Below are positions 1 to 64,000 of a DNA stretch of 64,000 nt, in pieces; within the stretch, counting starts at the first letter, position 1, and each line of letters opens with the position of its first letter. Source of the stretch: Candidatus Giovannonibacteria bacterium RIFOXYD1_FULL_48_21 (lineage in GTDB: Bacteria; Patescibacteriota; Minisyncoccia; JACPKW01; UBA11713); NCBI GenBank assembly GCA_001778985.1, contig MFIU01000004.1:3067-67066 (forward strand), written 5' to 3'. The position numbers and the translations under genes were made by a program. The notes below the pieces were generated by a model. The model worked only from the letters and a program-made list of their open reading frames with translations. It had not been told where the DNA came from and did no database searches.

Positions 1-312
1 CTTAAAAAAATCATGAACCCAAATATAAAAATGAATTTCGCCGCCATCCCCCACAATTTCCAAAGAAAACCAGGCCGTGATCCATCCGTTCCAGTAACGT
101 TCAATCAAATTACCTTTTCGGTAAGTGCCGTGAATGCCAGCGAAAATGCTTTCCATGGCCTGGGGACTTTTGGCAACATCCCTTGGGATTTTAATTTCAA
201 GAACAATGTAATTTCTTTTGAAAATAGCGAAAGCGCGGACATACCTAACCCATGTCTCCCAAAATAATAAAGCGAGTATAAACGGCACCCATAAAAACCA
301 GGTATCTCCCAA
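1..312 (-). CDS. hypothetical membrane-anchored protein, N-terminal part (gene runs off window start)
   Basis: Minus-strand open frame continuing past position 1. Translation ...LYWLGDTWFLWVPFILALLFWETWVRYVRAFAIFKRNYIVLEIKIPRDV... has one TM helix then a soluble domain. Possible TTG start near 312 with AGGGAGG-like RBS at 325-331. Preferred over the + ORF 13..267. Confidence 0.35.
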   Translation of the reverse strand, partial: MGDTWFLWVPFILALLFWETWVRYVRAFAIFKRNYIVLEIKIPRDVAKSPQAMESIFAGIHGTYRKGNLIERYWNGWITAWFSLEIVGDGGEIHFYIWVHDFFK

Positions 313-340
313 CCAATAAAGCACCTCCCTTACAACCGGA

Positions 341-1378
341 TCATTTAAGAGAATATTTACCATCAGCGAGCTTTTTGAAATATTGTTTGTTCTCCAAATT
401 GATGAATATCGTATTGGGCTTTACAAAACGCTGTTTCAAAACAGCTGTTATGACTTTTTCTTTGACCATTGGTCCGCCTTTTCCTAAAATATCGGAAATA
501 ACATCTTTAACAACTCCGGCGGTATAACCCCAATCTTTAAGCGCGTAGAGACCTCTCCCTACCAAAACAAATCTCCCGTCTTTTATAAGCTCGTTATGCA
601 CTGTCTGCGTATGCACCGGTTTACCGACAAGCTTACCGATCTGGTCAGCCACCGCGGAAAAATGCAAAGGCTTTCCATTACGGGTCAAAACCATGTGCGA
701 AAGATCTCTCACTCCGCGCGGTTTGATTTCCGGAAACTCCACCAAGCCCCATTGGTCAAAATAATTTTTAGAAATCATCTTTGAAAGCATCAGCCAATTA
801 GCAAGCACCCCTTGGTTTGCGGAGGCCAACTCTCCGGCATTTTTAGCGGAAGAAGAAATTATTTCAAAAAGCTGTGGTTCCGTCACCGGTTTGCCTATTG
901 CTCTAAGCTTATCCACCGCGCCTCGGAGCGCGTGCTTCGCGGTATCATGGGCCTCCTCGCCGTAAGTCCAGCGCTCATGGAGTTCGTCCGACTCGTGAAA
1001 TCTTTCAAAGGGGGCGTGTAAAGAAAGCAAAAAGTAAATATGATTTTCGTGTTTGGGATGAGGCGCCAAAGCTTTCAAGATTTTGTCTTCTTTTATCACC
1101 CTGCCCTCTTGTTCAAAATAATTTTCCAAAGACGCAAAAACTTCTTTAAGCTCGCCAAGCTGGGGAGATTTTCTGATGCGGCTGAAACCGTCCGCTTCTA
1201 TCTGGCGGACGCGTTCGCGGGTAATGCCGTATTTCTGGCCAATGGCTTCAAGGGTCATCCTTTTAGGGTTTTTGCCCAAACCAAAACGCTGCTCCAAAAT
1301 ATCTTTGGTCCTTTTGGGAATAGCTGTAAACAGCCTTTTAGTGGCCTCTTCCGGATGAACCGGCAACTGATAATTCAT
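341..1378 (-). CDS. sigma-70 region-4-like HTH domain protein with large C-terminal domain (CPR-type DNA-binding protein)
   Basis: N-terminal segment LEAIGQKYGITRERVRQIEADGFSRIRK matches the sigma-70 region 4 HTH signature. ATG at 1378 (MNYQLPV...) is more plausible than the TTG at 1420. It lies 13 nt downstream of a TTGACA-17-TAGTAT promoter. Confidence 0.55.
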   Translation of the reverse strand: MNYQLPVHPEEATKRLFTAIPKRTKDILEQRFGLGKNPKRMTLEAIGQKYGITRERVRQIEADGFSRIRKSPQLGELKEVFASLENYFEQEGRVIKEDKILKALAPHPKHENHIYFLLSLHAPFERFHESDELHERWTYGEEAHDTAKHALRGAVDKLRAIGKPVTEPQLFEIISSSAKNAGELASANQGVLANWLMLSKMISKNYFDQWGLVEFPEIKPRGVRDLSHMVLTRNGKPLHFSAVADQIGKLVGKPVHTQTVHNELIKDGRFVLVGRGLYALKDWGYTAGVVKDVISDILGKGGPMVKEKVITAVLKQRFVKPNTIFINLENKQYFKKLADGKYSLK

Positions 1379-1388
1379 AATTGTTATA

Positions 1389-1464
1389 ATTATACTAGCA
1401 AACCTCACAAAATCTGTCAAACCCCGTTAGAAATTATACAAAATGTAAATAGCGACAGGGGTTT
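1389..1464 (-). promoter_or_regulatory. promoter (-35 TTGACA at 1415-1420, -10 at 1389-1397) with abutting upstream CCCCGTTAGAAAT motif (1421-1435) and partial inverted partner (1454-1464)
   Basis: Minus strand reads ATTTCTAACGGGGTTTGACA-17 nt-TAGTAT, then ATG at 1378. Confidence 0.5.
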
Positions 1465-1769
1465 ATCAATTCCGTATAGTCATTTGCTTAATAATAACTC
1501 TACAATAATTTCTATATGGGGTCAAATTAAGCGTAGCAAGAAGGTGAAAAAGCTGTCAAGGTTTCTATAAAATTCTCTTTAGCCGCGCGCCAGTATATCT
1601 TTTTTGCTTAGGTTCATTCTTTTGCGATCGCTGAAGTATGAACCATTTTTGAATTTATAGTTTCAACGCTATAGCTGTCAGATTGCAAATTGGAAAACTA
1701 CCAAAAAAACCAGCTAAACAACTATCTCCAACCACTAGCCAGTGTAAAAGTTTTTATGAGAAGTGATGA

Positions 1770-2960
1770 TTAAGCCCCTAAAATGCCTTCGCTGAAGCGG
1801 TTTTCGGTGCCGATGAAAATGCCTTTTTTGCGCAAAGAAAAGCTCTCCAAAATTCCCAGCGCCCAAAAAAGGCTGATGAGGCTTGATCCGCCATAAGAGA
1901 GAAATGGCATCCCCAAGCCGGTTATCGGCAATACGCCCGAATTCATGCCGATATGAATCGCGGACTGAAAAAGCAGTAAAATCGCGAGCCCCGCCGCGTA
2001 AAGTTTTTCAAAATTTGATTCTCCGTAAATTCCAGCCCGCAGAACGCGCCAGATGATAATACTGAAAAAAAACAATAAAAATACGACGCCGAGAAAACCC
2101 CATTCTTCCGCGAAAGCCGCGAAAATAAAATCGGTTTCATGTTCCGGTAAAAATTCCAGCCGCGATTGGGTGCCAAAGCCTATGCCTTTTCCAAAAATTT
2201 CCCCCGAACCTATAGCGATAACCGACTGCTGGGCGTGATAACCCGCTCCACGGATGTCGCCTTGCGGATTTATAAAAGCGGTAATCCTTGTTTTTTGATA
2301 AGGCAATAAAAAAAAGTTCCAAGCGACAGTTGTTATCAATAAACCAGTAAAAAACAAAACAATGAGATGGCGCAGTTTTATTCCGCCAACTAAAGCCATG
2401 CCCAGCCAAATTGCTCCCAAAACAATTGCTGACCCCAAATCCGGCTGCAACATCACCAACGCCATCGGCACAGCCACATAAACGAACGAAATAAAGAGAT
2501 GCACGAATCTGGCAATCTCAACATGTCTTTTAGAAAAATATTTTGCCAAAATTAAAACCGAAACAGGTTTTAAGAGTTCCACCGGCTCAATGGTCACTCC
2601 GCCGATCTTGAGCCAGCTGGCGGCGCCTTTCACAGCATACCCTGTCAAAATCAAAAAAATAAGCGCGCCAACCAAAATAAAATATAAAATAAGCAAAAAA
2701 ATGCTGTTTGTTTTAAGGAAACTCCAATCGATAAAAATCGCGCTCATGAAAAATACCGCAGCCCCGGCCGATGCCCAAATAATTTGCCGGATAAAAAAAT
2801 AATCCTCGCCCAGACTCGGCCCGCTTAGCCCAAGCGAGGCGAGCGAGGCTGGCCCTCCTGCGCCGAATGATTTCATCGTGGCAAGCCCCAAAAGAACAAG
2901 CATCAGCGCCGCCAAAAGTAGAGTCCAATCAAGACTCCTCCACATGCGGCTGGGGTTCAT
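1770..2960 (-). CDS. ftsW: SEDS-family peptidoglycan polymerase FtsW/RodA
   Basis: Polytopic membrane protein with the C-terminal LPITGLGMPFLSYGGSSL motif diagnostic of FtsW/RodA/SpoVE. Start set to the internal ATG (MNPSRMW) abutting the upstream gene stop. Confidence 0.8.
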   Translation of the reverse strand: MNPSRMWRSLDWTLLLAALMLVLLGLATMKSFGAGGPASLASLGLSGPSLGEDYFFIRQIIWASAGAAVFFMSAIFIDWSFLKTNSIFLLILYFILVGALIFLILTGYAVKGAASWLKIGGVTIEPVELLKPVSVLILAKYFSKRHVEIARFVHLFISFVYVAVPMALVMLQPDLGSAIVLGAIWLGMALVGGIKLRHLIVLFFTGLLITTVAWNFFLLPYQKTRITAFINPQGDIRGAGYHAQQSVIAIGSGEIFGKGIGFGTQSRLEFLPEHETDFIFAAFAEEWGFLGVVFLLFFFSIIIWRVLRAGIYGESNFEKLYAAGLAILLLFQSAIHIGMNSGVLPITGLGMPFLSYGGSSLISLFWALGILESFSLRKKGIFIGTENRFSEGILGA

Positions 2961-3739
2961 GGTGTTTGTCTTAATAAAATATCCGCGCGCAAAACTCCGC
3001 TTATGGCCTGTGGCCATGTAAATACCATATTTTTCTCTTCGCCGATGTCTAAGCGATTTAGCAAAGTTTTGGATACCCCTAAAACCTCTCCTTCTTGGCT
3101 AAGAAGTATAGCTCCTATTTCAATATTTTTATAAATTTGGTTCTCTTGATTTTTAATTCTTACCCCCAGACGCGGCGAAGATGAATCTTGAAGCAAGATA
3201 TCTCTTTGTAAAATATCTATTTTTAATGGCCGCGCTTCTCCTGCTTCCCAAGCAACTTCGCGCATTTCCAACAAAACTCTTTTTGGTACGCGATTTTCCG
3301 CCAGAATATTTGGCTCAAAAATTAAAAATTTCTCTCCAGACCAAATAAAAGTGCTGTTCTCGCGTACAGCGATAAGCACGCCGTTTTCATCATAAAGCTT
3401 AAAAGCGTAGACGAATTTCCCAGTTTTTAAAAATTGATTGCTGTTTTCTAAAAGCGCAGCTGCATCATACACTCCCTGGCGCGTCTGGAAAAAACGCGTC
3501 CATAAAATCGTGAGGTCGTGAATTTGCTCGGAGCAGGAGGCGCAGCGTGCTTCGGCGCCTCCGCAATCAATTCCTTCTTCGTCTTGATTTTTGCGATTAT
3601 CAAAACAGGTTGGCTCCGGCCGGAAATAATAAATCAGCCCGCCGACAATCAAAAAAATCACAGCTGCGAAAAGCACGAAAACCCAGAGCTGCCTCCTAAG
3701 TCCCCAAGAAAAAATCGGCATAGAATAAGTATATAACAA
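2957..3739 (-). CDS. hypothetical N-terminally membrane-anchored protein with Cys cluster (CFDNRKNQDEEGIDCGG...CASC)
   Basis: Long ORF in operon position between ftsW and the amidase gene neighbourhood. One TM helix. No recognisable family. Confidence 0.5.
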   Translation of the reverse strand: MLYTYSMPIFSWGLRRQLWVFVLFAAVIFLIVGGLIYYFRPEPTCFDNRKNQDEEGIDCGGAEARCASCSEQIHDLTILWTRFFQTRQGVYDAAALLENSNQFLKTGKFVYAFKLYDENGVLIAVRENSTFIWSGEKFLIFEPNILAENRVPKRVLLEMREVAWEAGEARPLKIDILQRDILLQDSSSPRLGVRIKNQENQIYKNIEIGAILLSQEGEVLGVSKTLLNRLDIGEEKNMVFTWPQAISGVLRADILLRQTP

Positions 3740-3759
3740 ACCTGCTATAATAAAAAATA

Positions 3760-4674
3760 ATGCTTAAACACGCAAAACTAGTAATATTGGCAATTTTAAT
3801 ACTAATAGTTGCGTATTATTTTGATATCGCCCGCGTCGGCACGACCGCTTATTATTTGGCGGGAGTATTTTTTGGAAAAGAAGTGCGCGCCGAAGAGCTT
3901 CTGGAAAAATATAAAAATGGCGAGGTAAAAATTTTAATAGTCCCCGGGCACGATAAAAAAAATTATGGCGCACAATACCGAGGGGTAACCGAAGCAAGTT
4001 TAAACGCCGAGCTGGGAAATTATTTATTTGATTCTTTGCGAAACAACGGAAAATTTTCCGTTTTTATCACGAATAACAGCAGCGGAGAACGCAACGATTG
4101 GATTTTGGATTACGTAAAAAGCCAGAACACGGCAATCGCCGCGTTTAAAGAAAAAGTGAAAACTATTTTTAAAAACGCCGTCAAAATCGGAGCGGTAACA
4201 AAAGAAACAAAAGTTTTTCATAACCCGGCCGCGGACAACATTTCACAAATTCTTTACGGCATAAATAAATGGGCAAACGACAATGGCATGGATATCGTGC
4301 TCCACATACATTTTAACGACTATCCAGGCAGAACATACGATATGCCCGGCAAATACAAAGGGTTCGCGATATACGTGCCGGACAACCAATTCCCCAACGG
4401 AAAAGCAAGTATGGAGATCGCGGGGTTTATAAAAAACGAACTTGAGAAAATTGTCAAAGAAAGTAATTTCCCTGGAGAAAAAGATGTTCTTATAGAAGAC
4501 CAGCAGCTGATCGCAGTGGGCTCAAACGCTTCCCGGGAAGGCGTTTCATTATTAATAGAATACGGGTATATTTACGAATCTAAATTGTTAAATAAAGATT
4601 TGCGGCCGTTTGTGCTGCGCGAATTAGCCGAAGCAACACATAGGGGCCTCGCGAATTTTTTCAAAAAATATTAA
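3760..4674 (+). CDS. N-acetylmuramoyl-L-alanine amidase-like (Amidase_3-type) cell-wall hydrolase
   Basis: N-terminal anchor. ILIVPGHD...TEASLN...IVLHIHFND spacing resembles the Zn-ligand H/E/H pattern of Amidase_3. Assignment from motif recall only. Confidence 0.5.
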   Translation: MLKHAKLVILAILILIVAYYFDIARVGTTAYYLAGVFFGKEVRAEELLEKYKNGEVKILIVPGHDKKNYGAQYRGVTEASLNAELGNYLFDSLRNNGKFSVFITNNSSGERNDWILDYVKSQNTAIAAFKEKVKTIFKNAVKIGAVTKETKVFHNPAADNISQILYGINKWANDNGMDIVLHIHFNDYPGRTYDMPGKYKGFAIYVPDNQFPNGKASMEIAGFIKNELEKIVKESNFPGEKDVLIEDQQLIAVGSNASREGVSLLIEYGYIYESKLLNKDLRPFVLRELAEATHRGLANFFKKY

Positions 4675-4841
4675 ATCCTTTCAACCGGCGGCTAGCTCCC
4701 CCCGAGGAAGTATCACCCGCCTGCAACGCTATGTGTAGCATTGCGGGCAGGTCGCCACTACCGCGTTTTACCTGCCTCGCGTTGACGCGAGTCAAAGCGG
4801 GCTTCTCTGTCCCCGCACTAAAAATTTTAGACACTAAGTAT

Positions 4842-4968
4842 GGGCGGCTGCCTACTTTCCCCAAAAATGAGTATCATCGGCAGTACAGCGTTTTACTTCT
4901 CTGTTCGGAATGGCCCGCTTCGCCGAAGCGAGGCGAGGAAGAGGTAGTTCCACTGCCTCAAGCCACCC
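4842..4968 (-). rRNA. rrf: 5S rRNA
   Basis: Minus strand reads GGGUGGCUUGAGGCAGUGGAACUACC...CAUUCCGAACAGAGAAGUAAAACGCUGUACUGCCGAUGAUACUCAUUUUUGGGGAAAGUAGGCAGCCGCC. Loop C and the loop E-helix IV core match bacterial 5S. The ends pair (GGUGGCU/AGCCGCC). Contains an extra CGCUUCGGCGAAGCG hairpin. Confidence 0.8.
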
Positions 4969-5128
4969 AAACTTAATGTCCAAATTTTTAAAATTTCAGT
5001 GCGGGGCGGGTCGGAATGTTCCCGATTTGCCCACAAGTCCGCCAGCTGGCGGACGAGTGGCTGCAAATCGCAATCCCGCGAGTCATTCTGATGACTTTGC
5101 GGGAGGAAGACCTGCCTGCCGGCAGGCA

Positions 5129-5160
5129 GGCAGGGGTAGTTCCACGGCGCCAAGCCACCG
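5129..5160 (-). repeat. partial duplicate of the 5S rRNA 5' end in the 23S-5S spacer
   Basis: GGUGGCUUGGCGCCGUGGAACUACCCCUGCC matches GGUGGCUUGAGGCAGUGGAACUACCUCUUCC (about 24/31). It is followed by the palindrome CCTGCCTGCCGGCAGGCAGG. Confidence 0.6.
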
Positions 5161-5313
5161 AATGAAAAGATTTAATTTCGTAAGCACATTTTCTAACAAG
5201 ACGGCTCGATCTATTAGTACTCCTCGGCTGAAATCCTTGCGGATCTTACACCTGGAGCCTATCAACGTGGTAGTCTTCCACGGATCTGATAACGATTCCT
5301 AATCTTGGGGCGT

Positions 5314-5344
<31 letters not shown>

Positions 5345-6130
5345 ACTCAACGACATAGCTACCCTGCGGTGCTCCTGGCGGAACAGCAGGTAGACCAGAG
5401 GTCGCCTCCTTCCGGTCCTCTCGTACTAGGAAGAACCCCCCTCAAGAATCAACGAGTGCAGTAGATAGGAGACCAACCTGTCTCACGACGGTCTGAACCC
5501 AGCTCACGTACCTTTTTAATTGGCGAACAGCCAAACCCTTGGGAGCTTCTCCACCCCCAGGATAAGATGAGCCGACATCGAGGTGCCGAACTCCGCCGTC
5601 GATATGGACTCTTGGGCGGAACTAGCCTGTTATCCCCGGAGTAGCTTTTATCCGTTAATCTTCCACCGGTCCTACACCGAATGGTCGGTTCACTAGATTC
5701 TGCTTTCGCATCTGCTCGGCCTGACCGCCTCGCAGTTAAGCCGGCTTGTCCTCTTACAGGTCCAGCGCGATTTCCATCCGCGCTAAGCCGACCTTGATAA
5801 ACCCCTCCGTTACCTTTTAGGAGGGTTGCGCCCCACACAAACTGCCCACCAGACACTGTCCCCAAACGTTTTCTCCGTCGAGGTTAGAATATAAGTCCTT
5901 TAAGATGGGTATTTCACTGGTGACTCCGTCCCGCCCGAGAGCAGGACTTCAAAGTCTCCCCACTATGCTACGCATAAAAAATTCATACCCAATATCAAGT
6001 TGCAGTAAAGCTTCCGGGGTCTTTTCGTCTAACTGCACCTAACCGGCATCTTCACCGGTATTGTATTTTCACCGAGCGAATCCTCGAGACAGTCCCCCAG
6101 TCGTTACGCCTTTCGTGCGCGTCGGAACTC

Positions 6131-6861
6131 CATGTTAATCCACTATTTCTAATGGCACAGACTATATCTTCATCTCAACGTCTTGAGAATATCTTTTTGA
6201 CTATATTTTCTTTTGCCGCTTGGATTCATTTTGCAAGCAATCATGACTATCTTTTTTAATCCTGACACTCTTCGATGTTTCCCTTTCTTCATAAGGCGGC
6301 AAACTTGTCTGAATCGATAAAAATCTTTTATCTTTGGAGACAAGAGCGGATACTTCTCGAAATGTGGTATTACGCGGTCGATCAAATCGTTAAGACTTCT
6401 TACTTCATATTTAAGAGTCTTATCCGAAAGATCTCGTCGCATAAATCCGCACCCAAGAGTTTTCTGTATGAGATAAAGGACGTTGGCCCTTTCTTCATTC
6501 TGACTTATAGATAAACTTGGTTTGGTTTCCCATCCTACCAAGAATTTCTTTCGTCTTGAGAAAGATACACAAAAACTTCCTTCACCATCTACATATCCAG
6601 ATATATACTCGCGATAATTTCTCTTTTTGTTGAGAGCCGGCATGTTATAGATTCATTATACTACAAATCTATCTAGGTCGCCATTGATTAACGGCGACCT
6701 AAGTCGTTACGGGGTCAATCTCGACGCTATGGTCGGGACGACTTCCCACGGTATTATCCTGCCTTCATTGCTTGAGCCTTGTTACTCAAACTCCAGCGAG
6801 AACTTCACCGTTATAAGCCGGTGTTTCATTGCGGCATCGCTGCCGCATCGGGCAACTTCCT
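6131..6861 (-). mobile_element. group I intron in 23S rRNA at the E. coli ~1917 site (GUCGGGU | intron | GAGUUCCGAC)
   Basis: Exon sequence CCUUGUCGGGU...GAGUUCCGACGCGCACGAAAGGCG is contiguous with E. coli GUCGGGUAAGUUCCGACCUGCACGAAUGGCG once 731 nt are removed. The 5' exon ends in U and the insert ends in G. The insert carries a LAGLIDADG ORF on the rRNA strand. Confidence 0.75.
6170..6643 (-). CDS. LAGLIDADG homing endonuclease (single-motif, I-CreI-like)
   Basis: 157-aa ORF inside the 23S intron with YISGYVDGEGSF (the LAGLIDADG motif) near the N-terminus. Confidence 0.8.
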   Translation of the reverse strand: MPALNKKRNYREYISGYVDGEGSFCVSFSRRKKFLVGWETKPSLSISQNEERANVLYLIQKTLGCGFMRRDLSDKTLKYEVRSLNDLIDRVIPHFEKYPLLSPKIKDFYRFRQVCRLMKKGKHRRVSGLKKIVMIACKMNPSGKRKYSQKDILKTLR

Positions 6862-6878
6862 CACCCGACAAGGAATTG

Positions 6879-6914
<36 letters not shown>

Positions 6915-8440
6915 GACGAGGGCTTCGGACAGTCAGCCCCTCGACTCGGTGCTATGCACCTCGCTCGGGGTAAACCCTAGAAATCCAGGATTTATCCTGA
7001 GTGAGATACGCAGTATCGAATCGAAGGACCGCCATCGTTAACCTTCTCGCATTGGTCAGGCGTCACCCCCTATACATCCTCTTACGAGTTCGCAGGGAGC
7101 TGTGTTTTTGATAAACAGTCGCCAGGGGTACTTTCGCTGCGCCCCGCCTGCCATATATTTCTATACGTTGGCGGGGAGGCCTTATTCCGAAGTTACGGCC
7201 GCTTTTTTGCCGAGTTCCTTGAGGATCTCTCACTCGTTCGCCTGAGGCTACTCGCCTCACCCACCTGTGTCGGTTTTCGGTACGGTTTCCCTCTTCATAA
7301 TCTTAGAAGCTTTTCTAGGAAGGCTGCTTTGTTCCATTTCCTCCGCCGAGGCGGAAAATTTTTGCTCGACTAAGAGTTGCCAAAAGGCCGTCCCGAGATT
7401 TTCTACGGGACACTCCTCATCGCACAAACGCGAATCCAATAACACGCAGAACATACTAACCTTCGTCCCTTCATCGAAAAAGAAGGAAGTCACGGAATAT
7501 TAACCGTGTGTCCATTACCTGCGGCTTTCGCCATTGGCTTAGGACCGACTAACCCTTGGCTGACAATCATTGCCAAGGAAACCTTAGGTTTGCGGCGTGC
7601 CGGTTTTTCACCGGCATTGTGGTTACTTGTGCCAACATTCTCACTTCCCAGCGCTCCATCCCGGCTCACGCCGTGGACTTCACTGCACTAGGAACGCTCT
7701 CCTACCCCCCGCTTTACATTAATATTTCAAATGTTAGCGGAGCCTCACCTTCGGCACTCTCTTTAGTCCCGATTATCTGCGGCGCAAGGTCTCTTGACGA
7801 GTGAGCTGTTACGCACTCTTTGAAGGATGGCTGCTTCTAAGCCAACCTCCTCGCTGTCATTGAAACCTCACCGCCTCACTTACACTTAAGAGAGATTTTG
7901 GGGCCTTAGATTGAGATCTGGGCTGTTGCCCTCTCGACCGACGGAGCTTAGCCCCCGTAGTCTGACTGGCCGCCCAAAGCTACGCCATTCGGAGTTTGGT
8001 AGGTACGTCGAGATTTCTCCCTTTACGAACCTTCCAGTAGCTCTACCTGCGTAGTTGTAGCGGACGCTAGCCCAAAAGCTATTTCGGAGAGAACCAGCTA
8101 TTCCCAGGTTCGATTAGCTTTTCACTCCTACCCCCAACTCATCCGATAGCGTTGTACGACTAACCGGTGCGGACCTCCTCCCGCCTTTCGGCGGGATTCA
8201 TCCTGGCCAGGGGTAGCTCACCTGGCTTCGGGTCTATAGCAAACTGCAAACGCCCTATTAAGACTCGGTTTCCCTACGCCTCCTCCCGCTATAACGGAAT
8301 TAGACTAGCAGCGTACTATAACTCGTTGGCTCATTCTTCAATAGGCACCCCGTCACCCTGAACACGCTTGCGCGTGAACGGGCTCCGAGTCCTTGTAAGC
8401 ATATGGTTTCAGGTACTATTTCACCGCCCTCACCGGGCTG

Positions 8441-8479
<39 letters not shown>

Positions 8480-9237
8480 GTTTCGAAGTATTTAGCCTTA
8501 GGAGAGTAGTTCTCCCTGTTTCCTCCGAGCTTATCTTGTTCTCGAAGTACTCAAGAAAAAAGACAAGGAGCATAAAAGGTTTTTTAAGTACGGGGCTATT
8601 ACCCTCTTTGGCCGGCCTTTCCAGGGCCGTTCCCCTAAACAACTTCTATATTTCTAAACTCCCTTCCAGGAACATAGCTATACGCTCCGGAAAGTCTTTT
8701 TCTTACTACCCCCCGCCCACTAATCAAAAATAAATTCCTGAATAGTGAAGCGAGGTTTGGGCTTTTCCCCTTTCGCTCGCCGCTACTTAGGGAATGTCCC
8801 GCATTCCGCGGGATTGTTTTCTTTTCCTCTGGGTACTGAGATGTTTCACTTCCCCAGGTGCACGCAGTCCGAAGTTACTCGGAAAGCAATTCGACATTAC
8901 TCGAATTAGGTTACCCCATTCGGAAATCACCGGATCAAAGGTTGCTCGACACCTCCCCGATGCTTATCGCAGTCACGCCACGTCCTTCATCGTCTTCGAA
9001 ACCCTAGGCATCCACCATACGCTCTTATTTTCCGCTCCGATCTAAAAGCTCTCCAGCTTTAGATCAAAGTTATTTTTATACTTTATACATTGGTGCTCTT
9101 TAAATTTTTAAGGTTCTAACCTTATGAACTTATGAAAAAATCCGCCTAGAAGCGGACCTACATAGCGCAACTACGCGTGATTTTATCCGCTTCTATGTCT
9201 AAAGTTGATTAAATTAAGCCTCATAAGATTGTGCTTT

Positions 9238-9343
9238 CATTATAGTCCTGTCATTTGGCGCGTCAAGCCCCCGTTAGAAATCCGCCCTGTGAATAATTTC
9301 ACACGACGCCAGCCGCCCCAGGGCGGCTTATTTCTAACGGGGC
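9238..9343 (-). promoter_or_regulatory. rRNA operon promoter (-35 TTGACG 9261-9266, -10 TATAAT 9240-9245) with inverted pair of CCCCGTTAGAAAT motifs (9267-9289 and 9319-9343)
   Basis: Minus strand reads ATTTCTAACGGGGGC-TTGACG-16 nt-TATAAT about 190 nt upstream of the 23S 5' end. Half-sites CCCCGTTAGAAATCCGCCCTG and CAGGGCGGCTTATTTCTAACGGGG are long inverted repeats. Confidence 0.55.
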
Positions 9344-9363
9344 AAGCCCCTTGTGGAAAATGA

Positions 9364-9392
9364 AAACCGGCCGTTAAACGGCCGGTTTTCAA
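9364..9392 (-). terminator. intrinsic terminator hairpin (AAAACCGGCCGTTTAACGGCCGGTTTT)
   Basis: Perfect GC-rich stem followed by a T-run on the minus strand, immediately downstream of the 9413..10099 gene. Confidence 0.6.
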
Positions 9393-9412
9393 CTCTATCT
9401 AAGTAAGATTGA

Positions 9413-10099
9413 CTAGCGGTTTGAGATGTCCGAGCGCAGGCGATCGAGGTAGCGCGCCGCAGTTTCTTTCCCGCCTAACCCGAAAGCAAGTCCCAAGGCC
9501 AGGGCAAGCGCCGCGACCACGCCGGTGAAAAGCGTCTGAACCATCGGTCCCGCGATGCCAAGCTGGTATAGCGCCGCCAGGATCGCGAAGACCCAGATAG
9601 CCCATTTACTAACTCCGCCAAAGAAACCGGCCGAAGGAAGACTTGCCGCTTTCGCCGTTCCGGAAACCAACCTGCTAACCGCGTCCGCTATAAGTGCCGC
9701 CACCACCAAGATTAAAGCCGCCACGAAAACGTTCGGCAGATACAGCAACACCACTTCCTGCAGGAAAACGGTTACCTGAGAGAGGCCCAACACTTCTACC
9801 GTTGCCGCCAAGAAAACGATAATGAAGAACCATTTCACGAGTCCGCCGATGAAAGCGCCCGCGTCCAGGCGCATTCCGGCTCGCGATAACGGCTCTTCTA
9901 GGCCGATGGACTGGAGGGCTTTATCGACTTTCGCGGCGCGGATGATCTGGGCGATCACTTTGCCCAAGGCCATCGCTATCACCCAGCCGATTACAAAAAC
10001 AATAATAGCCACGATTAAACGCGGCACAAATCCGACCACTCCAGACCACAGATTTTGGAAAGATACCACTAAAACATCCCCCCAAGTTTGAACTAACAT
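9413..10099 (-). CDS. membrane protein with repeated conserved TM-helix units
   Basis: 228-aa hydrophobic ORF with repeated VxxxxxxxxxAAxILxxGW-type helices. No catalytic motifs. Confidence 0.5.
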   Translation of the reverse strand: MLVQTWGDVLVVSFQNLWSGVVGFVPRLIVAIIVFVIGWVIAMALGKVIAQIIRAAKVDKALQSIGLEEPLSRAGMRLDAGAFIGGLVKWFFIIVFLAATVEVLGLSQVTVFLQEVVLLYLPNVFVAALILVVAALIADAVSRLVSGTAKAASLPSAGFFGGVSKWAIWVFAILAALYQLGIAGPMVQTLFTGVVAALALALGLAFGLGGKETAARYLDRLRSDISNR

Positions 10100-10204
10100 A
10101 TATTATTTATTTTTTCCCCTATTTAGCCCTATAAAATTCCCTCGCGAGGAAATTTTGAGTCAAATTCGACCTTTGGGCTCAATTGGGTATATTATACCAC
10201 GACC

Positions 10205-11374
10205 TCACCCTACGTTCGAGAGGAGTGTGGATAAAATTTGGGCGCTTTTTCTAATCTTTCTTTGCATAGTTTTATAATCGACCTCGACCAATCCAAATCT
10301 TGGCCAGAAGCCCTTGTCCCATTCGAAGTTATCCAGCAAAGACCAGTAGAAATACCCCCGCACATCTACGCCTTCCCCGATTGCTTTTGCGACCCATTCC
10401 AAGTGTTCTTTGATGAATTTTTCTCTATGAATATCCCTTGCGTCCGCCACGCCGTTTTCAGTTATATAAATTGGTTTATTATATTTTTTTAATTCTTTCA
10501 AAACCTGATAAACCCCCTCCGGATAAATTTCCCAGCCCATGTCAGATACTTCTTTATTTTTATTTTGGTTAAACCTAAATCCATAAGTTTGATTATGGAA
10601 ATAATAGTTAAGACCAATAAAATCTTGGTAATCCTTAATTTTGTTCAAAAACCAATTATTCCAGAAATGATTTAAAGCTGGCGTAAGCCATCCCTCAAAA
10701 TAAGAATTATTTTTAGCAATGCCGATTTGTGCGCTGTTATTTATATCGCGAATAACTTTGTGCGCCACCTTATGCACTTTCACCAAATTTTTATAAACTT
10801 TTAAAAACTTCCAAAACGATTTTTTCTGCGGTGGCCATTCCCCGTGTAAATAACTATTCATTGTGTAAATCTCCGGCTCGTTTAAAGTAACCCAAAATTT
10901 TACCTCTGGAAAATTCTTTGCCATTTTTTCAGAAAATATTGCAAAGTATTTTGGAAATTCTTTTGAAGTTACTCCTCCTTTGTCTCGCATCCAAATTGGG
11001 ATCGTCCAATGCCAGAGAGTCACAAATGGTTCCAATCCTCTCTCACGGAGGGCTTTAATTACTTCCCGGTAGTGTTCGATTTCTTTTTCATTGAATTTAC
11101 CTCCTTCGGGTTCAATGCGCGACCATTCGATGGAAAAGCGGTGAGCATTGTGTCCCAAAGATTTAGCGATATCGAAATCTTCTCTGAAGCGGTTATAGTG
11201 ATCGCAGGCTTTGCCGGAAATATAATTTTCCGGCGGATACTTTCCCCCGCTTTCTTTTGAAAGTCTCTCGGCGTTAGTTTTTTCCCATTCTGACCAGTCG
11301 TTTTTATTATTCCCCTCAACTTGATGAGCCGAGGTTGCCGCTCCCCAGAGAAAATCTTTTGGAAAGTTAAACAT
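10205..11374 (-). CDS. glycoside hydrolase family 1 beta-glucosidase-like
   Basis: N-terminal FLWGAATSAHQVEG, the acid/base TLNEP and the nucleophile ITENG motifs of GH1. Confidence 0.8.
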   Translation of the reverse strand: MFNFPKDFLWGAATSAHQVEGNNKNDWSEWEKTNAERLSKESGGKYPPENYISGKACDHYNRFREDFDIAKSLGHNAHRFSIEWSRIEPEGGKFNEKEIEHYREVIKALRERGLEPFVTLWHWTIPIWMRDKGGVTSKEFPKYFAIFSEKMAKNFPEVKFWVTLNEPEIYTMNSYLHGEWPPQKKSFWKFLKVYKNLVKVHKVAHKVIRDINNSAQIGIAKNNSYFEGWLTPALNHFWNNWFLNKIKDYQDFIGLNYYFHNQTYGFRFNQNKNKEVSDMGWEIYPEGVYQVLKELKKYNKPIYITENGVADARDIHREKFIKEHLEWVAKAIGEGVDVRGYFYWSLLDNFEWDKGFWPRFGLVEVDYKTMQRKIRKSAQILSTLLSNVG

Positions 11375-12002
11375 AGGTTTTGATTTTTAATTCTTCTCTA
11401 AGTTTCTCAAAAAATCCTCTCTTCCCGAGCACGCCTCCGCCCAGAACAACAGCCTCGGGCTTATATTTTTTTATTAAAACCGAGAATTTCTCGCCCAGAA
11501 ACATTGCAAGCTTTTCATAATCTTTTCTGTCACGGATTTTCTGATATTCGCGTTCCCATTTTTCTGGATATTCGAAATTCTTGATTTTTTTCACCCTTCC
11601 TTTTTCTGCATAGGCGCGCCCAATCCCGGTGCCGATAGTAAACGTCAAAATTCTCTTAGCTCTTACTTTTTTAGCCCTTTCCCGCAAAAAGACGCGGGCG
11701 TCATTGTCCACGCGCAAAACTGCTTTTGGGAATATTTTCTGGAAATCAAAATTCTTAAGATAGAGAATATTGGGGCTGAAAACTACTCTGGTCCCAGAGA
11801 TAACTCCGGCAACGCCGATTTCGATTCTTTTTGCATCTGAAAATTTTTTAAGAAGAGAAACGAAAGATTTTCTATTTTTTGGAGTCCGAAATTCCTTCCG
11901 CCCCGTCCGGATTTTTGATCCGCCTATGTCTAGAGTTAAAACAATTTTTTCGCTTCGTTCCATATTTCGGGATGACCGTTTATTTTGAGCCAATACCACC
12001 AT
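11367..12002 (-). CDS. ROK/glucokinase-like sugar kinase (short)
   Basis: LDIGGSKIR phosphate-1 motif of ASKHA sugar kinases and a C-terminal AVVLGGGV motif. Start uncertain (12002 or 11963). Confidence 0.5.
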   Translation of the reverse strand: MVVLAQNKRSSRNMERSEKIVLTLDIGGSKIRTGRKEFRTPKNRKSFVSLLKKFSDAKRIEIGVAGVISGTRVVFSPNILYLKNFDFQKIFPKAVLRVDNDARVFLRERAKKVRAKRILTFTIGTGIGRAYAEKGRVKKIKNFEYPEKWEREYQKIRDRKDYEKLAMFLGEKFSVLIKKYKPEAVVLGGGVLGKRGFFEKLREELKIKTYV

Positions 12003-12952
12003 TCTACGCCCCAAAGATAAAATTCATCAAAACCGGTTCTCTTGGCGTATTCAATGTGCTCGCGGAAAGTTTCGATATTAAAATGAGAAAGCTGTTCCTC
12101 AATTGTAAAAAGCTCATATTCATAATTTTCATAGGGGCCCCAAGGCTCGGCTTGAAGTTCGGAAACTAACATCGGTTTATTGCCTACAAAAAATTCTATG
12201 AGGGCTCGTTTAACTCTGAAAAAAGCTGGCGGCAAGGGATAGGTGAAGTAGCCTAAATTCTCGTTCCAGACGGTGCGGTATATCGTGGTCCCGAAGATAT
12301 CGGCACGCTTGACGGCCTTTACCCAAAAGGAAAGCTCGCCGGAATCCGTGATAATTATAGGATGTTCTGGATCAATTTTTCTCACGAGCGAAATTTCTTT
12401 GTCCAAAAATTCCCCTCCTAAAAGCTGGCAATTTTCCCCGAAAGGCAAAAAAGGTTCATTCTCAACTTGCCAAGCGTAAAGCGCTGGATGTTCTCGGTAT
12501 TTTTTAACCACTACTTCTGAAAATTCCAAGAGCTCTTTTTTCTCATATCCCTCATCTTTTTTATCTAAAATCCATCCCGGCTGGTGGCACTCCGGCCAGC
12601 GCGGGAGCTTCCGCCCTATCGCTAAAATCACTTCCGCCCCGCGCTTTTCCGCCTCCTCGAGTTGCCAGTCTATCTCTTTGAAATCATAAGAATCGTCTAT
12701 TGCTTCGGTTTTGTTCCAATAAATCGGCAGGCGAATCCTTTTAACTTTAAGGTCGTCGAGAATGGCCAGGAAAACTTCGCGCTTATCCATTCCGTACTTG
12801 TCCGAAATCCAATCAATATAAGTTACACCGAAAGCTCTCGTTTCCTTGACGGGGATGGACAACAAGGCCCAGGAAATTACAAACAAGCCAACCACGAGAA
12901 TTAAAAGAAAAATTCCGAAAGAAGCCAAAAGAAATTTTTTAAACTTGAGCAT
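11936..12952 (-). CDS. membrane-anchored TIM-barrel glycoside hydrolase (GH5-like)
   Basis: N-terminal TM anchor. WQVENEP (NEP acid/base-type) and VSELQAEPWG (candidate nucleophile) spacing is typical of clan GH-A enzymes. Confidence 0.5.
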   Translation of the reverse strand: MLKFKKFLLASFGIFLLILVVGLFVISWALLSIPVKETRAFGVTYIDWISDKYGMDKREVFLAILDDLKVKRIRLPIYWNKTEAIDDSYDFKEIDWQLEEAEKRGAEVILAIGRKLPRWPECHQPGWILDKKDEGYEKKELLEFSEVVVKKYREHPALYAWQVENEPFLPFGENCQLLGGEFLDKEISLVRKIDPEHPIIITDSGELSFWVKAVKRADIFGTTIYRTVWNENLGYFTYPLPPAFFRVKRALIEFFVGNKPMLVSELQAEPWGPYENYEYELFTIEEQLSHFNIETFREHIEYAKRTGFDEFYLWGVEWWYWLKINGHPEIWNEAKKLF

Positions 12953-13856
12953 TGCCGAAAATGGTTAATAGATAAACGCCGAGAGAAACCAAAATCATTC
13001 CGAAAACTTTCTGCAAAACCGCTTTCCTTTGAAAATTCTCTTTAATAACTCCCGGCAGGAAAAAATATAACATTACGGCGAGTATAAACAGAAAGGCATA
13101 TTGCAATCCTTGAAGCGCGTTGACCAAGGTCGCGGGGCCGCGCGATAGCGCGAATGAAATAAAAAGCACGCCCAAGGCACCAAAAATTTTGTTTAAAAGC
13201 ACTCCCGCAGAAGCTTTGGGACGCTTCATAACTTTCAATGAGGAAAGAATAGACTTTCTCGTCGGGGCGAAAAACAAAAGAGAAAGCCCTCCCAAAAACA
13301 TTCCGACCCTTGTCCAGATTAAGACGTTAAAGAAATTTTCCCGCAGAAAGAGTGCCCTCATCAAAAAAGCAGAGAGCGCGAAGAGAATCGCGGCCGCCAG
13401 AGAATAAAGGATAAAAATTCTGTATCCGGTTTTTTCCTTTCTTTCAAAATCGAACGACAGAATAACACTTCCGGAGACTAAAAGCAGTGCCGCAAAAATT
13501 TCGTTTCGCCCGAAAACGGTTTTCAGGCCGTAACTTTCAAGTATAAAAAGAAGTAGAGGCGTTAAGCTTAGAATAATGGGTTGAACCCGTGAAGCATCCG
13601 CCAGCCGCAGGGCATGGAAAAAGAAAAAAAGAGCATACAGGAAGAATCCGCCCGAGAGAAAACTTAAAAAAGCTTCTCCAAAAGGGAGCAGGGAAAACCC
13701 GAACGGAGCAAAAATGAAAACCCCCAAACTTAAAATCCCCTGCCAGAAAGCGTAGCTGGCGGGCCTCGTCAGAATTTTTCTCAAAATGAGTTTATCACCG
13801 AGAACCGAAACTGCATTCAAAAAATATCCAAGCCCCGCAAAGAAAACCCATGACAT
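12939..13856 (-). CDS. polytopic membrane protein (DMT/EamA-like transporter fold suspected)
   Basis: About 10 predicted TM helices. No soluble domain. Weak family call. Confidence 0.4.
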   Translation of the reverse strand: MSWVFFAGLGYFLNAVSVLGDKLILRKILTRPASYAFWQGILSLGVFIFAPFGFSLLPFGEAFLSFLSGGFFLYALFFFFHALRLADASRVQPIILSLTPLLLFILESYGLKTVFGRNEIFAALLLVSGSVILSFDFERKEKTGYRIFILYSLAAAILFALSAFLMRALFLRENFFNVLIWTRVGMFLGGLSLLFFAPTRKSILSSLKVMKRPKASAGVLLNKIFGALGVLFISFALSRGPATLVNALQGLQYAFLFILAVMLYFFLPGVIKENFQRKAVLQKVFGMILVSLGVYLLTIFGNAQV

Positions 13857-13932
13857 GGTGGGCGCGCCCCGATTCGAACGGGGGACCTTTCCGATGTGAA
13901 CGGAACGCTCTAACCAGCTGAGCTACGCGCCC
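13855..13932 (-). tRNA. tRNA-Val (anticodon CAC)
   Basis: GGGCGCGUAGCUCAGCUGGUUAGAGCGUUCCGUUCACAUCGGAAAGGUCCCCCGUUCGAAUCGGGGCGCGCCCACCA folds as a cloverleaf. Anticodon loop UUCACAU. Confidence 0.85.
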
Positions 13933-14021
13933 CGTATAGAAAATTAAACAAACATTTTTATACGGCTGAAGTGTTTAATCTATAAAATAACAACCAAAAT
14001 CTCATAAAACAAGACGCAAAA

Positions 14022-14045
14022 ATTTTCTAACGGGGCGCGCCCTGA
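14022..14045 (-). promoter_or_regulatory. single CCCCGTTAGAAAAT half-motif about 90 nt upstream of tRNA-Val
   Basis: Minus strand reads CAGGGCGCGCCCCGTTAGAAAATTTTTGCGTC. Overlaps the stop of the 14027..14620 gene. Confidence 0.4.
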
Positions 14046-14620
14046 TTATTAATCAAAATGTCGTGCTCGGATTCGAGGATGTCCAAGATAAACCGGTCGT
14101 ACATGCCCTGACGGTATTTGAATTCTTTGGTGTCGAAAAGAGCGTAATTCAACTCTTTGCCGAGTTCGGCTTCAATCTTGCCCAAAATTTTTTCAACCTT
14201 GGAACGCTTGATATTGTCTCCCACCATCAAGATATCAATATGTCCAGGGGTCGCTCGATCTATGAAAACACCGGAGAGAAGAACCAAGCGCAATCCTTTG
14301 CCTAAGCGCTTGAAACGCCGAGCTATAATTTCTCTCGAGATCGAAGCCGCCTCCACGACGAGGGCGCGAAATTGTCTCGCGAAAGGAAAAAACGGATTCA
14401 AAACAAAACCGGGTTCACGTTTTTTCTCTATTTTCTTGATTCCCTTTTTGATAAACCCCGCGGAATTCAGAAATTTTAACTCGCGCCTGATCTTTGGCCG
14501 GCTCACGCGGAGCGATTTCGCGGCCTCCCGAAGCGTAAAAACCTGTTCTGGGTTTGCGAGAAAAAGCCGCATCGTCTTAACGCGCGCCTCTCCGCCCAAA
14601 AGCTTATTTAATGCCTCCAC
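14027..14620 (-). CDS. winged-HTH domain protein of unknown function
   Basis: N-terminal LREAAKSLRVSRPKIRRELKFLNSAGFI resembles an ArsR/MarR-like wHTH. C-terminal 110 aa uncharacterised. Directly upstream of rplJ-rplL. Confidence 0.45.
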   Translation of the reverse strand: MEALNKLLGGEARVKTMRLFLANPEQVFTLREAAKSLRVSRPKIRRELKFLNSAGFIKKGIKKIEKKREPGFVLNPFFPFARQFRALVVEAASISREIIARRFKRLGKGLRLVLLSGVFIDRATPGHIDILMVGDNIKRSKVEKILGKIEAELGKELNYALFDTKEFKYRQGMYDRFILDILESEHDILINNQGAPR

Positions 14621-14991
14621 TATTTCAATTCTACCACGGCGCCCGCGGCTTCAAGTTTTTTCTTCAATTCCTCTGCCGCGGCCTTATCAAGCCCCTCTTT
14701 CACCACCTTCGGAGCCGCGTCCGTGATGCCCTTGGCATCAGCCAAGCCCAAACCCAAAGCCTCGCGCAGAACTTTAATCACTTGAATCTTCTGCCCGCCG
14801 GCATTTTTCAATTCTACATTAAAAGTGGTCTTTTCTTCTTCCGCTCCGACGCCCTCCGGGGTCGGAGCCCCGACTGCAAACGTCGGGGCCGCCGAAACGC
14901 CGAACTTCTCCTCAATCTTTTTGACGAGGTCTGAAAGTTCAAGCGCCGTGAACTTGGAAACCTCCTCCACGATTTTGCCTAAATCGGCCAT
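14620..14991 (-). CDS. rplL: 50S ribosomal protein bL12 (L7/L12)
   Basis: MADLGKIVEEVSKFTALELSDLVKKIEEKFGV...Ala/Glu-rich hinge...KIQVIKVLREALGLGLADAKG. Confidence 0.9.
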   Translation of the reverse strand: MADLGKIVEEVSKFTALELSDLVKKIEEKFGVSAAPTFAVGAPTPEGVGAEEEKTTFNVELKNAGGQKIQVIKVLREALGLGLADAKGITDAAPKVVKEGLDKAAAEELKKKLEAAGAVVELK

Positions 14992-15011
14992 AAACTTTTT
15001 ACTTTTAATTC

Positions 15012-15524
15012 TTAACTTCTAATTTTCTTCTCGACCTCTTTAAATACGCGAGCTAAACTCGCCATTGGCTGTGACAATATAAACGCAAGCTGGGTGAGTA
15101 AAACTTCCCGCGGCGGAATCGCGGCTAGGCGCCCAATCACGTCGCCATCCACAAATTTTGATTCGTAAATTCCGCCGATGATTTTTAACCCCCGCCGGTC
15201 GGCAGACAAACCTCTAAATTCCGTTTTTATGAATTTTGAAATCAGCGCCGGTGGTTCGGTGGCTTCGCCGTATCCCGCCGCGATTCCTATCTCGCCTTCC
15301 AATTTAGGCGCGTCCGTCAGGCCCATGGCTCCAAGCGCGCGCTTCAAAAGCGTCTTCTTCGCGACTTTATACTTGACCTCTGATTTTCTAAACTCTCCCC
15401 GAAGTTTCCTTTCTTTCGCCACCGAAAGCCCGTGAAAGTTCACGAACACCAAAATACTCGCTTTCTCAAAAAGCTTTTTCAATTCCTGAACGATGGATTC
15501 TTTTTGTTTTTTAGTTGTAGACAT
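15012..15524 (-). CDS. rplJ: 50S ribosomal protein uL10
   Basis: MSTTKKQKESIVQELKKLFEKASILVFVNFHGLSVAKERKLR... is typical uL10. Start set to MSTTKK. The upstream 105-nt UTR (15552..15656) could be an L10 leader. Confidence 0.85.
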   Translation of the reverse strand: MSTTKKQKESIVQELKKLFEKASILVFVNFHGLSVAKERKLRGEFRKSEVKYKVAKKTLLKRALGAMGLTDAPKLEGEIGIAAGYGEATEPPALISKFIKTEFRGLSADRRGLKIIGGIYESKFVDGDVIGRLAAIPPREVLLTQLAFILSQPMASLARVFKEVEKKIRS

Positions 15525-15656
15525 AAGAAAATTGCAGCATAAAAGCCGCAATCACGCCTTGGCAGGACTTATAGTATTCGCGCCTGCGTTCTACGGCTTG
15601 ACCAAAGCATAGCAAGGTGCTATGCTCATGTCAAATTTAATCGAGGAGGAAGAGTT

Positions 15657-16007
15657 ATGGACGTTAAAAACTATCTGGTGCTTCTAGCAGCCATAGCGAT
15701 TAAAATTGACAAAAAAGAAAGGGTGGGCGAGCGCGCTCTGGATGACATACTGAAGTACCTGGCCGAGGAGCTTGAAGGGGATAATCCCTTCAGCGGCCCA
15801 CAAGATCTAAGAGCGACTGCTTTCGAAATGGTGGAGAAGGGAATATTAGATTTCGAGAAAGGTTTTTTATCCCTTTCCTATACGGGATATCGCATAATAC
15901 AGGATGGCAGGCTCCTCCGATTTCTCCGCAAAGAGGTCCCGCAAAAGGTTCGCGAAGGGATGGAAAAAAAGAATCCATTCCTGCGGGCCAAAGACTCACA
16001 ATCTTAG
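15657..16007 (+). CDS. hypothetical protein
   Basis: 116-aa ORF with RBS GAGGAGGAAG upstream. No family recognised. Confidence 0.4.
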   Translation: MDVKNYLVLLAAIAIKIDKKERVGERALDDILKYLAEELEGDNPFSGPQDLRATAFEMVEKGILDFEKGFLSLSYTGYRIIQDGRLLRFLRKEVPQKVREGMEKKNPFLRAKDSQS

Positions 16008-16091
16008 GGCCAATCGAATTCGAAAAAGGCGGGAGCTAACCACTCTCGCCTTTCGTTTTTTATAAAAAGATTTATCAAGGGGGATAGCTAA

Positions 16092-16113
16092 GTGATACGA
16101 TATATCGTATCAC
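16092..16113. promoter_or_regulatory. perfect 22-bp palindrome GTGATACGATATATCGTATCAC (copy 1, downstream of TrpR-like gene)
   Basis: Exact inverted repeat. The core GATACGATATATCGTATC is repeated at 16582..16599. Confidence 0.6.
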
Positions 16114-16143
16114 TTGTTTCTTCCCAATCCTGAATTCTTATGA

Positions 16144-16563
16144 TTATTTATTATCACCAAGTATTTTATAAACATTCGCCCATCTACCGCGCCCGCGCGG
16201 AGGCATCCCCGCCCGCAATAGAATCTCCAATTCATCCCAAAATTTCTTTCTTTCTTGTTTTTTTCTCGATAACTTAGAGACGAATTGAAAATCTTTTATT
16301 TTAGTTAATTTCCAAAATCGTGAAACTGTTGACGGACTTAACTTAAGAGTTCTAATAACTATTCGAAACGGAATTCCTTTTTTCAGCATCAGGATTGCGG
16401 CCATACGCTTGGCAAGCATAATCCGCTCCGTAGGCGTTAAAAGTTCGTTCAAAAAGCCCCTTATTTCTGAAGAATTTTTTAAACTAGCGATATTCTCAAT
16501 AAATTCATTACTCATTCGCTTGAAAATATCTTTTTTTACTCTTTTTCGTGATACGTGCGGCAT
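16144..16563 (-). CDS. TrpR-like YerC/YecD family DNA-binding protein
   Basis: LTPTERIMLAKRMAAILMLKKGIPFRIVIRTLKLSPSTVSRF matches the TrpR_YerC/YecD HTH architecture. Confidence 0.6.
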   Translation of the reverse strand: MPHVSRKRVKKDIFKRMSNEFIENIASLKNSSEIRGFLNELLTPTERIMLAKRMAAILMLKKGIPFRIVIRTLKLSPSTVSRFWKLTKIKDFQFVSKLSRKKQERKKFWDELEILLRAGMPPRGRGRWANVYKILGDNK

Positions 16564-16581
16564 AAAATAAAATAGTCAATC

Positions 16582-16601
16582 GATACGATATATCGTATCA
16601 C
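16582..16601. promoter_or_regulatory. palindrome CGATACGATATATCGTATCA (copy 2, in promoter region of TrpR-like gene)
   Basis: Same 18-bp palindromic core as 16092..16113, about 20 nt upstream of the start codon on the minus strand. Confidence 0.6.
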
Positions 16602-16633
16602 GTAACTTCTTGTGCTGTGCAATTGAAATTAAA

Positions 16634-17290
16634 TTATGAAACTAAAAACGCAGAGGCGATGACCGCCGCAGTTTCCGCCCGCAGGTTCAGCCGTCCGAGC
16701 GAAACGGCTTTAAAACCGCACTCTTTGGCTTCGCCAACCTCTTCTTCGGTCCAGCCCCCTTCGGGGCCCACGAAAAGCGCCGTCCTCGCTTCTTTCAACG
16801 ATTCCAAAATATGTTTTTTGGAATTCGGGTCGGTAATAATTCCAAAGAGGCGCTCTTTTTGCACGAACTCTAATGCTTTTTCAAAATCTATCGTCTCATG
16901 AATTTTAGGCAACACTGCGCGACCGGACTGCTCGGCGGCTTCTTTGATTATTTTCTCGGCTCGTTTCTGATTGAAATCTTTTTTAATCGAGCGCGCCGAA
17001 AGAACCGGAATGAATTCAAAGACGCCAACCTCGGTTCCTTTTTGAAAAATCCATTCCATCTTATCTTTCTTAAGAAGTGATTGGAATAAAAATATTTTAC
17101 GTTCGGGCTCGCGCCGGTTCAGAACTTTCTCGACTATCTTCGCCTCCTCTCCCGTAAATTCGGAGATAAAATCATATCCCGAGCCGTCAAAGAGAATGAT
17201 TTTCTCGCCTTGTTTCAGTTGAAGAACATTTTTCAGCTGATGCAAAATGTCGCGGCCTATCTCCAGTTTTTCCGAGAAAAAGCGATGCAT
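16634..17290 (-). CDS. rsmE: 16S rRNA (uracil1498-N3)-methyltransferase RsmE
   Basis: PUA-like N-terminus. C-terminal FVGPEGGWTEEE and LRAETAAV motifs of RsmE. Confidence 0.8.
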   Translation of the reverse strand: MHRFFSEKLEIGRDILHQLKNVLQLKQGEKIILFDGSGYDFISEFTGEEAKIVEKVLNRREPERKIFLFQSLLKKDKMEWIFQKGTEVGVFEFIPVLSARSIKKDFNQKRAEKIIKEAAEQSGRAVLPKIHETIDFEKALEFVQKERLFGIITDPNSKKHILESLKEARTALFVGPEGGWTEEEVGEAKECGFKAVSLGRLNLRAETAAVIASAFLVS

Positions 17291-17958
17291 TATTTTGAGT
17301 CGACAACAACAACAAATTCCCCTCTTTCGCGCTCGCCCTTGAAATGCGATATCGCCTCCGAGAGTTTCCCGCGAAAAACCTCTTCATGAATTTTGGTAAG
17401 CTCCCGGCCGACGTTTAAGTAGCGCTCTCCCGCCGCCTGATAGATTTCCGAGAGAGTTTTCAAAATCCGGTGCGGAGACTCGAAAAGAATTATAGGCGTT
17501 TTGCTTTTCGAAACCATCTCAAAAAATTTTCGGCGGCCTTTTTTTGCCGGCGGGAATCCTAGAAATAAAAATTTCGAAAGATTTATATCGCTGGCAGAAG
17601 CAATGGCGGAGAGGGCCGAGGCGCCCGGCACCGGGATTACCGTAAAACCTTTTGCGGACAAATCTTTCACCAGCTTCCGGCCTGGATCAGAAATCGCGGG
17701 CGTCCCGGCGTCCGTGACTAGGGCAATTTGCCTGAAATTTGAGAAATCCCTCGAGGAAACGTATCTAAAAATCGGTTTCCTGATATTATAATGGCTTAAA
17801 AGTTTTCTCGTGACCCGCGTATCCTCCGCCAAAATCACGTCAACTTCTTTCAAAATCTCCAGCGCCCGCAGAGTTATATCTTTCAAATTCCCAATGGGAG
17901 TGGCGACAATATAGAGATTTCTCATAAACGGGTTATACCATATAGAAAAGAACTCCAC
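17290..17958 (-). CDS. rsmI: 16S rRNA (cytidine1402-2'-O)-methyltransferase RsmI
   Basis: LYIVATPIGNLKDITLRALEILKEVDVILAEDTR is the tetrapyrrole-methylase-fold RsmI signature. The true start may be the internal MRNLY. Confidence 0.8.
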   Translation of the reverse strand: MEFFSIWYNPFMRNLYIVATPIGNLKDITLRALEILKEVDVILAEDTRVTRKLLSHYNIRKPIFRYVSSRDFSNFRQIALVTDAGTPAISDPGRKLVKDLSAKGFTVIPVPGASALSAIASASDINLSKFLFLGFPPAKKGRRKFFEMVSKSKTPIILFESPHRILKTLSEIYQAAGERYLNVGRELTKIHEEVFRGKLSEAISHFKGERERGEFVVVVDSK

Positions 17959-17961
17959 ACG

Positions 17962-18300
17962 TGGGCGGAGTTCTGGTTCTAATCGGGACGACTGATGGGG
18001 CTCTGCGCTCCATCAACCAAGTAATCAGGCGTCCAATCTTCCGGGAGCAAGCCCCCGATTTCAAGTTCGCCAAAAACACCTGGCAACAGCCGCTTTTGAG
18101 CTACCCATCAGTAATCACCGCGGAACGGGTTTCTTGGCCCGCTCCTCCCACGACCGAACTGCTTTTCGGAACGGACAAGCCGAAGCCTGTCGGGTATCCT
18201 ATTGCAGCCCAGCCGCAAGCTCAAAAATTCAAGATCACTTTGTTCAATATTTAATCTACCTCCAATTACAAACTCGCGCAAACCGATTTTCAAAAATTAA
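17962..18300. ncRNA. candidate structured non-coding RNA (identity unresolved)
   Basis: About 340-nt gap between rsmI and truB with visibly higher GC than its flanks and only implausible ORFs. The 5' end resembles a tmRNA head (GGGCGGAGUUCUGGUUCUAAUCGGGAC), but no matching 3' tRNA-like end was found. Confidence 0.35.
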
Positions 18301-18355
18301 CGCTAAAAAACCTTTATTTTAACGTGATTTTTCCAGAGGTTATAAACAATTTATT

Positions 18356-18421
18356 CACCCCGTTAGAAATTTTCGCAAAAAACGTCCAAAACGCCGCACC
18401 ACACCCATTTCTAGCGGGGTT
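18356..18421. promoter_or_regulatory. inverted pair of CCCCGTTAGAAAT motifs (CACCCCGTTAGAAAT ... ATTTCTAGCGGGGTTAAC)
   Basis: Half-sites at 18356-18370 and 18407-18424. The second overlaps the truB stop. Confidence 0.5.
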
Positions 18422-19088
18422 AACTTTTAAGAAATCCCACCCAATTTTTGGAAGTAAATTTTGACAGCTCTGCCGCGTCTTTGATGTGATAAGGCCCGAT
18501 TGAAACTCTCCTAAGGCCTATGACTATGGCGCCCGTGCCCAAAGAATCTCCTAGGTCGCGCACGATGGAACGGATATAAGTTCCGGAGGAACAAGCAATA
18601 TCAAGGGTCAAAAGCGGAAATTTGTACCAGACTGTTTCCAATTTTGAAATAGTGACCTGGCGAGCCTCCAACTCCACCCTCTTTCCTTCCCGCGCTTCCT
18701 CATAAGCTTTCCGGCCTCGGACTTTCACGGCCGAGAACTGCGGCGGGACCTGTTTAATTTTTCCGCGAAATTTTTCCAAAGCACCCTCAATATCCTCCCG
18801 GAGCGGAATCGCGAATTCTTTTTTTAAAGTTATCTCCCCCTCCACGTCATGGCTGTCGGATTCCAATCCCAGGCGCAACGTGGCGCGATATTCCTTGGAG
18901 AGTTTCATAAAGTCCTGCGATTTTTTCGTAAAACCGCCGACCAATAAAATCAAAAGGCCCTCGGCCAAAGGGTCGAGGGTGCCGGCGTGCCCAATTTCGC
19001 GGATTTTGGTCAAGAGCCTTAACTCTTCGACGACGTCGTGGGAGGTCGGTCCGGGTGGCTTATTGACGAGAAAAAATCCGTCCGCCAT
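18420..19088 (-). CDS. truB: tRNA pseudouridine(55) synthase TruB
   Basis: FFLVNKPPGPTSHDVV and GHAGTLDPLAEGLLILLVG catalytic-Asp motif. Confidence 0.85.
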   Translation of the reverse strand: MADGFFLVNKPPGPTSHDVVEELRLLTKIREIGHAGTLDPLAEGLLILLVGGFTKKSQDFMKLSKEYRATLRLGLESDSHDVEGEITLKKEFAIPLREDIEGALEKFRGKIKQVPPQFSAVKVRGRKAYEEAREGKRVELEARQVTISKLETVWYKFPLLTLDIACSSGTYIRSIVRDLGDSLGTGAIVIGLRRVSIGPYHIKDAAELSKFTSKNWVGFLKS

Positions 19089-19095
19089 AGGACGG

Positions 19096-19269
19096 TCAGG
19101 TGGGGAGATTAGCTTTCGGAGTCTTAAAACCTATGAAGGCGATTACCAAAGTCGTGGCCATGGCAATCAAAAGAATGTTTTCCACGGAAATGTCTTCGCG
19201 GGCCCAAATCGCAATGGCCGAACCGAGCCAAACTCCGATAATCGACATCGAAACCCAAGGATATTTCAT
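19096..19269 (-). CDS. small membrane protein (57 aa), paralog of 20823..20987
   Basis: Hand-translated as MKYPWVSMSIIGVWLGSAIAIWAREDISVENILLIAMATTLVIAFIGFKTPKANLPT. Two TM helices. Absent from the supplied ORF track (under 60 aa). Confidence 0.55.
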   Translation of the reverse strand: MKYPWVSMSIIGVWLGSAIAIWAREDISVENILLIAMATTLVIAFIGFKTPKANLPT

Positions 19270-19285
19270 AGTTCGATATTATTAA

Positions 19286-20818
19286 CTATTCGAATGTTTC
19301 CATTATAGCCGAGGTTCGCTCGGCGAGCAATTCCCGCTCCAGGCCTTTTTGCTCCAAATCGAAAGAACTGAAAATTTCGGCCCATTCAGGGTCAAACCCC
19401 GGTTCTAAATATGGCGGCTCTTCGTCCGGAAGTTCCTCCAGGCGCCGAAACTCCTCCGGATATTTTTCGAAGAATTCCTGGACCGCTAGCGGGATATTGA
19501 AAGTGGGGGCCAGCGCCAAAATCGAAACATCCAAGCTCAAAAACGTCCGGGCAAACAGAACGCCGGCCTCCGGCATTCTGATGCCGGAACGTTCGGCTAA
19601 TTGAAAAAGTTCCATGAACTTGTGCATGGGGCTTTTTTCATGAATGGGGCCCCCGTCTCTGGAAGCTCGGTGCCAGCGAGTCATAAGGTCGTCCAACTCT
19701 TCTTTAATTCTTTTCAAAAATATATTTTTCATGAACTGAATTCGAATCCAATACTGCGGGTAGGTCGTCTTAGCTTCGGACAATATTTCCAAAAGAGGGG
19801 TGCGCACCATCTCCAAAAAAGCTTTAACGCCCGCTTCCAAATCTTCTTTCGCGACGGCCTTAATGTATCTGGCAAATTTCTTGCGGTCGGAAATTTTTAT
19901 CTCGGCCGCGATCCCGGCGTCAACCAGCCCCAAGCCTCCGCCGTCCAGAACCAAAATATTGGCCGGGTGCGGGTCGGCATGGAAAAAACCCTCGAACAAA
20001 AAAGAGTAAAGCTCAAAGAAAATGGCCTCTCGAAAAAAGGAGCTGGCGTCCGGCGGAGGAGTGTTGGAGAGATAGAAAGATTTTAAAGTCTGGCCCTCTA
20101 TAAACTCCATAACCAATATTCTCCGGGTTGTATATTCCAAATGGGCTTTCGGGATTTTTATCCGCAGTTTGCCCCTCGCTACTTGCTCCCGAAGACGCGT
20201 CAGATTTTCCGCTTCTTTGAGATAGTCCATTTCCCGCTCGGTCAAGTGAATAAAATCGCGGACCACCTTCTGGGGGTCGACCGTTTTGACGATGCCGGTT
20301 TTGCCAATCACCCAGGCGAGGAAGGAAAAAAAGCGGGCATCCATAGAAAAATCTTCAGCCACAAACGGCCGCTGAACCTTGAGCGCGACCTTCCTGCCTT
20401 GACTCGCGTCAGGCGAGGCAGGCTCCCCCTCCGCCAGCCAGGCCGCGTGCACCTGTCCGAAAGAAGCGGCCGAAAGAGGTTTTCGTTCGAACTTCGAAAA
20501 AACTTCTTCCGGACGCTTGCCGTATTCTTTGATAAAAATTCCGTCCAAAAGCTGCGGCTCAATCGGAGAAACATCGTCTAAAAGCCCCAAAAGCTCCCGG
20601 CAGTATTCCTCCGGAAAATAGTCGGGGCGGACCGAAGCCAGCTGGCCGAACTTCAAAAAACTTCCGCCGAGCTCTTCCAGTATTCCCCGCAAATCTTTGG
20701 GGGAAATAAAAGGCTTGGCCCCGCCGAAAATTTTCTGCCGCAAAATCTTAAAAGCGTAATCGACAATAACTTCAAAGACTAAAAAATACCTGCCCGCTCT
20801 TTGCAGAAACCTAGACAT
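19286..20818 (-). CDS. UbiB/ABC1 (aarF-domain) atypical protein kinase
   Basis: ASFGQVHAAW, HADPHPANILV and VDAGI motifs of the ABC1/UbiB kinase family. Confidence 0.75.
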   Translation of the reverse strand: MSRFLQRAGRYFLVFEVIVDYAFKILRQKIFGGAKPFISPKDLRGILEELGGSFLKFGQLASVRPDYFPEEYCRELLGLLDDVSPIEPQLLDGIFIKEYGKRPEEVFSKFERKPLSAASFGQVHAAWLAEGEPASPDASQGRKVALKVQRPFVAEDFSMDARFFSFLAWVIGKTGIVKTVDPQKVVRDFIHLTEREMDYLKEAENLTRLREQVARGKLRIKIPKAHLEYTTRRILVMEFIEGQTLKSFYLSNTPPPDASSFFREAIFFELYSFLFEGFFHADPHPANILVLDGGGLGLVDAGIAAEIKISDRKKFARYIKAVAKEDLEAGVKAFLEMVRTPLLEILSEAKTTYPQYWIRIQFMKNIFLKRIKEELDDLMTRWHRASRDGGPIHEKSPMHKFMELFQLAERSGIRMPEAGVLFARTFLSLDVSILALAPTFNIPLAVQEFFEKYPEEFRRLEELPDEEPPYLEPGFDPEWAEIFSSFDLEQKGLERELLAERTSAIMETFE

Positions 20819-20822
20819 TTTA

Positions 20823-20987
20823 TCAGGAAATTCGCGGAGTTCGAAAACCCAAATAAGCCAAAACTACGGTCCCGAAAGCCGCGATAGACAGGACGTATTC
20901 CGGGTTCGACTTGGGTCTCGCCCCAATAATCCAGGCCGAGAGAATCCAAATCGCCACGATAGCGACAGAAGTCCAAGCGTACTTCAT
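20823..20987 (-). CDS. small membrane protein (54 aa), paralog of 19096..19269
   Basis: Hand-translated as MKYAWTSVAIVAIWILSAWIIGARPKSNPEYVLSIAAFGTVVLAYLGFRTPRIS. Shares the MKY-W...IW...GFxTP pattern with the other copy. Preferred over the out-of-frame track ORF 20779..20976. Confidence 0.55.
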   Translation of the reverse strand: MKYAWTSVAIVAIWILSAWIIGARPKSNPEYVLSIAAFGTVVLAYLGFRTPRIS

Positions 20988-21026
20988 GTTCTAATTATAT
21001 AGAAAATAGCTTTATTTGTCAAATTT

Positions 21027-21875
21027 CTATATCCGATGCCCGCCGAAGCGGGAACGGAGCGCGGAAAGAATTTTGCCGGCGTAGCTCGGTTTTTTAGCAG
21101 ATTCGATTCGAAATTTAAGCGCGCCTTCTATAATCTTCGCCGGGACGCCGAGCTCCTTCGCCGTCTTGACCGTCCATTCCCCTTCTCCGGTATGCCCAAC
21201 TTTGCCGGAAACTTTTTTTAAATCTTCTCCGTAAACTCGGAAAGCTTCTTTAAGCCACCTCGTGAGCCGCGATTCAATCACCGAGCCGTGATTATAAACT
21301 TCGGCAACGCGCCTCAAATCAAGGTGATATTTTGATTTTTTCAAGACAGCAAAACCTTCGGCAATCGCCTGCATCATGCCGTACTCGATGCCGTTATGGA
21401 CCATCTTCACGAAATGCCCGGCGCCCGCGCCTTCAAAAAACTCCAAAGCTCCCGGCTCGCGCGCGACGGCGAGAAAAAGTGGCCGCAAATACCGATAATC
21501 CTTTCTCCTCCCTCCAACCATAAGACAAGCCCCGTGCCTCGCCCCTCCTGGGCCTCCGGAAATCCCGACGTCCGCAAACCGAATTCCTTTCCGGGAAAGC
21601 CCACCAGCTCGTCGAACTGAATCTTTATAGAAAGAATTGCCGAAATCGGCGATGATGTCGCCTTTCTCTAAAAACTTCGAACTCTCGCGAATAATTTCAT
21701 CCACCGCCTGGGCAGGAACCGAAAGAATCAGAAGGCGCGGCCGAGAAATATCTTTTATTTTCGAAAAATTATATCCTTTATCCAATCCCAATACCTTCCA
21801 TCTTCGTTCTTTCAAACGAAGCGCCATATTTTTACCCATCTTCCCAAGACCAATGATGGCAACTTCTTTTTTCAT
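21027..21875 (-). CDS. gnd: 6-phosphogluconate dehydrogenase (decarboxylating), short form
   Basis: AIIGLGKMGKNMALRL Rossmann motif and HNGIEYGMMQAIAEGF. About 280 aa, as in YqeC-like short Gnd. Confidence 0.75.
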   Translation of the reverse strand: MKKEVAIIGLGKMGKNMALRLKERRWKVLGLDKGYNFSKIKDISRPRLLILSVPAQAVDEIIRESSKFLEKGDIIADFGNSFYKDSVRRAGGLSRKGIRFADVGISGGPGGARHGACLMVGGRRKDYRYLRPLFLAVAREPGALEFFEGAGAGHFVKMVHNGIEYGMMQAIAEGFAVLKKSKYHLDLRRVAEVYNHGSVIESRLTRWLKEAFRVYGEDLKKVSGKVGHTGEGEWTVKTAKELGVPAKIIEGALKFRIESAKKPSYAGKILSALRSRFGGHRI

Positions 21876-23026
21876 GGCATTTCCCCTGGATGATAAAATT
21901 TTAAAGGAACTTTATTTTTTTCCCAAGCTTTCAAAATCGGGTCAACAAAACGCCACATTTGAAAGACTTCCTCCCGCGACAGAAACCACGCGCGCTCTCC
22001 CCGAAAGGCCTCGGAGAGCAAAGTTTCGTACTCTTCCACATACTGATATTTCTTTTTATGAAGTTCTGTCGGGAAAATAAGCTTTTTGCCGTCGTGGAAG
22101 TTGATTTGAACTTCTTTCCGCGTTTCCGGCAGACACTTGCCGGATTCAAGCGAAACCCCGATTCCTTTCAGGGAAGCGGTGATTTTGAAATAGGTTTCCG
22201 TTCTGGAATTTCGCTTCACCTTTGGGATTTCCCTGTATCCTCGATACTGCGCCCGAAAGCTCGCGCGCGGCTTTAAAAATTCCAGAATCCGGGCGCGCTT
22301 TCTACGCCCGGACGAGAGCGCCGCGGCGAGCATCGCGAGGAGATGATTTTGCCCCACGTCGCGCAAGGCGCCCACCGAATCGTAAAATTCCCCGCGCCCT
22401 TGAGCTCCTGAAGTTTCCCAGAGGCGGATTTCAATAGAGGAAATGGGCTCGAAGGAAAGCCGGAAAGCGGCGAGTTTCCGAAGGCCGTCTTTGGCCAGAT
22501 AGTGGTCAATTCTGTAAATCTGCTCCTCTCGAAAACACTTTGCCAAAAGGCGGTCCAGCGACCTTGCGCTTTTTAAATCCAGGCCGAAGGGCTTTTCCAC
22601 GAGAAGCCGGTCGTTTTTTTTCACGAGATTCGTCTTCAAAAGCCAGTGAGAAATGGGTCGATAAAACCCTGGAGCAACCGCCAGATAAAAAAATGCTTCG
22701 GCTTTTTTATCTAAAACTCGTTTCAAGTCCTCGTAAGTGTAGCGCTCATCAAAAAATCCGCGCACAAAAGAGAAAAGTTTTAAAAAAGAAGAAAGTTTTT
22801 TGTCGCGAACAATGTCTTTATACTTCACGAGGGCGGCTTTCAGGTGCTTTTGAAATCCTTCTTCCGAAAGCTCCCGGCGCGAAACGCCGATTATCTTAAA
22901 GTCCTTCGGCAGTTTTTTCTCCTTATATAAATAGAAAAGCGAGGGCGCCAGTTTCCGCGCCATCAAATCCCCCGTCGCGCCAAAGACAACTAAGGTTATC
23001 TTTTTATTCAAAAACTGGTTCGCCAT
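21872..23026 (-). CDS. zwf: glucose-6-phosphate 1-dehydrogenase, short form
   Basis: LVVFGATGDLMARKLAPSLFYL NADP-binding motif and RIDHYLAK active-site motif. Confidence 0.8.
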   Translation of the reverse strand: MANQFLNKKITLVVFGATGDLMARKLAPSLFYLYKEKKLPKDFKIIGVSRRELSEEGFQKHLKAALVKYKDIVRDKKLSSFLKLFSFVRGFFDERYTYEDLKRVLDKKAEAFFYLAVAPGFYRPISHWLLKTNLVKKNDRLLVEKPFGLDLKSARSLDRLLAKCFREEQIYRIDHYLAKDGLRKLAAFRLSFEPISSIEIRLWETSGAQGRGEFYDSVGALRDVGQNHLLAMLAAALSSGRRKRARILEFLKPRASFRAQYRGYREIPKVKRNSRTETYFKITASLKGIGVSLESGKCLPETRKEVQINFHDGKKLIFPTELHKKKYQYVEEYETLLSEAFRGERAWFLSREEVFQMWRFVDPILKAWEKNKVPLKFYHPGEMP

Positions 23027-23657
23027 TTTCGAAACGCTTGGGTTGTTCTTTTAAGATTTTTTGGGAGAGCGCCGAATCGTAAACGTATTTTGAGCCGTTC
23101 CATGAAAAAGCTTGGGCCTCCCAGGACCAATTGCCCTCGCCGTCCTCCAAGCCGGAAACCTGCGCCAACGCTTTTTGGTCTTCGAGCACTTTAAAAACTT
23201 CGGCGTTCCGGACGGACGCGCCGTCCCAAAAAACAGCAGGATGCATAGAACCGTCCGCCGACACCAAATCCAAAAACTTCCACTTTCCTTCTGCAAACTC
23301 AAACACGCCGTAGGAAGTGGCATAAGCGCCAGAGTCATTCAGGTCCGCGACAATCTCTTCGATGCCATCCCCATTCAAATCAAGGCGTTCGGTAATCTCG
23401 GGCGCGGCCGTGCTTTGAATTTCAAGGTCTCGAGGAAGCGCTTTGACGAGAGCCGAAAGTTTTTCTGTCAGTTTCTCGCTTGAAACCTCTGGGCTGGCTT
23501 TTTCCTCCGGCGCCGCCACCTGCAAGGCCTTGTCCTGCAGAAGATAAACTTTAACCGGATCGTAATATTTAAAACCGAGCCAGGCGAAAACGCCTAAAAT
23601 TGCAATATAAAATATGAACCTAAGCCTGCTTCTAAATCTACTCTTGCGGCGCGCCAT
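23004..23657 (-). CDS. hypothetical secreted/membrane-anchored protein
   Basis: Start set to MARRKSRFRSRLRFIFYIAILGVF (signal anchor). No family. Confidence 0.45.
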   Translation of the reverse strand: MARRKSRFRSRLRFIFYIAILGVFAWLGFKYYDPVKVYLLQDKALQVAAPEEKASPEVSSEKLTEKLSALVKALPRDLEIQSTAAPEITERLDLNGDGIEEIVADLNDSGAYATSYGVFEFAEGKWKFLDLVSADGSMHPAVFWDGASVRNAEVFKVLEDQKALAQVSGLEDGEGNWSWEAQAFSWNGSKYVYDSALSQKILKEQPKRFENGEPVFE

Positions 23658-23669
23658 TTCTTCATTATA

Positions 23670-24266
23670 ATGGAAAATATGTTTCAGGTAGACAAGAAAT
23701 TTCCGCACTTCTCGCTGGAGACTTATAACCCCATAAGTGAGGAGGTGGAGCGAATCAAAAATGAAGATTTCAGAGGATCGTGGCTTGTGCTCTTTTTCTA
23801 TCCGGCCGATTTTACCTTCGTCTGCCCAACCGAGCTCGTAGACATGAACCGCCACATGGAAGACTTCAAAAAATACAAGGCGTGTGTAATCGGTGCCTCA
23901 ACCGATACGGTCCATACGCACCGCGCCTGGATCGAAATGGAAGAACTTTTGAAAGGGCTCAAGTATCCGCTTGCCTCGGACCACGGCGGTAAATTCTCCG
24001 CGGAACTTAGCATTCTCTATGAAGATTCCTTCAAATCGCAGCGCGCCGCCTTCATCATTGACCCTGACGGCATCCTGCGAGCAGCTGATATTGTCGCTGA
24101 CGACATCGGCCGGAACGCCTCGGAAATTTTGCGCAAACTCAAAGCTCTCGACTTCGTTCGCAAAAATCCCGGCAAAGTCTGCCCGGCCTCCTGGGACGAG
24201 GGCGAAGCGACCCTGTCCCCCTCCATCAAAAAAGCCGGAAAGGTTTATAGGGAATTAAGGAGATAA
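23670..24266 (+). CDS. 2-Cys peroxiredoxin (AhpC/Tsa family)
   Basis: FFYPADFTFVCPTEL peroxidatic-Cys motif and C-terminal VCPASW resolving Cys. Confidence 0.85.
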   Translation: MENMFQVDKKFPHFSLETYNPISEEVERIKNEDFRGSWLVLFFYPADFTFVCPTELVDMNRHMEDFKKYKACVIGASTDTVHTHRAWIEMEELLKGLKYPLASDHGGKFSAELSILYEDSFKSQRAAFIIDPDGILRAADIVADDIGRNASEILRKLKALDFVRKNPGKVCPASWDEGEATLSPSIKKAGKVYRELRR

Positions 24267-24286
24267 ACTAGAAGAGAACTTGAAAG

Positions 24287-24311
24287 GCCTGATGCGGTTC
24301 CGCATCAGGCC
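24287..24311. terminator. bidirectional intrinsic terminator (GGCCTGATGCGGTTCCGCATCAGGCC + T-run)
   Basis: Perfect hairpin between the convergent peroxiredoxin and purB genes. Confidence 0.65.
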
Positions 24312-24333
24312 TTTTGTTCGTTGCTAGTATCAG

Positions 24334-25650
24334 CTACTGGCTAAAGATATGCTCAATGCCTTTTTGGATATACGCATTGACATCAAAGCATTCTTCGATT
24401 TTTTCTGATGGCAGAATGTCAGTGACATATCTGCCATTCAAAGGCCGCAACGTCAGCAACGTTTTCAGATGCATCCGATCTTTCTCCGCTTCGAAAGAAA
24501 GTTGCTGGACATACTGGTATGCTTCTGAATACGGAATACCTGCATCCATTAGCGCGTTGCGAACACGCTGGCTAGCCCAAACGCCCTGAGAATTCTCCAG
24601 ATTCTCTAACATACAATGCGAAAAAACCACAAGCCCTTCAACAAGCTCTGTCATCTTACGCACCATATAGTCTAGAAGCGAGGTCGCGTCTGGAAATATA
24701 TGCCGTTCAACGCTTGATTGAGAGATATCGCGACACTCCGGCGTAGCGATATTTTCCATCGCTGCATGGGCATAGCCACGCAGAAGGCGCGCCATTCCCA
24801 TGAGACGCTCGGTCAAAATGGGATTTCTCTTATGGGCCATGGCCGAGGAACCACGCTGCTCCGGTGCCCTAGGTTCCCGCAACTCACACACATCGCTGCG
24901 CATCATCTCCCAGAAAGTCCGCGCTATTTGTTCGATAGTTCCTCCTGCAATGGCAATCGCCGAGAGAAGAGCCGCATGTCGATCCCGTTGAAGGATTTGT
25001 GTTTCTGCTTGAGCCGGACGCAACTCGAGAATTTCCAAGGCTTTCGCTTCTACTTTGGGATCGAGTTCTCCATAAACGCCAACTGCGCCAGAAATATTGC
25101 CCTGGTTTAGCTCGTCTCTGACAACGTTGTGAAGCCTCTCAATAGACCGCTTAATCCCAAATTCAAAAACCATCAGCAGATGGCCAAACGAGGTCGGTTC
25201 GGCATACTGCCCGTGTGTCCGGGCAATCATAATGGTATTGCGATGTTCTACAGCTTTGTCCCGTAAAGCAGAATGCAATCCGTGAAGTACAAAAATAATG
25301 GCATTGGTCGCACTGCGTAAGAGTAACACCATCGCTGGATCTTCGACGTTATACGAAGTGAGTTTCTTATGAAACTCATTCTTCCATTTACCGACACCGG
25401 CGGTTTCGAGCGATTCCTGCACGCTCTCAATAAATGCGATCATGTCGTGCCGATACAGATTGTCCAATTCATTTATCCGGGCCACGTTAATCCTGGCGTG
25501 ATATCGAATCGCCTCAAATCCCTCACGGGGTAATTCTCTCAGCTTGAACCGCGCTTCGAGCACAGCAAGTTCGACTTTGAGCCAAGTTTTATACCTGTTC
25601 TCTTCGCTCCAAAGCGTCTGCATTTCCCTATATGCATATCTTTTTAACAT
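24334..25650 (-). CDS. purB: adenylosuccinate lyase
   Basis: Fumarate-lyase signature GSSAMAHKRNP. Overall PurB-like length. Confidence 0.8.
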   Translation of the reverse strand: MLKRYAYREMQTLWSEENRYKTWLKVELAVLEARFKLRELPREGFEAIRYHARINVARINELDNLYRHDMIAFIESVQESLETAGVGKWKNEFHKKLTSYNVEDPAMVLLLRSATNAIIFVLHGLHSALRDKAVEHRNTIMIARTHGQYAEPTSFGHLLMVFEFGIKRSIERLHNVVRDELNQGNISGAVGVYGELDPKVEAKALEILELRPAQAETQILQRDRHAALLSAIAIAGGTIEQIARTFWEMMRSDVCELREPRAPEQRGSSAMAHKRNPILTERLMGMARLLRGYAHAAMENIATPECRDISQSSVERHIFPDATSLLDYMVRKMTELVEGLVVFSHCMLENLENSQGVWASQRVRNALMDAGIPYSEAYQYVQQLSFEAEKDRMHLKTLLTLRPLNGRYVTDILPSEKIEECFDVNAYIQKGIEHIFSQ

Positions 25651-25756
25651 AAAGACCCTCCCTTTCGCTTATTTACAAACTCACAGAAACGGTAGCAGAT
25701 TACAAAAATAAAGTAAATGCTGTAGAATTCCTGCTTCAGGCCCGCAAACAAAAAGA

Positions 25757-25782
25757 AAAGCCCCCTGATCAGGGGGCTTTTC
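25757..25782 (-). terminator. intrinsic terminator (AAAAGCCCCCTGATCAGGGGGCTTTT)
   Basis: Perfect hairpin plus a T-run downstream of the RRM gene. Confidence 0.65.
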
Positions 25783-25797
25783 TTTTTGTTAGTTCTA

Positions 25798-26145
25798 CTA
25801 GAACTCTTTTCGGCCGTAACCGCCGCGGGAGCCGAAGCCGCCGCCCCCGCCACGGCGGGGAAAACCGCCGCCTCGTGGACGTCCGGCTCCGCCTTCGCCC
25901 GCCGGCCGCGCCTCGTTCACAACGAGCGCTCTGCCGTCGAGCTCTTTTCCGTTCAGCGTCTCGATGGCTTTCTTAGCCTCTTCATCGGAGGCCATCTCCA
26001 CAAAACCGAAACCGCGCGAACGTCCGGTCATTTTATCCATAACCACTGACGCGGACTGAACCGTTCCGGCTTGCGCAAAATGCTCTCGCAGGCTTTCATC
26101 CGTAGTGCTGTAGGAAAGGCTCCCTACGTATAACTTCGTGGACAT
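25798..26145 (-). CDS. glycine-rich RNA-binding protein (RRM domain)
   Basis: RNP-2 LYVGSL and RNP-1 RGFGFVEM. RGG-rich tail. Confidence 0.85.
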   Translation of the reverse strand: MSTKLYVGSLSYSTTDESLREHFAQAGTVQSASVVMDKMTGRSRGFGFVEMASDEEAKKAIETLNGKELDGRALVVNEARPAGEGGAGRPRGGGFPRRGGGGGFGSRGGYGRKEF

Positions 26146-26261
26146 TTTTATTTGCTAATTCAATAAACCTTTGTAGGCAGACCTAATCCTACAAAACATC
26201 TTTAGCCTAGCAGAAAGAGCGCCTCTTGGCAAGAAGCGCTCCCTCAAAATCAACTAGACAA

Positions 26262-26699
26262 CTAGACAATGAACTCTCCTAAGACTATTTCCTCCCCATT
26301 CCCAAGAAGCCAGACCAGCCATCGCGCATCTTTTTGTCCCAGCCGCACAAAAGGACTGACCGGCGTCAGACTGAGATGGATAAGGTTTTTGTCTGAAAGG
26401 CCGTTCCGAAGCAGCATCCGCCATTCTCCGCCCCGCAGGGTTAGACGATAGTCATAAGCGTATCTCCTGCCTTTGAGCTGCAGATTAATAAAAATACCCT
26501 CTCCTATCCTCCAAACCAGCAGATAAATGCGGCTATCCTCTTCGTAGAGGGCCACCGCAGTCCTGTCTTTCAATCGCTCTGAGGCCGCGAGATAAGCGTC
26601 TAGCGAGTGATGATAATCAGAAAATCCAGAGGGCTTTGAATAACCGAACAAGAAGAGAACCAAGACCAAAAACAGGATATAAATTTTTAAATTTTTCAT
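26262..26699 (-). CDS. hypothetical secreted protein
   Basis: Signal peptide MKNLKIYILFLVLVLFLFG. No family. Confidence 0.45.
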   Translation of the reverse strand: MKNLKIYILFLVLVLFLFGYSKPSGFSDYHHSLDAYLAASERLKDRTAVALYEEDSRIYLLVWRIGEGIFINLQLKGRRYAYDYRLTLRGGEWRMLLRNGLSDKNLIHLSLTPVSPFVRLGQKDARWLVWLLGNGEEIVLGEFIV

Positions 26700-26736
26700 C
26701 CCTTTCCCTCCTTTTTATCGATTATTCCACAGAGCG

Positions 26737-27420
26737 CTAAAAAGGTCTAGGGCATTCGCCTTTTTGCCTAATCTCAACTTTCGCTCGTCTGGCGTGGCAA
26801 TCATTGGAATAAGTCTTGCCGTCTTGGCCGCAGACCGGGTCATATATCTGGGTGCAGACGATTTCTTCATTCCGAAGTTTCCCGGCCCGCTCCAGAGTTC
26901 TTTCAAGTGTTTCGCCTAATCTTTCTTTTGCCTCCCGCGAAATATCCCGGAGTTCCTCTTGGTCTTCGAACTTTTCCAAAAGCTCCTCAAACAATCTTTC
27001 GTGTTTTTCGGTGCGCTCTTCCAGCCTTTCCAAAAGTCTTTCGACTTGCGGATTTTCTGAAATATCCCCCAAGGCCTCGAGGCGCGCTTTAAGACGCTCT
27101 TGCGATTTTTTATAATTTTCAATCGCCCTCTTGATGGCCTCGATATTGTCGGGATTTTCTTCTTCAACTTTCTTGGCCTCCGCCGCTTTCTCGTTGGAAA
27201 TTTCGAGCTCGAGTTCGGCTTTCTTGACGCGGTCGAAAGTAAACAAAAGCTTCAAACCCCGGCGCCATTCTTTCAAGAAATAAAAGGGGCTCGTGGGAAG
27301 GGTGCCTGGGTCCTCTATACCCAAATCAACCGTGATAGTTATCTCATCCTCGGGATGGGCCAGAACCGCTCCCGCCAGAAAAAAACTTACAAATAAAGGC
27401 AAAATAAGAAATTTTTTCAT
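26737..27420 (-). CDS. secreted coiled-coil protein with C-terminal Kazal-type protease-inhibitor domain
   Basis: Signal peptide. SPFYFLKEW motif region and Glu/Arg/Leu coiled coil. C-terminal CTQIYDPVCGQDGKTYSNDCHARRAKVEIRQKGEC fits the Kazal C-x-PVCG-x-DG-x-TY-x-N-x-C pattern. Confidence 0.6.
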   Translation of the reverse strand: MKKFLILPLFVSFFLAGAVLAHPEDEITITVDLGIEDPGTLPTSPFYFLKEWRRGLKLLFTFDRVKKAELELEISNEKAAEAKKVEEENPDNIEAIKRAIENYKKSQERLKARLEALGDISENPQVERLLERLEERTEKHERLFEELLEKFEDQEELRDISREAKERLGETLERTLERAGKLRNEEIVCTQIYDPVCGQDGKTYSNDCHARRAKVEIRQKGECPRPF

Positions 27421-27427
27421 GTTATTT

Positions 27428-27988
27428 TTATTTTACCACCTTCATCCAAAATCGCCATGGTTTTTTGGACCAGATGGGGCCGGCGTAATCAATGCCGATT
27501 CTGGACGAACAAAAAAATTTTTTCGGCTTTATTCCGTCCTCTATCCAAAGCCTGGTCTTCTTTGACAAAGGCTTGTTGTTAAGAGACTTGTCGATATTCA
27601 AAAATCGCGCGACTCTCCCGGGGCCGTTTACGTGTTCTTTGCCGAAGAAAATTCCGCGAATCAAAACGGCGGCTGGGAAATCTTTCTCGCCAGTCACTAT
27701 ATTCAAGCAGTAATACATTCCATATATCAAATAAACATAAATGACGCCAGCCTCTCCAAACATAACTTCTGTTCGCTTCGTCCGCCCGCGGGAAGCGTGC
27801 GAGGCTTTGTCATTCGGGCCGTGGTAAGCTTCAACTTCCGATATTATACCTTCTATTTTTTTGCCGTTTATTTTTCGGACAATTTTCTTTCCCAAGAGCT
27901 CTTTGGCAACCCTCAAAGTATCCCGCGCGAAAAATTCTTTTCCGAGACTTTTCATAAAACCAATAATATACAGAAAGGCCAGGAGCAT
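27428..27988 (-). CDS. mpg: DNA-3-methyladenine glycosylase (AAG/Mpg family)
   Basis: FFARDTLRVAKELLGK...ISEVEAYHGPNDKASHA...GVIYVYLIYGMYYCLNIV matches the Mpg family core. Confidence 0.75.
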   Translation of the reverse strand: MLLAFLYIIGFMKSLGKEFFARDTLRVAKELLGKKIVRKINGKKIEGIISEVEAYHGPNDKASHASRGRTKRTEVMFGEAGVIYVYLIYGMYYCLNIVTGEKDFPAAVLIRGIFFGKEHVNGPGRVARFLNIDKSLNNKPLSKKTRLWIEDGIKPKKFFCSSRIGIDYAGPIWSKKPWRFWMKVVK

Positions 27989-28015
27989 AAACCCCCGGCC
28001 TTCTTCTTCGCGAAC

Positions 28016-28477
28016 TTAGGCAGCTTTCTTTTTCAACCGTTCAAGAGCGCCGATTCTATGGGCCCTAAATCTCAGCCTCAAAAACTCTGCGATTCTCTGA
28101 CCGTTGACCTCGACAAAAGCATTTACTGATCCCCTCTTCCCTTTGAGATCTAATATCTCCACCAAAAAAACTACGTCGTCACCGGCGATTGCGGAATGTT
28201 TGAAATCGAATGAGTCCCCGCCTTCTAGCATCGGAAGGCGCCCATCAAACATCCCCAAAGCTTTGACCAGCACTGCCGCTGCTTGGGCTGACGCCTCAAG
28301 AAGCCGCGCTCCCGGAAGGGTGTCAAAATGCCCCTCACATTCCGTAGCCGGAATTTCCCAGGTCGCGGAAATGTTTTTTTCAGAATGCCACGCCCCCGAG
28401 AACGGAATTCGCTCTTTGTCCCCAAAAAATTGTGAAAGAATTTCCCTAATATCCCCTCCTAACAAATAATTTTTCAT
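28016..28477 (-). CDS. FabZ/FabA-like hotdog-fold dehydratase
   Basis: GHFDTLPGARLLEASAQ resembles the FabZ HFPGxPxxPGxLxxEAxAQ active-site region. Confidence 0.5.
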   Translation of the reverse strand: MKNYLLGGDIREILSQFFGDKERIPFSGAWHSEKNISATWEIPATECEGHFDTLPGARLLEASAQAAAVLVKALGMFDGRLPMLEGGDSFDFKHSAIAGDDVVFLVEILDLKGKRGSVNAFVEVNGQRIAEFLRLRFRAHRIGALERLKKKAA

Positions 28478-28542
28478 ATCAGACCTCCTTTAAAGATTTT
28501 TCAATCTAATCTTACACCAAGTGAAATTTTATTTCAACATGG

Positions 28543-30075
28543 CTATCTAAATCTGACGGGAATTCTAATCTCGTCCGCGTTCTCCGGAAGGCCTGAAGGA
28601 TTGTCTTTTTCCAGAACCAAAAATCCAGTGTCGGTTTCCGGCGCGGGAAATTTCAATCCCAATTTAAACGGCACAAAATTTTCCGTCATCCACTCTCCAT
28701 CAGCTTGAGCCGGACCCCGCGCCAGAAGTTTGCCGTTGGCGTCGTAGAGCGAAACTGGGAAGGAAGCCTCGAAAAACCAAAATCCTCTGGCCTCGCCGCT
28801 AATCAGCAAGGGGCTTGTCACTATTTCGTTCGGCTTGGGACTTTGAACCTGAATCAAGTCAGATTTATTGCCACCATAAATTACTTTATAAATCACTCCG
28901 GCTTTGTCGTCCGAGATATAAATTATTCCTCCGGGCTGAATTAAAATATCCACCGGGCGGCCCAAAGCGCCCTGGGAAGTTAACCAACCGCTGATAAAAT
29001 CTTCTTCGCCAAGATAATTTCCTTTTTCGTCCAGCTTGTAGCGAACAATTTTATAGCCAGTCGGAACGCTCCTGTTCCAAGAACCATGGTAAGCCACTAA
29101 AAGATTGTGCCAATAATCTTCCGGCCAGCCTTCTTCCGGAAAAAAGGCCAGGCCCAAAGGCGCGGAGTGCGCCGGGATATCGATATGACTCGGCGTTTCA
29201 AACGGCTCCTCGCAGGGATTCCTGATATACGTCTTCTTGTCGAAATTCGTATCGTGAATATTTTTGCCGTAGCAAATCGGCCAGCCGTAATTCTTGCCCT
29301 CTTCTATTATATTAATCTCGTCCGGCGGCAAATCGTCGCCCAATAAATCCCGGCCCATCTCCGTGGCCCAGATTTTTCCGCTCACGGGATGAATCGCCAT
29401 AAAAACCGCATTTCGAAGTCCTCGGGCAAAGATGTTAAGTCCTTTTTCATCCTGGACCAAAATTTTTGCCCGTCGCCAATCCCTCTCCTCACAAACGTTG
29501 CAGGACGAGCCAACCGAAATTAAAAGCCGCCTGTCCTCCGGATAGGGCATAAACAAAAGCGTTCGGGTAAAATGATTTCCGTCGTCCGGCAGATCTGCGA
29601 TTTTCTCGGGTTTTAAAGCTTTGAGATTTTCAGCGTCATAATCATAAGATATGACCTGGTGAGATTCCGCAATAAAAAGTTTACAGCCCTCGGCCAGGCC
29701 CACGCATTTCAAAGACATTCCATGGGGCCGATTCAAGCCGGAGATTACGGTTACATTTTCGTCCGCTTTTCCGTCGCCGTTTTTGTCGGGCAGAGCAACT
29801 ATCTTTCCTTGCGAAGGAATGCTCACCAAAATATTTCCAGAGCTATCGTAAGTCATCACGCGAGGAGCCAGCAAATCTTTGGCAAAAATAGAAATCGAAA
29901 ATCCGGGCGGCAGTTTCAGGGGGAAGTCAGTATTATTTATGCTTTCGGATATATCTCCTGGAGAAGGTTTTATCGCCGGGCCGGCTCCCCGCAAATTCTT
30001 CCAAGCCCAAAATCCAGCCCAGCCCAAACCAGCCAAAATTAAAATCACTAAAATTGTTATGAAGATGTGCTTCAT
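28543..30075 (-). CDS. soluble PQQ-type glucose/sorbosone dehydrogenase-like beta-propeller protein
   Basis: N-terminal anchor. LLAPRVMTYDSSGNILVSIPSQGKIVAL...GLNRPHGMSL are SGDH-family blades. About 130-aa C-terminal extension. Confidence 0.6.
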   Translation of the reverse strand: MKHIFITILVILILAGLGWAGFWAWKNLRGAGPAIKPSPGDISESINNTDFPLKLPPGFSISIFAKDLLAPRVMTYDSSGNILVSIPSQGKIVALPDKNGDGKADENVTVISGLNRPHGMSLKCVGLAEGCKLFIAESHQVISYDYDAENLKALKPEKIADLPDDGNHFTRTLLFMPYPEDRRLLISVGSSCNVCEERDWRRAKILVQDEKGLNIFARGLRNAVFMAIHPVSGKIWATEMGRDLLGDDLPPDEINIIEEGKNYGWPICYGKNIHDTNFDKKTYIRNPCEEPFETPSHIDIPAHSAPLGLAFFPEEGWPEDYWHNLLVAYHGSWNRSVPTGYKIVRYKLDEKGNYLGEEDFISGWLTSQGALGRPVDILIQPGGIIYISDDKAGVIYKVIYGGNKSDLIQVQSPKPNEIVTSPLLISGEARGFWFFEASFPVSLYDANGKLLARGPAQADGEWMTENFVPFKLGLKFPAPETDTGFLVLEKDNPSGLPENADEIRIPVRFR

Positions 30076-31127
30076 TGCTCCAGTTTTTCTATTCTAACAC
30101 CTACGAGGCGAAAAAGCTTATTTTTAGGGTTCTCGCGCCTGTCCAGAAAAGGCAGGAAGAGCCGAAGAACCTCTGATTTTAGAATTTTGAAGTCAGAGGC
30201 GGGCTTTTGGAAAGTGCGCGAACGGGTTTTGGTTTCAAAATCGTGAAAGCGGACTTTCAAAACAATGGTCCGAAAAGTTTTCTGCTTCGATATATCGAAG
30301 CGCTGCCGCGCCTCGCGGCATAATTCGCCCAGCGTTTCCAAAAGGAGGACGGAGCTTCTGGTGTCATTTTCGAAAGTTTCCTCCTCGCCGATGGATTTTG
30401 CCTCCCGCTCGATCACCAGAGGGGTATCATCATGAAGAATTCTTTCGTATAAATCAGAGGGGAGGTCCTTCACAATTTTAATTCCTTTTTCTAAAAACTT
30501 CGCCTCGGTCTTGGGGCCAATGCCCGGGACTTTGCGAATCGGCAAAAATTTCAGAAAATTTTCAGCTCCCTCGCCCGTAACCACCGTGAGCCCGTCCGGC
30601 TTTTTAAAATCCGAGGCGATTTTGGCGATAAGTTTATTCGGCCCGATGCCGATGGAACAGGTAAGTTTTTCTTTCTCCAAAATTTCGTCTTTGATTTTTT
30701 TCGCGATTTTTTTTGCCTCCTTCCAAAGTTCGAAGTCCGACTTCGGGGGCTTCAGAAGTCGGACTTCTGATAGGCCCTGGACATCGGATGTCAAAATAAA
30801 GTAGGCCTCGTCCACGCCCGCCGTCTCCACCACTTGTGAGAATTTCCGCAAAATCTTCATTATTCTATCCGAAACTTCGGTATATTTTTTGAAATTACCC
30901 GCTAGAAAAATACAGCGGGGGCAAAGCTTGAACGCTTTGGAAATCGGCATGGCGGAATGAACGCCGTATTCGCGCGCTTTATAGTTGGCGGTTGAAACCA
31001 CGCCCCGGCCCTCGCCGCCTTTCGGGTCCGCGCCCACGACAATGGGCTTTCCGTGAAGCCACTCCCGGTCCCGCTCCTCCACCGCCGCGAAAAACGCGTC
31101 CATGTCTAAATGGCCCACGATTCGCAT
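30072..31127 (-). CDS. dinB: DNA polymerase IV (Y-family)
   Basis: MRIVGHLDMDAFFAAVEERD (compare E. coli DinB MRKIIHVDMDCFFAAVE). Little-finger domain present. Confidence 0.85.
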   Translation of the reverse strand: MRIVGHLDMDAFFAAVEERDREWLHGKPIVVGADPKGGEGRGVVSTANYKAREYGVHSAMPISKAFKLCPRCIFLAGNFKKYTEVSDRIMKILRKFSQVVETAGVDEAYFILTSDVQGLSEVRLLKPPKSDFELWKEAKKIAKKIKDEILEKEKLTCSIGIGPNKLIAKIASDFKKPDGLTVVTGEGAENFLKFLPIRKVPGIGPKTEAKFLEKGIKIVKDLPSDLYERILHDDTPLVIEREAKSIGEEETFENDTRSSVLLLETLGELCREARQRFDISKQKTFRTIVLKVRFHDFETKTRSRTFQKPASDFKILKSEVLRLFLPFLDRRENPKNKLFRLVGVRIEKLEQ

Positions 31128-31141
31128 GAGAAAATTATACG

Positions 31142-33694
31142 CTATGTCAGCTTCCGGTTATAGAACCATTTAATCAGTTCCACCAGGCCTATCTTGAAAA
31201 TCCCGAGGACAAAAATCGCGACAAGATGCTGGGGAGCCAGGGGCGTGGTTTTTAGGACCAAATTCAGCGCCGGCAAGTAAATGGCGAGACCCATCATCAA
31301 AAATCCTAAGGCTACGGCCGCCAAAAGATAGCGGTTCGACCAGAGCTCGGTTTTAAAAATCGGGCGGTCTAAAGATTTTAGTGAAAAAACATACATTAAA
31401 GAATCCGTTCCCAGGGCCGCGAAAATAAAAGTCCTCACGTACTCGAGCGGCAGTTTCGAAAATTCCAGAAAAAGCCAGAAGACGGCCAGAAGAACCAGGT
31501 CGGTGATTGCGCCGTAAGCAAAAGCTAAAGCCCGGCCTTTTTTGTCCAAAATCGGCTCCGCGCGCTTAATGGGTTTCCGCTTCATAATATTTTTATCCGC
31601 GCCTTCAAAGGCCAAAGCGAAGTTCGGCAGGCCGTCTTCAACCAGATTTGTCCATAAAATCTGCGCCGCAGTCAACGGCAAAGGAATGCGCAAAATCAAA
31701 GCTCCCAAGATTAAAATAATTTCAGTGAAACTTCCGGAGAGCAAAAAAATCGTAACCTTGCGGATATTGTCAAAAGCGGCGCGGCCGAAACGAATGGCGC
31801 TCACAATAGTGGCGAGGCTGTTTTCAACCAAAACCAAGTCCGCCGCCTCTTTAGTTACGTCCGTGCCGGAATTTAAGGCAATGCCGATATCCGCGAATTT
31901 CAGGGCCGGCGCGTCGTTAATGCCGTCACCGGTCACGGCCACCGCTTCTCCCCGCTCTTTCCACGCTTTCGCAATCCGCATTTTATGTTTGGGGTCCACG
32001 CGCGCGAAAATTTCAATGGCGCCGACTTTTTTCCGAAGCTCCTCGTCTGAAATTTTATCAAGCTCCGTTCCCTCCAAGACATTCTCGGCGGCGGTCCTAA
32101 AGCCCAGTTCCTCTCCGACCGTAACCGCGGTCAAGCGGTGGTCGCCGGTAAACATGATGGTCCTGACCCCGGCCCCCCTGACTTCGGCGATGGCGGCCTT
32201 AACTTCCTTGCGGATCGGGTCGCGAATCACGGCGAGCCCCAGAAAAGTCAGATTCTTCACCAGCCGCTGGAGTTCGACCTCGCCTTTCCCCGAAACCGCC
32301 TCCGGCGCCAGCGGCAAATCCTCTTCCGCGGCGGCGATTACTCTAAATCCTCTTTTCGCGAGCTCCTCGAATTCCCGCCGCATTTCCTCTTTTTCCGGAA
32401 AATCGCGGGAGAGCGACAAAACAATTTCCGGCGCGCCGGAAACAAAAACTCTGCCGGTGTGAAACGAAGCCAAAAATTTTCTCGAAGAATCAAACGGCAA
32501 AAAATTTATCCGCGGAAGCGTTTCCAGAATTTTTTTTAAATCGAATCCTTTATCCAAAAAGGCCTCGAGCTTGGCCTGGTCCGTGGCTTCGCCTTTCACT
32601 ACCCCTCTCTCTACCAGCGCTTCGTTCGCCAGGGCGAGGGCCAGCAAAGTTCTGTCAGAGGCGGCTTTCGAAATTATTTTCTCGACTTTCATCCGGCCTT
32701 CGGTCAAAGTTCCGGTTTTATCCGCCAAAAGCACCGAGACCGAACCCAGAGTTTCGGCCGCGAGAAGTTTTTTGACCAAACCGTTATTCTGGAAAATATT
32801 TTTGCTGGAAATCGCGAGAATCACGGCGATGGCCGCCGGCAGGCCCTCCGGAATCGCGGCCACGGCCACGGCCACGGCGGTTACGAAAATCTGATAAAAT
32901 TCAAACTCTTCCCAAACGCCAACGCCCACGATTATCAAAGCGGCCAGAAGCACGATGACGCTCAAAAAATTACCGAGGCGGGCGATTCTTTCCTGAAGCG
33001 GCGTCTGGTCCTCATGGGACTTTTGAGTGAGCTCGGCGATCTCTCCGATCTGGGTAGATTTTCCGGTAGCCGTGACCACGGCTTCGCCCTCTCCTTTCTC
33101 CGCGGAAGTTCCCGCGAAAAGCATATTTTTACGCTCCGCGGTCGGAACTTCGGCCGAAATTTTTTCTATATTTTTTTTAACGGGGGAAGATTCTCCGGTC
33201 AGAAGGGCTTCGTCCGTAAAAAGTTCTTTGACTGAAAAAAGGCGGGCGTCCGCCGGAATTTTCATTCCGTTTTTAATCAAAATCACGTCCCCCGGCACAA
33301 GCTCGCTGGAATCCAGCTCCCGAACCTCTCCTCCTCTTCTGACCCGGGCCGTAACTCTGACTCGGGCGGAGAGTTTTTCCAAAATCTGACTCGAAGAATA
33401 TTCCTGATAAAAACCGATGCCGACGTTAACCGCCACCGCCGTAAGAATAATGGCCGTATCAAAAAACTCTTTTATCCAAAAAGAAAGCGCTCCCGCGATT
33501 AAAAGAATGTAGACGAGCGGACTTTTGAACTGCGAAACTAGAAAGCCAAGAAGCCTAAACCCTTTTTCGCGGAGAAGCTCGTTCGGTCCGTATTTCTTAA
33601 GCCGCTTTCGCGCCTCTTCGTCCGAAAGCCCTTCCGGCGAAGTCGCGAACGATTTTAAAACCTCCGCCCCCGAAAATTGGTAGAAGCCAGCCAT
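31142..33694 (-). CDS. cation-transporting P-type ATPase (P2/P3-like)
   Basis: Phosphorylation motif DKTGTLT, hinge TGDGINDAPAL and MFTGD. Ten TM helices. Confidence 0.85.
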   Translation of the reverse strand: MAGFYQFSGAEVLKSFATSPEGLSDEEARKRLKKYGPNELLREKGFRLLGFLVSQFKSPLVYILLIAGALSFWIKEFFDTAIILTAVAVNVGIGFYQEYSSSQILEKLSARVRVTARVRRGGEVRELDSSELVPGDVILIKNGMKIPADARLFSVKELFTDEALLTGESSPVKKNIEKISAEVPTAERKNMLFAGTSAEKGEGEAVVTATGKSTQIGEIAELTQKSHEDQTPLQERIARLGNFLSVIVLLAALIIVGVGVWEEFEFYQIFVTAVAVAVAAIPEGLPAAIAVILAISSKNIFQNNGLVKKLLAAETLGSVSVLLADKTGTLTEGRMKVEKIISKAASDRTLLALALANEALVERGVVKGEATDQAKLEAFLDKGFDLKKILETLPRINFLPFDSSRKFLASFHTGRVFVSGAPEIVLSLSRDFPEKEEMRREFEELAKRGFRVIAAAEEDLPLAPEAVSGKGEVELQRLVKNLTFLGLAVIRDPIRKEVKAAIAEVRGAGVRTIMFTGDHRLTAVTVGEELGFRTAAENVLEGTELDKISDEELRKKVGAIEIFARVDPKHKMRIAKAWKERGEAVAVTGDGINDAPALKFADIGIALNSGTDVTKEAADLVLVENSLATIVSAIRFGRAAFDNIRKVTIFLLSGSFTEIILILGALILRIPLPLTAAQILWTNLVEDGLPNFALAFEGADKNIMKRKPIKRAEPILDKKGRALAFAYGAITDLVLLAVFWLFLEFSKLPLEYVRTFIFAALGTDSLMYVFSLKSLDRPIFKTELWSNRYLLAAVALGFLMMGLAIYLPALNLVLKTTPLAPQHLVAIFVLGIFKIGLVELIKWFYNRKLT

Positions 33695-33700
33695 GCCATA

Positions 33701-34297
33701 TTACAAAATTAACGAGGCCACCAAAAAGTAAACAAGCAAAGCCAGAATGTCCTGCACGATGGTGGTAAAAGGTCCCGCCCCCACGGCCGGATCTTTGCCG
33801 AAACTCCTCAAAAGAAGAGGCACGAAAGTCGCAATGAGTACGGCAAATATTGAACTTATAATCATGGAAACTCCAACGATGGCGGCGACAGAAACATCAT
33901 CAAAAACCAAAACCGCATAGAAATAAAGAAGGACACTCAAGACCGCGCCCATGAAAAAACCTATTATAGTTTCTTTAAAAAGATATTTTTTTAAATTGAT
34001 TTTTTCAATCGCGAGCGCCCGAATAAACAAGGTTTCAGTCTGCGTGCCGACCGCGTCTGACATATACACAATAACGGGGATGAAGAAAGCCAGAGCTAGC
34101 TTTTGTTCCAGCGCCCCTTCAAAAAATCGCACAATCAAGGTGGCGATGATTCCGCCCAAAAGCCCCACCAAAAGCCAGGGCAGCCTAAGTTTCAACAAGC
34201 GCGAGATGCTGAACTTCACGATGTCCGTAATCGGCTCTTTGGCGAGGTGCCCCAGCGCTTTATGGTGATGAATCTGTGGTCTTTCTTCGAACATCAA
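33701..34297 (-). CDS. MgtE-family divalent-cation transporter, membrane domain only
   Basis: 198-aa all-TM protein with FTTIVQDILALLVYF-type MgtE C-terminal helices. Lacks the N-terminal CBS domains. Confidence 0.5.
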   Translation of the reverse strand: MMFEERPQIHHHKALGHLAKEPITDIVKFSISRLLKLRLPWLLVGLLGGIIATLIVRFFEGALEQKLALAFFIPVIVYMSDAVGTQTETLFIRALAIEKINLKKYLFKETIIGFFMGAVLSVLLYFYAVLVFDDVSVAAIVGVSMIISSIFAVLIATFVPLLLRSFGKDPAVGAGPFTTIVQDILALLVYFLVASLIL

Positions 34298-34300
34298 TTA

Positions 34301-34486
34301 TTAGCAAAACTCGCAGACTTTGTCGGCTTTTTCTTTATGCTCCCCTTTGGAAGCGTCCCCGCAGCACTCTTTACAGCAAAAAGCGCTTCCCTCCAGCACA
34401 AAAGCTCCTTCGGACTTCTTTTTCTTTTTGCCGCATTTCGCGCAAGTGTAAATTTCCGGTTCTAACGTTTGGTGATTTGTTTCCAT
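34301..34486 (-). CDS. Cys-rich miniprotein (9 Cys in 62 aa), putative metal binding
   Basis: METNHQTLEPEIYTCAKCGKKKKKSEGAFVLEGSAFCCKECCGDASKGEHKEKADKVCEFC, adjacent to the cation ATPase/MgtE genes. Confidence 0.45.
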   Translation of the reverse strand: METNHQTLEPEIYTCAKCGKKKKKSEGAFVLEGSAFCCKECCGDASKGEHKEKADKVCEFC

Positions 34487-34608
34487 AGAAAAATTATTAG
34501 CAAAACTCCGGCCACCACCCAGACGATGGCTCCGAGGCCCAAAAACCATCCCCAGAAGCCGAAGTCGCTCATCATCCCATACCCGCCAAAACCTCCATAA
34601 CCCATCAT
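34462..34608 (-). CDS. Gly-rich single-TM miniprotein
   Basis: MMGYGGFGGYGMMSDFGFWGWFLGLGAIVWVVAGVLLIIFLWKQITKR. Start uncertain. Overlaps the previous ORF by about 25 nt. Confidence 0.3.
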   Translation of the reverse strand: MMGYGGFGGYGMMSDFGFWGWFLGLGAIVWVVAGVLLIIFLWKQITKR

Positions 34609-34736
34609 AATATTATTTAAATTAATATTTAATAAAGACCTTATACAAATAATAACACCACTTGAGAAAAAACGCATTCCTCTTTATAGTAAGTTATTGC
34701 ATTCCCCGGTAGCTCAGCGGTAGAGCGACTCCCTGT

Positions 34737-35291
34737 GGAGAAAGTTCATTAAGTCTAGTGGTATACTTCAGTGAGTATGCCAGACAAAAGAACTTATGCC
34801 GATCGTGCAAAGTACTTAAGCAAGTACGTATCAAAACGCCGAAAGAAGCTGAAACAGATGGTTGTAGCATATAAGGGTGGTAAGTGCGTGCTTTGCGGGT
34901 ATAGCAAGTACGAAGGCGCATTTGATCTTCATCATATTGATGAGTCAAAAAAAGAATTCGGCTTATCGACAAGAGGCCTGACAAGATCTTGGGAAAAGAC
35001 AAAACGAGAAGCCGATAAGTGCGTTTTAGTATGTGCTAATTGTCATCGCGAATTGCACGGTGGTATTACGCAGCTTTCCGCCGCAAGGCGGATTGAAAAA
35101 CGAGGTGAATTGCTGGAAACCTAAATCCTTTTGGACAAGGCAATCAGCAGCCAAGTCCCGCCATCGGCGGGAAAGGTTCAGAGACTATCTCGAAAGAGAG
35201 TAGTCCGACACAAAGTCGGACGAAGCGCCTCGCCCCTGCAAAATCAGGGTGATGATATAGTCCACCCCCATAAGAAATTTTGGGACAAGTG
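34737..35291 (+). mobile_element. group I intron with HNH homing endonuclease ORF
   Basis: Core segment CAGCAGCCAAGTCC...GTTCAGAGACTATCTCGAAAGAGAGTAGTCCGACACAAAGTCGGACG matches group I P6/P7/P3/P8 consensus (compare Tetrahymena GUUCACAGACUAAAUGUCGGUCGG). Confidence 0.75.
34777..35124 (+). CDS. HNH homing endonuclease (intron-encoded)
   Basis: CVLCGYSKYEGAFDLHHID...CANCHRELH, an HNH motif with flanking Zn-binding Cys pairs. Confidence 0.75.
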   Translation: MPDKRTYADRAKYLSKYVSKRRKKLKQMVVAYKGGKCVLCGYSKYEGAFDLHHIDESKKEFGLSTRGLTRSWEKTKREADKCVLVCANCHRELHGGITQLSAARRIEKRGELLET

Positions 35292-35350
35292 TAAGGAGTG
35301 GGTCGCAGGTTCGAATCCTGCCCGGGGAGCCAAGAAACTAGATACGAACT

Positions 35351-35560
35351 ATGTCAAAGCAAGAAGCGACAATCGGCGAGAATATAAAGAAATACCGAAA
35401 CAAGCTCGGCATTTCTCAAGATGTCCTCTCAAAAAGGGCAAACCTTGCTTTTCATACCATCGCCAAGATTGAAGCGGGAGCGACGCCGAACCCGACCATT
35501 GAAACTGTTAAGAAAATCACGGATGCGCTCGGCGTATCGCTTGATGATTTAATGAAATAA
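35351..35560 (+). CDS. XRE-family HTH regulator (candidate RM controller protein)
   Basis: IGENIKKYRNKLGISQDVLSKRANLAFHTIAKIEAG is a Cro/C1-type HTH. The stop is translationally coupled to the next gene. Confidence 0.7.
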   Translation: MSKQEATIGENIKKYRNKLGISQDVLSKRANLAFHTIAKIEAGATPNPTIETVKKITDALGVSLDDLMK

Positions 35561-35561
35561 T

Positions 35562-35894
35562 ATGTCCGAGAGCCAAAAGAAAACAATCAAAGATTTACCA
35601 GAGGACGAGCGGCCGCGCGAGAAATTATTAAAATACGGCGCTGATAAATTGAGCAACACGGAACTTCTCGCCATACTCTTGCGGACTGGCACAAAGGGGA
35701 AATCAGCGATTGATATGGCGGAGGAAATTTTGAAAAGCGCCGGCGGCACATTTAAAGGTTTGGCCGGAAAAGACACAGAAGATATTACCAAAATGCTGGG
35801 CCTAAAAAATGCTAAAGTTGCTACGGTCGCCGCTGCTTTAGAAATTTCGCGTCGTGTTTCCAAGCAGATATTAAAAGATAAAGGAATTATCTAA
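35562..35894 (+). CDS. RadC-like (UPF0758) N-terminal HhH domain only, no JAB/MPN domain
   Basis: DLPEDERPREKLLKYGADKLSNTELLAILLRTGTKGKSAIDMAEEIL matches the RadC N-terminal signature. The ORF ends at 110 aa. Confidence 0.55.
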   Translation: MSESQKKTIKDLPEDERPREKLLKYGADKLSNTELLAILLRTGTKGKSAIDMAEEILKSAGGTFKGLAGKDTEDITKMLGLKNAKVATVAAALEISRRVSKQILKDKGII

Positions 35895-35895
35895 T

Positions 35896-37890
35896 ATGCC
35901 AAAACTACCTGATCCATTTTCTACAAAACCGACCAAAGAGCAGATTCAGACAACGCGCGAGATTTTGGACGCTATTTTTAAAGACCCCCAAGTCAAATAC
36001 GGCTTGCGGGAGTTTTCGAAACTAAAAATAGAGGAAGCTATCACGATTTTTGAAAAAGAAAAAGACAAATTTTATATCCACTGCCTCAAACGCGATAAAG
36101 ATATTGCGGTTTATGACAAAAGCAAAAATACCGGCAAGCCGGAAGAAATTATCCGTCAGCTTTGGCTTGTCAGATTGATTAGAGATTATCGCTACCCCCC
36201 CGATAGAATTGATGTTGAGGTTGACGTACATTTCGGCACAGAAGTCCACAGAAAAGCCGCCGATATAATGATTTACCAGGACGATAAGGAAACGCCCTAC
36301 ATTGTTTTTGAATTAAAGAAGCCGAAAGTTGAAGACGGGATAGATCAGTTAAAAAGCTATCTAAACTCCAAAGGTTCGCCGATTGGTGTTTGGTCCAACG
36401 GAAACGAGCGGGTTATTCTTTATCGTCCCTATCCGAAAAAATTTGAAAACAACTTGCGGGCAATCCCTCGCGTTGACCAGACAATTGAGGATGTTCTGGA
36501 AGAACGGCTTACCTTGGAAAAATTGACCTCCGACTATGATTTGAGCGAGCGCATTAAAATTTTGGAGGAACTGGTGCTTGCTAATGCCGGAGTTGATGTC
36601 TTCCAGGAAGTTTTCAAACTCATTTACGCAAAACTTTATGATGAAAAAGAAGCGCGCTCGCGCCCGGACAAAGAGGTTTATTTCCGAATGTCCAAGGACC
36701 CGAAATTTACTTTTGACATTGTTAATCGGCTATTCAAGGAATCTGTTTTGGAGTGGCCGGGAATTTTTACTCCTCACGATGAACTTCAATTATCACCCGA
36801 ACATCTTGCCGTTTGCGTTTCAGAGTTGGAAGACATAAAACTCCTTGATTCAAGCTTGGAAATTATTGACACCGCTTTTGAATATCTTTTGCCGGAAGTG
36901 GCGAAAGGCAAAAAAGGACAATACTTTACGCCTCGCCATGTGATTGATATGGCGGTAAAAATGCTCAATCCGCGCGATAAAGAATACATTGTTGACCCAG
37001 CGGCAGGGTCGGGCGGCTTTCTTATCCACGCTATGCAGTGGGTTTGGAGCCATGACTTGAAAGAAACGCCGCACGAAAAGCAGGTTGACTATGCCCGCCG
37101 GTATCTTTTCGGCATTGATTTTGACGATAAGCCGGTAAAAATCTCCCGCGCCTTGATGCTTATTGCCGGAGACGGCCGCTCGCATATTTTCAAACTTAAT
37201 TCTCTTAATCCGAAAGAATGGCAAGGTTCTGACTCTGAAAAAGAAAATGCGAGAGCAGAACTTCGCAAACTACTTCTTAAAACCGGTGATTACGAAGCAG
37301 ACCGAAACAACGAGGAAAATTTCCGCAGTTTTGCTTTTGATGTTTTACTTACCAATCCGCCGTTTGCCGGAAAAATCAAAGAGCAAATGCTATTGCGAGA
37401 GTATGAACTAGCCAAAAACAAAAAAGGTAAAATTCCTAAACAAGTCGGCCGCGATCTTCTTTTCATTGAGCGGGCGCTTCAACTAATAAAGCCCGGCGGG
37501 CGTTTAGCAATCGTCCTCCCCCAAGGCAAGCTAAACAACACGAATACCGAATACATCCGCCAGTGGTTGTTAGGTAGGGCGCGAGTTTTAGCGGTTGTCG
37601 GATTGCATGGTAACACCTTCAAACCGCATACCGGCACTAAAACCTCTCTATTATTTTTGCAGAAATGGGGCGGCGAAGCCGGAAGGCCAGAAGACGATTA
37701 CCCAATTTTTATGGCAACTTCCAAAAACTCTGGAAAAGATAATTCCGGAGAATATGTCTATAAAAAAGATGCGAAAGGAAATTTTGTTTTGGACGAACGC
37801 GGCCGCCGAATTTTACATCACGACTTGGATGAAGTTGCCGAGACATTCGTCAAATTCGCCAAAGAACAAAAATTTAGTTTTTGGAAATAA
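35896..37890 (+). CDS. restriction-modification protein: HsdR_N-like PD-(D/E)xK nuclease domain fused to gamma-class N6-adenine DNA methyltransferase (HsdM / type IIB A-subunit-like)
   Basis: N-terminal ADIMIYQDDKETPYIVFELKKPKVEDGIDQLKSY (D...ELK pattern of HsdR_N). MTase motif I VDPAAGSGGFL and motif IV LLTNPPF. Confidence 0.75.
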   Translation: MPKLPDPFSTKPTKEQIQTTREILDAIFKDPQVKYGLREFSKLKIEEAITIFEKEKDKFYIHCLKRDKDIAVYDKSKNTGKPEEIIRQLWLVRLIRDYRYPPDRIDVEVDVHFGTEVHRKAADIMIYQDDKETPYIVFELKKPKVEDGIDQLKSYLNSKGSPIGVWSNGNERVILYRPYPKKFENNLRAIPRVDQTIEDVLEERLTLEKLTSDYDLSERIKILEELVLANAGVDVFQEVFKLIYAKLYDEKEARSRPDKEVYFRMSKDPKFTFDIVNRLFKESVLEWPGIFTPHDELQLSPEHLAVCVSELEDIKLLDSSLEIIDTAFEYLLPEVAKGKKGQYFTPRHVIDMAVKMLNPRDKEYIVDPAAGSGGFLIHAMQWVWSHDLKETPHEKQVDYARRYLFGIDFDDKPVKISRALMLIAGDGRSHIFKLNSLNPKEWQGSDSEKENARAELRKLLLKTGDYEADRNNEENFRSFAFDVLLTNPPFAGKIKEQMLLREYELAKNKKGKIPKQVGRDLLFIERALQLIKPGGRLAIVLPQGKLNNTNTEYIRQWLLGRARVLAVVGLHGNTFKPHTGTKTSLLFLQKWGGEAGRPEDDYPIFMATSKNSGKDNSGEYVYKKDAKGNFVLDERGRRILHHDLDEVAETFVKFAKEQKFSFWK

Positions 37891-37899
37891 ATTACTCTT

Positions 37900-38871
37900 A
37901 TGAATACTGAAGAATATAAAAAAATAGATTGGAACAAACTACTTCGTAAGGACTTGGGCGAGTATAGTTTGGAAGTGGCGAAGCCAAATCTCGACAGAAT
38001 AAAGTCGATATTTGACGAGATTTTGAATTATCCAAACCTCGATCAGCTATCTGATAATTTTAAAAATCAGATTCAATCACAACTTAATTCCTTGGTGCAA
38101 TTTGCGAATCAGATTGTAAATAACTTTCAAAATACGAGTGAGCGTCAAACTTGGATCAATAATATAAAAAATAAGGAGTTCGAAGTTTATCAAAATCTCT
38201 CAAATATCTATGGGTATATAAAGGATTTTGATCCGGCAAGAGATGAACGGCTGAAAGATGTTATTAAAAAGTCAGAGGAACGTATAAAAAAGTTAAATGA
38301 GGATTTAAGTAAAACAGAAGCTCTTTTGCAGCAGGCGCAGAAAAAGGCAGTTCAAAGCGAAGTAATGGAATATGGAAACTTCTTTGGAAATGAGGCGGTA
38401 AAAAACGAGAGAACGGCAAAAATAAACCGATGGCTAATGTTCGGAAGTGTTGCTTTAACTGCTGTGCTCTCTGTTATCTTTCTACAAAACATCAAATTTG
38501 TTTCATCAGAAGAAATGACATTTTTTGAAAATGTCCTACAAACTATAAATGCACAAAACATACTTATAAAGTTTGTTTTGCTCTCGCTGGGCGGTTTCTT
38601 GATTGCTCATTTTTCAAAAGTACATTCAACGGAGAAAAACTTGTATAACCTCAATATCCAGCGACAAAATGCGCTTAATTCTCATAAACAAATTCTTGAT
38701 TCAGTAGTTGCTACTGAAAGTGAAAATGAGAAAGAAGTTAGAAACGCGATTTTACTTGAACTTACTAAAGCAATTTTTGCTAACCATGAGACCGGTTACT
38801 TGAAGGGTTCTAAAGATAATCCTGGGCCAGCAAGCCAGATAGTAGAGATAACAAAGACTTTACCGAAGTAA
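37900..38871 (+). CDS. hypothetical coiled-coil protein with two TM helices, embedded between the M and S genes
   Basis: 323 aa. About 170-aa Asn/Gln/Lys-rich coiled-coil N-domain, helices WLMFGSVALTAVLSVIFL and ILIKFVLLSLGGFLIAHF, and a 90-aa C-tail. No family. Confidence 0.5.
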   Translation: MNTEEYKKIDWNKLLRKDLGEYSLEVAKPNLDRIKSIFDEILNYPNLDQLSDNFKNQIQSQLNSLVQFANQIVNNFQNTSERQTWINNIKNKEFEVYQNLSNIYGYIKDFDPARDERLKDVIKKSEERIKKLNEDLSKTEALLQQAQKKAVQSEVMEYGNFFGNEAVKNERTAKINRWLMFGSVALTAVLSVIFLQNIKFVSSEEMTFFENVLQTINAQNILIKFVLLSLGGFLIAHFSKVHSTEKNLYNLNIQRQNALNSHKQILDSVVATESENEKEVRNAILLELTKAIFANHETGYLKGSKDNPGPASQIVEITKTLPK

Positions 38872-38873
38872 TC

Positions 38874-40238
38874 ATGCAGTATTCAATAATCCAAAAATCA
38901 CGACTTGAAGGTGGCCTACGGCTAGACGCGGAATTTTACCATCCGGAAAAATTAGAGGCGATGGAAAAGTTATCTAAATTCGGCATTAGCACTATTGCCG
39001 AGAATTTTCGGAACGTAAAAGAAACTTTTAACCCCCTCCGACATAAGTTAGCTACCACCCCCGCTCGCGTTTTTGATTTGTCTGATGTGAGTTCTTTTCT
39101 ACTGGAAGCAGGAGCAAAAGTAGAAAAAGCCGATGAAGTCGGCTCTACAAAAAAGATTATTCGCCAAAATGATGTTTTGATTTCTCGCTTGAGGCCTTAT
39201 CTCAAGGAAGTTTCTTTTGTGGGGTTTAATGAGGTTCAAAAACTGGCTTCAACCGAGTTTGTGGTTTTACGAAAAAAGAAGGATTCAAAGTTTCCTCCGC
39301 AAGCCCTTTTTGCATTTTTAACAACAGACGAAGTTCAAAATATTTTATTCTGGAGTCAAGGAGGAACAGAACATCCTCGCTTTTCCGAAAATCTTTTGAT
39401 GGGCTTAAAATTGCCGAAAACTTCGGAAAAGATGGCAGAAAGTATCGTAGATGATGTTAACGGCACTTACAAAAATTATCTGATATCACAAAATCTTTAC
39501 TCTCAAGCCGAGGATTTGCTGTTGGAAGAATTAGGATTGAAAGATAAAGATTTTGAGATTAAGGACGATTTGGCTTATATCGTCAATCTTTCTGAAATAA
39601 AATCCAACCATCGCGCTGACGCCGAATACTTCCAGCCGAAGTACGAAAACATTATGTCTCTAATTCGCGCGAATGGTGGAACAATGCTTGGCGATTTAGC
39701 AACGATGAAAAAAGGCATTGAGCCGGGGAGTGAGGTATATCAAGATGAGGGCAAACTATTTATTCGTGTAAGCAGCTTGTCTAAAAATGGGCTTGAAGAC
39801 AAAGACCAAAAGTATTTAAGCGATGAATTGTATCAGAAGTTAAAGAAAAATTACGAGCCGAAAGTTGGCGAGATTTTACTAACCAAAGACGCAACGCCAG
39901 GCACCGCTTATGTAGTGAAAGAGCCGATTGAGGGGATTGTTTCGAGCGGCATTTTACGCTTGAAGTTAAAGAATGAAAAGGTGGAAAATGAATATCTGGC
40001 ATTGTGTCTTAATTCCGTAATCGGACAAACTCAAGCGGAGCGCGATGGTGGGGGTTCTATCATTACACACTGGAGACCGGAACAAATCAAAAATGTTTTA
40101 ATTCCGATTTTACCCAAACCCACCCAGCAGAAAATCGCCGACTTAGTCCAAAAATCCCACGAAGCCCGCTCAAAAGCAAAACAACTTTTAGAACAAGCCA
40201 AATATAAAGTTGAACAATTGATTGAATCTAAAAAATAA
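38874..40238 (+). CDS. hsdS: type I-like specificity subunit HsdS (two target-recognition domains)
   Basis: Internal duplication with conserved LDAEFYHPEKLEAMEKL and ADAEYFQPKYENIMSLI spacer motifs typical of HsdS. Confidence 0.75.
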   Translation: MQYSIIQKSRLEGGLRLDAEFYHPEKLEAMEKLSKFGISTIAENFRNVKETFNPLRHKLATTPARVFDLSDVSSFLLEAGAKVEKADEVGSTKKIIRQNDVLISRLRPYLKEVSFVGFNEVQKLASTEFVVLRKKKDSKFPPQALFAFLTTDEVQNILFWSQGGTEHPRFSENLLMGLKLPKTSEKMAESIVDDVNGTYKNYLISQNLYSQAEDLLLEELGLKDKDFEIKDDLAYIVNLSEIKSNHRADAEYFQPKYENIMSLIRANGGTMLGDLATMKKGIEPGSEVYQDEGKLFIRVSSLSKNGLEDKDQKYLSDELYQKLKKNYEPKVGEILLTKDATPGTAYVVKEPIEGIVSSGILRLKLKNEKVENEYLALCLNSVIGQTQAERDGGGSIITHWRPEQIKNVLIPILPKPTQQKIADLVQKSHEARSKAKQLLEQAKYKVEQLIESKK

Positions 40239-40258
40239 TAATGTTAATTTTATAAATT

Positions 40259-41179
40259 ATGGCCAACTTATATTGGAAAAAGGATAAAAAAATATTTGCT
40301 GCCACAGAAACTCCATTTAAAACAGAAGAGGAGCTTGAGCATTATCTTTTAGATACGCGAGGAATTCTTAGCGATATTTATATTTTAAATAGACAAGTGA
40401 GGGCGAGGGCGGTTTCTGGTATAGAAATTCCGGACATGGTTGGAGTGGATAGCGAAGGAACGATTGTGATTATTGAGAACAAAAATATTCCCGTTGATGA
40501 AAAAATTATTTCGCAAGTGCTTAATTATGCACTTTGGGCAGAAGCAAATCCAGATTCAATAAAGAATCTTTGGCTTGAAGCCGAACAAGAGGGCACAGAG
40601 CCCGAGTGGGACAACCTACAAATTCGCATTATTATTGTCGCGCCTGAAATAAAACAACACTTGGCAAAATTTATATCGAAAATAGGATACCCGATCGATT
40701 TATTAGAAATCAAAAAATTCAACATAGGTAAAGACGAATTTATAGTTCTTAATAAGATTGAGGCCAATGTTTTTACTGCAAAGCCGGTTCATGGAAAAAG
40801 GAGCTATGATATCGCTTACTACGCAAAAGGGCATAATAAAGAGAGTGTTAAAAAATTTGAACAAGTTGTAAATCGCGTTGAGAGTTTTATTCACAAAAAT
40901 GGATGGAAATTGGAAAAGAAATTTAATCAAGGATATATAGGTTTCAAATACGGCTTCCCATTGGTTTTTGGTATCCAATGGCTTGGAAGTAGGTCATTTG
41001 GTTTCTTTTTCAAAATGCCTAAATCAAAAATGAAGAAAATCATTGTCCCTGGCCTTGAGTTTAGAGGATATATTGATAGGTGGAGTCAAGTTGAATACAA
41101 AATTAACTCGCCCGATTTTGATATTAAAAAATTAACTCCCTTATTTTTGGCTTCCTACAAATACATAAGGGGGGGGTAA
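40259..41179 (+). CDS. PD-(D/E)xK nuclease-fold protein with uncharacterised C-terminal domain
   Basis: IPDMVGVDSEGTIVIIENKNIPVDEKIISQVLNYALW fits the D-x(n)-E-x-K restriction-endonuclease-like core. About 170-aa C-terminal domain unknown. Confidence 0.5.
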   Translation: MANLYWKKDKKIFAATETPFKTEEELEHYLLDTRGILSDIYILNRQVRARAVSGIEIPDMVGVDSEGTIVIIENKNIPVDEKIISQVLNYALWAEANPDSIKNLWLEAEQEGTEPEWDNLQIRIIIVAPEIKQHLAKFISKIGYPIDLLEIKKFNIGKDEFIVLNKIEANVFTAKPVHGKRSYDIAYYAKGHNKESVKKFEQVVNRVESFIHKNGWKLEKKFNQGYIGFKYGFPLVFGIQWLGSRSFGFFFKMPKSKMKKIIVPGLEFRGYIDRWSQVEYKINSPDFDIKKLTPLFLASYKYIRGG

Positions 41180-41234
41180 AAATTTGTGGCGCACCAGCTA
41201 ACGCTGGCACAAATTCCGTCGGCGCAAAAAGCGA

Positions 41235-41277
41235 GGGCGCGGCGGAAGGGGGGTGTGGGGGGAATTCCGCCGCGCCC
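41235..41277. repeat. perfect 13-bp GC-rich inverted repeat (GGGCGCGGCGGAA / TTCCGCCGCGCCC) with G-rich loop GGGGGGTGTGGGGGGAA
   Basis: Read directly from the sequence, just downstream of the island's last gene. Confidence 0.6.
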
Positions 41278-41501
41278 GAGCCGGAAGCGAAGCGTCAGAA
41301 ATCAGTGTCAGGATTTTCGCGAAAAAAAGTTCGGATTTCGTTCAGGGTGTGGAGCCAGTAGCAAACTTAAGTCATTTTCAGAAAAATTTTTGCGTGCGAC
41401 GCAAAGCGTCGCCCATTGTTTTGCGGGGATTTCTTCAACTTTTTTATTTCGTAAAGTCAGGTTCGAGCCGAATATTTTTTGGAGAACTATAAATAATTTT
41501 T

Positions 41502-41615
41502 ATGGACGAAGAAAAAGAACGGCAAAAAGAAATAAGAGAAAAGCTGGAAAGCGAGGGGCTTGATCCTGACGAGTTTGACGAGGACGAGCAAGAACAACTC
41601 GCCGATTTACTTTAA
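41502..41615 (+). CDS. acidic miniprotein (37 aa)
   Basis: MDEEKERQKEIREKLESEGLDPDEFDEDEQEQLADLL. TATAAAT-like -10 upstream. Stop lies 6 nt before the Zn-ribbon ORF. Confidence 0.35.
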   Translation: MDEEKERQKEIREKLESEGLDPDEFDEDEQEQLADLL

Positions 41616-41621
41616 TCATAT

Positions 41622-41795
41622 ATGGTCAAATTCACACAAAAAGACGACAAAGAACTATATCAATGTGAGGAGTGCGGTTTTCACTATGAATACCGCGAGT
41701 GGGCGGAAAAATGCGAAGCGTGGTGCCGGGAACATAAGAATTGCAATATTGAGATTACTGCTCATGCATTTGAATTATTCTATTTGGGTTATTAA
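41622..41795 (+). CDS. Zn-ribbon miniprotein (57 aa), paralog of 50103..50270
   Basis: MVKFTQKDDKELYQCEECGFHYEYREWAEKCEAWCREHKNCNIEITAHAFELFYLGY. Cys4-5 ribbon. About 65 percent identical to the second copy. Not in the ORF track. Confidence 0.55.
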   Translation: MVKFTQKDDKELYQCEECGFHYEYREWAEKCEAWCREHKNCNIEITAHAFELFYLGY

Positions 41796-41820
41796 TTAAA
41801 AAGAGCTAAAATATAAACAT

Positions 41821-42582
41821 ATGTTTGAACTCAAAAATAAAGTTGCGTTGGTCACCGGCGGGAGGCGCGGCATGGGGAGAACTCATGCTTTGGCTTTGGC
41901 CGGTCAGGGAGCAAAAGTTATTGTTACCGACATTGATGCCAAAGAATGTCTGCCGGTGGTTGAGGAAATAAAATCAAAAGGCGGCGATGCAGCCTGCTTC
42001 AAGATGGATGTTTCAAACGCAGAGGAGGTTAATCAAGTTTTTGACGAGGCCATTAAACAATTCGGTCGCTTGGATATTTTGGTAAATAACGCCGGCATTT
42101 ATTTCTCAAAGCCGGCCTCAGAACTTACTGAAGCGGACTGGGACAAGATGATTGATATTAACCTTAAGGGGCAGTTTCTGTGTGCCCAACGAGCCGCAAA
42201 AGAGATGACAAAGAACAAGTGGGGTCGGATTATTAACATTGCATCGGTTGCCTCCGGGCAGGTTGGTGTCGGCATTGCCGGCGGCGCGCACTATACCGCC
42301 TCAAAAGGAGGAATTATTGGGATGTCGGAAACTCTGGCGGTCGAGTGGGCCCCGCTCGGAATTAATGTAAATGTCGTAGCTCCCGGCGCGATTGATACTC
42401 CGATGGTGCAGGCGGCACAACTGCCAAAGGAAGCAATGGACGCCATGCTCTCCAGAGTTCCATTAAAAAGAATCGGCAGGCCGGAAGAAGTTTCTGCAAT
42501 GGTTGTCTTTCTCGCTTCAGAGGAAGCAAGTTATGTCACTGGTGCCACATTTTATGTGGACGGTGGCTGGTTGGCCGTATAA
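41821..42582 (+). CDS. SDR-family oxidoreductase (FabG-like)
   Basis: VALVTGGRRGMGRTHALAL glycine motif, NNAG, YTASKGG catalytic Tyr/Lys. Confidence 0.8.
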   Translation: MFELKNKVALVTGGRRGMGRTHALALAGQGAKVIVTDIDAKECLPVVEEIKSKGGDAACFKMDVSNAEEVNQVFDEAIKQFGRLDILVNNAGIYFSKPASELTEADWDKMIDINLKGQFLCAQRAAKEMTKNKWGRIINIASVASGQVGVGIAGGAHYTASKGGIIGMSETLAVEWAPLGINVNVVAPGAIDTPMVQAAQLPKEAMDAMLSRVPLKRIGRPEEVSAMVVFLASEEASYVTGATFYVDGGWLAV

Positions 42583-42610
42583 AAACCGAGACATAAATCC
42601 TACCAGCAAT

Positions 42611-42667
42611 TCACCCCGTTAGAGGCAGAGGCACGCTGCGAGCCCTCGCGGCCTCTAACGGGGTTCA
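42611..42667. promoter_or_regulatory. inverted pair of the CCCCGTTAGA motif family (TCACCCCGTTAGAGGC ... GCCTCTAACGGGGTTCA)
   Basis: Long hairpin-capable palindrome 28 nt after the SDR stop and about 190 nt upstream of mscS. A TTGACT follows 25 nt downstream. Confidence 0.45.
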
Positions 42668-42859
42668 CTATCTTAACCTACCAATAGTTGACTATCTTGA
42701 ATGGGGAAATCGAGCCTTTTATTTCCCAAATTGCGGTTCGAAATGCGTGAAGCGCGCGGAACCAGTATAAAACTTCTCTCATTTTCAGAAAAACAGGGAA
42801 AGTATTATATTTGGCTCCCGAATTAAAACCTTCTCAAACTTATGTTAAAATAAATAAGT

Positions 42860-43717
42860 ATGTTCGTGCTTCAAAAATTTGTTCAAAATATAACACCTTG
42901 GTTTCTTGATCATGGCGTAAAAATTGTCGCAATCATTATTGTTGCTTATCTTATCCGTAAATTTGCCGGAATTTTTATTGAAAGAATCATAAGAAAGATT
43001 ATTATTTCCGATCATTTTTTGACTAAAGAAGCGGAAAAAAAACGAGAAGATACTCTTATCCGAATTTTCACCGTCTCACTTGGAATACTTATTTGGCTCT
43101 TGGCCCTTTTGATGATTCTTCAGGAAACGGGTATCGCCATAGGCCCGCTTCTTGCGGCTGCAGGAATTGCTGGTCTTGCTTTCGGCTTTGGGGGACAGTA
43201 TCTCATTCGCGATCTTATCAGCGGCCTTTTTATCATTTTGGAAAATCAGTACCGTCTTGGAGATGTGGCGTGTTTTGACGGAACTTGCGGATTGGTTGAA
43301 GACATCAGCATGCGAATGACAACCTTGCGAGATCTTGACGGAATTGTGCATCATGTTCCCCACGGAGAAATTAAAAGGGTCTCCAATCTTTCAAAATATT
43401 ACGCCAGAGTTAATCTTAATATCGGGATTGCGTATAACTCTGATTTAGAAAAAGTAATTGGCGTGGTAAACCGAGTTGGAAAAGAGCTCGCCGAAGATGT
43501 GCAATGGAAAGAATTTATAACAAAGCCTCCACAGTTTTTGCGCGTTGATGATTTCGCGGACTCGGCGATTATAATTAAAATCCTCGGGGAGACAAAGCCC
43601 ATCAAACAATGGGATGTTGCCGGAGAACTCCGCAAACGGCTCAAAATCGCATTTGACAAAGAGAATATAGAAATTCCATTTCCTCAAAGGGTTATACATT
43701 CCGCGAATAAATCTTAG
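42860..43717 (+). CDS. mscS: small-conductance mechanosensitive channel (MscS family)
   Basis: Three TM helices then GGQYLIRDLISGLFIILENQYRLGDV (pore-helix / beta-domain junction). Confidence 0.75.
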   Translation: MFVLQKFVQNITPWFLDHGVKIVAIIIVAYLIRKFAGIFIERIIRKIIISDHFLTKEAEKKREDTLIRIFTVSLGILIWLLALLMILQETGIAIGPLLAAAGIAGLAFGFGGQYLIRDLISGLFIILENQYRLGDVACFDGTCGLVEDISMRMTTLRDLDGIVHHVPHGEIKRVSNLSKYYARVNLNIGIAYNSDLEKVIGVVNRVGKELAEDVQWKEFITKPPQFLRVDDFADSAIIIKILGETKPIKQWDVAGELRKRLKIAFDKENIEIPFPQRVIHSANKS

Positions 43718-44988
43718 TGGATATGCCCCGAACATATCTTGAAAAAGTCATTTTTTCAAAACAAGTACGCCGGGCGGACTTTTTAAGATTTATGCCGGAG
43801 GGGCAAAAAAGGGAATTATTGAAGCAGGCCTCTTATCTTCAGGGGAAAAGAGTAGTGCATATCAATGCCGTCGCCGATGGCGGAGGTGTCGCGGAAATAC
43901 TCGCAAGCCTCATTCTATACCTGCGCTCTTTGGGTGTTGAAAGCGACTGGTATTTTATCAATCCCGACGTCGGCAAAAGATTTTTTGAGACAACCAATAA
44001 GATTCATAACGCCCTGCAAGGCGCACCGGTAAAAATCAGCGGCCGGGAATGGGATGAATATAAAGAGATAAGCAGACGTATCGCCGAGGAACTGGAAAAA
44101 ATTGATTGCGACATCTTGGCTATAAACGATTCCCAGCTTCTTTTGGCAGGGTATCTCGCGCATCTTACTAAACATAAAATATATTTCAGCCATATTGATA
44201 CCTCCTCGGTTTTTAAACCGGTTTGGAAGAAGCTTCTCCCCGCCATTAAATTTTATCATCGAATTGTTTTCAGCAATCGTGATTTTGTAAACGGCAGTCT
44301 GCCCGGCCGCAAAGTAAAAATTTTCACGCCAGCGATTGACCCGCTGGCTCCCAAACAAAAGATTGTTTCCCAAAAAGAAGCCCGTTTATATTTAAAAAAA
44401 TACGGCGGCGTCCCAGCGCATTGCCCTCTCATCGCGCAGATATCGCGTTTTGATATTTGGAAAAACCCAATGGGAGTTATTCAGGCTTTTCGCATAGTCC
44501 AAAATACGTATCCCAATGCGCAGCTGATTTTGGTCGGCTTTAATACCGCCAATGATAATCCCGCGGCGAAGACGGTTTATAAAGATATTGCGGCAGTTGC
44601 CGGCAAATCCCGCGAAATTTCTTTGTTTTTTGACCCCAAAGGTAAAAATGTTTTGGAGTTTACCGTTATGACGCAAAATGGGGCTGATATCATCGTTCAA
44701 AATTCCATCAAGGAGGGATTTGGCTTAGTGGTAACGGAGGCAATGTGGAAACGACAAACGGTAATTGGCGGCCCGGCTTTAGGGATAAGAAAACAAATTA
44801 GCAACGGCAAAAACGGCTTTATTGTAAAATCTCCAGAGGAAATGGCTCAAAAAATCATTTTTCTTCTATCCCATCCGGCGAAAAGAAGGTTGGTGGGAAA
44901 CTCGGCGAGAAAAACCGTTTTTGGGAGTTTTTTATTCCCACGGTTGGTTTTAGATCATCTTAAACTGTATCGGTCTTGTTTAAAATAA
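43717..44988 (+). CDS. GT4-family glycosyltransferase (TreT-like)
   Basis: HINAVADGGGVAEILASL resembles the TreT N-terminal signature. C-terminal GT-B Rossmann fold with E-x7-E-like region. Confidence 0.55.
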   Translation: MDMPRTYLEKVIFSKQVRRADFLRFMPEGQKRELLKQASYLQGKRVVHINAVADGGGVAEILASLILYLRSLGVESDWYFINPDVGKRFFETTNKIHNALQGAPVKISGREWDEYKEISRRIAEELEKIDCDILAINDSQLLLAGYLAHLTKHKIYFSHIDTSSVFKPVWKKLLPAIKFYHRIVFSNRDFVNGSLPGRKVKIFTPAIDPLAPKQKIVSQKEARLYLKKYGGVPAHCPLIAQISRFDIWKNPMGVIQAFRIVQNTYPNAQLILVGFNTANDNPAAKTVYKDIAAVAGKSREISLFFDPKGKNVLEFTVMTQNGADIIVQNSIKEGFGLVVTEAMWKRQTVIGGPALGIRKQISNGKNGFIVKSPEEMAQKIIFLLSHPAKRRLVGNSARKTVFGSFLFPRLVLDHLKLYRSCLK

Positions 44989-45023
44989 AATCAGATGATA
45001 CTCTCTAAGATGAGTAGACTCGG

Positions 45024-46562
45024 ATGATTTTTCCACAAAAAAAATCCAGACTGAAAATTCTTTTTGTATCGACCGAAGAAACCACTTTTGCCAAAGTGGG
45101 CGGATTGGGCGAGGTGATGTTTTCCCTGCCGCGGGCTTTAAACGAGCTTGGGCATGACGCCAGGGTGATGCTTCCCCGCTACGGCACGATTGACCCTTAC
45201 CTCCATAACCTAAAACTAGAGTACGAAGGCCTGCAGGTTCCCACGGCTCCGGAAAACGGCGGGAAGCGGCTAGTTTGCAACGTGCTCCGTTTTGACCCCA
45301 CTTCAGAGACCAGAAGTCCGGTAACGACATATTTTTTGGAAAACCGGGAATACTATGAACTGCGCTCCAACGCCTACGGCTACAAGGACGACCCCGTGCG
45401 CTTCGCGCTTTTGTCGCGCGGGGCTTTGGAGTTTCTGGCGGACGGGGCAGACTGGCTTCCGGATGTAATCGTGGCCACGGACTGGATGACGGGTTTTATT
45501 CCCAATCTTCTCGCCACGGATTATGCTGAATATAAACGCCTAAAAAATATCGCAACAGTCTTCTCCATCCATAACCTCGAATCCCAGGGACCTTTAAGAC
45601 ACCATCGCTTCATCCCCGAGATGGAGCGGGACGACGGCTATGGTTCCCTGCCGGATTTTTTCTCGGAGCGTATGGAGAATATAAACGCCATGCGCCGCGG
45701 CATTCGCTATGCGGATGTGATTAACACCGTCTCCCTGAAGTACGCCGAAGAGATTTGCACCCCGGAGTTCGGAGAGGGTCTGGACGGGCTTTTGAGGGAG
45801 AGGCGGGAAAGGCTTTTTGGAATTTTGAACGGTCTTGACTACGAAACCAACGATCCGGCCCGGGACCCTCTGCTCGCCAAAAATTTTAATTCCAAAAATC
45901 TGGAGGCCAGAAAAGAAAACAAGGCCGCGCTTCAAAAGCGCTTCGGGCTTGAGTCGGATAAAAACAGGTTTGTGGCCGCAATCGCCTCGCGCCTGACAAG
46001 ACAGAAGGGATTTGAACTTTTATTCAAGGTTGCGGATACCTTTTTGAAAACCAGCCTCGCCCAGCTTATCGTCGTGGGCGAGGGCGACCCGGAGATTATG
46101 ACCGCTTTCAAGGAGCTTGAGAAAAAATGGCCCGGCCAGGTCAGGACCCACCTCCAGTTTGATGATGAACTTCCGCGTCTGATTTTCGCCGGAGCGGATG
46201 CGATTCTCGTCCCTTCTTATTTCGAGCCCTCGGGCCTTATCCAGATGGAAGCCATGCGCTACGGCGCCGTGCCCGTGGCGCGCCAGACCGGCGGACTCGC
46301 GGACACCGTCGAGGATTTCTCGCCGGAAGAAAAACGCGGCACCGGTTTTCTTTTTGAAGAGTATGAACCCTCCTCACTCCTGGTGGCGCTCGTCCGGACC
46401 TGGGAGAACTGGCGGCAAAAAGAGGCCTGGAAGAAAATCCAGAAGAGGGCGATGGAGAAAGATTTCTCGTGGCTGGCTTCAGCCCGGGAATACGAAAAGC
46501 TCTTCCGGCTCGCCCTTAAACTCCGCGCCAAAAACGGCGCTCCGAAAACGGACTTAGAATAA
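45024..46562 (+). CDS. glgA: glycogen synthase (GT5)
   Basis: N-terminal KVGGLGEV motif. Length and C-terminal motifs as in GlgA. Confidence 0.85.
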   Translation: MIFPQKKSRLKILFVSTEETTFAKVGGLGEVMFSLPRALNELGHDARVMLPRYGTIDPYLHNLKLEYEGLQVPTAPENGGKRLVCNVLRFDPTSETRSPVTTYFLENREYYELRSNAYGYKDDPVRFALLSRGALEFLADGADWLPDVIVATDWMTGFIPNLLATDYAEYKRLKNIATVFSIHNLESQGPLRHHRFIPEMERDDGYGSLPDFFSERMENINAMRRGIRYADVINTVSLKYAEEICTPEFGEGLDGLLRERRERLFGILNGLDYETNDPARDPLLAKNFNSKNLEARKENKAALQKRFGLESDKNRFVAAIASRLTRQKGFELLFKVADTFLKTSLAQLIVVGEGDPEIMTAFKELEKKWPGQVRTHLQFDDELPRLIFAGADAILVPSYFEPSGLIQMEAMRYGAVPVARQTGGLADTVEDFSPEEKRGTGFLFEEYEPSSLLVALVRTWENWRQKEAWKKIQKRAMEKDFSWLASAREYEKLFRLALKLRAKNGAPKTDLE

Positions 46563-46647
46563 CGATAAAAATAGCAAAAAAAAGAAAGAGGTAAACCCGT
46601 CTCACATCCAAAGGCCCGGTCAAGGTTCAACACCTGCCAGGCCTTTT

Positions 46648-47673
46648 TTAACGCTTTATCAGAAGCCTCGTTAAATCCGAGATAATTTTTGATACGCGGT
46701 CCACAAACCCTTGAAGTTCCACCCGCAGTCCTGTGACTAAGCGTGGGTTCACCGTAAATTCTTCTCCGGAATCCGTGCGCAGGACAAACGAGCCGTCCGC
46801 GTTGACTTGAATTATTGTTCCAGAAACAATCTCGCGTTGGGACGGCTTGGATAAGTCGCGCAGAATCAGCGCTTCAATCACTTGAGTATCTTCATCATAA
46901 AGCCCATAAATGTTGACGCGGTCTCCTGGGGCAATTTGGCTAAAACCGATTAGATTTTTGTTGCGGTCAAGAAGATTCGTGCCGCTTTTCACTTCAATGA
47001 CATATTTTCTGTAAAGATTGGCGGGAAAACGCGTCTCGTCCACTCCCGTGGCTTTGAGCGGCATAGGGCAGGCCATAGAGCGAGCGGGAGAATTGCCTTC
47101 CGAACCATAGTCATAACAGGGGTGGGAGAAATTCTGAACGGCCGTGATGGTCGCCGGCGTAGTCGAAGAAGAAATGCTCACAATATCGAGATTATTCAAC
47201 TGAATGAATTGGCGTTCTTTGGGTTTCGAGAGATTTCGCAAAATCAAGGCCTCGACTGTGTTTGTGTCCGCGTCGTAAAAGCCGTAGATGTTGAGCCGGT
47301 CATTCACGCCAAAATCGGCAAAAGCCCCGCGCGAGCGGTCGCGCAGAAGAAAGATAGTCTGGGAGCCGGTTTTAATTGTATATACAATTTGGGGGGCAAT
47401 AGATTGGCCTAAAGGCACTGGGCAAGGGAAAGAAGCTCCGCGGCTTTGCTCGAGGGTTTCAAATTTTAGACAGGGGTTTGGAACATCGTAGTTCGTGACA
47501 GCCCGAAGTTCGCCTGCCGAGACAATTTCGGTTATTCGGAGATTATTGAACTGAACAATTTCGTCAGATTGATTGCCCGCGGTTCCTGGAGTAACGGTTC
47601 CCGTTCCGGTCTGGGCTACCGCCGTCCCGGCAAGGATTAAAAACAAACTCATCGGCAGAACTAACTTTTTCAT
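46648..47673 (-). CDS. secreted protein with three ~100-aa tandem repeats (paired-Cys modules)
   Basis: Signal peptide. Repeats share NNLxI...PCxxxG...CPxPL...IYGxYDxDTxxIEALILRxLSKP. Confidence 0.5.
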   Translation of the reverse strand: MKKLVLPMSLFLILAGTAVAQTGTGTVTPGTAGNQSDEIVQFNNLRITEIVSAGELRAVTNYDVPNPCLKFETLEQSRGASFPCPVPLGQSIAPQIVYTIKTGSQTIFLLRDRSRGAFADFGVNDRLNIYGFYDADTNTVEALILRNLSKPKERQFIQLNNLDIVSISSSTTPATITAVQNFSHPCYDYGSEGNSPARSMACPMPLKATGVDETRFPANLYRKYVIEVKSGTNLLDRNKNLIGFSQIAPGDRVNIYGLYDEDTQVIEALILRDLSKPSQREIVSGTIIQVNADGSFVLRTDSGEEFTVNPRLVTGLRVELQGFVDRVSKIISDLTRLLIKR

Positions 47674-47777
47674 ATCTTCATATTAGCACTAATAACGTAA
47701 ATACCCCAGCTTGGAAATATGGTACTATTTTGGCATGTCTGAAAAGCAAAAGGGAAGCATAAGAAATATAACGAATT

Positions 47778-48320
47778 ATGAAAATTGAAGACGTAAAAAC
47801 GGCAATCAAGGTAGGCGATTTTGTACTAAGAAAAGATAATCGGAATAAGATAGATATTAAATATTCACCCGACCTTGATAAAGAAGTTCTTATTGACGAC
47901 TCAGCGAGAATATATTTGATCGTTCAAGACGGGATCATAAAGAAAATAGGTGGCTCTATTCAAAAGGGAGGCATTAAAGGAACTGTAAGTTTTTATATTG
48001 GCGCTATGACGGGGAGTCCTGGCAGGCCCAGGTTTATTTTACATTTACTCATTGAAAAAGCTCTTAAAAGCAAATCAAAAATGGAATTACATATGATTAC
48101 TTCCCCAAAAACTATGGCTAGGGTGAGTGGTTTATTTAGAACTAAGAAAATGAAAATTGCTAGTTTTAAGGAGATGGAAGATTTATGTAAGTCCGATTAC
48201 TATTCCAGAGAAAAGAAATATCCAGATTGGAACTTTCAAGAGAACCATAAACCATATCCCCCAGAATTAGAAAGGAAGTTCATGGCATATCATAGGAGGC
48301 GTTTAGGCAGAAAAAACTAA
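47778..48320 (+). CDS. hypothetical protein
   Basis: 180-aa ORF, by eye AT-rich. Confidence 0.4.
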   Translation: MKIEDVKTAIKVGDFVLRKDNRNKIDIKYSPDLDKEVLIDDSARIYLIVQDGIIKKIGGSIQKGGIKGTVSFYIGAMTGSPGRPRFILHLLIEKALKSKSKMELHMITSPKTMARVSGLFRTKKMKIASFKEMEDLCKSDYYSREKKYPDWNFQENHKPYPPELERKFMAYHRRRLGRKN

Positions 48321-49852
48321 TTTCTGGGCGGACAAAAAATTATTATCTCGTGAGATTCTTTTACATGGTTGCCGTTGCCGTTTTTTCGGTTTAATCCGAT
48401 TCTTGTTTCTCCTTGTCCCATAGTATATTGCCAACTAGGGAAGAATTGCTGAAATTCTTTGTAGTATTCTCTTATTGTGGGACAGTTGTTATAAGAAAGA
48501 ACAAAACCTCCTTTGTGGTTTTTTAATAAATCTCTCAAAGCCTCGTGCGGAAACCCATTATGATGGACTGGTATATTCCTCATTGGATAAATTCCTTTAA
48601 ACATTTTTGAATCTTTTCCGATATAGTAAGGGGGGTCGCAGTAAAGAAAATCATTTGGGTGATTTTTAATTACCTCCTGAAAATCTACACACTCTACTTT
48701 CAGATTATTCGGGTCAAAATCCCGAATATTTTCTATCATTCTTTTGTATCTTTTGTCGTTTAGGTAAATCTTAGACGACCAACCCATAAAGCCGGGGCCG
48801 TAGGATAAGTTAAAATTATAAACAAAATAAACTGCCAAAGTTAGCGGATCTAATTTTGTTTTTTTCTTCCAAACATCATTTAAAATCAAACGTATTTTTT
48901 CAAAGGTTGTTTTATTTGGCTTTAATTCTTTCAGTTTTTTGTAAAGAAGGTCTGATTTTTCTATTTGGAATTTCCAATAATTACAGAGAATATCGAAGAT
49001 ATCGTAGCCGATAACTTCTAGGCCCAGCTCCTTGCTCATGGCTATTTCAATAGAGCCGCCCCCAAAAAATGGAGAGACAATCCTGGTTATGTTACCGGGC
49101 AATAATTCAACTACATGTCCGACCGCTAAACTTTTCCCTCCCGCATATCTTATTGGAGAAAGAACAACTCTTTTATATTTATTTTGACTATTTGAATTTT
49201 TGCTTCTTATACGATCTAAAAAGACTTTCTTTTTGTAGGCGAGCGTGTTGTCTTTGGCACCATTTTCTAGGTTTCTTATAATTCTAACTACAACACCCCT
49301 TATTTCTACTTCCTTGCGATAAATTGGCAACATCGCCTGGTTCGCTGGCTGTAATTTAATACGGCCTTTCTCTCTATAAATCTTCTTGAGCGTTACTTCA
49401 TTGTCATCAATAATTGCGACAATAGTCTGTCCGTCATCAGCAGTTTTTTGTTTACGAATTACAACAACATCACCATCAAAAATTCCATCACCAATCATAC
49501 TATCCCCTGCAACTTTTAGGGCGTAATGTTCACCATGCTTACCTATAAAATCTCCAGGAATAGAAATTTTTTCTGGTATCTCAATCGCCTCAATGGGGTG
49601 CCCGGCGGCGATGGTGCCCAAAAGAGGAATCTTGATTAATTTTTCTGCGGATGAAATTTCAATGCTCCGGCGCTGGTTTTTCCGTTTATTTAGATATCCC
49701 TTTTCTCTTAGCGCCTCGATATGCTGGTGGATGTTAGAAACAGAGGAAAGGCGCAGGCGCTTTCGTATGTCCTCAAGCGAGGGCGCAAAGCCGCGCTTTT
49801 TGGTGTAGGAGGTTACAAAATCCAAGACCTGCTTCTGCCGAGGAGTTAGCAT
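48317..49852 (-). CDS. LexA repressor (HTH + S24 autopeptidase) fused to Dam-class (D12) N6-adenine DNA methyltransferase
   Basis: Residues 1-205 hold a LexA-type HTH, the AG cleavage site (TIAAGHP), VAGDSMIGDGIFDGD (catalytic Ser), TLKK (catalytic Lys) and VVRIIRN. After a 35-aa linker come PIRYAGGKS, SPFFGGGS (motif I) and LYCDPPYY (motif IV), as in Dam. Single uninterrupted 511-codon frame. Confidence 0.7.
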   Translation of the reverse strand: MLTPRQKQVLDFVTSYTKKRGFAPSLEDIRKRLRLSSVSNIHQHIEALREKGYLNKRKNQRRSIEISSAEKLIKIPLLGTIAAGHPIEAIEIPEKISIPGDFIGKHGEHYALKVAGDSMIGDGIFDGDVVVIRKQKTADDGQTIVAIIDDNEVTLKKIYREKGRIKLQPANQAMLPIYRKEVEIRGVVVRIIRNLENGAKDNTLAYKKKVFLDRIRSKNSNSQNKYKRVVLSPIRYAGGKSLAVGHVVELLPGNITRIVSPFFGGGSIEIAMSKELGLEVIGYDIFDILCNYWKFQIEKSDLLYKKLKELKPNKTTFEKIRLILNDVWKKKTKLDPLTLAVYFVYNFNLSYGPGFMGWSSKIYLNDKRYKRMIENIRDFDPNNLKVECVDFQEVIKNHPNDFLYCDPPYYIGKDSKMFKGIYPMRNIPVHHNGFPHEALRDLLKNHKGGFVLSYNNCPTIREYYKEFQQFFPSWQYTMGQGETRIGLNRKNGNGNHVKESHEIIIFCPPRN

Positions 49853-50102
49853 ATATTTATTTTAACGATATCTGGCATCTCTTGCTTGTGGATAACTTTC
49901 GGTTTTCTTTCGGTATATAAGTAGTAAAATTAAACTGCCAACAAAAAAATTAGGAAAGTAGTTCTACAAGCTCACTATAAATAAATTTATGAACTCATGA
50001 AAAATTATTCAAAAACTGGCGGGAGGAAAGGAATTCCAGGGTACCGCACCCCGGTGCATTTTCGCTCGCGGAAGAATTTGAAAAATGTAAAAATGAAAAC
50101 AT

Positions 50103-50270
50103 ATGGTGAAAGAAATCGCAAAAGACGATAAAGAACTCTACCAGTGCGAAGAGTGCGGTCTGCATTACGCCAAGAAAGAAACCGCGGAAAAATGCGAGGC
50201 CTGGTGCCGGGAGCACAAAAGCTGCAACTTGGAGATAATCAAGGAAGCCGTCAAAACAGAAAATTTTTGA
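50103..50270 (+). CDS. Zn-ribbon miniprotein (55 aa), paralog of 41622..41795
   Basis: MVKEIAKDDKELYQCEECGLHYAKKETAEKCEAWCREHKSCNLEIIKEAVKTENF. Confidence 0.55.
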   Translation: MVKEIAKDDKELYQCEECGLHYAKKETAEKCEAWCREHKSCNLEIIKEAVKTENF

Positions 50271-50395
50271 TATAGTTTAACTCTATTGATAAATAAATTT
50301 TTATATGCTATGCTATATTAACAAAGAGCAATGATTCGAAATAGTCGAGTTTCTAGATTTTGCTTCATTTGTTTAATCATTAATTAGCCGATTAT

Positions 50396-50593
50396 ATGAA
50401 AGGTGTCATCAAAAAGATCACTGACAAGGGCTTCGGCTTCATCACGGCGGAGGGCCTGGAAAAAGATTTATTTTTCCATGGCAACTCTCTGGTAGATGTG
50501 AAGCTGGAGGAACTGCACGAAGGCGATGCGGTTACCTTTGAAACAGAAGATACTCCAAAAGGACCAAGCGCGAAAAACGTACAACGCGCTTAG
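50396..50593 (+). CDS. cspA: cold-shock protein (CspA family)
   Basis: GVIKKITDKGFGFITAE (RNP1-like KGFGFI) and HGNSL. 65 aa. Confidence 0.9.
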   Translation: MKGVIKKITDKGFGFITAEGLEKDLFFHGNSLVDVKLEELHEGDAVTFETEDTPKGPSAKNVQRA

Positions 50594-50602
50594 TATCTTC
50601 CT

Positions 50603-50635
50603 AAAAAACGCCCCGCGGCCGCGGGGCGTTTTTTA
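50603..50635 (+). terminator. intrinsic terminator (AAAAAACGCCCCGCGGCCGCGGGGCGTTTTTT)
   Basis: Perfect GC hairpin flanked by A and T runs, just after the cspA stop. Confidence 0.7.
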
Positions 50636-50670
50636 TTTCCCGCTGGCTATTTAAGCGTAACCATGATAGT

Positions 50671-51081
50671 ATGCAAACAATGAAATTACTGGAAAAAGTA
50701 AAGAGCGAACTGGACGAGAAATTCCAAAAAGTTTCAAAGACGCCCGCGGGCTTCGATTTTTTTGTGGCCATCCACGATTTCATCGAATATATAGAATCGA
50801 ATTCGTCTCTTTCTCATAATCTTTCCTACCCCGCAAAATCCAATCAAGAACTGAAAATCCCCGCTAAATACGGTCATTTAAAACAGATTTATCAGGGACT
50901 GGAGGACGCCGATACGGAATCAAATGTTGATTTGGGACACGCGCGGTATATGGTACTGGTGGAGTTGAACCAAATTCGGAACAAAGATTTTTCAGAAAGC
51001 AATTCGTTTTGGAAAAGGCGGGAATTGTTCAGGAAATTGACGGGCGAGATCTATGAGAGATTAAACGCGAATTCAGTATAA
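50671..51081 (+). CDS. hypothetical protein
   Basis: 136-aa ORF. No family. Confidence 0.4.
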   Translation: MQTMKLLEKVKSELDEKFQKVSKTPAGFDFFVAIHDFIEYIESNSSLSHNLSYPAKSNQELKIPAKYGHLKQIYQGLEDADTESNVDLGHARYMVLVELNQIRNKDFSESNSFWKRRELFRKLTGEIYERLNANSV

Positions 51082-51097
51082 AATCTCTGGACGATAT

Positions 51098-51541
51098 ATG
51101 TTTCGCATCACTAGCCAGGTTTTTGAACATAATAAATTTATTCCTCCAAAATACACTTGCGACGGGGAGAATATAAGCCCGCCGCTTGAAATTTCCGGCG
51201 TTCCCGAAAGCGCGAAGAGTTTAGTTTTGATAATGGATGACCCGGACGCGACCCGCGGCGTCTGGGCGCACTGGCTTTTGTGGAATATTTCTCCAGACAC
51301 AAAAGAAATTCCTGAAAATTCGGTGCCACCCGGCACTACGGAAGGTGTAACTAGCTTCGGGCGTTCGGGTTACGGCGGCCCCTGTCCTCCTTCCGGCACG
51401 CATCGATATTTTTTCAAGCTCTACGCCCTCGACCAAGCCATTTCTCTCCCCTCCTCCGCTGACAAGAAAAAACTCGAAGAGGCCATGGAGGAGCATATCC
51501 TCGCTTCCTCTGAACTCATCGGTCTTTACAGCCGCAAATAG
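51098..51541 (+). CDS. YbhB/YbcL-type phosphatidylethanolamine-binding protein (PEBP)
   Basis: IMDDPDATRGVWAHW and GYGGPCPPSGTHRYFFKLYALD. Confidence 0.8.
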   Translation: MFRITSQVFEHNKFIPPKYTCDGENISPPLEISGVPESAKSLVLIMDDPDATRGVWAHWLLWNISPDTKEIPENSVPPGTTEGVTSFGRSGYGGPCPPSGTHRYFFKLYALDQAISLPSSADKKKLEEAMEEHILASSELIGLYSRK

Positions 51542-51549
51542 CGCCAGGG

Positions 51550-52773
51550 CTAACTTTCCGGCAGACAGATTTCGCAGGACTCGCAGAGCGTTTTTCCGCT
51601 CCGGAAAGCCAAGATGGCTTTTTTAAAAGGCAGAATCGAAAGGAAATACCTGAAATCGGCAAACCTCCGGAAAAACCACCCAACTCGCCCGTAAAGCGTA
51701 ATCCGGCCCAGCGAGGCCAAAGCCCAGCCAGAACCTATCGGTATAAAATTATAGGGCTTTTGAGGCCGGCAGCGAATCAGCGGCAGGCCCTCCAAATCCC
51801 TAAGAATATTCTTGGCAACACTTTGGCCGTCGTGAATCGCGGTCTGCGCCATCCCGGAGTACGGAGTGGACGCGCCGTCGCCGAGCGCGAAAATATTTTT
51901 GAAGTTTTTCGCCTGGAGATATTCATCCACCAAAATCCGTCCCTTGGAATCAAAGGCGAGGCCGAAAATTTTCTGATACAAAGAGTTCGGCTTGATGCCC
52001 GCGGTCCAAATCACGGTTTCGGTCTTCATGCTAAGCCCCCGAACTTTAATCTCTTCGAGTTTTTGAGCCTCCATGGGGCGGCCGGTGAAAATATTTACGC
52101 CGAGCTGCCGCAGATGCCTCGCGGCTTTCTCTGAAATTTTCGGCGCGAGTGCCGGAAGAATCCTTGGCGCGGCTTCAATGAGGTCAATCGTTATCAGCTC
52201 CTCCCCCACCCCGTGCTCTCTGGCGAGTTTTCGCGAATACTTGGAGAGTTCTCCGGCCAGCTCCACTCCGGAGGCCCCGCCTCCGACAACGACGAAATGC
52301 AGAAGGCAGACTTTTTCATCCGGATTTTTTTCCTTGGAACAATCTTCAAAAAGCTTATGCAAATGCCGCTTTAAGCGCAAAGCCTCGGTAATGGATTTGA
52401 AACCGAAGGAAAATTCCTCGAGCCCGGAGATATTGAAATAAGCCGTCTCGGAGCCGAGCGCGAGAATCAAATAATCAAAAGCGTAATTCGCGCCCCAGGC
52501 GCCTCTGGCCGTTTTTTGCGCAAGGTTTATATCCTGAAGAGTGTCAACAATAAATTCAACTTCTCTTCCCTCGAGAATTTCCCGAATCGGGATGCAGACT
52601 TCGAGCGGAGATTTCCCGGTGACCACGCGGTAGAGGGCGGGGCGATATTCAAAGTGCGGCTTAGCGGAAACTAAAACAATCTTGAGTTCTCTCGTTTTAT
52701 TTTTCTCAAGCGTAAGCGCGGCCGCAATCCCTCCGAACCCCGCACCCGCGATTAAAACCCGCTTTTGCGCCAT
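51550..52773 (-). CDS. FAD/NAD(P)-binding oxidoreductase, NDH-2 / pyridine-nucleotide-disulfide oxidoreductase-like
   Basis: Two dinucleotide-binding motifs, VLIAGAGFGGIAAAL and VVVGGGASGVELAGEL. Confidence 0.65.
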   Translation of the reverse strand: MAQKRVLIAGAGFGGIAAALTLEKNKTRELKIVLVSAKPHFEYRPALYRVVTGKSPLEVCIPIREILEGREVEFIVDTLQDINLAQKTARGAWGANYAFDYLILALGSETAYFNISGLEEFSFGFKSITEALRLKRHLHKLFEDCSKEKNPDEKVCLLHFVVVGGGASGVELAGELSKYSRKLAREHGVGEELITIDLIEAAPRILPALAPKISEKAARHLRQLGVNIFTGRPMEAQKLEEIKVRGLSMKTETVIWTAGIKPNSLYQKIFGLAFDSKGRILVDEYLQAKNFKNIFALGDGASTPYSGMAQTAIHDGQSVAKNILRDLEGLPLIRCRPQKPYNFIPIGSGWALASLGRITLYGRVGWFFRRFADFRYFLSILPFKKAILAFRSGKTLCESCEICLPES

Positions 52774-52818
52774 TCCTTTATTTTATCAGAGATGTTAAAA
52801 TCAAAATACAGCATTAAC

Positions 52819-53181
52819 ATGAAAAAAATTTTAGTTTCGGCGCTTTTGGTCGGAGCCGGGGCCATTGGCTGGTGGATATATTACGACGCGAGCCAGCCCG
52901 GCAAGTATGACGCGTTTGCCAAATGCCTTGAAGAAAAAGAAGTATTATTTTACGGCACTTTTTGGTGCCCGCACTGCCGGAATCAGAAAGCAATGTTCGG
53001 AAAATCAGACAAATACCTTCCTTATATAGAATGTTCGACCGCGGACGGAAAAGGCCAGCTTCCGATATGCAACGAACAGAATATTTCCGGATATCCAACC
53101 TGGGAATTTGCCGACGGCTCCAGGGAAACAGGCGAGCTTTCGCTCGCGCATCTGGCCCAGAAAACCGGCTGTCCCCTATAA
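52819..53181 (+). CDS. membrane-anchored thioredoxin-fold protein (WCPHC)
   Basis: TM anchor then FYGTFWCPHCRNQKAMF. The C-terminus KTGCPL parallels the Trx domain of the adjacent VKOR. Confidence 0.6.
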   Translation: MKKILVSALLVGAGAIGWWIYYDASQPGKYDAFAKCLEEKEVLFYGTFWCPHCRNQKAMFGKSDKYLPYIECSTADGKGQLPICNEQNISGYPTWEFADGSRETGELSLAHLAQKTGCPL

Positions 53182-53189
53182 TATAATTT

Positions 53190-53978
53190 ATGGCGCGAAC
53201 ACTTATAATCATTCTGTCTCTGGCTGGGCTCGGCATAATGGCCTATCTCACCTATATCCATTACGCCAACCAGCAATCGTTTTGCGACCTTAGCCAGGAA
53301 GTTTCCTGCGACGTGGTGACCACCAGCATCTATTCCGAAATCTTCGGCATTCCGGTGTCGGTTCTGGGTCTTTTCTATTTCGCGGGAATTTTGGCTCTCG
53401 TGATTTTCAGCCGCCGGAAAGAAATTTTTCAGGCGGTATTTTTGGTCACGCTTTTCGCGCTGATTCCGTCGCTCTATCTTTCGCTCGTCGAACTTTTACT
53501 CATAAAATCAATTTGCATTCTCTGCGAAACTTCAAAAGTGCTGATGCTCGGAATTCTCATCATCTCTTTCGTGGTGGCGCGCCGTTTCGTAAAAATTAAT
53601 CTGCGTTTCGTTGCGCCGGTCATTATCGCGGGCTTGGTGGCCTCCGGCATTACTTATTTCGCGCAGGTAGGAAACACGGCGCGGGAAGATTATTCGGAGC
53701 TCGTGGCCTGTTTAAACGAAAAAGGCGTGGTTTATTATAAGTCGGTTCGCTGTTCTACCTGCCGAAGACAGGAACAGCTTCTGGGCGCGGCCTACACCAA
53801 ACTTAACTCAGTGGAATGCCACCCGGAAGGAGAAAATCCCCAAGTCGAGCTTTGCTTTGAAAAAAAGATAAATAAAACACCGACTTTTCTTCTGGAAAAA
53901 GACGGCCAAGAAATTAAAAGGCTCGAAGGGCTTCAGCAAGTTGAAGAGCTCGCGAAATTTGCCGGATGCCCGTTATAA
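53190..53978 (+). CDS. bacterial VKOR (vitamin K epoxide reductase) fused to C-terminal Trx-like domain
   Basis: CDLSQEVSCD loop Cys pair, CILCETS TM CxxC, and a C-terminal domain with CSTCRRQ. Confidence 0.65.
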   Translation: MARTLIIILSLAGLGIMAYLTYIHYANQQSFCDLSQEVSCDVVTTSIYSEIFGIPVSVLGLFYFAGILALVIFSRRKEIFQAVFLVTLFALIPSLYLSLVELLLIKSICILCETSKVLMLGILIISFVVARRFVKINLRFVAPVIIAGLVASGITYFAQVGNTAREDYSELVACLNEKGVVYYKSVRCSTCRRQEQLLGAAYTKLNSVECHPEGENPQVELCFEKKINKTPTFLLEKDGQEIKRLEGLQQVEELAKFAGCPL

Positions 53979-54700
53979 AAATGCTTGGCCAGGAAATAAC
54001 ATTAGGAATAGTTATCGCGGCCGCGCTGGTGGATTCCATCAACCCCTGCGTTTTAGGCGTTTTGATATTCCTTATCGCGTTTATGACGCGGGTTTTCAAA
54101 AGTCCCAACAAAATGCTTTTGGGAGGACTTTTGTATTCGGCGGTCGTGTACGCGACTTATCTGGCTTTGGGTTTCGGCATCCTCAAAGCCGCGCTCTCCA
54201 TCGGCCTTGCCACCTCGATTTATTGGGCGGCGGCCTTGATTGCCATCGGCGCCGGGCTTTTTGAAATTAAAGATTATTTCTGGTACGGCCGGGGCTTTTC
54301 TTTGCAAATGGTGCCGGGCGCGGCCGAAAGAATCCGCAGATATACCGCCCGAATCGAGGGCCTAGAAAGCCTGCATCCCTTTTTTCTTTATTTGACCACG
54401 GCGGCCCTCGGTATTTTTGTCGTCTTGGTGGAACTCCCCTGCACCGGCGCGCCCTATCTCGTAATCCTGGGGCTTTTGGCCAAGGGAGAGTATTCGGCGG
54501 CCGTCCCTCTTTTGCTTTTGTATAACTTTGTATTCGTGCTACCGCTTCTGGCGGTTATCGCTCTGGCTTATTTCGGGACCTCGTCCGAGCGGCTTGAGGC
54601 TTGGCGTAAAAAACACCGCGGGCTCATGCGACTCGGCATTGGAATTTTCCTGATAGCGCTTGGATTCTATATGATTTATTCTTTAAATCCGGTATTATAG
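53966..54700 (+). CDS. ccdA: cytochrome c-type biogenesis / thiol-disulfide transporter CcdA (DsbD family)
   Basis: Conserved Cys in VDSINPCVLGVL and VELPCTGAPYL on six TM helices. Confidence 0.75.
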   Translation: MPVIKMLGQEITLGIVIAAALVDSINPCVLGVLIFLIAFMTRVFKSPNKMLLGGLLYSAVVYATYLALGFGILKAALSIGLATSIYWAAALIAIGAGLFEIKDYFWYGRGFSLQMVPGAAERIRRYTARIEGLESLHPFFLYLTTAALGIFVVLVELPCTGAPYLVILGLLAKGEYSAAVPLLLLYNFVFVLPLLAVIALAYFGTSSERLEAWRKKHRGLMRLGIGIFLIALGFYMIYSLNPVL

Positions 54701-54704
54701 ATAT

Positions 54705-55079
54705 ATGACTGCCGCAAAATGGATATTGAGAATCGCGGTGGCCGGCGAATTTATCGGCCACAGCGTGTTCGCGCTTCAGGGCAAAAAGGAATGGGTGGGG
54801 TGGTTTGCCAACTTCGGCGTAAGCGACCCTGGCTTGGCAGGCCAGCTTTTGTTCCTAGTTGGGCTCGTTGACCTCGCGGTGGCGCTGATTGTTTTGGTAA
54901 GGCCAATCCGAGCGGTACTGCTTTGGGCGACTTTCTGGGGATTTTGGACCGCGCTTCTGCGGCCGCTCGTGGGTATGCCAATCTGGGATTTCATAGAACG
55001 CTGGGCTAACTGGGGCGCACCCCTGGCTTTGCTCTTCCTCTCCGGCTGGCCGAAAAATTGGAGGGAGTGGCTTAAATAG
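54705..55079 (+). CDS. small polytopic membrane protein (DoxX-like suspected)
   Basis: 124 aa, 3-4 TM helices. Confidence 0.35.
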   Translation: MTAAKWILRIAVAGEFIGHSVFALQGKKEWVGWFANFGVSDPGLAGQLLFLVGLVDLAVALIVLVRPIRAVLLWATFWGFWTALLRPLVGMPIWDFIERWANWGAPLALLFLSGWPKNWREWLK

Positions 55080-55244
55080 TGGATAGAAAATATTTTTCGG
55101 CAATACTGCTTTTAATAACTCTGACGATAATCGTGGTCACGCTCGGGACCGGGATTTTTTACTATCAGAAATTTCTGGAAGAAAAACGGGCGCTCACTCC
55201 TCCGGCGCCCGCGCCCGTCTCCCCTTTTCCCGAAGTTCCGTAAT

Positions 55245-55667
55245 TTATTTGTCCCAGCACCACTGGCTTCGCTTCCAGGGAGAAGTGCCGTATTTGCGGT
55301 AAAGATAGAGCGCCATGGCCTCGTTGCCGGTTTCGGCATAAATATCGTAACCGAGCTCCTCGGCTTTCTCCTCCCAGAAAAGAGAATTTATCTGATAGCG
55401 GCCGATGTCGTAGCGGTTATATTTTCCGAGAAGCACCTTGCCGTTTTGGCCAAAGTGCAGGTCCCCTGATTCGCATTCGGCGATTTTTCGCATAATCTCC
55501 GGAACGCCGAAATTTCCCAACGGAGAAAGGGCTCCGGAAATAATCGCGGCGTTTTCGCCCAGATAAGTGTCGGGCTCATAGCTTGGTCCGGCTTCATGCC
55601 CGATTTCCGGCAAAGCCAGAGCCAAACTCATTAAAATCAAGTAAATATAAGGCATATTGGGCAACAT
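55245..55667 (-). CDS. secreted lysozyme-like / transglycosylase-like domain protein
   Basis: Signal peptide then IAECESGDLHFGQNGKVLLGKYNRYDIGRYQIN, reminiscent of Rpf/transglycosylase-like CESGG...Q(I/F)N modules. Start uncertain. Confidence 0.4.
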   Translation of the reverse strand: MLPNMPYIYLILMSLALALPEIGHEAGPSYEPDTYLGENAAIISGALSPLGNFGVPEIMRKIAECESGDLHFGQNGKVLLGKYNRYDIGRYQINSLFWEEKAEELGYDIYAETGNEAMALYLYRKYGTSPWKRSQWCWDK

Positions 55668-55743
55668 AAAATCCCGCATATCACGGGACTTTACATTGGC
55701 GTATATAGTAGCAAATGGTGTAGAATAAGTCAATAACAACAAC

Positions 55744-56964
55744 ATGATGTCAAGTTCAAATGAAAATTCAAGCGCCGGTTTCTATGGCCTGGGCATTGCT
55801 CCGACCCTTTTAGAAATCCTGGCGCGCCATCGTTTTAAAACTCCAACCCCGATTCAGACGCAGGCAATTCCGCTCGCGATTCAAGGCAAAGACCTCGTGG
55901 GCATCGCGCAGACCGGAACCGGAAAAACGCTCGCTTTCGGAATCCCGATAATTCAGCGCCTGGCGCAGATAAAAGGACAGGGACTCGTAATTCTGCCCAC
56001 GCGGGAGTTAGCGCTCCAAGTGGAAGAAGTCTTCCATCGCGTGGGCCGCGGTCTCGGACTGCGGACCGCGGTTCTAATCGGGGGGCTTTCTTTTAAACCG
56101 CAACTGCAGGCCCTCTCTCAAAAACCGCACGTCATCGTCGCGACTCCCGGCAGACTCATCGACCACTTGCGGCAAAAAAATCTCCGCTTGGACGCGGTTC
56201 GGATTGTGGTGCTGGACGAGGCGGACCGCATGCTGGATATGGGATTTATGCCGCAGATTCAAAAAATTCTGCAAGCCCTGCCAAAGGACCGCCAGACCAT
56301 GCTTTTCTCCGCGACCATGCCGCCGGAAATAATGAAACTCGCCTCCTCCCACATGAAACTCCCGATTCGGGTGGAGATTGCTCCCGCGGGAACGACGGTG
56401 GAACAAGTGACCCAGGAGCTTTTCGTGGTCAAAAAAGAGCAGAAATTGGTGCTCCTTGAAAAACTGCTTGAAGCCTATCAGGGCCCGGCGCTGGTTTTCG
56501 CCAGAACAAAATACGGAGCCGAGAAAGTGATGCGCTACATCCGAAATCTTGGAATAAAAGCGGCCGACATCCATTCCAACCGCTCGCTTCCCCAGCGCCG
56601 CGAAGCGCTGGCGGGATTCAAATCGGGAAAATACCGGGTGCTGGTGGCGACCGACATCGCTTCCCGCGGCCTCGATGTCATAGGCATCGAATTGGTTTTG
56701 AATTTTGACCTGCCCTCGACTTCTGAAGATTACGTCCATAGAATCGGACGCACCGCCCGGGCCGGAGCCAAAGGACACGCGATTACTTTCGCGATGCCGG
56801 ACGAGGGCCGAGAAATCCGCGCGATTGAAAACTTAACCAAAAAAGTTCTGCCGATATCAAAACTTCCGGAATCTCTCGCCCGAACCGGTTCCGAATTCAT
56901 AAAACCGGCCGCGCGCCCGTATTATCGGCCTTATCGCCATCCGCGCCGCCGCGGATACAGATAA
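55744..56964 (+). CDS. DEAD-box ATP-dependent RNA helicase
   Basis: Q-motif TPTPIQ, Walker A AQTGTGKT, DEAD (VLDEADRM), SAT, and HRIGRTARAG. Basic C-tail. Confidence 0.9.
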   Translation: MMSSSNENSSAGFYGLGIAPTLLEILARHRFKTPTPIQTQAIPLAIQGKDLVGIAQTGTGKTLAFGIPIIQRLAQIKGQGLVILPTRELALQVEEVFHRVGRGLGLRTAVLIGGLSFKPQLQALSQKPHVIVATPGRLIDHLRQKNLRLDAVRIVVLDEADRMLDMGFMPQIQKILQALPKDRQTMLFSATMPPEIMKLASSHMKLPIRVEIAPAGTTVEQVTQELFVVKKEQKLVLLEKLLEAYQGPALVFARTKYGAEKVMRYIRNLGIKAADIHSNRSLPQRREALAGFKSGKYRVLVATDIASRGLDVIGIELVLNFDLPSTSEDYVHRIGRTARAGAKGHAITFAMPDEGREIRAIENLTKKVLPISKLPESLARTGSEFIKPAARPYYRPYRHPRRRGYR

Positions 56965-56965
56965 T

Positions 56966-57676
56966 ATGCCGAAGTTGATTTTCGATATCGAAACCGTGGG
57001 CGAAGATTTTGATTCGCTGGACAAAATCTCGAAGGAGGCTTTGACGCGCTGGATTAAAAGGGAAGCTGGCTCTGAAGAAAATTACGAAAATATGCTGGAG
57101 GATTTGAAGGCCGGACTCGGCTTCTCGCCCTTGACCGGTGAGATCGTGGCCATCGGCGTCTTGGATTACGAGAAATCAAAAGGGGTAGTTACGTTCCAGG
57201 CTCCTGACGAGAAAATCGAAGAGTTCGAAGAGGACGGCGTTCGCTTCAAACAGCTTAACGAGAAAGAAATGCTCGAGAATTTCTGGCAGGGCGCGAAAAA
57301 TTACAGCGAATTCATAACTTTCAACGGCCGGGGGTTTGACGTTCCATTTCTGATGGTTCGTTCCGCCATTCACGGAATTCGTCCCACCAAAGATTTAATG
57401 TCGAATCGCTATCTCTCGAGCCAGCGCGATTTCGCGAAGCATATTGACCTGCAGGACCAGCTGACTTTCTACGGAGCCATGCGGCGAAAAGGAGGATTGC
57501 ATCTCTGGGCCAGGGCTTTTGGAATAAAAAGTCCCAAAGCCGAAGGGATTAAAGGCGAAGACGTGGGCCGGCTTTTCAAAGAGAAAAAATATCTGGACAT
57601 CGCCCGCTACAACGTCGGCGACCTCTGGGCTACGGCCGAACTTTATACCTATTGGAAGAATTATTTGGCTTTCTAA
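56966..57676 (+). CDS. DnaQ-like 3'-5' exonuclease (RNase H-like fold)
   Basis: Exo I LIFDIETVGE and Exo II-like FNGRGFDVPFL motifs. Confidence 0.6.
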   Translation: MPKLIFDIETVGEDFDSLDKISKEALTRWIKREAGSEENYENMLEDLKAGLGFSPLTGEIVAIGVLDYEKSKGVVTFQAPDEKIEEFEEDGVRFKQLNEKEMLENFWQGAKNYSEFITFNGRGFDVPFLMVRSAIHGIRPTKDLMSNRYLSSQRDFAKHIDLQDQLTFYGAMRRKGGLHLWARAFGIKSPKAEGIKGEDVGRLFKEKKYLDIARYNVGDLWATAELYTYWKNYLAF

Positions 57677-57694
57677 CATGGGGGCCCGGACGCT

Positions 57695-58153
57695 CTATAG
57701 CGCCGGGCCCTTCACCTCGTGCATGCCTTTCCAATCGCAGAAATAGACATGCGTTTCGGCTTCGTAATCGTTTTTCCTCAAAAAGTTTTGGAGTATTTCG
57801 CGAGCCTTAAGCAATTCTCCTTGAAAGAAAAGCGTCTCCTCTTCCTCGGTTTCGAATTTTTTGCCGTACTTGCCGCAGCCCGCGTGAACCCCGAGATTAA
57901 CCCGATGGCAATGGTGAAGTTTCAGAAGGTCTAAAATATCCTCGAGAGTTGACTGGCGCTCGCCCTCGTTCGCCGGCGAGGAGAGTTTTTTTGCTCCGCC
58001 GGCCACGAAGACGCGGTCGGGATTTTGGTAACCCTCGTGTTCAAAAAATAGAGGGTAGAGCTTATTGGCGAAGCGGCAATCGGAACAGAAAACATTGACT
58101 GCCTCCGAGATATAATGCGCCGGAGAAATTTCGAGCGGAACAATAGTTTCCAT
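57695..58153 (-). CDS. hypothetical protein with beta-carbonic-anhydrase-like Cys/His motifs
   Basis: VFCSDCR and LHHCHRVNLGVHAGCG resemble CxDxR / HxxC Zn-site motifs. Weak. Confidence 0.3.
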   Translation of the reverse strand: METIVPLEISPAHYISEAVNVFCSDCRFANKLYPLFFEHEGYQNPDRVFVAGGAKKLSSPANEGERQSTLEDILDLLKLHHCHRVNLGVHAGCGKYGKKFETEEEETLFFQGELLKAREILQNFLRKNDYEAETHVYFCDWKGMHEVKGPAL

Positions 58154-58225
58154 TGTATAATCTTACCTCCTTGGAACAAAATTTTAAAACAATTGTAGCA
58201 GAAAGAAAAAACTTTTCAAGCGAGA

Positions 58226-59353
58226 TTAATACTCTTCAAGTTTCTTGGCTTTCTCGTGGTCGCGGATTTTCATCAGAGCTTTGGCTTCAATCTGGCGGAT
58301 ACGCTCTCGGGTCACCCCAAACTCCCGGCCGACCTCTTCGAGGGTATGAGAAATTCCGTCGTCCAAGCCAAAGCGCAGGCGTAAAATCTTCTGCTCCCGC
58401 GGCGCCAAATCCTGCAAGATTTCCCGGAACTGGTCTTTGAGCAGCTTTCGCGACGCCTCCTGCGCCGGAGATAAAATTTTTTCATCTTCAATAAAATCCC
58501 CCAAAAGCGAATCCTCATCATCCTCGCCCACGGGCTGTTCCAGAGAAACCGTCTCCTGCGAGATTTTCTGAATGTGCCGGATTTTGCCCACCTCCAAATT
58601 CATCTCGGCCGCTATCTCTTCAGCCAAAGGGTCCCGTCCCAAATCCTGCGTCAAACGCCTCACCACCTGCTGGTATTTTGAAATCGTCTCAATCATGTGC
58701 ACCGGAATCCTGATGGTTCGAGCCTGGTCCGCGAGGGCTCTCGTTATGGCCTGGCGAATCCACCAGGTGGCGTAGGTTGAAAACTTAAAGCCCCGGCGCC
58801 AGTCAAATTTCTCGACCGCCCTAAAGAGCCCCAAATTCCCCTCCTGAATCAAATCTAGAAGCGTTAAATTCGGAGAGCGGCCCACGTATTTCTTGGCGAT
58901 GGAGACGACCAGGCGCAGGTTGGCTTTGGCAAGTTTATTCTTGGCCTCGGCGTCCCCTTTCTCGATTCGCTTCGCGAACTCTTTTTCATCGTCAGCGGAA
59001 ATCAGCGGAATCTTGCCAATCTCCCGCAGATACATCTGCACCGAATCCGCACTGAATTCGCCCAAACCCTCCTCCAGTTTCGGCTCCTTGCTCTTCCCTT
59101 TCAAGGTCAGCTTCTCGCCTTCCAGAACATTCACGCCGGTTTCCTCCAGCCGGCGGTACAAATCGTCGAGAAAAATGATATTGTCTTCAATATTTGGAAA
59201 AGAATTCAAAATCTCCGCGTAGGTTATGAACCCGCGGCTTCGACCTTTCTCAATCAAGCCCTCGACCTTAATCTCTGAAAATTCCTTTTCTTTCTTTTTG
59301 GCCGCCTTAGTCCGCCGGCCTGATTTTAATTTTTTGCTCTTAATTCTTGCCAT
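58226..59353 (-). CDS. rpoD: RNA polymerase primary sigma factor (short N-terminus)
   Basis: Region 2 [31 protein letters not shown], region 4 [24 protein letters not shown]. Confidence 0.9.
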
Positions 59354-61092
59354 AAATGGTTCAATTTTACAGAGGCGTTTTGAAATTCCTTCAGGCGCTG
59401 GGCCAGAAGACTTTGCTCGCCGGCCAGCTCCAGTTTCCGAATCTCTCCTGATAAAATCTCGAGCTTGGCGCGAACTGCCTCGCGCTCCAGCTCCGACAGA
59501 AGATTTTTGAATTCAGAAGGAATATCCGCCATCTCCCCGTATAACAGCTCCGCCTCCAAAGCCAGTTTCGAAAATCTGGCCTGGTAATCTTTTCCGGCCG
59601 GAGCCGCTTTCCCAAAAAATCCCTCCAGAAACGGCCGGTTCTCGGCCGAGAAAAACTCTTTCGCCTCTTCGTCCAAATTTTCCAAAAATTCATTCGGCTT
59701 CCAAGCCAGCATTCCCAAGACCCGTTCTTCCAATAAATGCCGGCGGGTCTTTTGGCCGAAATCCGCGAGCCCGCCTGCGCGGGCAGGCTTGACCTCGGCC
59801 GTGACCCCGGTTTCTTCTTTTCTGAAACCTCTGGAAATTTTTTTCAATTCCTCCCACAGAGGCTCTTCTTTCAGTTCCAAAATTTTCGAAACCTCCTGAA
59901 CCCAATGGGCCTTCTCAATTTCGTCGTTCAACCGCGCCAAATACGGCAGAATCAAATTTTTAGCCTCGCTCCGAAGCTTTCGCATATCGCCGGAAAACTT
60001 CTTTTGAAGGTTCTCCAGAAAGAAGGCGATGACTGGCTTAGCCCCGGACAAGACCTTTCGCCAAAGTTCAGGATCGCGCCCAATAGTTTCAGCAGGATCT
60101 TTGCCTTCCGGAACTTCAATTATATTGACGTCAAAACCTTCCCCAAGCGCAAATTCCAGGGCGCGCCTGGCCGCGATTTCTCCGGCTGGGTCGGCGTCGA
60201 AAGCCAAAAGCAGTTTCGAGGCCAGCCGTTTTATCAAAGCCAGATGCCCTCTCCCCAAGGCCGTGCCGGAAGTGGCTACCACGTTTGTAATACCGGCTTG
60301 ATGCGACATTATAGCATCCATTTGCCCCTCCACCAGCACGCAAACGTTTTGTTTTCTAACCTCGTCCCGAGCCCTGTCCCAGAGATATAAAATACGGGAT
60401 TTGTCATAAAGAATAGTGTTGGGAGTATTAATGTATTTGCCTTCGTTGGTTTCCTTTTCAAAAATTCTTCCGGAAAAACCAATCACCCGTCCGGAAGGGT
60501 CAAAAATCGGAAACATGATGCGGCTTCGGAAGCGGTCGTAGAAAGAAGCTTTTTCGGAACGGATGGCAAGTCCCGCCCGCTCCGCCTCTTCCCTTTGGAA
60601 GTCTTTGGCCTTCAAATGATTCAAAACATTCTCCCAGCCGTCCGGCGCGAAGCCCAAGCGAAAAGATTGGACCGTGTCTTCGCGAAGGCCGCGATTTTTT
60701 AAATAATCCAGGGCTTCCTTATTTTTTGAAAGTTCTGACTGATAATAGCGGGTTGCTTCTTCCAAAAGAGTCAGACTGCGCTTTCGCTGGGTTAGAAGGC
60801 GCGGGTCTTCCTTCCTCAAGACCACTCCGGCGCGGGAAGCCAGGAGCTCCAGCGCTTCCGGAAACTCCACCCCTTCAATCTGGGAGACGAAACGAAAAAT
60901 ATCTCCGCCGGCGTCACAGCCGAAACAATGCCAGATTTCCCGCGCGGGCGAAACGTAAAAAGAAGGCGTCTTTTCGCTGTGGAAGGGACAAAGCGCCTTG
61001 AAATTGGCTCCGGCCTTGGATAGACGCAGATAGGAACCGACCAAGTCCACAACGTTGACCCGTTTTTTGATTTCTTCGACCGGCGAAGCCAT
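59326..61092 (-). CDS. dnaG: DNA primase
   Basis: Zn-ribbon [11 protein letters not shown]...[26 protein letters not shown]. Classic dnaG-rpoD arrangement with 28-nt overlap. Confidence 0.9.
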
Positions 61093-61154
61093 AATTACAA
61101 TAATATAATGAAACGAATTTTTATCGCAATCAACTTTTCAAATATATCACTATG

Positions 61155-62942
61155 CTACCGGCGCGCCTTCTCGCGTTCGGTTTTACTAAGATGCGACTTG
61201 CGCAGACGCACGTTTTTGGGAGTGATTTCGAGATACTCATCTTCGGCCATCAACTCAAGCCCGCGCTCAACGGTAAGCTCAAACGGCGGCACCAAATCAA
61301 TCGCCTCATCCGACCCCTTGGACCGCATGTTGGTCAACTGCTTGCCTTTGGTGGGGTTCACGGCCATTTCTACGCCTTTGGAAGTGTTGCCGATGACCAT
61401 TCCTTCATATACTTCAACATTGGGACCTATGTACAGCGTGCCGCGCTTCTGCAGCCCCCATAGCGCGTACCCCAGCGCCTTGCCGTTCGCCATAGACACC
61501 ATAGAGCCGACGGCGCGCTTTTGTATTTCTCCGGCGTAGGGTTTGAAACCGATAACGCGCGAAGTAAAAATCCCCTCGCCTTTTGTGTCGATGATAAATT
61601 GGCCGCGGTATCCCAAAATGCCGCGAGTGGGCCCTTCAAAAATCAACCGCATAAGCTCGTCGCGCTGGAATAAATTTTTTAAGACAAAAGCGCGCGAACC
61701 CAGGCGTTCGATAATAACTCCTTGGTATTCCCGCGGTATATCGATAATGACTTCTTCAAACGGCTCGGAGACCTCGCCATCATTTTCCTTACGGAAAATG
61801 ACTTGCGGCTGGGACACTTGGAGTTCGTAGCCCGCGCGTCTCATATTTTCGAGCAAAATCGCGATATGAAGCTCTCCGCGGCCATATACCCGGGAACTGT
61901 CGCTTGAGGAAAAATCAACGCGCAGACCGACGTTTACTTCAAGTTCCCGAGTCAGGTAGTCGCGTAGCTCGCGCGAAGTGACGTGCTTTCCTTCGCGCCC
62001 TCCAAACGGCGAATTATTCACCAAAAACGTAAGGGCGATGGTTGGCTCGTCCACGGCAATCGCGGGAAGCGCCTCGGTCTCGGCATCCGTGGTCACGGTT
62101 TCACCAATATCAATATCGGGAAGCCCGGCCACCAGCACGATATCACCAGCTTCGGCCCGGGCCACTTCTTTCTTCTTCAAACCTTCAAACGCGAAAACTT
62201 TTGTCAGCCTGCCGGAGCGAGTCTCCCCATCCGGCTTTTTCACGAATATGCTTTCTCCCGCGGAAATCACGCCTTCATATATCCGCCCCACGGCCAAACG
62301 TCCTAAGAAATTATCGTACCCAAGGTTAAACGGCTGGAAGCGCAAGGGTTTTCGCGTAAGCTCCGGGGAAGACGCGCACGGCACATACTCGAGAATCGTA
62401 TCCAAAAGGGGTGATAGGTCTCGCGATTCGTCCGCGAGAGCGCGCTTGGCAACGCCGAGGCGGCCGTTCGCGTACACCACCGGAAAATCTATCTGCTCCT
62501 CGCTCGCGCCAAGCTCAAAAAATAGTTCCAGCACCTGCTCCTTGCAGCGCGCGGGGTCCGCCGCGGATTTATCAATCTTATTGATAACCACGATGGGCCG
62601 CAAACCAAGCTCAAGCGATTTTTTGAGGACAAAACGGGTTTGAGGCATGGGGCCTTCCTGCGCGTCCACCACCAAAAGCACCGAATCGATGGAACGCAAC
62701 ACGCGCTCAACTTCGGAACCGAAATCCGCGTGGCCGGGAGTGTCCACCAGGTTTATTTTCGTACCGCGATACGCGATAGCGGCATTTTTTGAGTAAATGG
62801 TAATGCCGCGCTCTTGTTCAAGCGCGTTTGAATCCATGGTCACGCCCTCTTTGAAAACGCCCGCCTGCAGCAAGAGCGCGTCGGTGAGCGTCGTTTTCCC
62901 GTGGTCAACGTGCGCGATAATAGCGATATTTCGTATCTCCAT
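61155..62942 (-). CDS. typA: translational GTPase TypA/BipA
   Basis: [27 protein letters not shown]. About 600 aa with the EF-G-like domain order of BipA. Confidence 0.85.
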
Positions 62943-63014
62943 AAAAAAATCCCCGGCGTTGCGAGGCGTTTATTTATAATATAGAAAAAAGGAATCCGCG
63001 TCAATAAAGAAGGT

Positions 63015-63041
63015 CTGCAGCCGCTTGACAACTGCAGACCT
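63015..63041. terminator. hairpin GGTCTGCAG-N9-CTGCAGACC at the 3' end of the nucleotidyltransferase gene
   Basis: Perfect 9-bp stem overlapping the stop codon. No strong T-run. Confidence 0.35.
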
Positions 63042-63867
63042 AGACGAGACGAAGAGCGTTGAGTCTCACGAACTCCAGCGTATCCCACGCCAAGTCCTTT
63101 ATCTCCTCAATGGCTCGGGAGTATCGGCCCTCGTTGGGATGCTGAAGCTGCGCGAGAAGCTCCGTCGTGTACTCACTATCGGCGGCGGTGATTTTTGCGA
63201 ATAGATCGCGCTCTTGCGCGTTAGCGATGTCAGGATAGTGGCGCATCACTGTTCGCTTTGAATCGTCAGCCGTTTCCACCTTTTGCCACCAGAGAATCCT
63301 TCGCGCAACATGCACTGGAGCTTCGAGCACTTTCTGGAGAAATCGGTGGAGTTCGGTGATTTCCATTGTGGGAAGCGCGCTCAATCCTTTCTCCAGTCTC
63401 CGCAACTTGTTGCGAAGATAACCGCGGACATCCTCAATGCCGTTTGCGTCGTCGAAAACTAAAAGCGGCAACGGATTCTCCTTGATTAGACCCCCATTTT
63501 CCGCTGCGTATCGCAAGTGGGCAGCAAATGACAGCCCGATGTGATGAAGCGGGGTTCCCGCGATGTGCAAGTCGAGTGGAATCATTTCGGCAGGCACATG
63601 ACGATCGGCGGCGGCTTGATTGATTCCACGAAGTGCATCAAAGACCTCGCGTCGTTTCGCCGGATCGTACACAACCACGCAGTCGATATCGCTACGCTGG
63701 TTGTAACTGTTCCAGAGAATCGAGCCGCAGAGAATTCCGCCGACAACACCGTCAGCAGCTTCCAAGTCTTGCCTAATCTTGTTGACAATAGTCGTGAAGT
63801 CCAATAGTTGAGGAATTTTTTTCTCTCCGACTTCATTCCAAGAGAACACTTTACCCACGATTATCAC
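63040..63867 (-). CDS. nucleotidyltransferase-fold protein (Pol-beta superfamily, ANT/KNTase-like) with helical C-domain
   Basis: GGILCGSILWNSYNQRSDIDCVVVYD is a G-S-x9-13-D-x-D minimal NTase motif. By eye GC-rich relative to neighbours. Confidence 0.55.
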   Translation of the reverse strand: MIIVGKVFSWNEVGEKKIPQLLDFTTIVNKIRQDLEAADGVVGGILCGSILWNSYNQRSDIDCVVVYDPAKRREVFDALRGINQAAADRHVPAEMIPLDLHIAGTPLHHIGLSFAAHLRYAAENGGLIKENPLPLLVFDDANGIEDVRGYLRNKLRRLEKGLSALPTMEITELHRFLQKVLEAPVHVARRILWWQKVETADDSKRTVMRHYPDIANAQERDLFAKITAADSEYTTELLAQLQHPNEGRYSRAIEEIKDLAWDTLEFVRLNALRLV

Positions 63868-64000
63868 CTCCTTTCAGGTTGTTAGGGTGCAAAAGTTTCT
63901 CCAATGACATTACAAGAAAAATCATTAAACGTCAAACAAAAAATCCTTATGAAAAAATTTCTTTTGCCCCTGCGCTACCGCCTGTGCTTTTTGCCGTGGC

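Follow-up and report, generated by a model that had tools for sequence, protein, structure and literature searches.

Comparisons of sequences and gene neighborhoods indicate that gene X, which encodes a 323-amino acid protein with two predicted transmembrane (TM) helices inside a restriction-modification (R-M) operon, represents a family that is most likely a new stand-alone phage-defense gene. The family comprises about 2,500 sequence clusters and recurs beside R-M, abortive-infection, toxin-antitoxin (TA) and prophage immunity genes in very different genomic islands, without a conserved partner gene. Below we describe the locus, the predicted architecture of the X protein and the contexts of its homologs, and then weigh how the protein may act.

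Results

Gene X is a constrained gene within a type IIB-like R-M operon

We identified 53 clusters of full-length gene X homologs at 42-99% identity, and found that pairwise dN/dS values for gene X range from 0.02 to 0.13 (dS at least 0.6, or saturated). Because of these homologs and dN/dS values, gene X is not a chance open reading frame (ORF); it is a real gene under strong purifying selection. In the window, by which we mean the whole 64,000-nucleotide stretch of DNA that was analyzed, gene X starts 9 nt after the stop codon of a methyltransferase (M) gene (37890) and ends 2 nt before the start of a specificity (S) gene (38874), which confirms the 323-aa ORF between these two genes reported in the first-pass annotation. 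Gene X is almost certainly co-transcribed with the surrounding R-M operon (Table 1). The island that contains it has a GC content of 0.35-0.40, compared to ~0.47 nearby, and a search for island boundaries found no tRNA between 30 and 46 kb of the window and no flanking direct repeats.

The first-pass annotation had described the surroundings as a type I R-M locus, an assignment that we revise. The M protein carries a nuclease domain, its closest solved relative in the PDB is the type IIB enzyme RM.BsaXI (E = 1.2e-33, compared to ~1e-16 for type I HsdM), and it scores 38 bits against the TIGR00497 hsdM model, whose cut-off is 243. There is no HsdR-sized ORF within the 64-kb window, where the only ORF of at least 700 aa is one of 850 aa (31142-33694) that we take, judging by eye, to be a P-type ATPase. 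The M protein has an NPPF motif at residue 487, and its nuclease residues D123 and E139-x-K141 are conserved in three cassettes. As in BsaXI/BcgI-type systems, a PD-(D/E)xK nuclease and a gamma-class N6-adenine methyltransferase are predicted in one polypeptide, with S encoded separately, and by this domain composition the R-M system around gene X is type IIB-like.

The 69-aa HTH_3 protein that opens the gene string fits models of R-M controller (C) proteins. The last gene on the same strand encodes the candidate defense protein PDC-S18, which has a weak NucS-like nuclease signal (7.5e-5) and is not kept beside the other M-X-S cassettes that we compared.

Table 1. Features of the gene string around gene X and predicted parts of the X protein, in window coordinates.
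Feature	Position	Strand	Basis
HTH_3 protein, 69 aa, first of the gene string	35351..35560	+	HTH_3 9.2e-15; PADLOC Control_protein 1.1e-9
Nuclease-methyltransferase fusion (M), 664 aa, upstream of gene X	35896..37890	+	HSDR_N_2 PD-(D/E)xK and N6_Mtase; Pfam, PADLOC
Gene X, two-TM protein, 323 aa	37900..38871, including stop codon	+	ATG-to-stop ORF
X: N-terminal helical domain, predicted cytoplasmic, aa 1-110	37900..38229	+	AlphaFold2 block, pLDDT 90-98
X: stalk helix, aa 116-175, uninterrupted into TM1	38245..38424	+	single model helix 116-196
X: predicted transmembrane helix 1 (TM1), aa 176-197	38425..38490	+	Kyte-Doolittle 19-residue mean up to 1.91
X: inter-TM loop, net-acidic, small helix 208-218, aa 198-220	38491..38559	+	K+R 1, D+E 3
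X: predicted transmembrane helix 2 (TM2), aa 221-241	38560..38622	+	Kyte-Doolittle peak 1.97 at aa 230; model helix 221-268
X: juxtamembrane C-domain, predicted cytoplasmic, aa 242-302	38623..38805	+	invariant or near-invariant columns, 2.5 bits per column
X: C-terminal tail, low confidence, aa 303-323	38806..38868	+	pLDDT 41-52
Specificity (S) subunit, 454 aa, downstream of gene X	38874..40238	+	Methylase_S 6.3e-13; PADLOC Specificity_I 3.6e-27
Candidate single-gene defense protein PDC-S18, 306 aa	40259..41179	+	PADLOC PDC-S18 1.8e-105
Terminator-like hairpin, first downstream of the gene string	41396..41412	+	7-bp stem, 6 GC pairs, T-rich tail; consensus match only

The X protein is predicted to form a membrane hairpin between conserved domains

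A Kyte-Doolittle profile of the X protein shows two hydrophobic peaks, with centers near residues 187-193 and 229-230, and the first 175 residues contain 12% N, 7.4% Q and 11.4% K. Both observations agree with the two TM helices and the Asn/Gln/Lys-rich N-terminal part noted earlier from the sequence. The AlphaFold2 model (pLDDT 88.5) shows a helix bundle plus one stalk/TM helix of ~80 residues, with N-terminal domain helices at residues 25-42, 52-75 and 79-110. The long coiled coil proposed in the first-pass annotation survives in part: the N-terminal region is helical and the stalk forms a long helix (116-196), while the model is a bundle with no classic coiled coil. Foldseek searches found no similar fold in the PDB or BFVD. 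From the charges flanking the hydrophobic segments, the protein probably has an N-in/C-in topology, although the positive-inside signal is weak (net charges +1, -2 and +1), and the inter-TM loop would then face outward.

Sequence conservation is unevenly distributed along the protein. It reaches the family maximum in residues 242-302 (2.5 bits per column), is lower in the N-terminal domain (1.46) and falls to its minimum in the inter-TM loop (1.0). What had been taken for a short C-tail is thus a region of ~82 residues after TM2, which includes this best-conserved part of the family, with the motif E245..LY..N252.QR255QN257AL259.SH...T272.SENEKE..N282.ILLE.T.AIF...TG299Y.K. The N-terminal domain has a conserved motif of its own (W11, L14, R16, L19 and G20). 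In the stalk, just ahead of the membrane ('YGNFFGNEA'), F162 is invariant in 68 diverse family members and A166 is conserved.

X belongs to a large family absent from curated libraries

A profile search identified ~2,523 clusters (at 50% identity) related to X at E<=1e-3, and 1,223 at E<=1e-10, in Candidate Phyla Radiation (CPR) bacteria, Bacteroidota, Proteobacteria, Bdellovibrionota and prophages of Negativicutes. These relatives are 320-350 aa long and mostly share the same two-helix layout: exactly two hydrophobic peaks were found in 157 of 172 full-length relatives, and the distance from the TM2 center to the C-terminus has a median of ~93 aa (range 84-108). No model in Pfam, NCBIfam, PADLOC or PHROGs matched the gene X protein. 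The earlier statement that no family could be recognized is therefore correct for curated libraries, and has to be amended to the extent that the protein belongs to an unnamed family of ~2,500 clusters.

The subfamily of gene X itself was not found in IMG/VR, and tblastn searches gave nothing for the gene X protein in PLSDB plasmids or for a prophage-branch member (P0197) in INPHARED phages. Searching plasmids by tblastn with members P0134 and P0197 gave no lactococcal match, and the last two word-indexed homolog searches (with the A2 profile and with P0134) added nothing useful. Sub-threshold hits of the gene X protein (ArdA at 18 bits, ATP-synt_B, JetC and a T6SS effector) are coiled-coil/TM noise. 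We rejected an identity as ArdA: PF07275 reaches 18.1 bits, compared to a cut-off of 27, in one of 68 members (the gene X protein only), and the predicted fold is all-helical. The matches of 8 of the 68 members to DUF2207_C we treat as similarity in TM segments and composition, not as homology.

Homologs of X recur in R-M, prophage and cassette loci

The gene-neighborhood check revealed that X homologs repeatedly occur with R-M genes: in 12 of ~24 distinct contexts they are enclosed by R-M genes or adjoin them, and these R-M genes represent four architectures. The order M-X-S is found in four independent cassettes (window/L025, L027, L006/L029 and L013). In type III systems, X lies between the Mod and Res genes, either after a 284-aa protein (Mod-284aa-X-Res, in L004) or before a 247-aa protein (Mod-X-247aa-Res, in the two diverged loci L014 and L034), and gaps around X inside type IIB-like and type III operons are 2-12 nt. 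X also adjoins a type IIG methyltransferase and SNF2/PLD genes (L001, L016), N6_N4 methyltransferases (L002, L030), an S gene (L012) and, for one homolog, a C5-MTase/HNH_2/HATPase_c_3 (HNH/GHKL) cluster.

When Abi, TA, RHS and prophage immunity genes are counted with R-M genes, at least 18 of the ~24 contexts contain one. X is part of prophage cI-to-integrase modules, where it is flanked by DUF4041/T5orf172 and Abi_2 genes, and on the Vibrio plasmid pFP31 it belongs to an array of cassettes on one strand, which also carries Hhe, AbiH, GIY-YIG and a HEPN-associated protein. Further contexts are an RHS toxin locus, a PIN TA / RelA_SpoT island and an IS/Fic region of Piscirickettsia plasmids. About five contexts have no obvious defense neighbor (L003/L018, beside OMP genes; L009; L032; L035; L019), and one X copy lies directly after rpoD. 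The earlier reading of X as an accessory defense gene in an R-M operon, once separated from the type I label, is thus backed by comparative context in R-M, prophage and cassette loci.

All-against-all BLAST of the neighboring genes did not reveal any partner that is conserved across loci, in keeping with a module of one gene. Within R-M cassettes, X is the best-conserved gene: between M-X-S cassettes, identities are 88/77% for X, 59/49% for M and 50/44% for S, in the same rank order, and between type III cassettes they are 76% for X, 59% for Mod and 62% for Res. The higher conservation of X than of its R-M neighbors, in the same rank order, points to long co-inheritance under strong constraint.

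Discussion

A possible membrane-acting second line behind restriction

We consider it an even bet that gene X is a self-contained, horizontally mobile conflict gene that serves as a second line behind restriction and excludes phages at the membrane. A role in defense is suggested by genomic context, through guilt by association. The X protein would then be an abortive-infection effector at the membrane, which may oligomerize and damage it. In such a mechanism, the more variable N-terminal domain would sense an infection cue, and the stalk would pass this cue to the hairpin and to a cluster of conserved polar positions on the cytoplasmic side of the membrane (F162, N252, R255, N257 and G299, the residues that we propose as targets for mutagenesis). 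Oligomers of X might then permeabilize or depolarize the membrane, or speed lysis, so that the infection is aborted as reported for AbiZ. The gene X model has no significant structural similarity to pore formers (best E 2.2, TM-score 0.15).

Unlikely, in our judgment, is a model in which X is held inactive by the surrounding R-M proteins and released to damage the membrane once their complex has been disabled or occupied by a phage anti-restriction protein, such as Ocr, ArdA or a Stp-like protein. Such a guard would account for the position of X between modification and specificity/restriction genes in two R-M architectures and for its co-divergence with them. The window's lack of HsdR fits as well; there is a precedent in Ronin, which combines HsdMS with the transmembrane effector RonA; and an N-terminal domain more variable than the C-domain is what a partner-specific interface would be expected to show. 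Many members, however, have no R-M gene nearby (those of the prophage modules, the Vibrio array, and the RHS and TA loci), so the family needs no R-M partner, and the R-M types that do flank X are mutually unrelated, which speaks against a single dedicated interface between proteins. The M protein also keeps its nuclease catalytic residues, and is therefore no nuclease-less decoy of the Ronin kind, and X, with 323 aa and two TM helices, is not homologous to RonA, with 61 aa and one. We give a similarly low probability to the proposal that X is a general 'restriction back-up', a membrane suicide protein in unrelated R-M types that is fired by a phage's anti-restriction block. The R-M types included in this proposal are type IIB-like, type III, type IIG/SNF2 and C5-MTase/HNH.

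Two further readings dispense with cell killing or with defense altogether. X could be a superinfection exclusion protein, present constitutively in the cytoplasmic membrane, that blocks phage genome entry or another early step at the envelope while the cell survives. The predicted TM helices make X an integral membrane protein, and the prophage copies lie in a repressor-to-integrase module, the classical site of prophage exclusion genes expressed in lysogens, where they are transcribed with the cI-like repressor gene. We nonetheless regard exclusion of this type as improbable: the predicted outward segment has only ~23 aa and the lowest conservation in the protein, the conserved residues are nearly all cytoplasmic and better fit intracellular sensing or gating than contact with an arriving virion at the outer face, and abortive-infection genes share the same prophage site, where the neighbor of X is Abi_2. 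Least probable of all is that X serves no defense function, as a membrane scaffold or regulator of R-M enzymes, or as an unrelated protein or selfish hitch-hiker in variable islands. The several contexts that lack defense neighbors, the copy after rpoD and the want of a recognizable enzymatic or toxin domain would suit this view. It sits poorly with strong purifying selection across phyla and very different islands, with the share of contexts (at least 18 of ~24) that hold R-M, Abi, TA, RHS or prophage immunity genes, and with the Vibrio array, where X makes up one cassette among defense genes; an R-M-specific regulator, moreover, would not be retained in prophage and cassette settings that lack R-M genes.

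If X is protective, as we favor, the family adds a widespread single-gene defense module of ~2,500 clusters that is missed by PADLOC, Pfam, NCBIfam and PHROGs. Its presence in R-M operons, with higher conservation than the R-M genes themselves, raises the question of whether restriction routinely comes together with a second line that acts at the membrane, and whether such a second line works on its own or under the guard of the R-M complex. To our knowledge, the recognized defenses of CPR bacteria are mostly R-M systems, and a protective X would be among very few candidate abortive-infection functions in these bacteria. Were the 'restriction back-up' proposal true, the guard logic of Ronin and PrrC would extend to a large family that spans phyla, and the defense-poor CPR bacteria would gain an abortive-infection layer.

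Comparison with known systems

PrrC and RloC are extra defense genes that lie within type I R-M loci as a back-up, and encode soluble ABC-ATPase anticodon nucleases; X, in contrast, is a predicted membrane protein without an ATPase or nuclease domain. The SLATT and other 2-TM effectors of CBASS, retron and DRT systems resemble X in their minimal two-helix membrane hairpin, which acts there as a death effector. X differs from them in having no linked signaling enzyme and in that its hairpin is flanked at either end by a large, conserved cytoplasmic part. Pfam scans found no SLATT domain in the gene X protein (at E<=0.1) or in the 68 members, PADLOC RTasSLATT was weakly matched by one of 68 members, and no X locus has a cyclase or reverse transcriptase neighbor. 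The ClyA-family alpha-pore-forming toxins (AhlB, SmhB and XaxB) are similar to X in length, in being all-helical and in having a hydrophobic hairpin about two-thirds along the chain, and ranked near the top of both Foldseek searches, at non-significant levels (E>2, probability <=0.08, TM-score ~0.15). Unlike X, they are secreted toxins, not residents of the cytoplasmic membrane.

In the Ronin system of E. coli ECOR55, HsdM and HsdS, with no HsdR, are combined with a tightly linked transmembrane effector, RonA, whose toxicity is suppressed by HsdMS and triggered by Ocr, ArdA or Aop1 (bioRxiv 10.1101/2023.04.06.535777). The gene X locus likewise has M and S genes, no HsdR and a tightly linked gene for a membrane protein. 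It departs from Ronin in that RonA is a non-homologous protein of 61 aa with one TM helix, that M here has a nuclease domain with D123, E139 and K141 intact, and that X is found with type III systems, too, as well as in places that have no R-M genes.

AbiZ of Lactococcus lactis pTR2030 is reportedly a protein of ~400 aa with two TM helices and no known domain. Like X, AbiZ (PADLOC PDLC02354) is a single-gene system found beside R-M genes on a mobile element, with two predicted TM helices on the C-terminal side, no recognizable domain and a similar size (398 model positions). The AbiZ model is matched by 2 of 68 family members at E<=1e-3; the best match (6.7e-6), which we examined, aligns the stalk-hairpin-C region of the member (aa 94-299) with model positions 187-356. 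The gene X protein itself does not match the AbiZ model at E<=0.1, and an unrelated model, LeoBC, is matched equally strongly (4 of 68 members, E 1.2e-6), so the AbiZ matches may reflect helix and TM composition. AbiZ has been reported to raise holin-dependent membrane permeability and to cause premature lysis (review PMC13064643).

The Pfam family DUF6161 (PF19658) is matched by 5 of the 68 members at 17-19 bits, under its gathering score of 27, and not by the gene X protein itself. The three alignments that we inspected are colinear and nearly complete: the stalk, TM hairpin and C-domain (aa 128-317) pair with model positions 27-214, out of a total of 216; the gene X family differs in its extra N-terminal domain of ~110-130 aa. 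These alignments suggest a remote relationship between DUF6161 and the gene X family, as opposed to membership. In a 2025 preprint, a DUF6161 family without known homology scores highly as a predicted antiphage family.

Gene X encodes a constrained membrane protein

Gene X is an ATG-initiated ORF lying 9 nt after the stop codon of the methyltransferase gene M and 2 nt before the specificity gene S, where the first-pass annotation had placed it; the sole other ORF in this interval (69 aa, reverse strand) is unsupported. Full-length relatives of X formed 53 clusters at 42-99% identity in a first homologue search, and codon comparison with six orthologues put dN/dS at 0.02-0.13, dS being either saturated or no lower than 0.6. 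These comparisons indicate that X is a genuine gene and no chance ORF. Kyte-Doolittle means over 19 residues show two peaks (up to 1.91 and 1.97), centred at ~aa 187-193 and 229-230, in agreement with the two closely spaced TM helices originally described, and aa 1-175 are indeed rich in Asn (12%), Gln (7.4%) and Lys (11.4%). The annotated "short C-tail" proved to be ~82 aa beyond TM2 and includes the best-conserved segment of the family, aa 242-302, with 2.5 bits per column as against 1.46 in the N-domain and 1.0 in the inter-TM loop. The flanking segments carry net charges of +1, -2 and +1, which would give X an N-in/C-in topology.

We predicted the structure of X with AlphaFold2 from a 68-sequence alignment (pLDDT 88.5, pTM 0.56). 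Only part of the proposed coiled-coil domain survives: the long stalk helix is predicted, but the monomer shows separate N-domain helices. Because of this layout, "coiled coil" would at best describe a possible oligomer.

X belongs to a very large family

No Pfam, NCBIfam, PADLOC or PHROGs model matches X, as its first description without a recognised family would lead one to expect. Neither PDB sequences nor a Foldseek search of the PDB with both models gave a significant relative, and a BFVD search returned solely an X family member. The family is new to these curated libraries, with neither a solved fold nor a significantly similar one. A profile built on 25 relatives and searched against 1.84 billion representatives found 2,523 clusters at E<=1e-3, of which 1,223 reach E<=1e-10; most of the best 150 of the 2,523 have 300-370 aa and can be aligned over their whole length, and the remainder are shorter fragments. 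Exactly two hydrophobic peaks occur in 157 of 172 full-length members, and the distance from TM2 centre to C-terminus has a median of ~93 aa (range 84-108). Over the 68-member alignment, with identity down to 19%, near-invariant residues are F162, right before TM1, N252, R255, N257 and L259, right after TM2, and G299, so that conservation is highest on the putative cytoplasmic side of the hairpin.

Named members, every one annotated "hypothetical protein", come from CPR bacteria (Ca. Azambacteria, Minisyncoccota, Paceibacterota, Peribacteria), Bacteroidota (Ekhidna, Roseivirga), Gamma- and Alphaproteobacteria, Bdellovibrionales, Opitutia, and Megasphaera and its prophages. Several homologues are from genomes reading UGA as Gly (code 25). 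Loci L008, L009 and L010 are not translatable with table 11, and homologues P0024, P0025, P0027, P0030 and P0050, which carry Trp at conserved Gly positions, are code 25 proteins mistranslated in databases. One IMG/VR prophage holds its X homologue as two ORFs (113 and 168 aa), a frameshift or assembly error that would exemplify decay. A Pfam match to the anti-restriction protein ArdA over aa 3-88 (37900-38160; 18.1 bits, cut-off 27), although eye-catching at an R-M locus, was judged noise, since it appears in one of 68 members and conflicts with the all-helical model.

X lies within a type IIB-like restriction-modification operon

Six same-strand genes with gaps of 1-20 nt surround and include X (Table), and GC content drops from ~0.47 nearby to 0.35-0.40 over 38-41 kb. 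M carries an N-terminal HSDR_N_2 PD-(D/E)xK domain and NPPF at 487; its D123 and E139-x-K141 are kept in three cassettes with only 49-59% overall identity. Its closest solved relative is the type IIB enzyme RM.BsaXI (E 1.2e-33; type I HsdM proteins, ~1e-16), and it scores far under the NCBIfam cut-offs for hsdM and MADS2. A scan of ORFs of at least 700 aa found no HsdR in the 64-kb window, because the only such ORF (31142-33694, 850 aa) was judged by eye to encode a P-type ATPase. A classic type I system, as first annotated, was rejected on both grounds; the locus is best described as a type IIB-like pair of nuclease-MTase fusion and S gene, with X between. Sub-cut-off matches link M to MAD2 and S to MAD5 of MADS.

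M begins 1 nt after the truncated radC, whose JAB half is missing from the entire window, as if the cassette had taken the place of the radC 3' half. In L004/L005 and L002, a full-length radC precedes the X-containing cassettes by 1-4 genes. The protein matching PDC-S18, a PADLOC candidate single-gene system, weakly resembles NucS-like nucleases; its gene is absent beside the remaining M-X-S cassettes and is therefore probably a separate, stacked defence gene. Directly upstream of the string lies a group I intron core, with an HNH ORF abutting and overlapping its 5' end. ARAGORN found no tRNA, and a host gene of the intron is not evident.

X recurs beside unrelated defence genes

Dereplication left ~24 contexts of X (Table). 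About five of them lack suggestive neighbours, and no conserved partner gene was found among context neighbours. X is wedged into operons of two unrelated R-M architectures and adjoins R-M genes of others, an unusual pattern. Genes after M-X-S vary (PDC-S18, Eco57I-like MTase, RecQ, AAA_15 ATPase). Each type III cassette holding X has a second gene without a Pfam match. In one kind of cassette its product has 284 aa and CxxC pairs, in the other 247 aa and hydrophobic segments in the N-terminal part; the two products are mutually unrelated. One further neighbour has an R-x4-H motif, read as HEPN-like, without a Pfam match. In two M-X-S cassettes and all prophage contexts, the X-containing operon comes immediately after a LexA- or cI-like repressor with HTH and S24 peptidase domains, a hint that expression may be tied to SOS or to induction.

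Also unusual is that X is better conserved than its flanking R-M genes. Between the window and L013, identity is 88% for X, 59% for M and 50% for S; between the window and L029 it is 77%, 49% and 44%; and between the type III loci L014 and L034 it is 76% for X, 59% for Mod, 62% for Res and 69% for the 247-aa protein. X is the best-conserved gene in syntenic cassettes and the rank order of divergence is maintained, which indicates that X has long been carried along with its cassettes while being more tightly constrained than the R-M genes. Judging by UPGMA order, it has also switched between R-M types over longer times.

Table. Predicted helices of X, genes around X and contexts of its homologues. 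L numbers denote loci carrying homologues; slashes join loci with the same cassette.
Feature	Position or locus	Strand	Description
N-domain helices	aa 25-42, 52-75, 79-110		AlphaFold2
Stalk helix	aa 116-196		AlphaFold2; unbroken, turning into TM1
Short loop helix	aa 208-218		AlphaFold2
TM2 helix	aa 221-268		AlphaFold2; holds TM2 and conserved post-TM segment
Helix after TM2 helix	aa 275-293		AlphaFold2
HNH-type endonuclease ORF	34771-35124		117 aa
Group I intron core, complete	35052-35284	+	Rfam RF00028, 83.5 bits, E 1.4e-20
HTH_3 protein	35351-35560	+	head of string; matches R-M controller models
Truncated RadC	35562-35894	+	110 aa, N-terminal UPF0758_N domain
M	35896-37890	+	nuclease-MTase fusion, 664 aa
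X	37900-38871	+	323 aa
S	38874-40238	+	specificity subunit, 454 aa
PDC-S18 candidate	40259-41179	+	306 aa; PADLOC match 1.8e-105
Terminator-like hairpin	41396	+	first 3' of string
M-X-S	window/L025, L027, L006/L007/L029, L013
Type III Mod-284aa-X-Res	L004/L005		284-aa gene, L004 7134-7988
Type III Mod-X-247aa-Res	L014, L034		247-aa gene, L014 8972-9715, L034 6987-7727
SNF2/PLD + Eco57I-type MTase	L001/L011, L016		adjoining X
N6_N4 MTases	L002, L030		adjoining X
S gene	L012		three genes downstream of X
C5-MTase/HNH_2/HATPase_c_3 cluster			adjoining distant X member
Megasphaera prophage			cI-like repressor, Zn-ribbon protein, X, serine integrase
Related IMG/VR phages			cro, cI, DUF4041/T5orf172 (or 281-aa membrane protein), X, Abi_2, tyrosine integrase
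Vibrio tubiashii plasmid pFP31	L044, 184-203 kb		X one cassette in same-strand array
RHS toxin locus			with X
RelA_SpoT / PIN-TA island			with X
Piscirickettsia plasmids			IS/Fic region with X
Repressor, M-X-S cassettes	L006/L029 3386-4060; L013 5401-6042
Repressor, further positions	L020 6528-7292; L041 402-1097
Split X homologue	L040 6001-7017		IMG/VR prophage

A putative membrane-acting defence protein

X is a membrane protein under constraint. Its layout is conserved, its family is very large, it moves as a single gene, and its neighbourhoods are strongly biased to R-M, Abi, TA, RHS and prophage-immunity genes. We infer a role in defence and action at the membrane. X is likely to be a defence-associated membrane protein; for the full statement, which adds abortive or membrane-damaging action, we consider the case evenly balanced. 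The layout suggests a sensor-to-gate arrangement, in which the variable cytoplasmic N-domain would act as sensor, a rigid stalk would run on into TM1, the outer loop would be short and poorly conserved, and an invariant polar cluster would sit at the inner membrane face. Upon infection, this arrangement may make the membrane permeable, depolarise it or hasten lysis. In prophages X has the same orientation as cI, between T5orf172 and Abi_2 genes, and such a spot is a classic site of exclusion genes expressed in lysogens.

X might instead mediate a non-lethal block to superinfection, a reading that we consider unlikely. Least probable is that X has no part in defence and is some other membrane protein or a scaffold for R-M.

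X could also follow the Ronin/PrrC model, as an effector and general restriction back-up under guard of the R-M complex. Ronin, from E. coli ECOR55, combines HsdM and HsdS with a linked membrane effector and lacks HsdR (bioRxiv 10.1101/2023.04.06.535777), a logic that the X locus shares; its effector differs from X in size and fold, and the X-locus M retains nuclease residues. The pFP31 array (Hhe, HEPN-associated protein, 5'-nucleotidase, X homologue, GIY-YIG, AbiH, AAA protein), with gaps of ~100-500 bp between single-gene cassettes, looks like a candidate integron-type defence cassette array, a context that argues that X functions by itself. We hold guarding by the R-M complex to be improbable, and retain a defence-associated membrane protein as the preferred reading. 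Since many candidate defence families exist and the function is one we infer, X is a good, testable defence candidate rather than a surprise.

Comparison with known systems

SLATT, PrrC, ArdA and ClyA-type toxins were each considered as the identity of X and rejected, X falling outside every one of these groups. Sub-threshold matches to DUF6161 occur in 5 of 68 family members, and the three inspected are colinear and nearly full-length over the stalk-hairpin-C module, which suggests distant relatedness. In a preprint of 2025, a DUF6161 family without known homology is predicted to be antiphage.

The closest characterised analogue is AbiZ of lactococcal plasmid pTR2030, likewise a two-TM, single-gene protein encoded beside an R-M system, which reportedly raises holin-dependent permeability, causing premature lysis, and lacks both a recognisable domain and a neighbour in the PDB (PMC13064643). 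Two of 68 family members match the PADLOC AbiZ model at E<=1e-3, one of them (P0134) at E 6.7e-6 over aa 94-299 and model positions 187-356 of 398. Homology is unproven, because the window's X does not match this model and family members match the unrelated LeoBC model equally strongly. X is of an already known kind, the accessory and probably membrane-acting defence module that consists of a single gene within an R-M island.

Follow-up and report, generated by a model that had tools for sequence, protein, structure and literature searches.

Positions 40259 to 41179 of the window, by which we mean the whole stretch of 64,000 nucleotides analysed here (Candidatus Giovannonibacteria bacterium RIFOXYD1_FULL_48_21), hold an ATG-to-stop open reading frame on the plus strand. 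Its 306-residue product combines a NucS-type nuclease with a DUF5655-like domain and falls into the PADLOC candidate family PDC-S18, an assignment that draws on an HMM match, on homologues, and on an AlphaFold2 model. The gene is the final one on its strand in a block made of an HTH regulator, a RadC_N ORF, a methyltransferase, a 323-residue ORF, an HsdS-like gene and the target itself, and its start codon lies 20 nt past the stop of the HsdS-like gene, which agrees with an earlier sequence-only reading that saw it as the end of an operon resembling restriction-modification (R-M) loci. The block is a low-GC island, with a GC content of 0.37-0.43 against about 0.48 in the flanks, and the first downstream gene with a recognisable family begins at 41821. 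Scans for transcription signals were uninformative: the promoter scan gave no separate strong promoter for the target, and the terminator scan put the first terminator-like site 3' of its stop (41179) at 41396-41412.

The genes upstream, all on the plus strand, provide the context in which the target must be understood. The HTH regulator (35351-35560; Pfam HTH_3, 9.2e-15; PADLOC Control_protein, 1.1e-9) and the ORF consisting only of RadC_N (35562-35894; Pfam UPF0758_N, 1.8e-28) both reappear upstream of the methyltransferase in related loci. The methyltransferase (35896-37890) fuses a nuclease domain to a modification domain (Pfam HSDR_N_2, 3.8e-21, and N6_Mtase, 6.9e-39; PADLOC MTase_I PDLC03034, E 2.5e-192). 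Its translation reads AADIMIY...VFELKKP...QLKSY, and the D...ELK...QxxxY motif of its HSDR_N_2 domain is intact, which bears out the earlier statement that this enzyme carries a nuclease domain of its own. Because the motif is kept, the M-S pair already looks, from its sequence, like a complete nuclease-methyltransferase plus S system, and we take its architecture, in which nuclease and methyltransferase are fused and S is a subunit apart, to be BcgI-like, by comparison with type IIB enzymes. Between M and S lies a coiled-coil protein of 323 residues with two hydrophobic segments (37900-38871), which gave no significant family match in the Pfam, NCBIfam, PADLOC and PHROGs scans, and the HsdS-like specificity subunit directly upstream of the target (38874-40238) was recognised by Pfam Methylase_S (6.3e-13). 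The M-S pair also matches in part two components of MADS, which is an eight-gene operon, mad1-mad8 (bioRxiv 10.1101/2023.03.30.534895). We rejected this identity because the methyltransferase scores 312.6 bits against NCBIfam MAD2 (cut-off 720), the HsdS-like protein 122.3 bits against MAD5 (cut-off 400), and the other scanned ORFs of the block, including the target and the 323-residue ORF, match no MADS model of NCBIfam or PADLOC.

Domain architecture of the target

Profile and model comparisons show the N-terminal ~170 residues to be a PD-(D/E)xK domain of the NucS/EndoMS type with an intact predicted active site; the sequence-only reading had proposed this fold, in a Hjc/NucS/Mrr-like context. 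The domain (residues 1 to ~169; 40259-40765, plus strand) was delimited by profile, by Pfam matches in relatives, and by Foldseek, and it includes a conserved N-terminal beta-hairpin (M-x-N-L-F/Y-W-K). A profile of the family searched against the PDB matched the Pyrococcus abyssi NucS chain 2vld (E 3.8e-6), with the motifs aligned residue for residue; the alignment starts near target residue 22, and the nuclease domain ends near residue 168. The predicted catalytic Asp is D59 (IPD motif; codon GAC, 40433-40435), which lies opposite GIVDVMG of 2vld and is aligned to NucS D160. The ExK motif, E73-N74-K75 (codons GAG AAC AAA, 40475-40483), lies opposite LELK and is aligned to E174 and K176, and the QxxxY motif of NucS/RecB-type nucleases, Q86-V-L-N-Y90 (40514-40528), lies opposite QMKRY. 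Counted along 2vld, the residues paired with the target motifs are D160, E174, K176, Q187 and Y191, which we take to be those described as catalytic in the NucS literature. An alignment of 37 relatives, reaching down to 36% identity, leaves F20, E23, E27, D59, D64, E73, K75, Q86, Y90, A91, W93, W105, Y144, L148 and Y226 invariant. The upstream glutamates E23/E27, D59, E73-x-K75 and Q86-x3-Y90, together with the secondary structure of the model, which has the alpha-beta-beta-beta-alpha-beta core, provide all the elements of a PD-(D/E)xK nuclease. The string GVDSEGTIVIIENK, residues 62-75 as read from the translation, had been put forward as a D...E-x-K core; E73 and K75 do lie inside it, but the catalytic Asp, D59, lies upstream, and the Asp that the string does contain, D64, is a second invariant one, which is conserved in NucS too.

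Other searches point the same way. The AlphaFold2 model of the full protein (mean pLDDT 86.7) has EndoMS (5gke) and NucS (2vld) as its best Foldseek neighbours in the PDB (E ~3e-4, probability 1.0), and profile comparison and structure prediction, which had been suggested as a check on the nuclease assignment, both lead to the NucS catalytic domain, with the Asp, ExK and QxxxY falling on its motifs in the alignment. Pfam NucS_C is matched by 17 of the 37 relatives (best 1.5e-6), while the Pfam scan of the window protein itself gave no match, and NCBIfam NucS (NF003270) recognises it weakly (7.5e-5; residues 57-143 on profile positions 161-228). Two further likenesses were set aside: that to the designed 'Pizza' propeller came from spurious repeat matches in a single-sequence PDB search, where the profile search gave NucS, and a weak match to the editing domain of ThrRS in the profile search was treated as chance.

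The target shares with NucS/EndoMS, the mismatch endonuclease of archaea and actinobacteria, the type of catalytic domain, with E...D...ExK...QxxxY aligned, but it differs in the rest. It has no counterpart of the N-terminal domain with which NucS binds mismatches and dimerises, and only the short beta-hairpin precedes the nuclease; the order of domains is reversed, since in the target the accessory domain follows the nuclease; and the target is found in defence islands, not in a repair context. We therefore rejected the target as a NucS/EndoMS orthologue, given a score of 21.9 bits against a cut-off of 216 and the missing mismatch-binding domain. Another parallel is PDC-S11, a candidate family of the same size and the same head-plus-tail layout, whose nuclease half is related (E 4.9e-12, target residues 5-166) but whose tail is DUF4268 instead of a DUF5655-like domain; the tails could not be matched to each other by sequence. 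Membership in Shedu (SduA, DUF4263) was rejected because PADLOC gave no Shedu match and the domain order is the opposite; SduA_C was weakly matched by 4 of the 37 relatives (6.9e-4), and the structure 8ps5 stood low in the Foldseek ranking.

The second domain had been described as an unrecognised tail of roughly 170 residues. It is shorter, ~125 residues (~181-306; 40799-41176, plus strand), as the nuclease domain runs to ~168, and it can be recognised as having a 'double-wing' fold of the DUF5655 / YjbR / MotA-CTD type, with a helix / six-strand sheet / helix topology, an assignment built on a model of the domain, Foldseek, Pfam matches in relatives, and fusions. Modelled alone, it reaches a pLDDT of 92.2 and a pTM of 0.85. 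Its neighbours in the PDB are YjbR (2fki, TM 0.52, probability 0.96), YdhG of the DUF1801 family (2oc6, 0.52), and the C-terminal domain of T4 MotA, alone (1kaf) and in complex with dsDNA (5jlt; TM 0.47-0.52 for the two). They share the helix / antiparallel sheet / helix arrangement at TM ~0.5, and no PDB match reached E <= 0.001 in Foldseek; the likenesses are at the level of the fold only, and sequence similarity between DUF5655, YjbR or MotA and the target domain is marginal. Among viral structures (BFVD), the top neighbour is annotated DUF5655 (E 9.2e-4). Pfam DUF5655 (PF18899) is weakly matched by 3 of the 37 full-length relatives (best 2.9e-5) and by 6 of 25 relatives of the C-domain (best 0.002), and the window protein did not match it even at E <= 10. 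A local match to NEQ068 (5oxx), presumably the split-intein part of a DNA polymerase, was treated as chance (E 0.14, below significance).

An exhaustive profile search recovered proteins that share only the C-domain with the target (E 1e-23 to 1e-36) and carry other heads: GmrSD_N plus GmrSD_C in a protein of 709 residues (P0201), GIY-YIG in one of 282 (P0128), HSDR_N in one of 394 (P0147), and, by a weak match, a HipA/PI3K-like kinase in one of 404 (P0184). Joined as it is to catalytic heads of four kinds, of which three are nucleases, the domain behaves in these sequences like a portable targeting or sensor module, and it is probably a DNA-binding or sensor module. DNA binding is documented for MotA, inferred for YjbR, and putative for DUF5655. 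YjbR and MotCF have been described as 'double-wing' DNA binders, and fusions of nuclease, YjbR and EVE have been reported (PMC7641849); YjbR in turn has a distant structural neighbour in the 5mC reader McrB-N (PMC3424535). Frataxins and proteins like type III secretion chaperones are also found by Foldseek among the proteins of this fold, and for this reason the ligand may instead be a protein or a small molecule.

Family distribution and genomic contexts

The PADLOC model PDLC04944 for PDC-S18 covers the target over its whole length (E 1.8e-105, 350.7 bits, residues 1-305 on profile positions 1-306 of 307). By this match it is a full-length member of the candidate anti-phage family, and we saw no difference from other members, which are single-gene cassettes in or beside R-M loci, as the target is here. 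The PDC families were defined by 'guilt-by-embedding', that is, as genes that lie inside BREX, DISARM or type I R-M loci (Payne et al., bioRxiv 10.1101/2024.01.29.577857). We found no mention of PDC-S18 by name in literature full texts or in the supplements of the defining preprint, and in the literature no published experiment, domain analysis, mechanism or phenotype for it; the experimental papers on PDC genes dealt with other families, and 'DUF5655' led to one unrelated genome note. The target thus adds a further copy to a candidate defence family that had been catalogued before, and by itself it is no surprise. New here are the dissection of PDC-S18 into domains, the evidence for an accessory cassette, and a family of R-M operons that are hypervariable at two slots.

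A word-indexed search of 5.8 billion proteins returned 54 homologues at E <= 1e-50, with identities from 96% down to 38%; nearly all have 304-313 residues, and every recorded source name is 'hypothetical protein'. A profile search of 1.84 billion cluster representatives returned 98 at E <= 1e-30, 334 at E <= 1e-10 and 2026 at E <= 1e-3. Judged by these searches, the family is small, and the gene is real and conserved. Among 185,579 species, represented by one genome each, 147 matches were confirmed by tblastn, and they are spread over Patescibacteria, Chloroflexota, Omnitrophota, Verrucomicrobiota, Planctomycetota, Acidobacteriota, Nitrospirota, Bacteroidota/Ignavibacteria and Methanobacteriota/Nanoarchaeia. 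This rare and patchy distribution is consistent with horizontal spread. A phage-borne or plasmid-borne origin is unsupported, since neither tblastn against the phage and plasmid collections nor PHROGs gave any relative.

Upstream of the homologues stand complete type I systems with an HsdR of their own, type IIG, type III or MAD2-like systems, or no R-M genes at all. Two of them (L001 and L006) stand behind an HSDR_N_2-methyltransferase and an S gene, as in the window; one (L003) follows a complete type I R-M-S locus and an AAA_15/21 ATPase; another (L008) follows a type IIG-like enzyme of 1065 residues and an ORF of 398 residues; and a further one (L004) lies near an integrase and has no R-M genes. 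An R-M gene, mostly directly upstream on the same strand, was found within five genes of the homologue in at least 17 of the 67 loci of 8 kb or more, a rough figure because the count is seed-based and some seeds were picked by size and position only. Among 103 upstream neighbours in 64 loci, the recurrent families of Pfam and PADLOC were ResIII (6), N6_Mtase (5), Eco57I (5), N6_N4_Mtase / type III Mod (3), HSDR_N (3) and mad2-like (4); the same set holds the housekeeping genes rpiB (5), Nuo 30-kDa (3) and Mur ligase (2). Because about three quarters of the homologue loci show no R-M gene in the vicinity, and housekeeping genes are among the neighbours, the association with defence is an enrichment and not a rule.

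These contexts bear on the possibility that the target is a housekeeping repair enzyme, a NucS/EndoMS-like endonuclease for mismatches or branched DNA that merely adjoins an R-M operon. The closest solved structures are indeed NucS and EndoMS, and metabolic genes do neighbour some homologues. Yet the score on the NucS equivalog is about a tenth of its cut-off, the nuclease begins at around residue 20 where NucS would have its mismatch-binding domain, the family is rare and patchy, and its members are enriched beside R-M genes and swap places with defence cassettes, which together make this reading so unlikely that we give it hardly any weight.

Variable slots in related operons

The relation between the target and its operon can be read from 80 metagenome loci that encode close relatives of the window methyltransferase (56-100% identity). 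They have a common frame, namely an optional HTH regulator, an optional RadC_N ORF, the methyltransferase, a variable cassette, HsdS, and a second variable cassette. Thirty of these loci extend at least 400 bp past HsdS, and the target is present in six, so that about 80% lack it. One of the six (L153) shows no difference from the window in the matched methyltransferase segment or in the target, has downstream ORFs of equal size, and is probably the same locus; without it the count is five.

What stands in place of the target is diverse, as a family scan of ten post-HsdS ORFs revealed. PDC-S11 (NucS_C + DUF4268) fills the identical slot in two sister operons, L096 (the one scanned, E 3e-119) and L097, and a PDC-S14-type protein with GIY-YIG, DUF4357 and RAMA does so in two others (L121 and L141). 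Single loci have a Cas4-like PDDEXK_1 nuclease (L130), a GmrSD_N protein (L143), an AAA_15/21 ATPase (L105), a Trypsin_2 peptidase (L116) or a type II methyltransferase (L146), and short ORFs of 144 and 139 residues, with no family match, follow HsdS in L099 and L123. Among the remaining loci of the 30, some lack any same-strand ORF behind HsdS, and in several the only one there is short. The slot between M and S is as variable as the one after HsdS: relatives have there an AAA_15/21 ATPase, a Schlafen AlbA_2 + HATPase_c_4 protein, a KAP NTPase, a DUF3800 protein, or unknown proteins. Even relatives whose methyltransferases are 90-95% identical carry different cassettes at the two fixed slots. 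The target is thus an exchangeable add-on and not a required part of the restriction system. With its two slots, this family of operons offers a clean natural experiment in 'embedding', and it could serve as a source of new defence genes and for asking how cassettes are exchanged.

The sequence-only reading had considered that the target might be a partner replacing HsdR. Identity with the type I HsdR itself was rejected, given its 306 residues and the lack of any ResIII or helicase match in Pfam, NCBIfam and PADLOC, but a 306-residue nuclease could also be a dedicated R subunit that docks on M2S and provides or doubles the cleavage in place of the motor-driven HsdR. The operonic position, with its short gap after hsdS, is in line with this, and the order HSDR_N_2-methyltransferase / S / target is found again in L001 and L006 despite deep divergence. 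Several arguments weigh against it. First, the methyltransferase has an intact PD-ExK motif of its own. Second, most close relatives of the operon do without the target and have unrelated cassettes in its slot. Third, identities to the window are discordant between target and methyltransferase, at 81% and 25% in L001 and 38% and 50% in L006. Fourth, the target also follows type I systems with HsdR as well as type III and IIG enzymes. Fifth, PADLOC handles PDC-S18 as a single-gene candidate. The replacement of HsdR did not hold up against these points, and a dedicated R subunit is unlikely. As contexts vary, identities are discordant and slot occupants swap, we regard the target as a passenger of the operon and not as a partner; the trio does recur at three very different levels of divergence (the window, L001 and L006), which lends some plausibility to a functional interaction with R-M enzymes of this kind.

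The same turnover could be the work of a selfish or mobile nuclease that, like a homing endonuclease, drives its own insertion 3' of R-M operons with no defence benefit to the host. The speed with which cassettes change at the two slots, the discordant phylogeny, and the homologue near an integrase would fit this. On the other side, phage and plasmid collections and PHROGs have no matches, and the other occupants of the slots are classical defence genes and not mobility genes. We hold a selfish origin to be very unlikely.

Candidate role in defence

Our preferred reading, held with moderate confidence, is that the target is an autonomous two-domain accessory nuclease, a cassette at the 3' end of a complete R-M operon and not one of its subunits. 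The C-domain would bind DNA and select the substrate, and the NucS-like domain would then cut the selected DNA in a metal-dependent manner, independently of M and S. What the C-domain selects might be phage DNA so modified that the co-transcribed R-M system misses it, or else DNA of an aberrant structure. The cassette would in this way add to the R-M system a second line of defence that works independently, of the type IV-like kind, a small nuclease plus a reader domain. Transcribed along with M and S, it would simply have its expression tied to that of the R-M operon and to the HTH regulator of the operon. Among the three options left by the sequence-only reading (a second effector nuclease, a type IV-like nuclease for modified DNA, or a replacement for HsdR), the first fits best.

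A type IV-like role is itself plausible by analogy, because many slot-mates of the target (PDC-S11, PDC-S14 with RAMA, GmrSD) share its layout and the C-domain is fused to GmrSD. Type IV enzymes such as GmrSD/BrxU, McrB-N and MspJI-like proteins are built alike, from a small nuclease and a putative DNA-reader domain, and the link to them runs through the C-domain on a complete GmrSD (P0201) and through the GmrSD_N protein that occupies the post-HsdS slot in L143. By sequence, however, the target belongs to no type IV family, and its nuclease is of the NucS type and not of the Mrr, HNH or McrC type. One may go further, tentatively, and suppose that the DUF5655-like C-domain is an unrecognised reader of modified or foreign DNA that has been combined with at least four nuclease heads (NucS-type, HSDR_N, GIY-YIG and GmrSD), and that PDC-S18 is a new type IV-like family; this is possible but far from assured. 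If true, R-M operons take up PDC-S18 plug-ins against phages whose DNA modifications defeat R-M. The resolution of PDC-S18 into a NucS-type nuclease and a portable DUF5655-like module, common to GmrSD, GIY-YIG and HSDR_N nucleases, in any case gives a concrete hypothesis, amenable to mutation, for a domain of unknown function.

A different kind of accessory would be a guard in the manner of PrrC, a latent toxic nuclease that the R-M complex inhibits and that a phage anti-restriction protein sets free, with abortive infection as the outcome. PrrC has been cited as the archetype of an embedded gene (bioRxiv 10.1101/2024.01.29.577857), and the target, as an accessory gene linked to R-M, is placed in the genome much as PrrC is within type I loci. 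Cassettes of kinds typical for abortive systems (ATPase, OLD-like, Schlafen-like) occupy the same slots, and the fold of the C-domain includes chaperone-like members that bind proteins. But many homologues have no R-M neighbour to restrain them, and the R-M types to which others are linked (I, IIG and III) are structurally unrelated, which argues against one specific inhibitory contact. We find the guard model doubtful, and keep to an autonomous nuclease as the reading of this cassette. Such cassettes may also stand side by side: in two loci (L059 and L085), the PDC-S18 homologue is followed directly by a second gene with a NucS_C domain, whose tail is different.

Nuclease-methyltransferase fusion and head of the operon

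The methyltransferase encoded upstream of the NucS-type nuclease gene (window 35896-37890, + strand) carries at its N-terminus an HSDR_N_2 domain in which the motif AADIMIY...VFELKKP...QLKSY is intact, and this marks it as a predicted nuclease-methyltransferase fusion that works with a separate S subunit. Comparison with MADS gave partial matches from the window pair to MAD2 (312 of 720 bits) and MAD5 (122 of 400 bits), and no mad genes beyond this MAD2/MAD5-like pair are present in the window operon. Just 5' of the methyltransferase, within window 35351-35894 (+), lie an HTH_3 regulator resembling the control proteins of restriction-modification systems and a 110-aa ORF matching only RadC_N (UPF0758_N), in which there is no sign of the remainder of RadC. 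Both are found again 5' of the methyltransferase in many relatives.

Variation within the operon

The slot between the methyltransferase and HsdS genes is hypervariable when the window is compared with the metagenome loci encoding relatives of its methyltransferase (L090-L168). In operons whose methyltransferase is 90-95% identical to that of the window, it is occupied by an AAA_15/21 ATPase of 593 aa, a Schlafen AlbA_2 protein with HATPase_c_4 (483-490 aa), a KAP NTPase of 752 aa, a 266-aa DUF3800 protein, or further unknown ORFs. Its occupant in the window (37900-38871, +) is a coiled-coil protein of 323 aa that contains two hydrophobic segments and matches no family. Among these relatives, this protein is shared with L153 only; L153 and the window are probably the same locus. 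HsdS itself is just 35-64% identical to that of the window in five operons (L090, L094, L103, L107, and L151) whose methyltransferase and nuclease are 90-95% and 94-97% identical to their window counterparts, a divergence that would fit swapped DNA-recognition regions.

C-terminal domain and tandem genes

In an exhaustive profile search, proteins matching the window nuclease by its DUF5655-like C-terminal domain alone (P0201, P0128, P0147, and P0184) had other heads: GmrSD_N with GmrSD_C, GIY-YIG, HSDR_N, and a HipA/PI3K-like kinase. Judging from these architectures, the domain is a promiscuous module. In two genomes (L059, 10001-12223; L085, 166-2171), a PDC-S18 homologue is directly followed by a second NucS_C-domain gene, of 376 and 333 aa, whose C-terminal region is unlike that of the homologue; these are tandem paralogous pairs of a nuclease with different tails.

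Flanks of the block

Downstream of the nuclease gene, some 640 bp (window 41180-41820) are apparently non-coding or poorly coding. A segment of high GC content lies at 41190-41300, followed by a terminator-like hairpin at 41396-41412; an island boundary may lie here. Just 5' of the block, a 117-aa ORF (34771-35124, +) shows a CxxC...H...CxxCH pattern that weakly resembles HNH (Pfam HNH, 0.0073) and is overlapped by an opposite-strand ORF.

Follow-up and report, generated by a model that had tools for sequence, protein, structure and literature searches.

HMA/CopZ domains are characterized by a GMxCxxC loop in a ferredoxin-like fold (beta-alpha-beta-beta-alpha-beta). In the TRASH domain, the spacer between the two Cys pairs is reportedly 19-22 residues long. 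TRASH is a small Cys4 module, free or fused, that is found in CopM, CopR and transporters (PMC7830388). The LpCopA MBD core is also small and has a sensor role, with three sulfurs that bind Cu(I) (PMC11970713). Published copA clusters contain MerR, CopA, a cupredoxin, DUF2933 and ICMT (PMC8478169). CPR/Patescibacteria genomes are small and contain many uncharacterized miniproteins that are skipped by standard annotation. Here we analyzed two such genes in a window of 64,000 nucleotides (the whole stretch of DNA under study) from Candidatus Giovannonibacteria bacterium RIFOXYD1_FULL_48_21, and compared them with these systems.

Both genes encode members of the DUF7128 family (Pfam PF23447). Copy 1 (41622..41795, + strand) encodes a protein of 57 aa from the ‘CNIEITAHA’ subfamily and copy 2 (50103..50270, + strand) a protein of 55 aa from the ‘CNLEIIK’ subfamily, with translations exactly as given in the original prediction. 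This prediction had described them as paralogous Cys4 Zn-ribbon miniproteins of about 65 percent identity, and they are indeed genuine paralogous Cys-rich miniproteins with a predicted metal finger. The identity is ~63-65% over the full lengths and 72% over 50 residues (36/50 identities, E 2e-26, BLASTP), and both proteins exceed the curated gathering cut-off of PF23447 (25.7 bits, whole-protein HMM score) with 28 bits (copy 1) and 33 bits (copy 2), matching profile positions 1-37 of 44. A tblastn search of the window with the 40-aa core as query returned copies 1 and 2 only. The final nine codons of copy 1 (from 41768) lie beyond the homology common to the orthologues, and nucleotide homology stops at 41767. 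The NCBI annotation of the source genome includes neither gene. In the upstream regions, an Rfam search (E <= 1) found nothing near copy 2 and, near copy 1, only two snoRNA matches below threshold.

Both ORFs are real, strongly conserved genes of this CPR genome. Copy 1 shares 81-83% amino acid identity with proteins of four other loci (L042, L046, L048 and L054), and while the two copies are 72% identical to each other, each is nearer to proteins of other genomes (81-83%), so that they represent old subfamilies and not repeats of one cargo. They are ancient paralogues and did not arise by local duplication. Both are under strong purifying selection, with omega values of 0.05-0.08 against orthologues (0.046-0.081 for copy 1 against L047 and L054). 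Between the two copies dN/dS is not near 1, as pN is only 0.19 and dS is saturated, the latter following from differing synonymous codons at 18 of the 36 shared residues.

DUF7128 is widely conserved outside this genome. An exhaustive search gave 882 clusters at 50% identity, while a word-indexed search gave 190 homologues, many of which carry a precomputed PF23447 label. About 403 stretches were found in GTDB species representatives, the best 80 being nearly all from Patescibacteria. The Pfam model detects 49 out of 149 representatives (E <= 0.001) and thus covers the CPR branch weakly. We found no mention of DUF7128 in the papers searched. Two cluster-mates of both miniproteins, a patatin-like protein of 278 aa and another protein of 1028 aa, look unrelated on visual inspection and probably result from faulty clustering.

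The module, of about 45 residues, has the motif Y-x-C-x2-C-x3-Y-x5-A-x2-C-x3-C, after which come W34 and an invariant C41-N42. It had been labeled a Cys4 Zn-ribbon, which has to be corrected in both respects: there are five conserved cysteines (C15, C18, C31, C35 and C41) and the predicted fold is another one. C15, C18, Y22, C31, W34, C41, N42 and I45 are invariant in 81 sequences, with C35 conserved in at least 90%, and the pattern is equally seen in the 149 diverse representatives. Y13, Y22, A28, W34, N42 and I45 are 97-100% conserved. The AF2 model of copy 2 (pLDDT 90.3) shows strands at 2-7 and 10-15 and helices at 25-38 and 43-46. DUF7128 is predicted to form a beta-hairpin plus a helix, with the spacing of a C2H2 zinc finger whose His are replaced by Cys, and it has a further, fifth Cys that is invariant. 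A zinc ribbon has two beta-hairpin knuckles with a CxxC each; here, a CxxC at the end of a hairpin is seen for the first pair only, the second being a C-x3-C within the predicted helix 25-38. The match to Pfam Zn_ribbon_9 reaches 14 bits, its cut-off being 29. A profile search of the PDB matched DUF7128 to the first half of C2H2 fingers, for instance in PRDM9 and Aart. Foldseek gave no significant match (best E 0.5, TM ~0.52); the best target-normalised TM-score, likewise from a non-significant fold match, was 0.67 for 6skg_Bo, a 43-residue C2H2 protein on the archaeal ribosome.

In 28 out of 80 genome loci DUF7128 is fused to another protein, mostly to a membrane protein of ~550 aa that has a Cys-rich domain at its C-terminus and carries CPVCG within one of its TM segments. 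Neither this partner nor its operon neighbours match Pfam, NCBIfam or PDB sequences. The fusion partners that Pfam does recognise are concentrated on one functional theme, being involved in metal handling or located in the membrane. They include a DUF7128-HMBD-P1B-ATPase protein (L073), an ICMT-DUF7128 protein (L084) and, in further proteins, HMBD-DUF7128 (P0174), HMA-DUF7128 (P0185) and four DUF2933-DUF7128 fusions. In the census of the 149 representatives, DUF2933 is the sole recurrent Pfam partner (five cases), next to a single HMBD and a single HMA. Three of the five copA-cluster members reported in PMC8478169 are fusion partners of DUF7128. A P1B-ATPase gene adjoins a stand-alone DUF7128 gene in five loci, and one locus combines DUF7128 with Cu-oxidase, ArsR, glutaredoxin, DUF3179 and DoxX genes. 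Among 150 neighbours the leading Pfam families are Thioredoxin_2 (9), Redoxin (8), DsbD_TM (8), DSPc (5), Pyr_redox_2 (4), Glutaredoxin (3) and MerC (3).

The reading that we favor, with a probability of roughly one half, is that DUF7128 is a metal/thiol-handling module alongside membrane metal/thiol systems. It would be a cytosolic thiolate metal-binding module, in which the first four cysteines may hold either a structural Zn or a sensed or trafficked ion and C41 would supply a further thiol. Its place of action would presumably be the cytoplasmic side of membrane systems for metal and thiol-redox handling, and the stand-alone copies 1 and 2 could serve such systems as regulatory partners or as soluble chaperones, sensors or metal buffers. 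Such a usage would be that of HMA/CopZ, archaeal TRASH/CopM and the CopA HMBD core, as free small proteins or as terminal domains of P1B-ATPases.

Copy 1 follows, as the original prediction had stated, a type I R-M island (35896..41179, + strand, GC 0.34-0.43), which lies outside the module itself. The island consists of HsdM (35896-37890; Pfam N6_Mtase/HSDR_N_2/Eco57I), an unnamed ORF (37900-38871), HsdS (38874-40238; Pfam Methylase_S) and another unnamed ORF (40259-41179), all on the + strand. It is variable between strains. Its right boundary at about 41375 and a terminator-like hairpin at 41396-41412 (together 41375..41412, strand not assigned) separate it from the cassette with copy 1. 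Strain contig L100 lacks the island, carries L25/DnaX/GIY-YIG in its place and is 99.7% identical from 41375 rightwards only; in L099, a different segment replaces 41271-41377. Copy 1 and the gene of an unrelated acidic miniprotein make up a bicistron on the backbone side of the island edge. At a distance of 250 nt from copy 2, a gene in divergent orientation (48317..49852, - strand, likewise outside the module) encodes a fusion of a LexA DNA-binding domain, an S24 peptidase and a D12 (Dam-type) MTase according to Pfam, so that the predicted position of copy 2 beside a LexA-MTase region is correct. This fusion matches NCBI entry HBT81530.1 of Ca. Giovannonibacteria exactly and belongs to the conserved backbone, being present in 24/24 contigs compared and in the relative L077 at 82% nucleotide identity. 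The neighbours of copy 2 are the same genes in these 24/24 contigs and are partly conserved in L077, and they include genes for Csp (cold-shock protein), PEBP and thiol-redox proteins. Both copies do border AT-rich regions (GC 0.33-0.43 vs 0.47-0.54 in the flanks).

The peptide of 37 aa that had been noted before copy 1 is indeed highly acidic (pI 4.05, net charge -12). Its gene (41502..41615, + strand) is in frame with copy 1, six nucleotides upstream, and contains no Pfam domain. Homologues were sought with a query extended in frame to 40 aa and with a degenerate pattern at the DNA level. Over 32 unique homologues, conservation begins at the ATG and stops at the stop codon, and the variability per codon position (0.058/0.048/0.178) points to coding constraint, with omega values of 0.07-0.22. 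RNA or DNA structure was rejected as the cause of this conservation (RNAalifold -3.3 kcal/mol; single-sequence z-scores -1.2 and -0.7). Synonymous divergence is lower than in the adjacent Zn gene, which is suggestive, since one of three pairs is significant (p = 0.002, 0.07 and 0.76). The AF2 model is a helix-loop-helix (pLDDT 91), the family comprises 70 protein clusters, all of 29-69 aa, and gene callers list the ORF in L095-L102. The acidic ORF represents a conserved family of its own, found where R-M/defence islands end on their 3' side, and this association is much stronger than for the Zn protein. Of the acidic-ORF loci from metagenomes, seven have a DUF7128 gene <=400 nt downstream, and 2/17 copy-1-like genome loci have the acidic ORF. 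We rejected an obligate two-gene module or toxin-antitoxin pair, as there is no fixed co-occurrence. We also rejected the idea that the acidic ORF has a conserved neighbour as its partner, since the 33 genes directly upstream represent almost as many families. Tentatively, and with less confidence than in the reading above, the acidic miniprotein, sometimes with a copy-1-type DUF7128, may form a conserved terminal module of CPR R-M/defence islands. It could be a small modulator of the methylases or nucleases of the island, akin to restriction alleviation or anti-restriction, or a recombination anchor that defines a hotspot for defence-cargo exchange; separately, DUF7128 would be a Cys5 finger of beta-beta-alpha type and represent a new class of domain that binds heavy metals in the cytosol, in the role of HMA/TRASH/HMBD. 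The acidic mini-gene is a possible sequence marker for CPR defence islands and a candidate new small R-M regulator.

The surroundings of copy 1 could also suggest that DUF7128 is a small zinc finger of R-M/defence islands that binds nucleic acids or has a regulatory role, and that would control or modulate the adjacent R-M genes or travel with them. Its C2H2-like spacing and the weak structural likeness to DNA-binding fingers and to the ribosome-bound archaeal protein are consistent with this, as is the coupling of copy 1 to an acidic ORF that marks defence-island edges. In addition, type I HsdM/HsdS genes occur within 4 kb of 5/17 copy-1-like loci against 3/64 others (Fisher p = 0.009), and in L029 and L046 the copy-1-like gene starts 3 nt after the HsdS stop. 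However, four of the five R-M-adjacent loci have one HsdS type in common and thus reflect few independent events, and MTase catalytic families are outside the top neighbours, with Methylase_S found only three times among the 150. The cassette is kept in L100 despite the missing island, and DUF7128 relatives were found neither on 2.9 M viral contigs (IMG/VR) nor in 50,697 phage records (INPHARED) or 72,556 plasmids (PLSDB), collections in which CPR mobile elements are probably poorly represented. Moreover, the module is acidic (net charge -5 and pI 5.0 for copy 1, -3 and pI 5.3 for copy 2, family median -1), with mostly Glu at helix positions 26, 29, 32 and 37, and has no basic DNA-reading helix surface as in C2H2 fingers. 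The 149 representatives include no nucleic-acid-binding fusion partner, and neither they nor the 80 loci show an HTH, nuclease or MTase fusion. We consider a regulatory finger unlikely for these reasons. The link to foreign DNA in the original prediction is partly supported, by the enrichment of copy-1-like genes after type I R-M systems; a mobile cargo module is not supported by L100, by the mobile-element collections or by the age of the subfamilies, conserved synteny with MTase genes is absent, and a small regulator of DNA is improbable given the acidic module and its metal or membrane partners. We should note that, in L010, a DUF7128 member follows a phage-type integrase, which would suit a regulator of such islands.

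Similarly doubtful is that DUF7128 handles no metal and is a component or regulator of a cytoplasmic thiol-disulfide relay, which feeds reducing equivalents to, or gates, CcdA/DsbD-type membrane proteins and extracytoplasmic redoxins. The commonest neighbours are indeed of the Redoxin/Thioredoxin-like and DsbD_TM type, with a recurrent gene order [redoxin][DUF7128][DSP phosphatase][CcdA] (e.g., L034, 4015-6392). Thioredoxin reductase and glutaredoxin genes are also found beside stand-alone DUF7128, copy 2 is 1.3-3 kb from Pyr_redox and VKOR-thioredoxin genes, and the fused membrane partner has cytoplasmic, TM and extracytoplasmic Cys groups, as in DsbD. Yet this association is mainly found in the ‘L[ED]II’ subfamily, the four-Cys beta-beta-alpha pattern would be expected for a metal site but not for a CxxC redox pair, and the HMA, HMBD, DUF2933, ICMT and P1B-ATPase fusions, none of which is required for a redox relay, are left unexplained. 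The contexts of DUF7128 are very heterogeneous. If they were incidental, DUF7128 might be a generic structural zinc finger for protein-protein or ribosome/RNA contacts, in line with the TM-score to 6skg_Bo, the cold-shock protein gene adjoining copy 2 and one in-frame fusion to G6PD-6PGD. This is the least probable explanation, considering the insignificance of that fold match and the non-random choice of recognised fusion partners around a single theme. We retain the metal/thiol-handling module as the preferred reading. For DUF7128, with its ~900 clusters, the link to heavy-metal/thiol-redox membrane systems provides a function that can be tested directly.

Among known families, PF23447 has the same Cys pattern and scores both window proteins above its cut-off. 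Like TRASH/YHS, DUF7128 has a C-x2-C ... C-x3-C arrangement and is mostly free or else fused to P1B-ATPase, HMA, HMBD, DUF2933 or ICMT, but its spacer is 12 residues (against the longer TRASH spacer given above) and it has a fifth invariant Cys. A Pfam scan of the window proteins returned no YHS/TRASH family at E <= 10. DUF7128 is used like TRASH, although this usage is no proof of TRASH membership. With HMA/CopZ-Atx1 and the LpCopA HMBD (PF19335) it would share the organization of small cytosolic thiolate metal sites that are free or terminal on P1B-ATPases, and it is found in the same polypeptides as HMA and HMBD. The ferredoxin-like fold of HMA is however unrelated to DUF7128 in sequence or fold, the latter being predicted as beta-beta-alpha, and the window proteins have no Pfam match to HMA (PF00403) or HMBD. 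DUF7128 resembles the classical C2H2 finger, (F/Y)-x-C-x2-4-C-x3-F-x5-L-x2-H-x3-5-H, in its spacing and its aromatic and hydrophobic positions, and the predicted hairpin and helix, the latter with the second ligand pair, would fit as well. In contrast, DUF7128 has Cys for both His, Ala at position 28 and a C-terminal extension with conserved W34, C41-N42 and I45, it is net acidic instead of basic and single instead of arrayed, and its fold match is not significant. The link to metal systems suggests that bacteria recruited a C2H2-type scaffold as a metal-handling domain.

The predicted 57-aa (41622-41795) and 55-aa (50103-50270) proteins, here copy 1 and copy 2 (both plus strand), agree with the translation of the window. 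They are identical at 36 of 50 positions (72%, BLASTP E-value 2e-26), and tblastn with the 40-aa core shows no third copy in the 64-kb window. Both are members of the known but uncharacterised family DUF7128 (PF23447), scoring 28 and 33 bits, respectively, above the curated cut-off of 25.7 bits. A word-indexed search retrieved 190 homologues, nearly all 50-80 aa long, and an exhaustive profile search 882 clusters at 50% identity (445 with an E-value ≤ 1e-10). A genome scan confirmed about 403 stretches in species-representative genomes, and the best 80 of these come from Patescibacteria nearly throughout. The shared residues of the two copies use different synonymous codons at 18 of 36 positions; synonymous sites are saturated (pS ~1) with a pN of 0.19 (Nei-Gojobori counting), and omega against the orthologues of loci L054 and L047 is 0.08 and 0.046. 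Given the outside homologues, the saturated pS with a low pN and the low omega, the family clearly departs from the genome-restricted distribution and dN/dS near 1 named as evidence against the original prediction. The SDR, LexA-Dam and RpoD proteins of the window match named NCBI entries exactly, in agreement with a Candidatus Giovannonibacteria genome. Both miniproteins are present in the JGI, ENA and Logan gene calls and missing from the NCBI annotation of the genome. Judged from sequence, we regard both ORFs as real genes, and the initial observation is correct, far beyond chance.

Copy 1 shares 81-83% identity with the ‘CNIEITAHAEENK’ subfamily of other genomes and copy 2 up to 81% with the ‘CNLEIIK’ subfamily. 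Since these outside relatives are closer than the copies are to each other, the two are old paralogues that did not arise by duplication in place. Multiple DUF7128 copies per genome are common in the genome scan; several assemblies hold one fused and one free copy, and locus L063 has two in tandem. Copy 1 lacks the ‘...HAEENKK’ tail typical of its subfamily and ends in nine codons of unrelated sequence (41768-41795, FELFYLGY), and its nucleotide homology to L054 and L047 stops at 41767, which suggests that a past rearrangement joined it to the SDR-side sequence.

The original prediction labeled these proteins Zn-ribbons. The AlphaFold2 model (pLDDT 90.3, 81-sequence alignment) has strands at residues 2-7 and 10-15 and helices at 25-38 and 43-46, with C15/C18 at the hairpin and C31/C35 one turn apart on the helix. 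Together with the cysteine spacing, this indicates a beta-beta-alpha Cys5 finger instead. The pattern Y13-x-C-x2-C-x3-Y22-x5-A28-x2-C-x3-C is the consensus of the classical C2H2 finger with His replaced by Cys, and a PDB profile search aligns the family with the first half of C2H2 fingers such as those of PRDM9 and Aart. W34, the invariant C41-N42 and I45 form a family-specific extension. The window copies have net charges of -5 and -3 (family median -1), and this acidic character argues against a DNA-reading finger.

The 37-aa acidic ORF predicted upstream of copy 1 was recovered at 41502-41615 (plus strand), with a pI of 4.05 and a net charge of -12. Both genes share one frame, are separated by the TAA stop and 6 nt, and form a conserved bicistron that is common to L054 and L047 (85-88% nucleotide identity, homology confined to 41492-41767). 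A degenerate-pattern scan yielded 78 metagenome loci, about 40 of them with a near-identical 37-aa ORF, and in seven of these about 40 a DUF7128 gene lies downstream. Across 32 unique copies, conservation starts at the ATG and stops at the stop codon, variability at third codon positions (0.178) is roughly threefold that at first (0.058) and second (0.048) positions, and no RNA structure is detectable in the ORF, all of which is evidence for a protein-coding gene. The protein belongs to a separate, independent and very conserved miniprotein family of about 70 clusters, which carry only ‘hypothetical’ names and no Pfam domain. It is confidently predicted as a helix-loop-helix (pLDDT 91), a structure without a match among PDB structures. 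In other genomes, both mini-genes have gained about 10-15 residues in frame at several different positions, in acidic ORF homologues (P0358, P0366, P0374, P0376, P0380; for example ‘PRYHPPSAELRGK’) as well as in DUF7128 (L077 4290-4499, P0156, P0195, L055, L089; for example ‘RPSNPSGRPELMSNG’), and in L056 the acidic ORF is split by an insertion of about 300 nt.

The homologues of the acidic ORF (L106-L190, besides the window copy) have asymmetric surroundings. Upstream genes, co-directional in 29 of 32 cases, include many of restriction-modification (R-M) families (Eco57I, TaqI_C, MmeI-type MTases, D12 MTase, LexA-Dam) and defence families (OLD-type AAA_15+TOPRIM, AbiV, an RT, SocA, SNase), and PADLOC confirms the type IIG enzymes with E-values down to 1.8e-296. 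Downstream genes, often 5-54 nt away, mix accessory and housekeeping functions and include TspO, helicases (DEAD, HRDC), AAA ATPases, NYN and an uncharacterised family of about 175 aa. No conserved partner family was found beside the ORF on either side. In about 35 distinct contexts the ORF lies at the 3’ end of an R-M/defence cluster, and three long contigs show exactly the arrangement of the window, with the ORF last in a cluster that holds HsdS or a Dam MTase together with uncharacterised genes. The acidic mini-gene is thus a marker of the 3’ border of defence islands and a candidate island modulator or recombination anchor; we consider it the most novel lead of the whole finding. LexA_DNA_bind and MethyltransfD12 are also found among the 5’ genes in other genomes, and L116 carries two acidic ORF copies 3.5 kb apart with four genes between them.

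The surroundings described for the window copies were reproduced. Upstream of copy 1 lies a type I R-M cluster, with HsdM (35896-37890) and HsdS (38874-40238) each followed by a gene of unknown function. Copy 2 is 250 nt from a divergent gene (48317-49852, minus strand) for one 511-aa protein with a LexA DNA-binding domain, an S24 peptidase and a D12 (Dam-type) adenine MTase. The neighbouring regions are AT-rich (GC 0.33-0.43 versus 0.47-0.54 elsewhere). From 41375 to 45040, strain contig L100 matches the window at 99.7% identity, but it carries L25/DnaX/GIY-YIG in place of the R-M island; in strain contig L099 a different segment replaces 41271-41377. These breakpoints put the right island border about 127 nt before the acidic ORF, with a terminator-like hairpin (41396-41412) between the two, and place the acidic ORF and copy 1 on the backbone side. 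L047, from another Giovannonibacteria genome, carries a type I system unrelated to that of the window ahead of the same two genes; with the strain-variable island, this indicates that 35896-41375 may be a defence hotspot. Directly 3’ of the last island gene is a perfect 13-nt GC-rich inverted repeat with a 17-nt loop (41235-41277, GGGCGCGGCGGAA / TTCCGCCGCGCCC), and the 65-nt segment around it (41229-41293), 91% identical to L015 7226-7286 (Vogelbacteria), could represent either a short palindromic element common to both genomes or a terminator.

These contexts make it unlikely that DUF7128 is a regulator of, or otherwise tied to, foreign DNA. L100 keeps both genes without the island, and no relatives were found on viral contigs, phages or plasmids, which also counts against the mobile cargo proposed for the pair. 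Copy 2 has the same genes beside it in 24 of 24 contigs read, the more distant L077 keeps LexA-Dam, DUF7128, PEBP and Csp close together, and the suggested MTase synteny is not seen, since MTase catalytic families are missing from the frequent neighbours (150 proteins). On the other side, type I HsdM/HsdS lies within 4 kb of 5/17 copy-1-like genes versus 3/64 others (local tblastn, Fisher p = 0.009), although four of the five loci share one HsdS type and represent few independent events. In L029 and L046 the DUF7128 gene starts 3 nt past the HsdS stop, and one family member follows an integrase gene. What stands of the foreign-DNA association is a genuine residual link to R-M island edges, mainly of the acidic mini-ORF and less so of the copy-1 subfamily; a Zn-ribbon regulator of foreign DNA is unlikely, and both the Zn-ribbon label and much the greater part of the original interpretation need revision.

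Fusions point elsewhere. In 28 of 80 genome loci DUF7128 forms one end of a longer protein; the domain orders include DUF7128+HMBD+P1B-ATPase (L073), ICMT/PEMT+DUF7128 (L084) and DUF7128+TM+DUF3105 (L060). Among the representatives they are HMBD+DUF7128 (P0174), HMA+DUF7128 (P0185) and, in four proteins, DUF2933+DUF7128. In the Pfam census of 149 representatives, DUF2933 alone recurs (5; HMBD 1, HMA 1), and none has an HTH, nuclease or MTase partner. The commonest partner, a membrane protein of about 550 aa, has a TM segment containing ‘AASACPVCGS’ and is rich in Cys in its C-terminal domain (L016 5001-6638, a CPR protein with DUF7128 at the N-terminus; also L014-L032, L043, L055, L065, L068, L085, L086, L089). 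Its C-terminal domain reads ‘YRPCCNNSTFFQDCNHGS...GCGV’, and its gene shares a conserved operon with genes for secreted or membrane proteins rich in Cys and His; neither it nor these proteins match Pfam, NCBIfam or PDB sequences. In Liptonbacteria (L061 5001-7568), DUF7128 is in frame with glucose-6-phosphate dehydrogenase and 6-phosphogluconate dehydrogenase (856 aa).

Among 150 proteins encoded no more than two genes away from free copies at about 42 loci, the most frequent Pfam families are Thioredoxin_2 (9), Redoxin (8), DsbD_TM (8) and DSPc (5), followed by Pyr_redox_2 (4), Glutaredoxin (3) and MerC (3). A recurrent CPR operon encodes a TlpA-like redoxin, DUF7128, a dual-specificity phosphatase and CcdA/DsbD_TM, often near thioredoxin reductase or glutaredoxin (L034 4015-6392; similarly L033, L035, L036, L038, L051, L052, L063, L087). 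A P1B-ATPase gene adjoins DUF7128 in five loci, and in a locus from Kaiserbacteria the consecutive genes encode Cu-oxidase, ArsR, glutaredoxin, DUF3179, DUF7128 and DoxX. A role purely in a thiol-disulfide relay would fit the CcdA/redoxin neighbourhoods but not the HMA, HMBD and ATPase fusions, and we consider it improbable. The module is most likely a beta-beta-alpha Cys5 finger handling metal or thiols. Based on fusions and neighbourhoods, we give a probability of about 0.5 to a cytosolic thiolate metal-binding module that would work together with metal and thiol-redox systems of the membrane; that it binds a metal, which metal this would be and a function as chaperone or sensor are each what we infer.

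Published copper-resistance clusters comprise MerR, CopA, cupredoxin, DUF2933 and ICMT (PMC8478169), and three of these five components are direct fusion partners of DUF7128. We propose a mode of use like that of HMA/CopZ, of TRASH/CopM (PMC7830388) and of the LpCopA HMBD core, which senses Cu(I) and has three sulfur ligands (PMC11970713).
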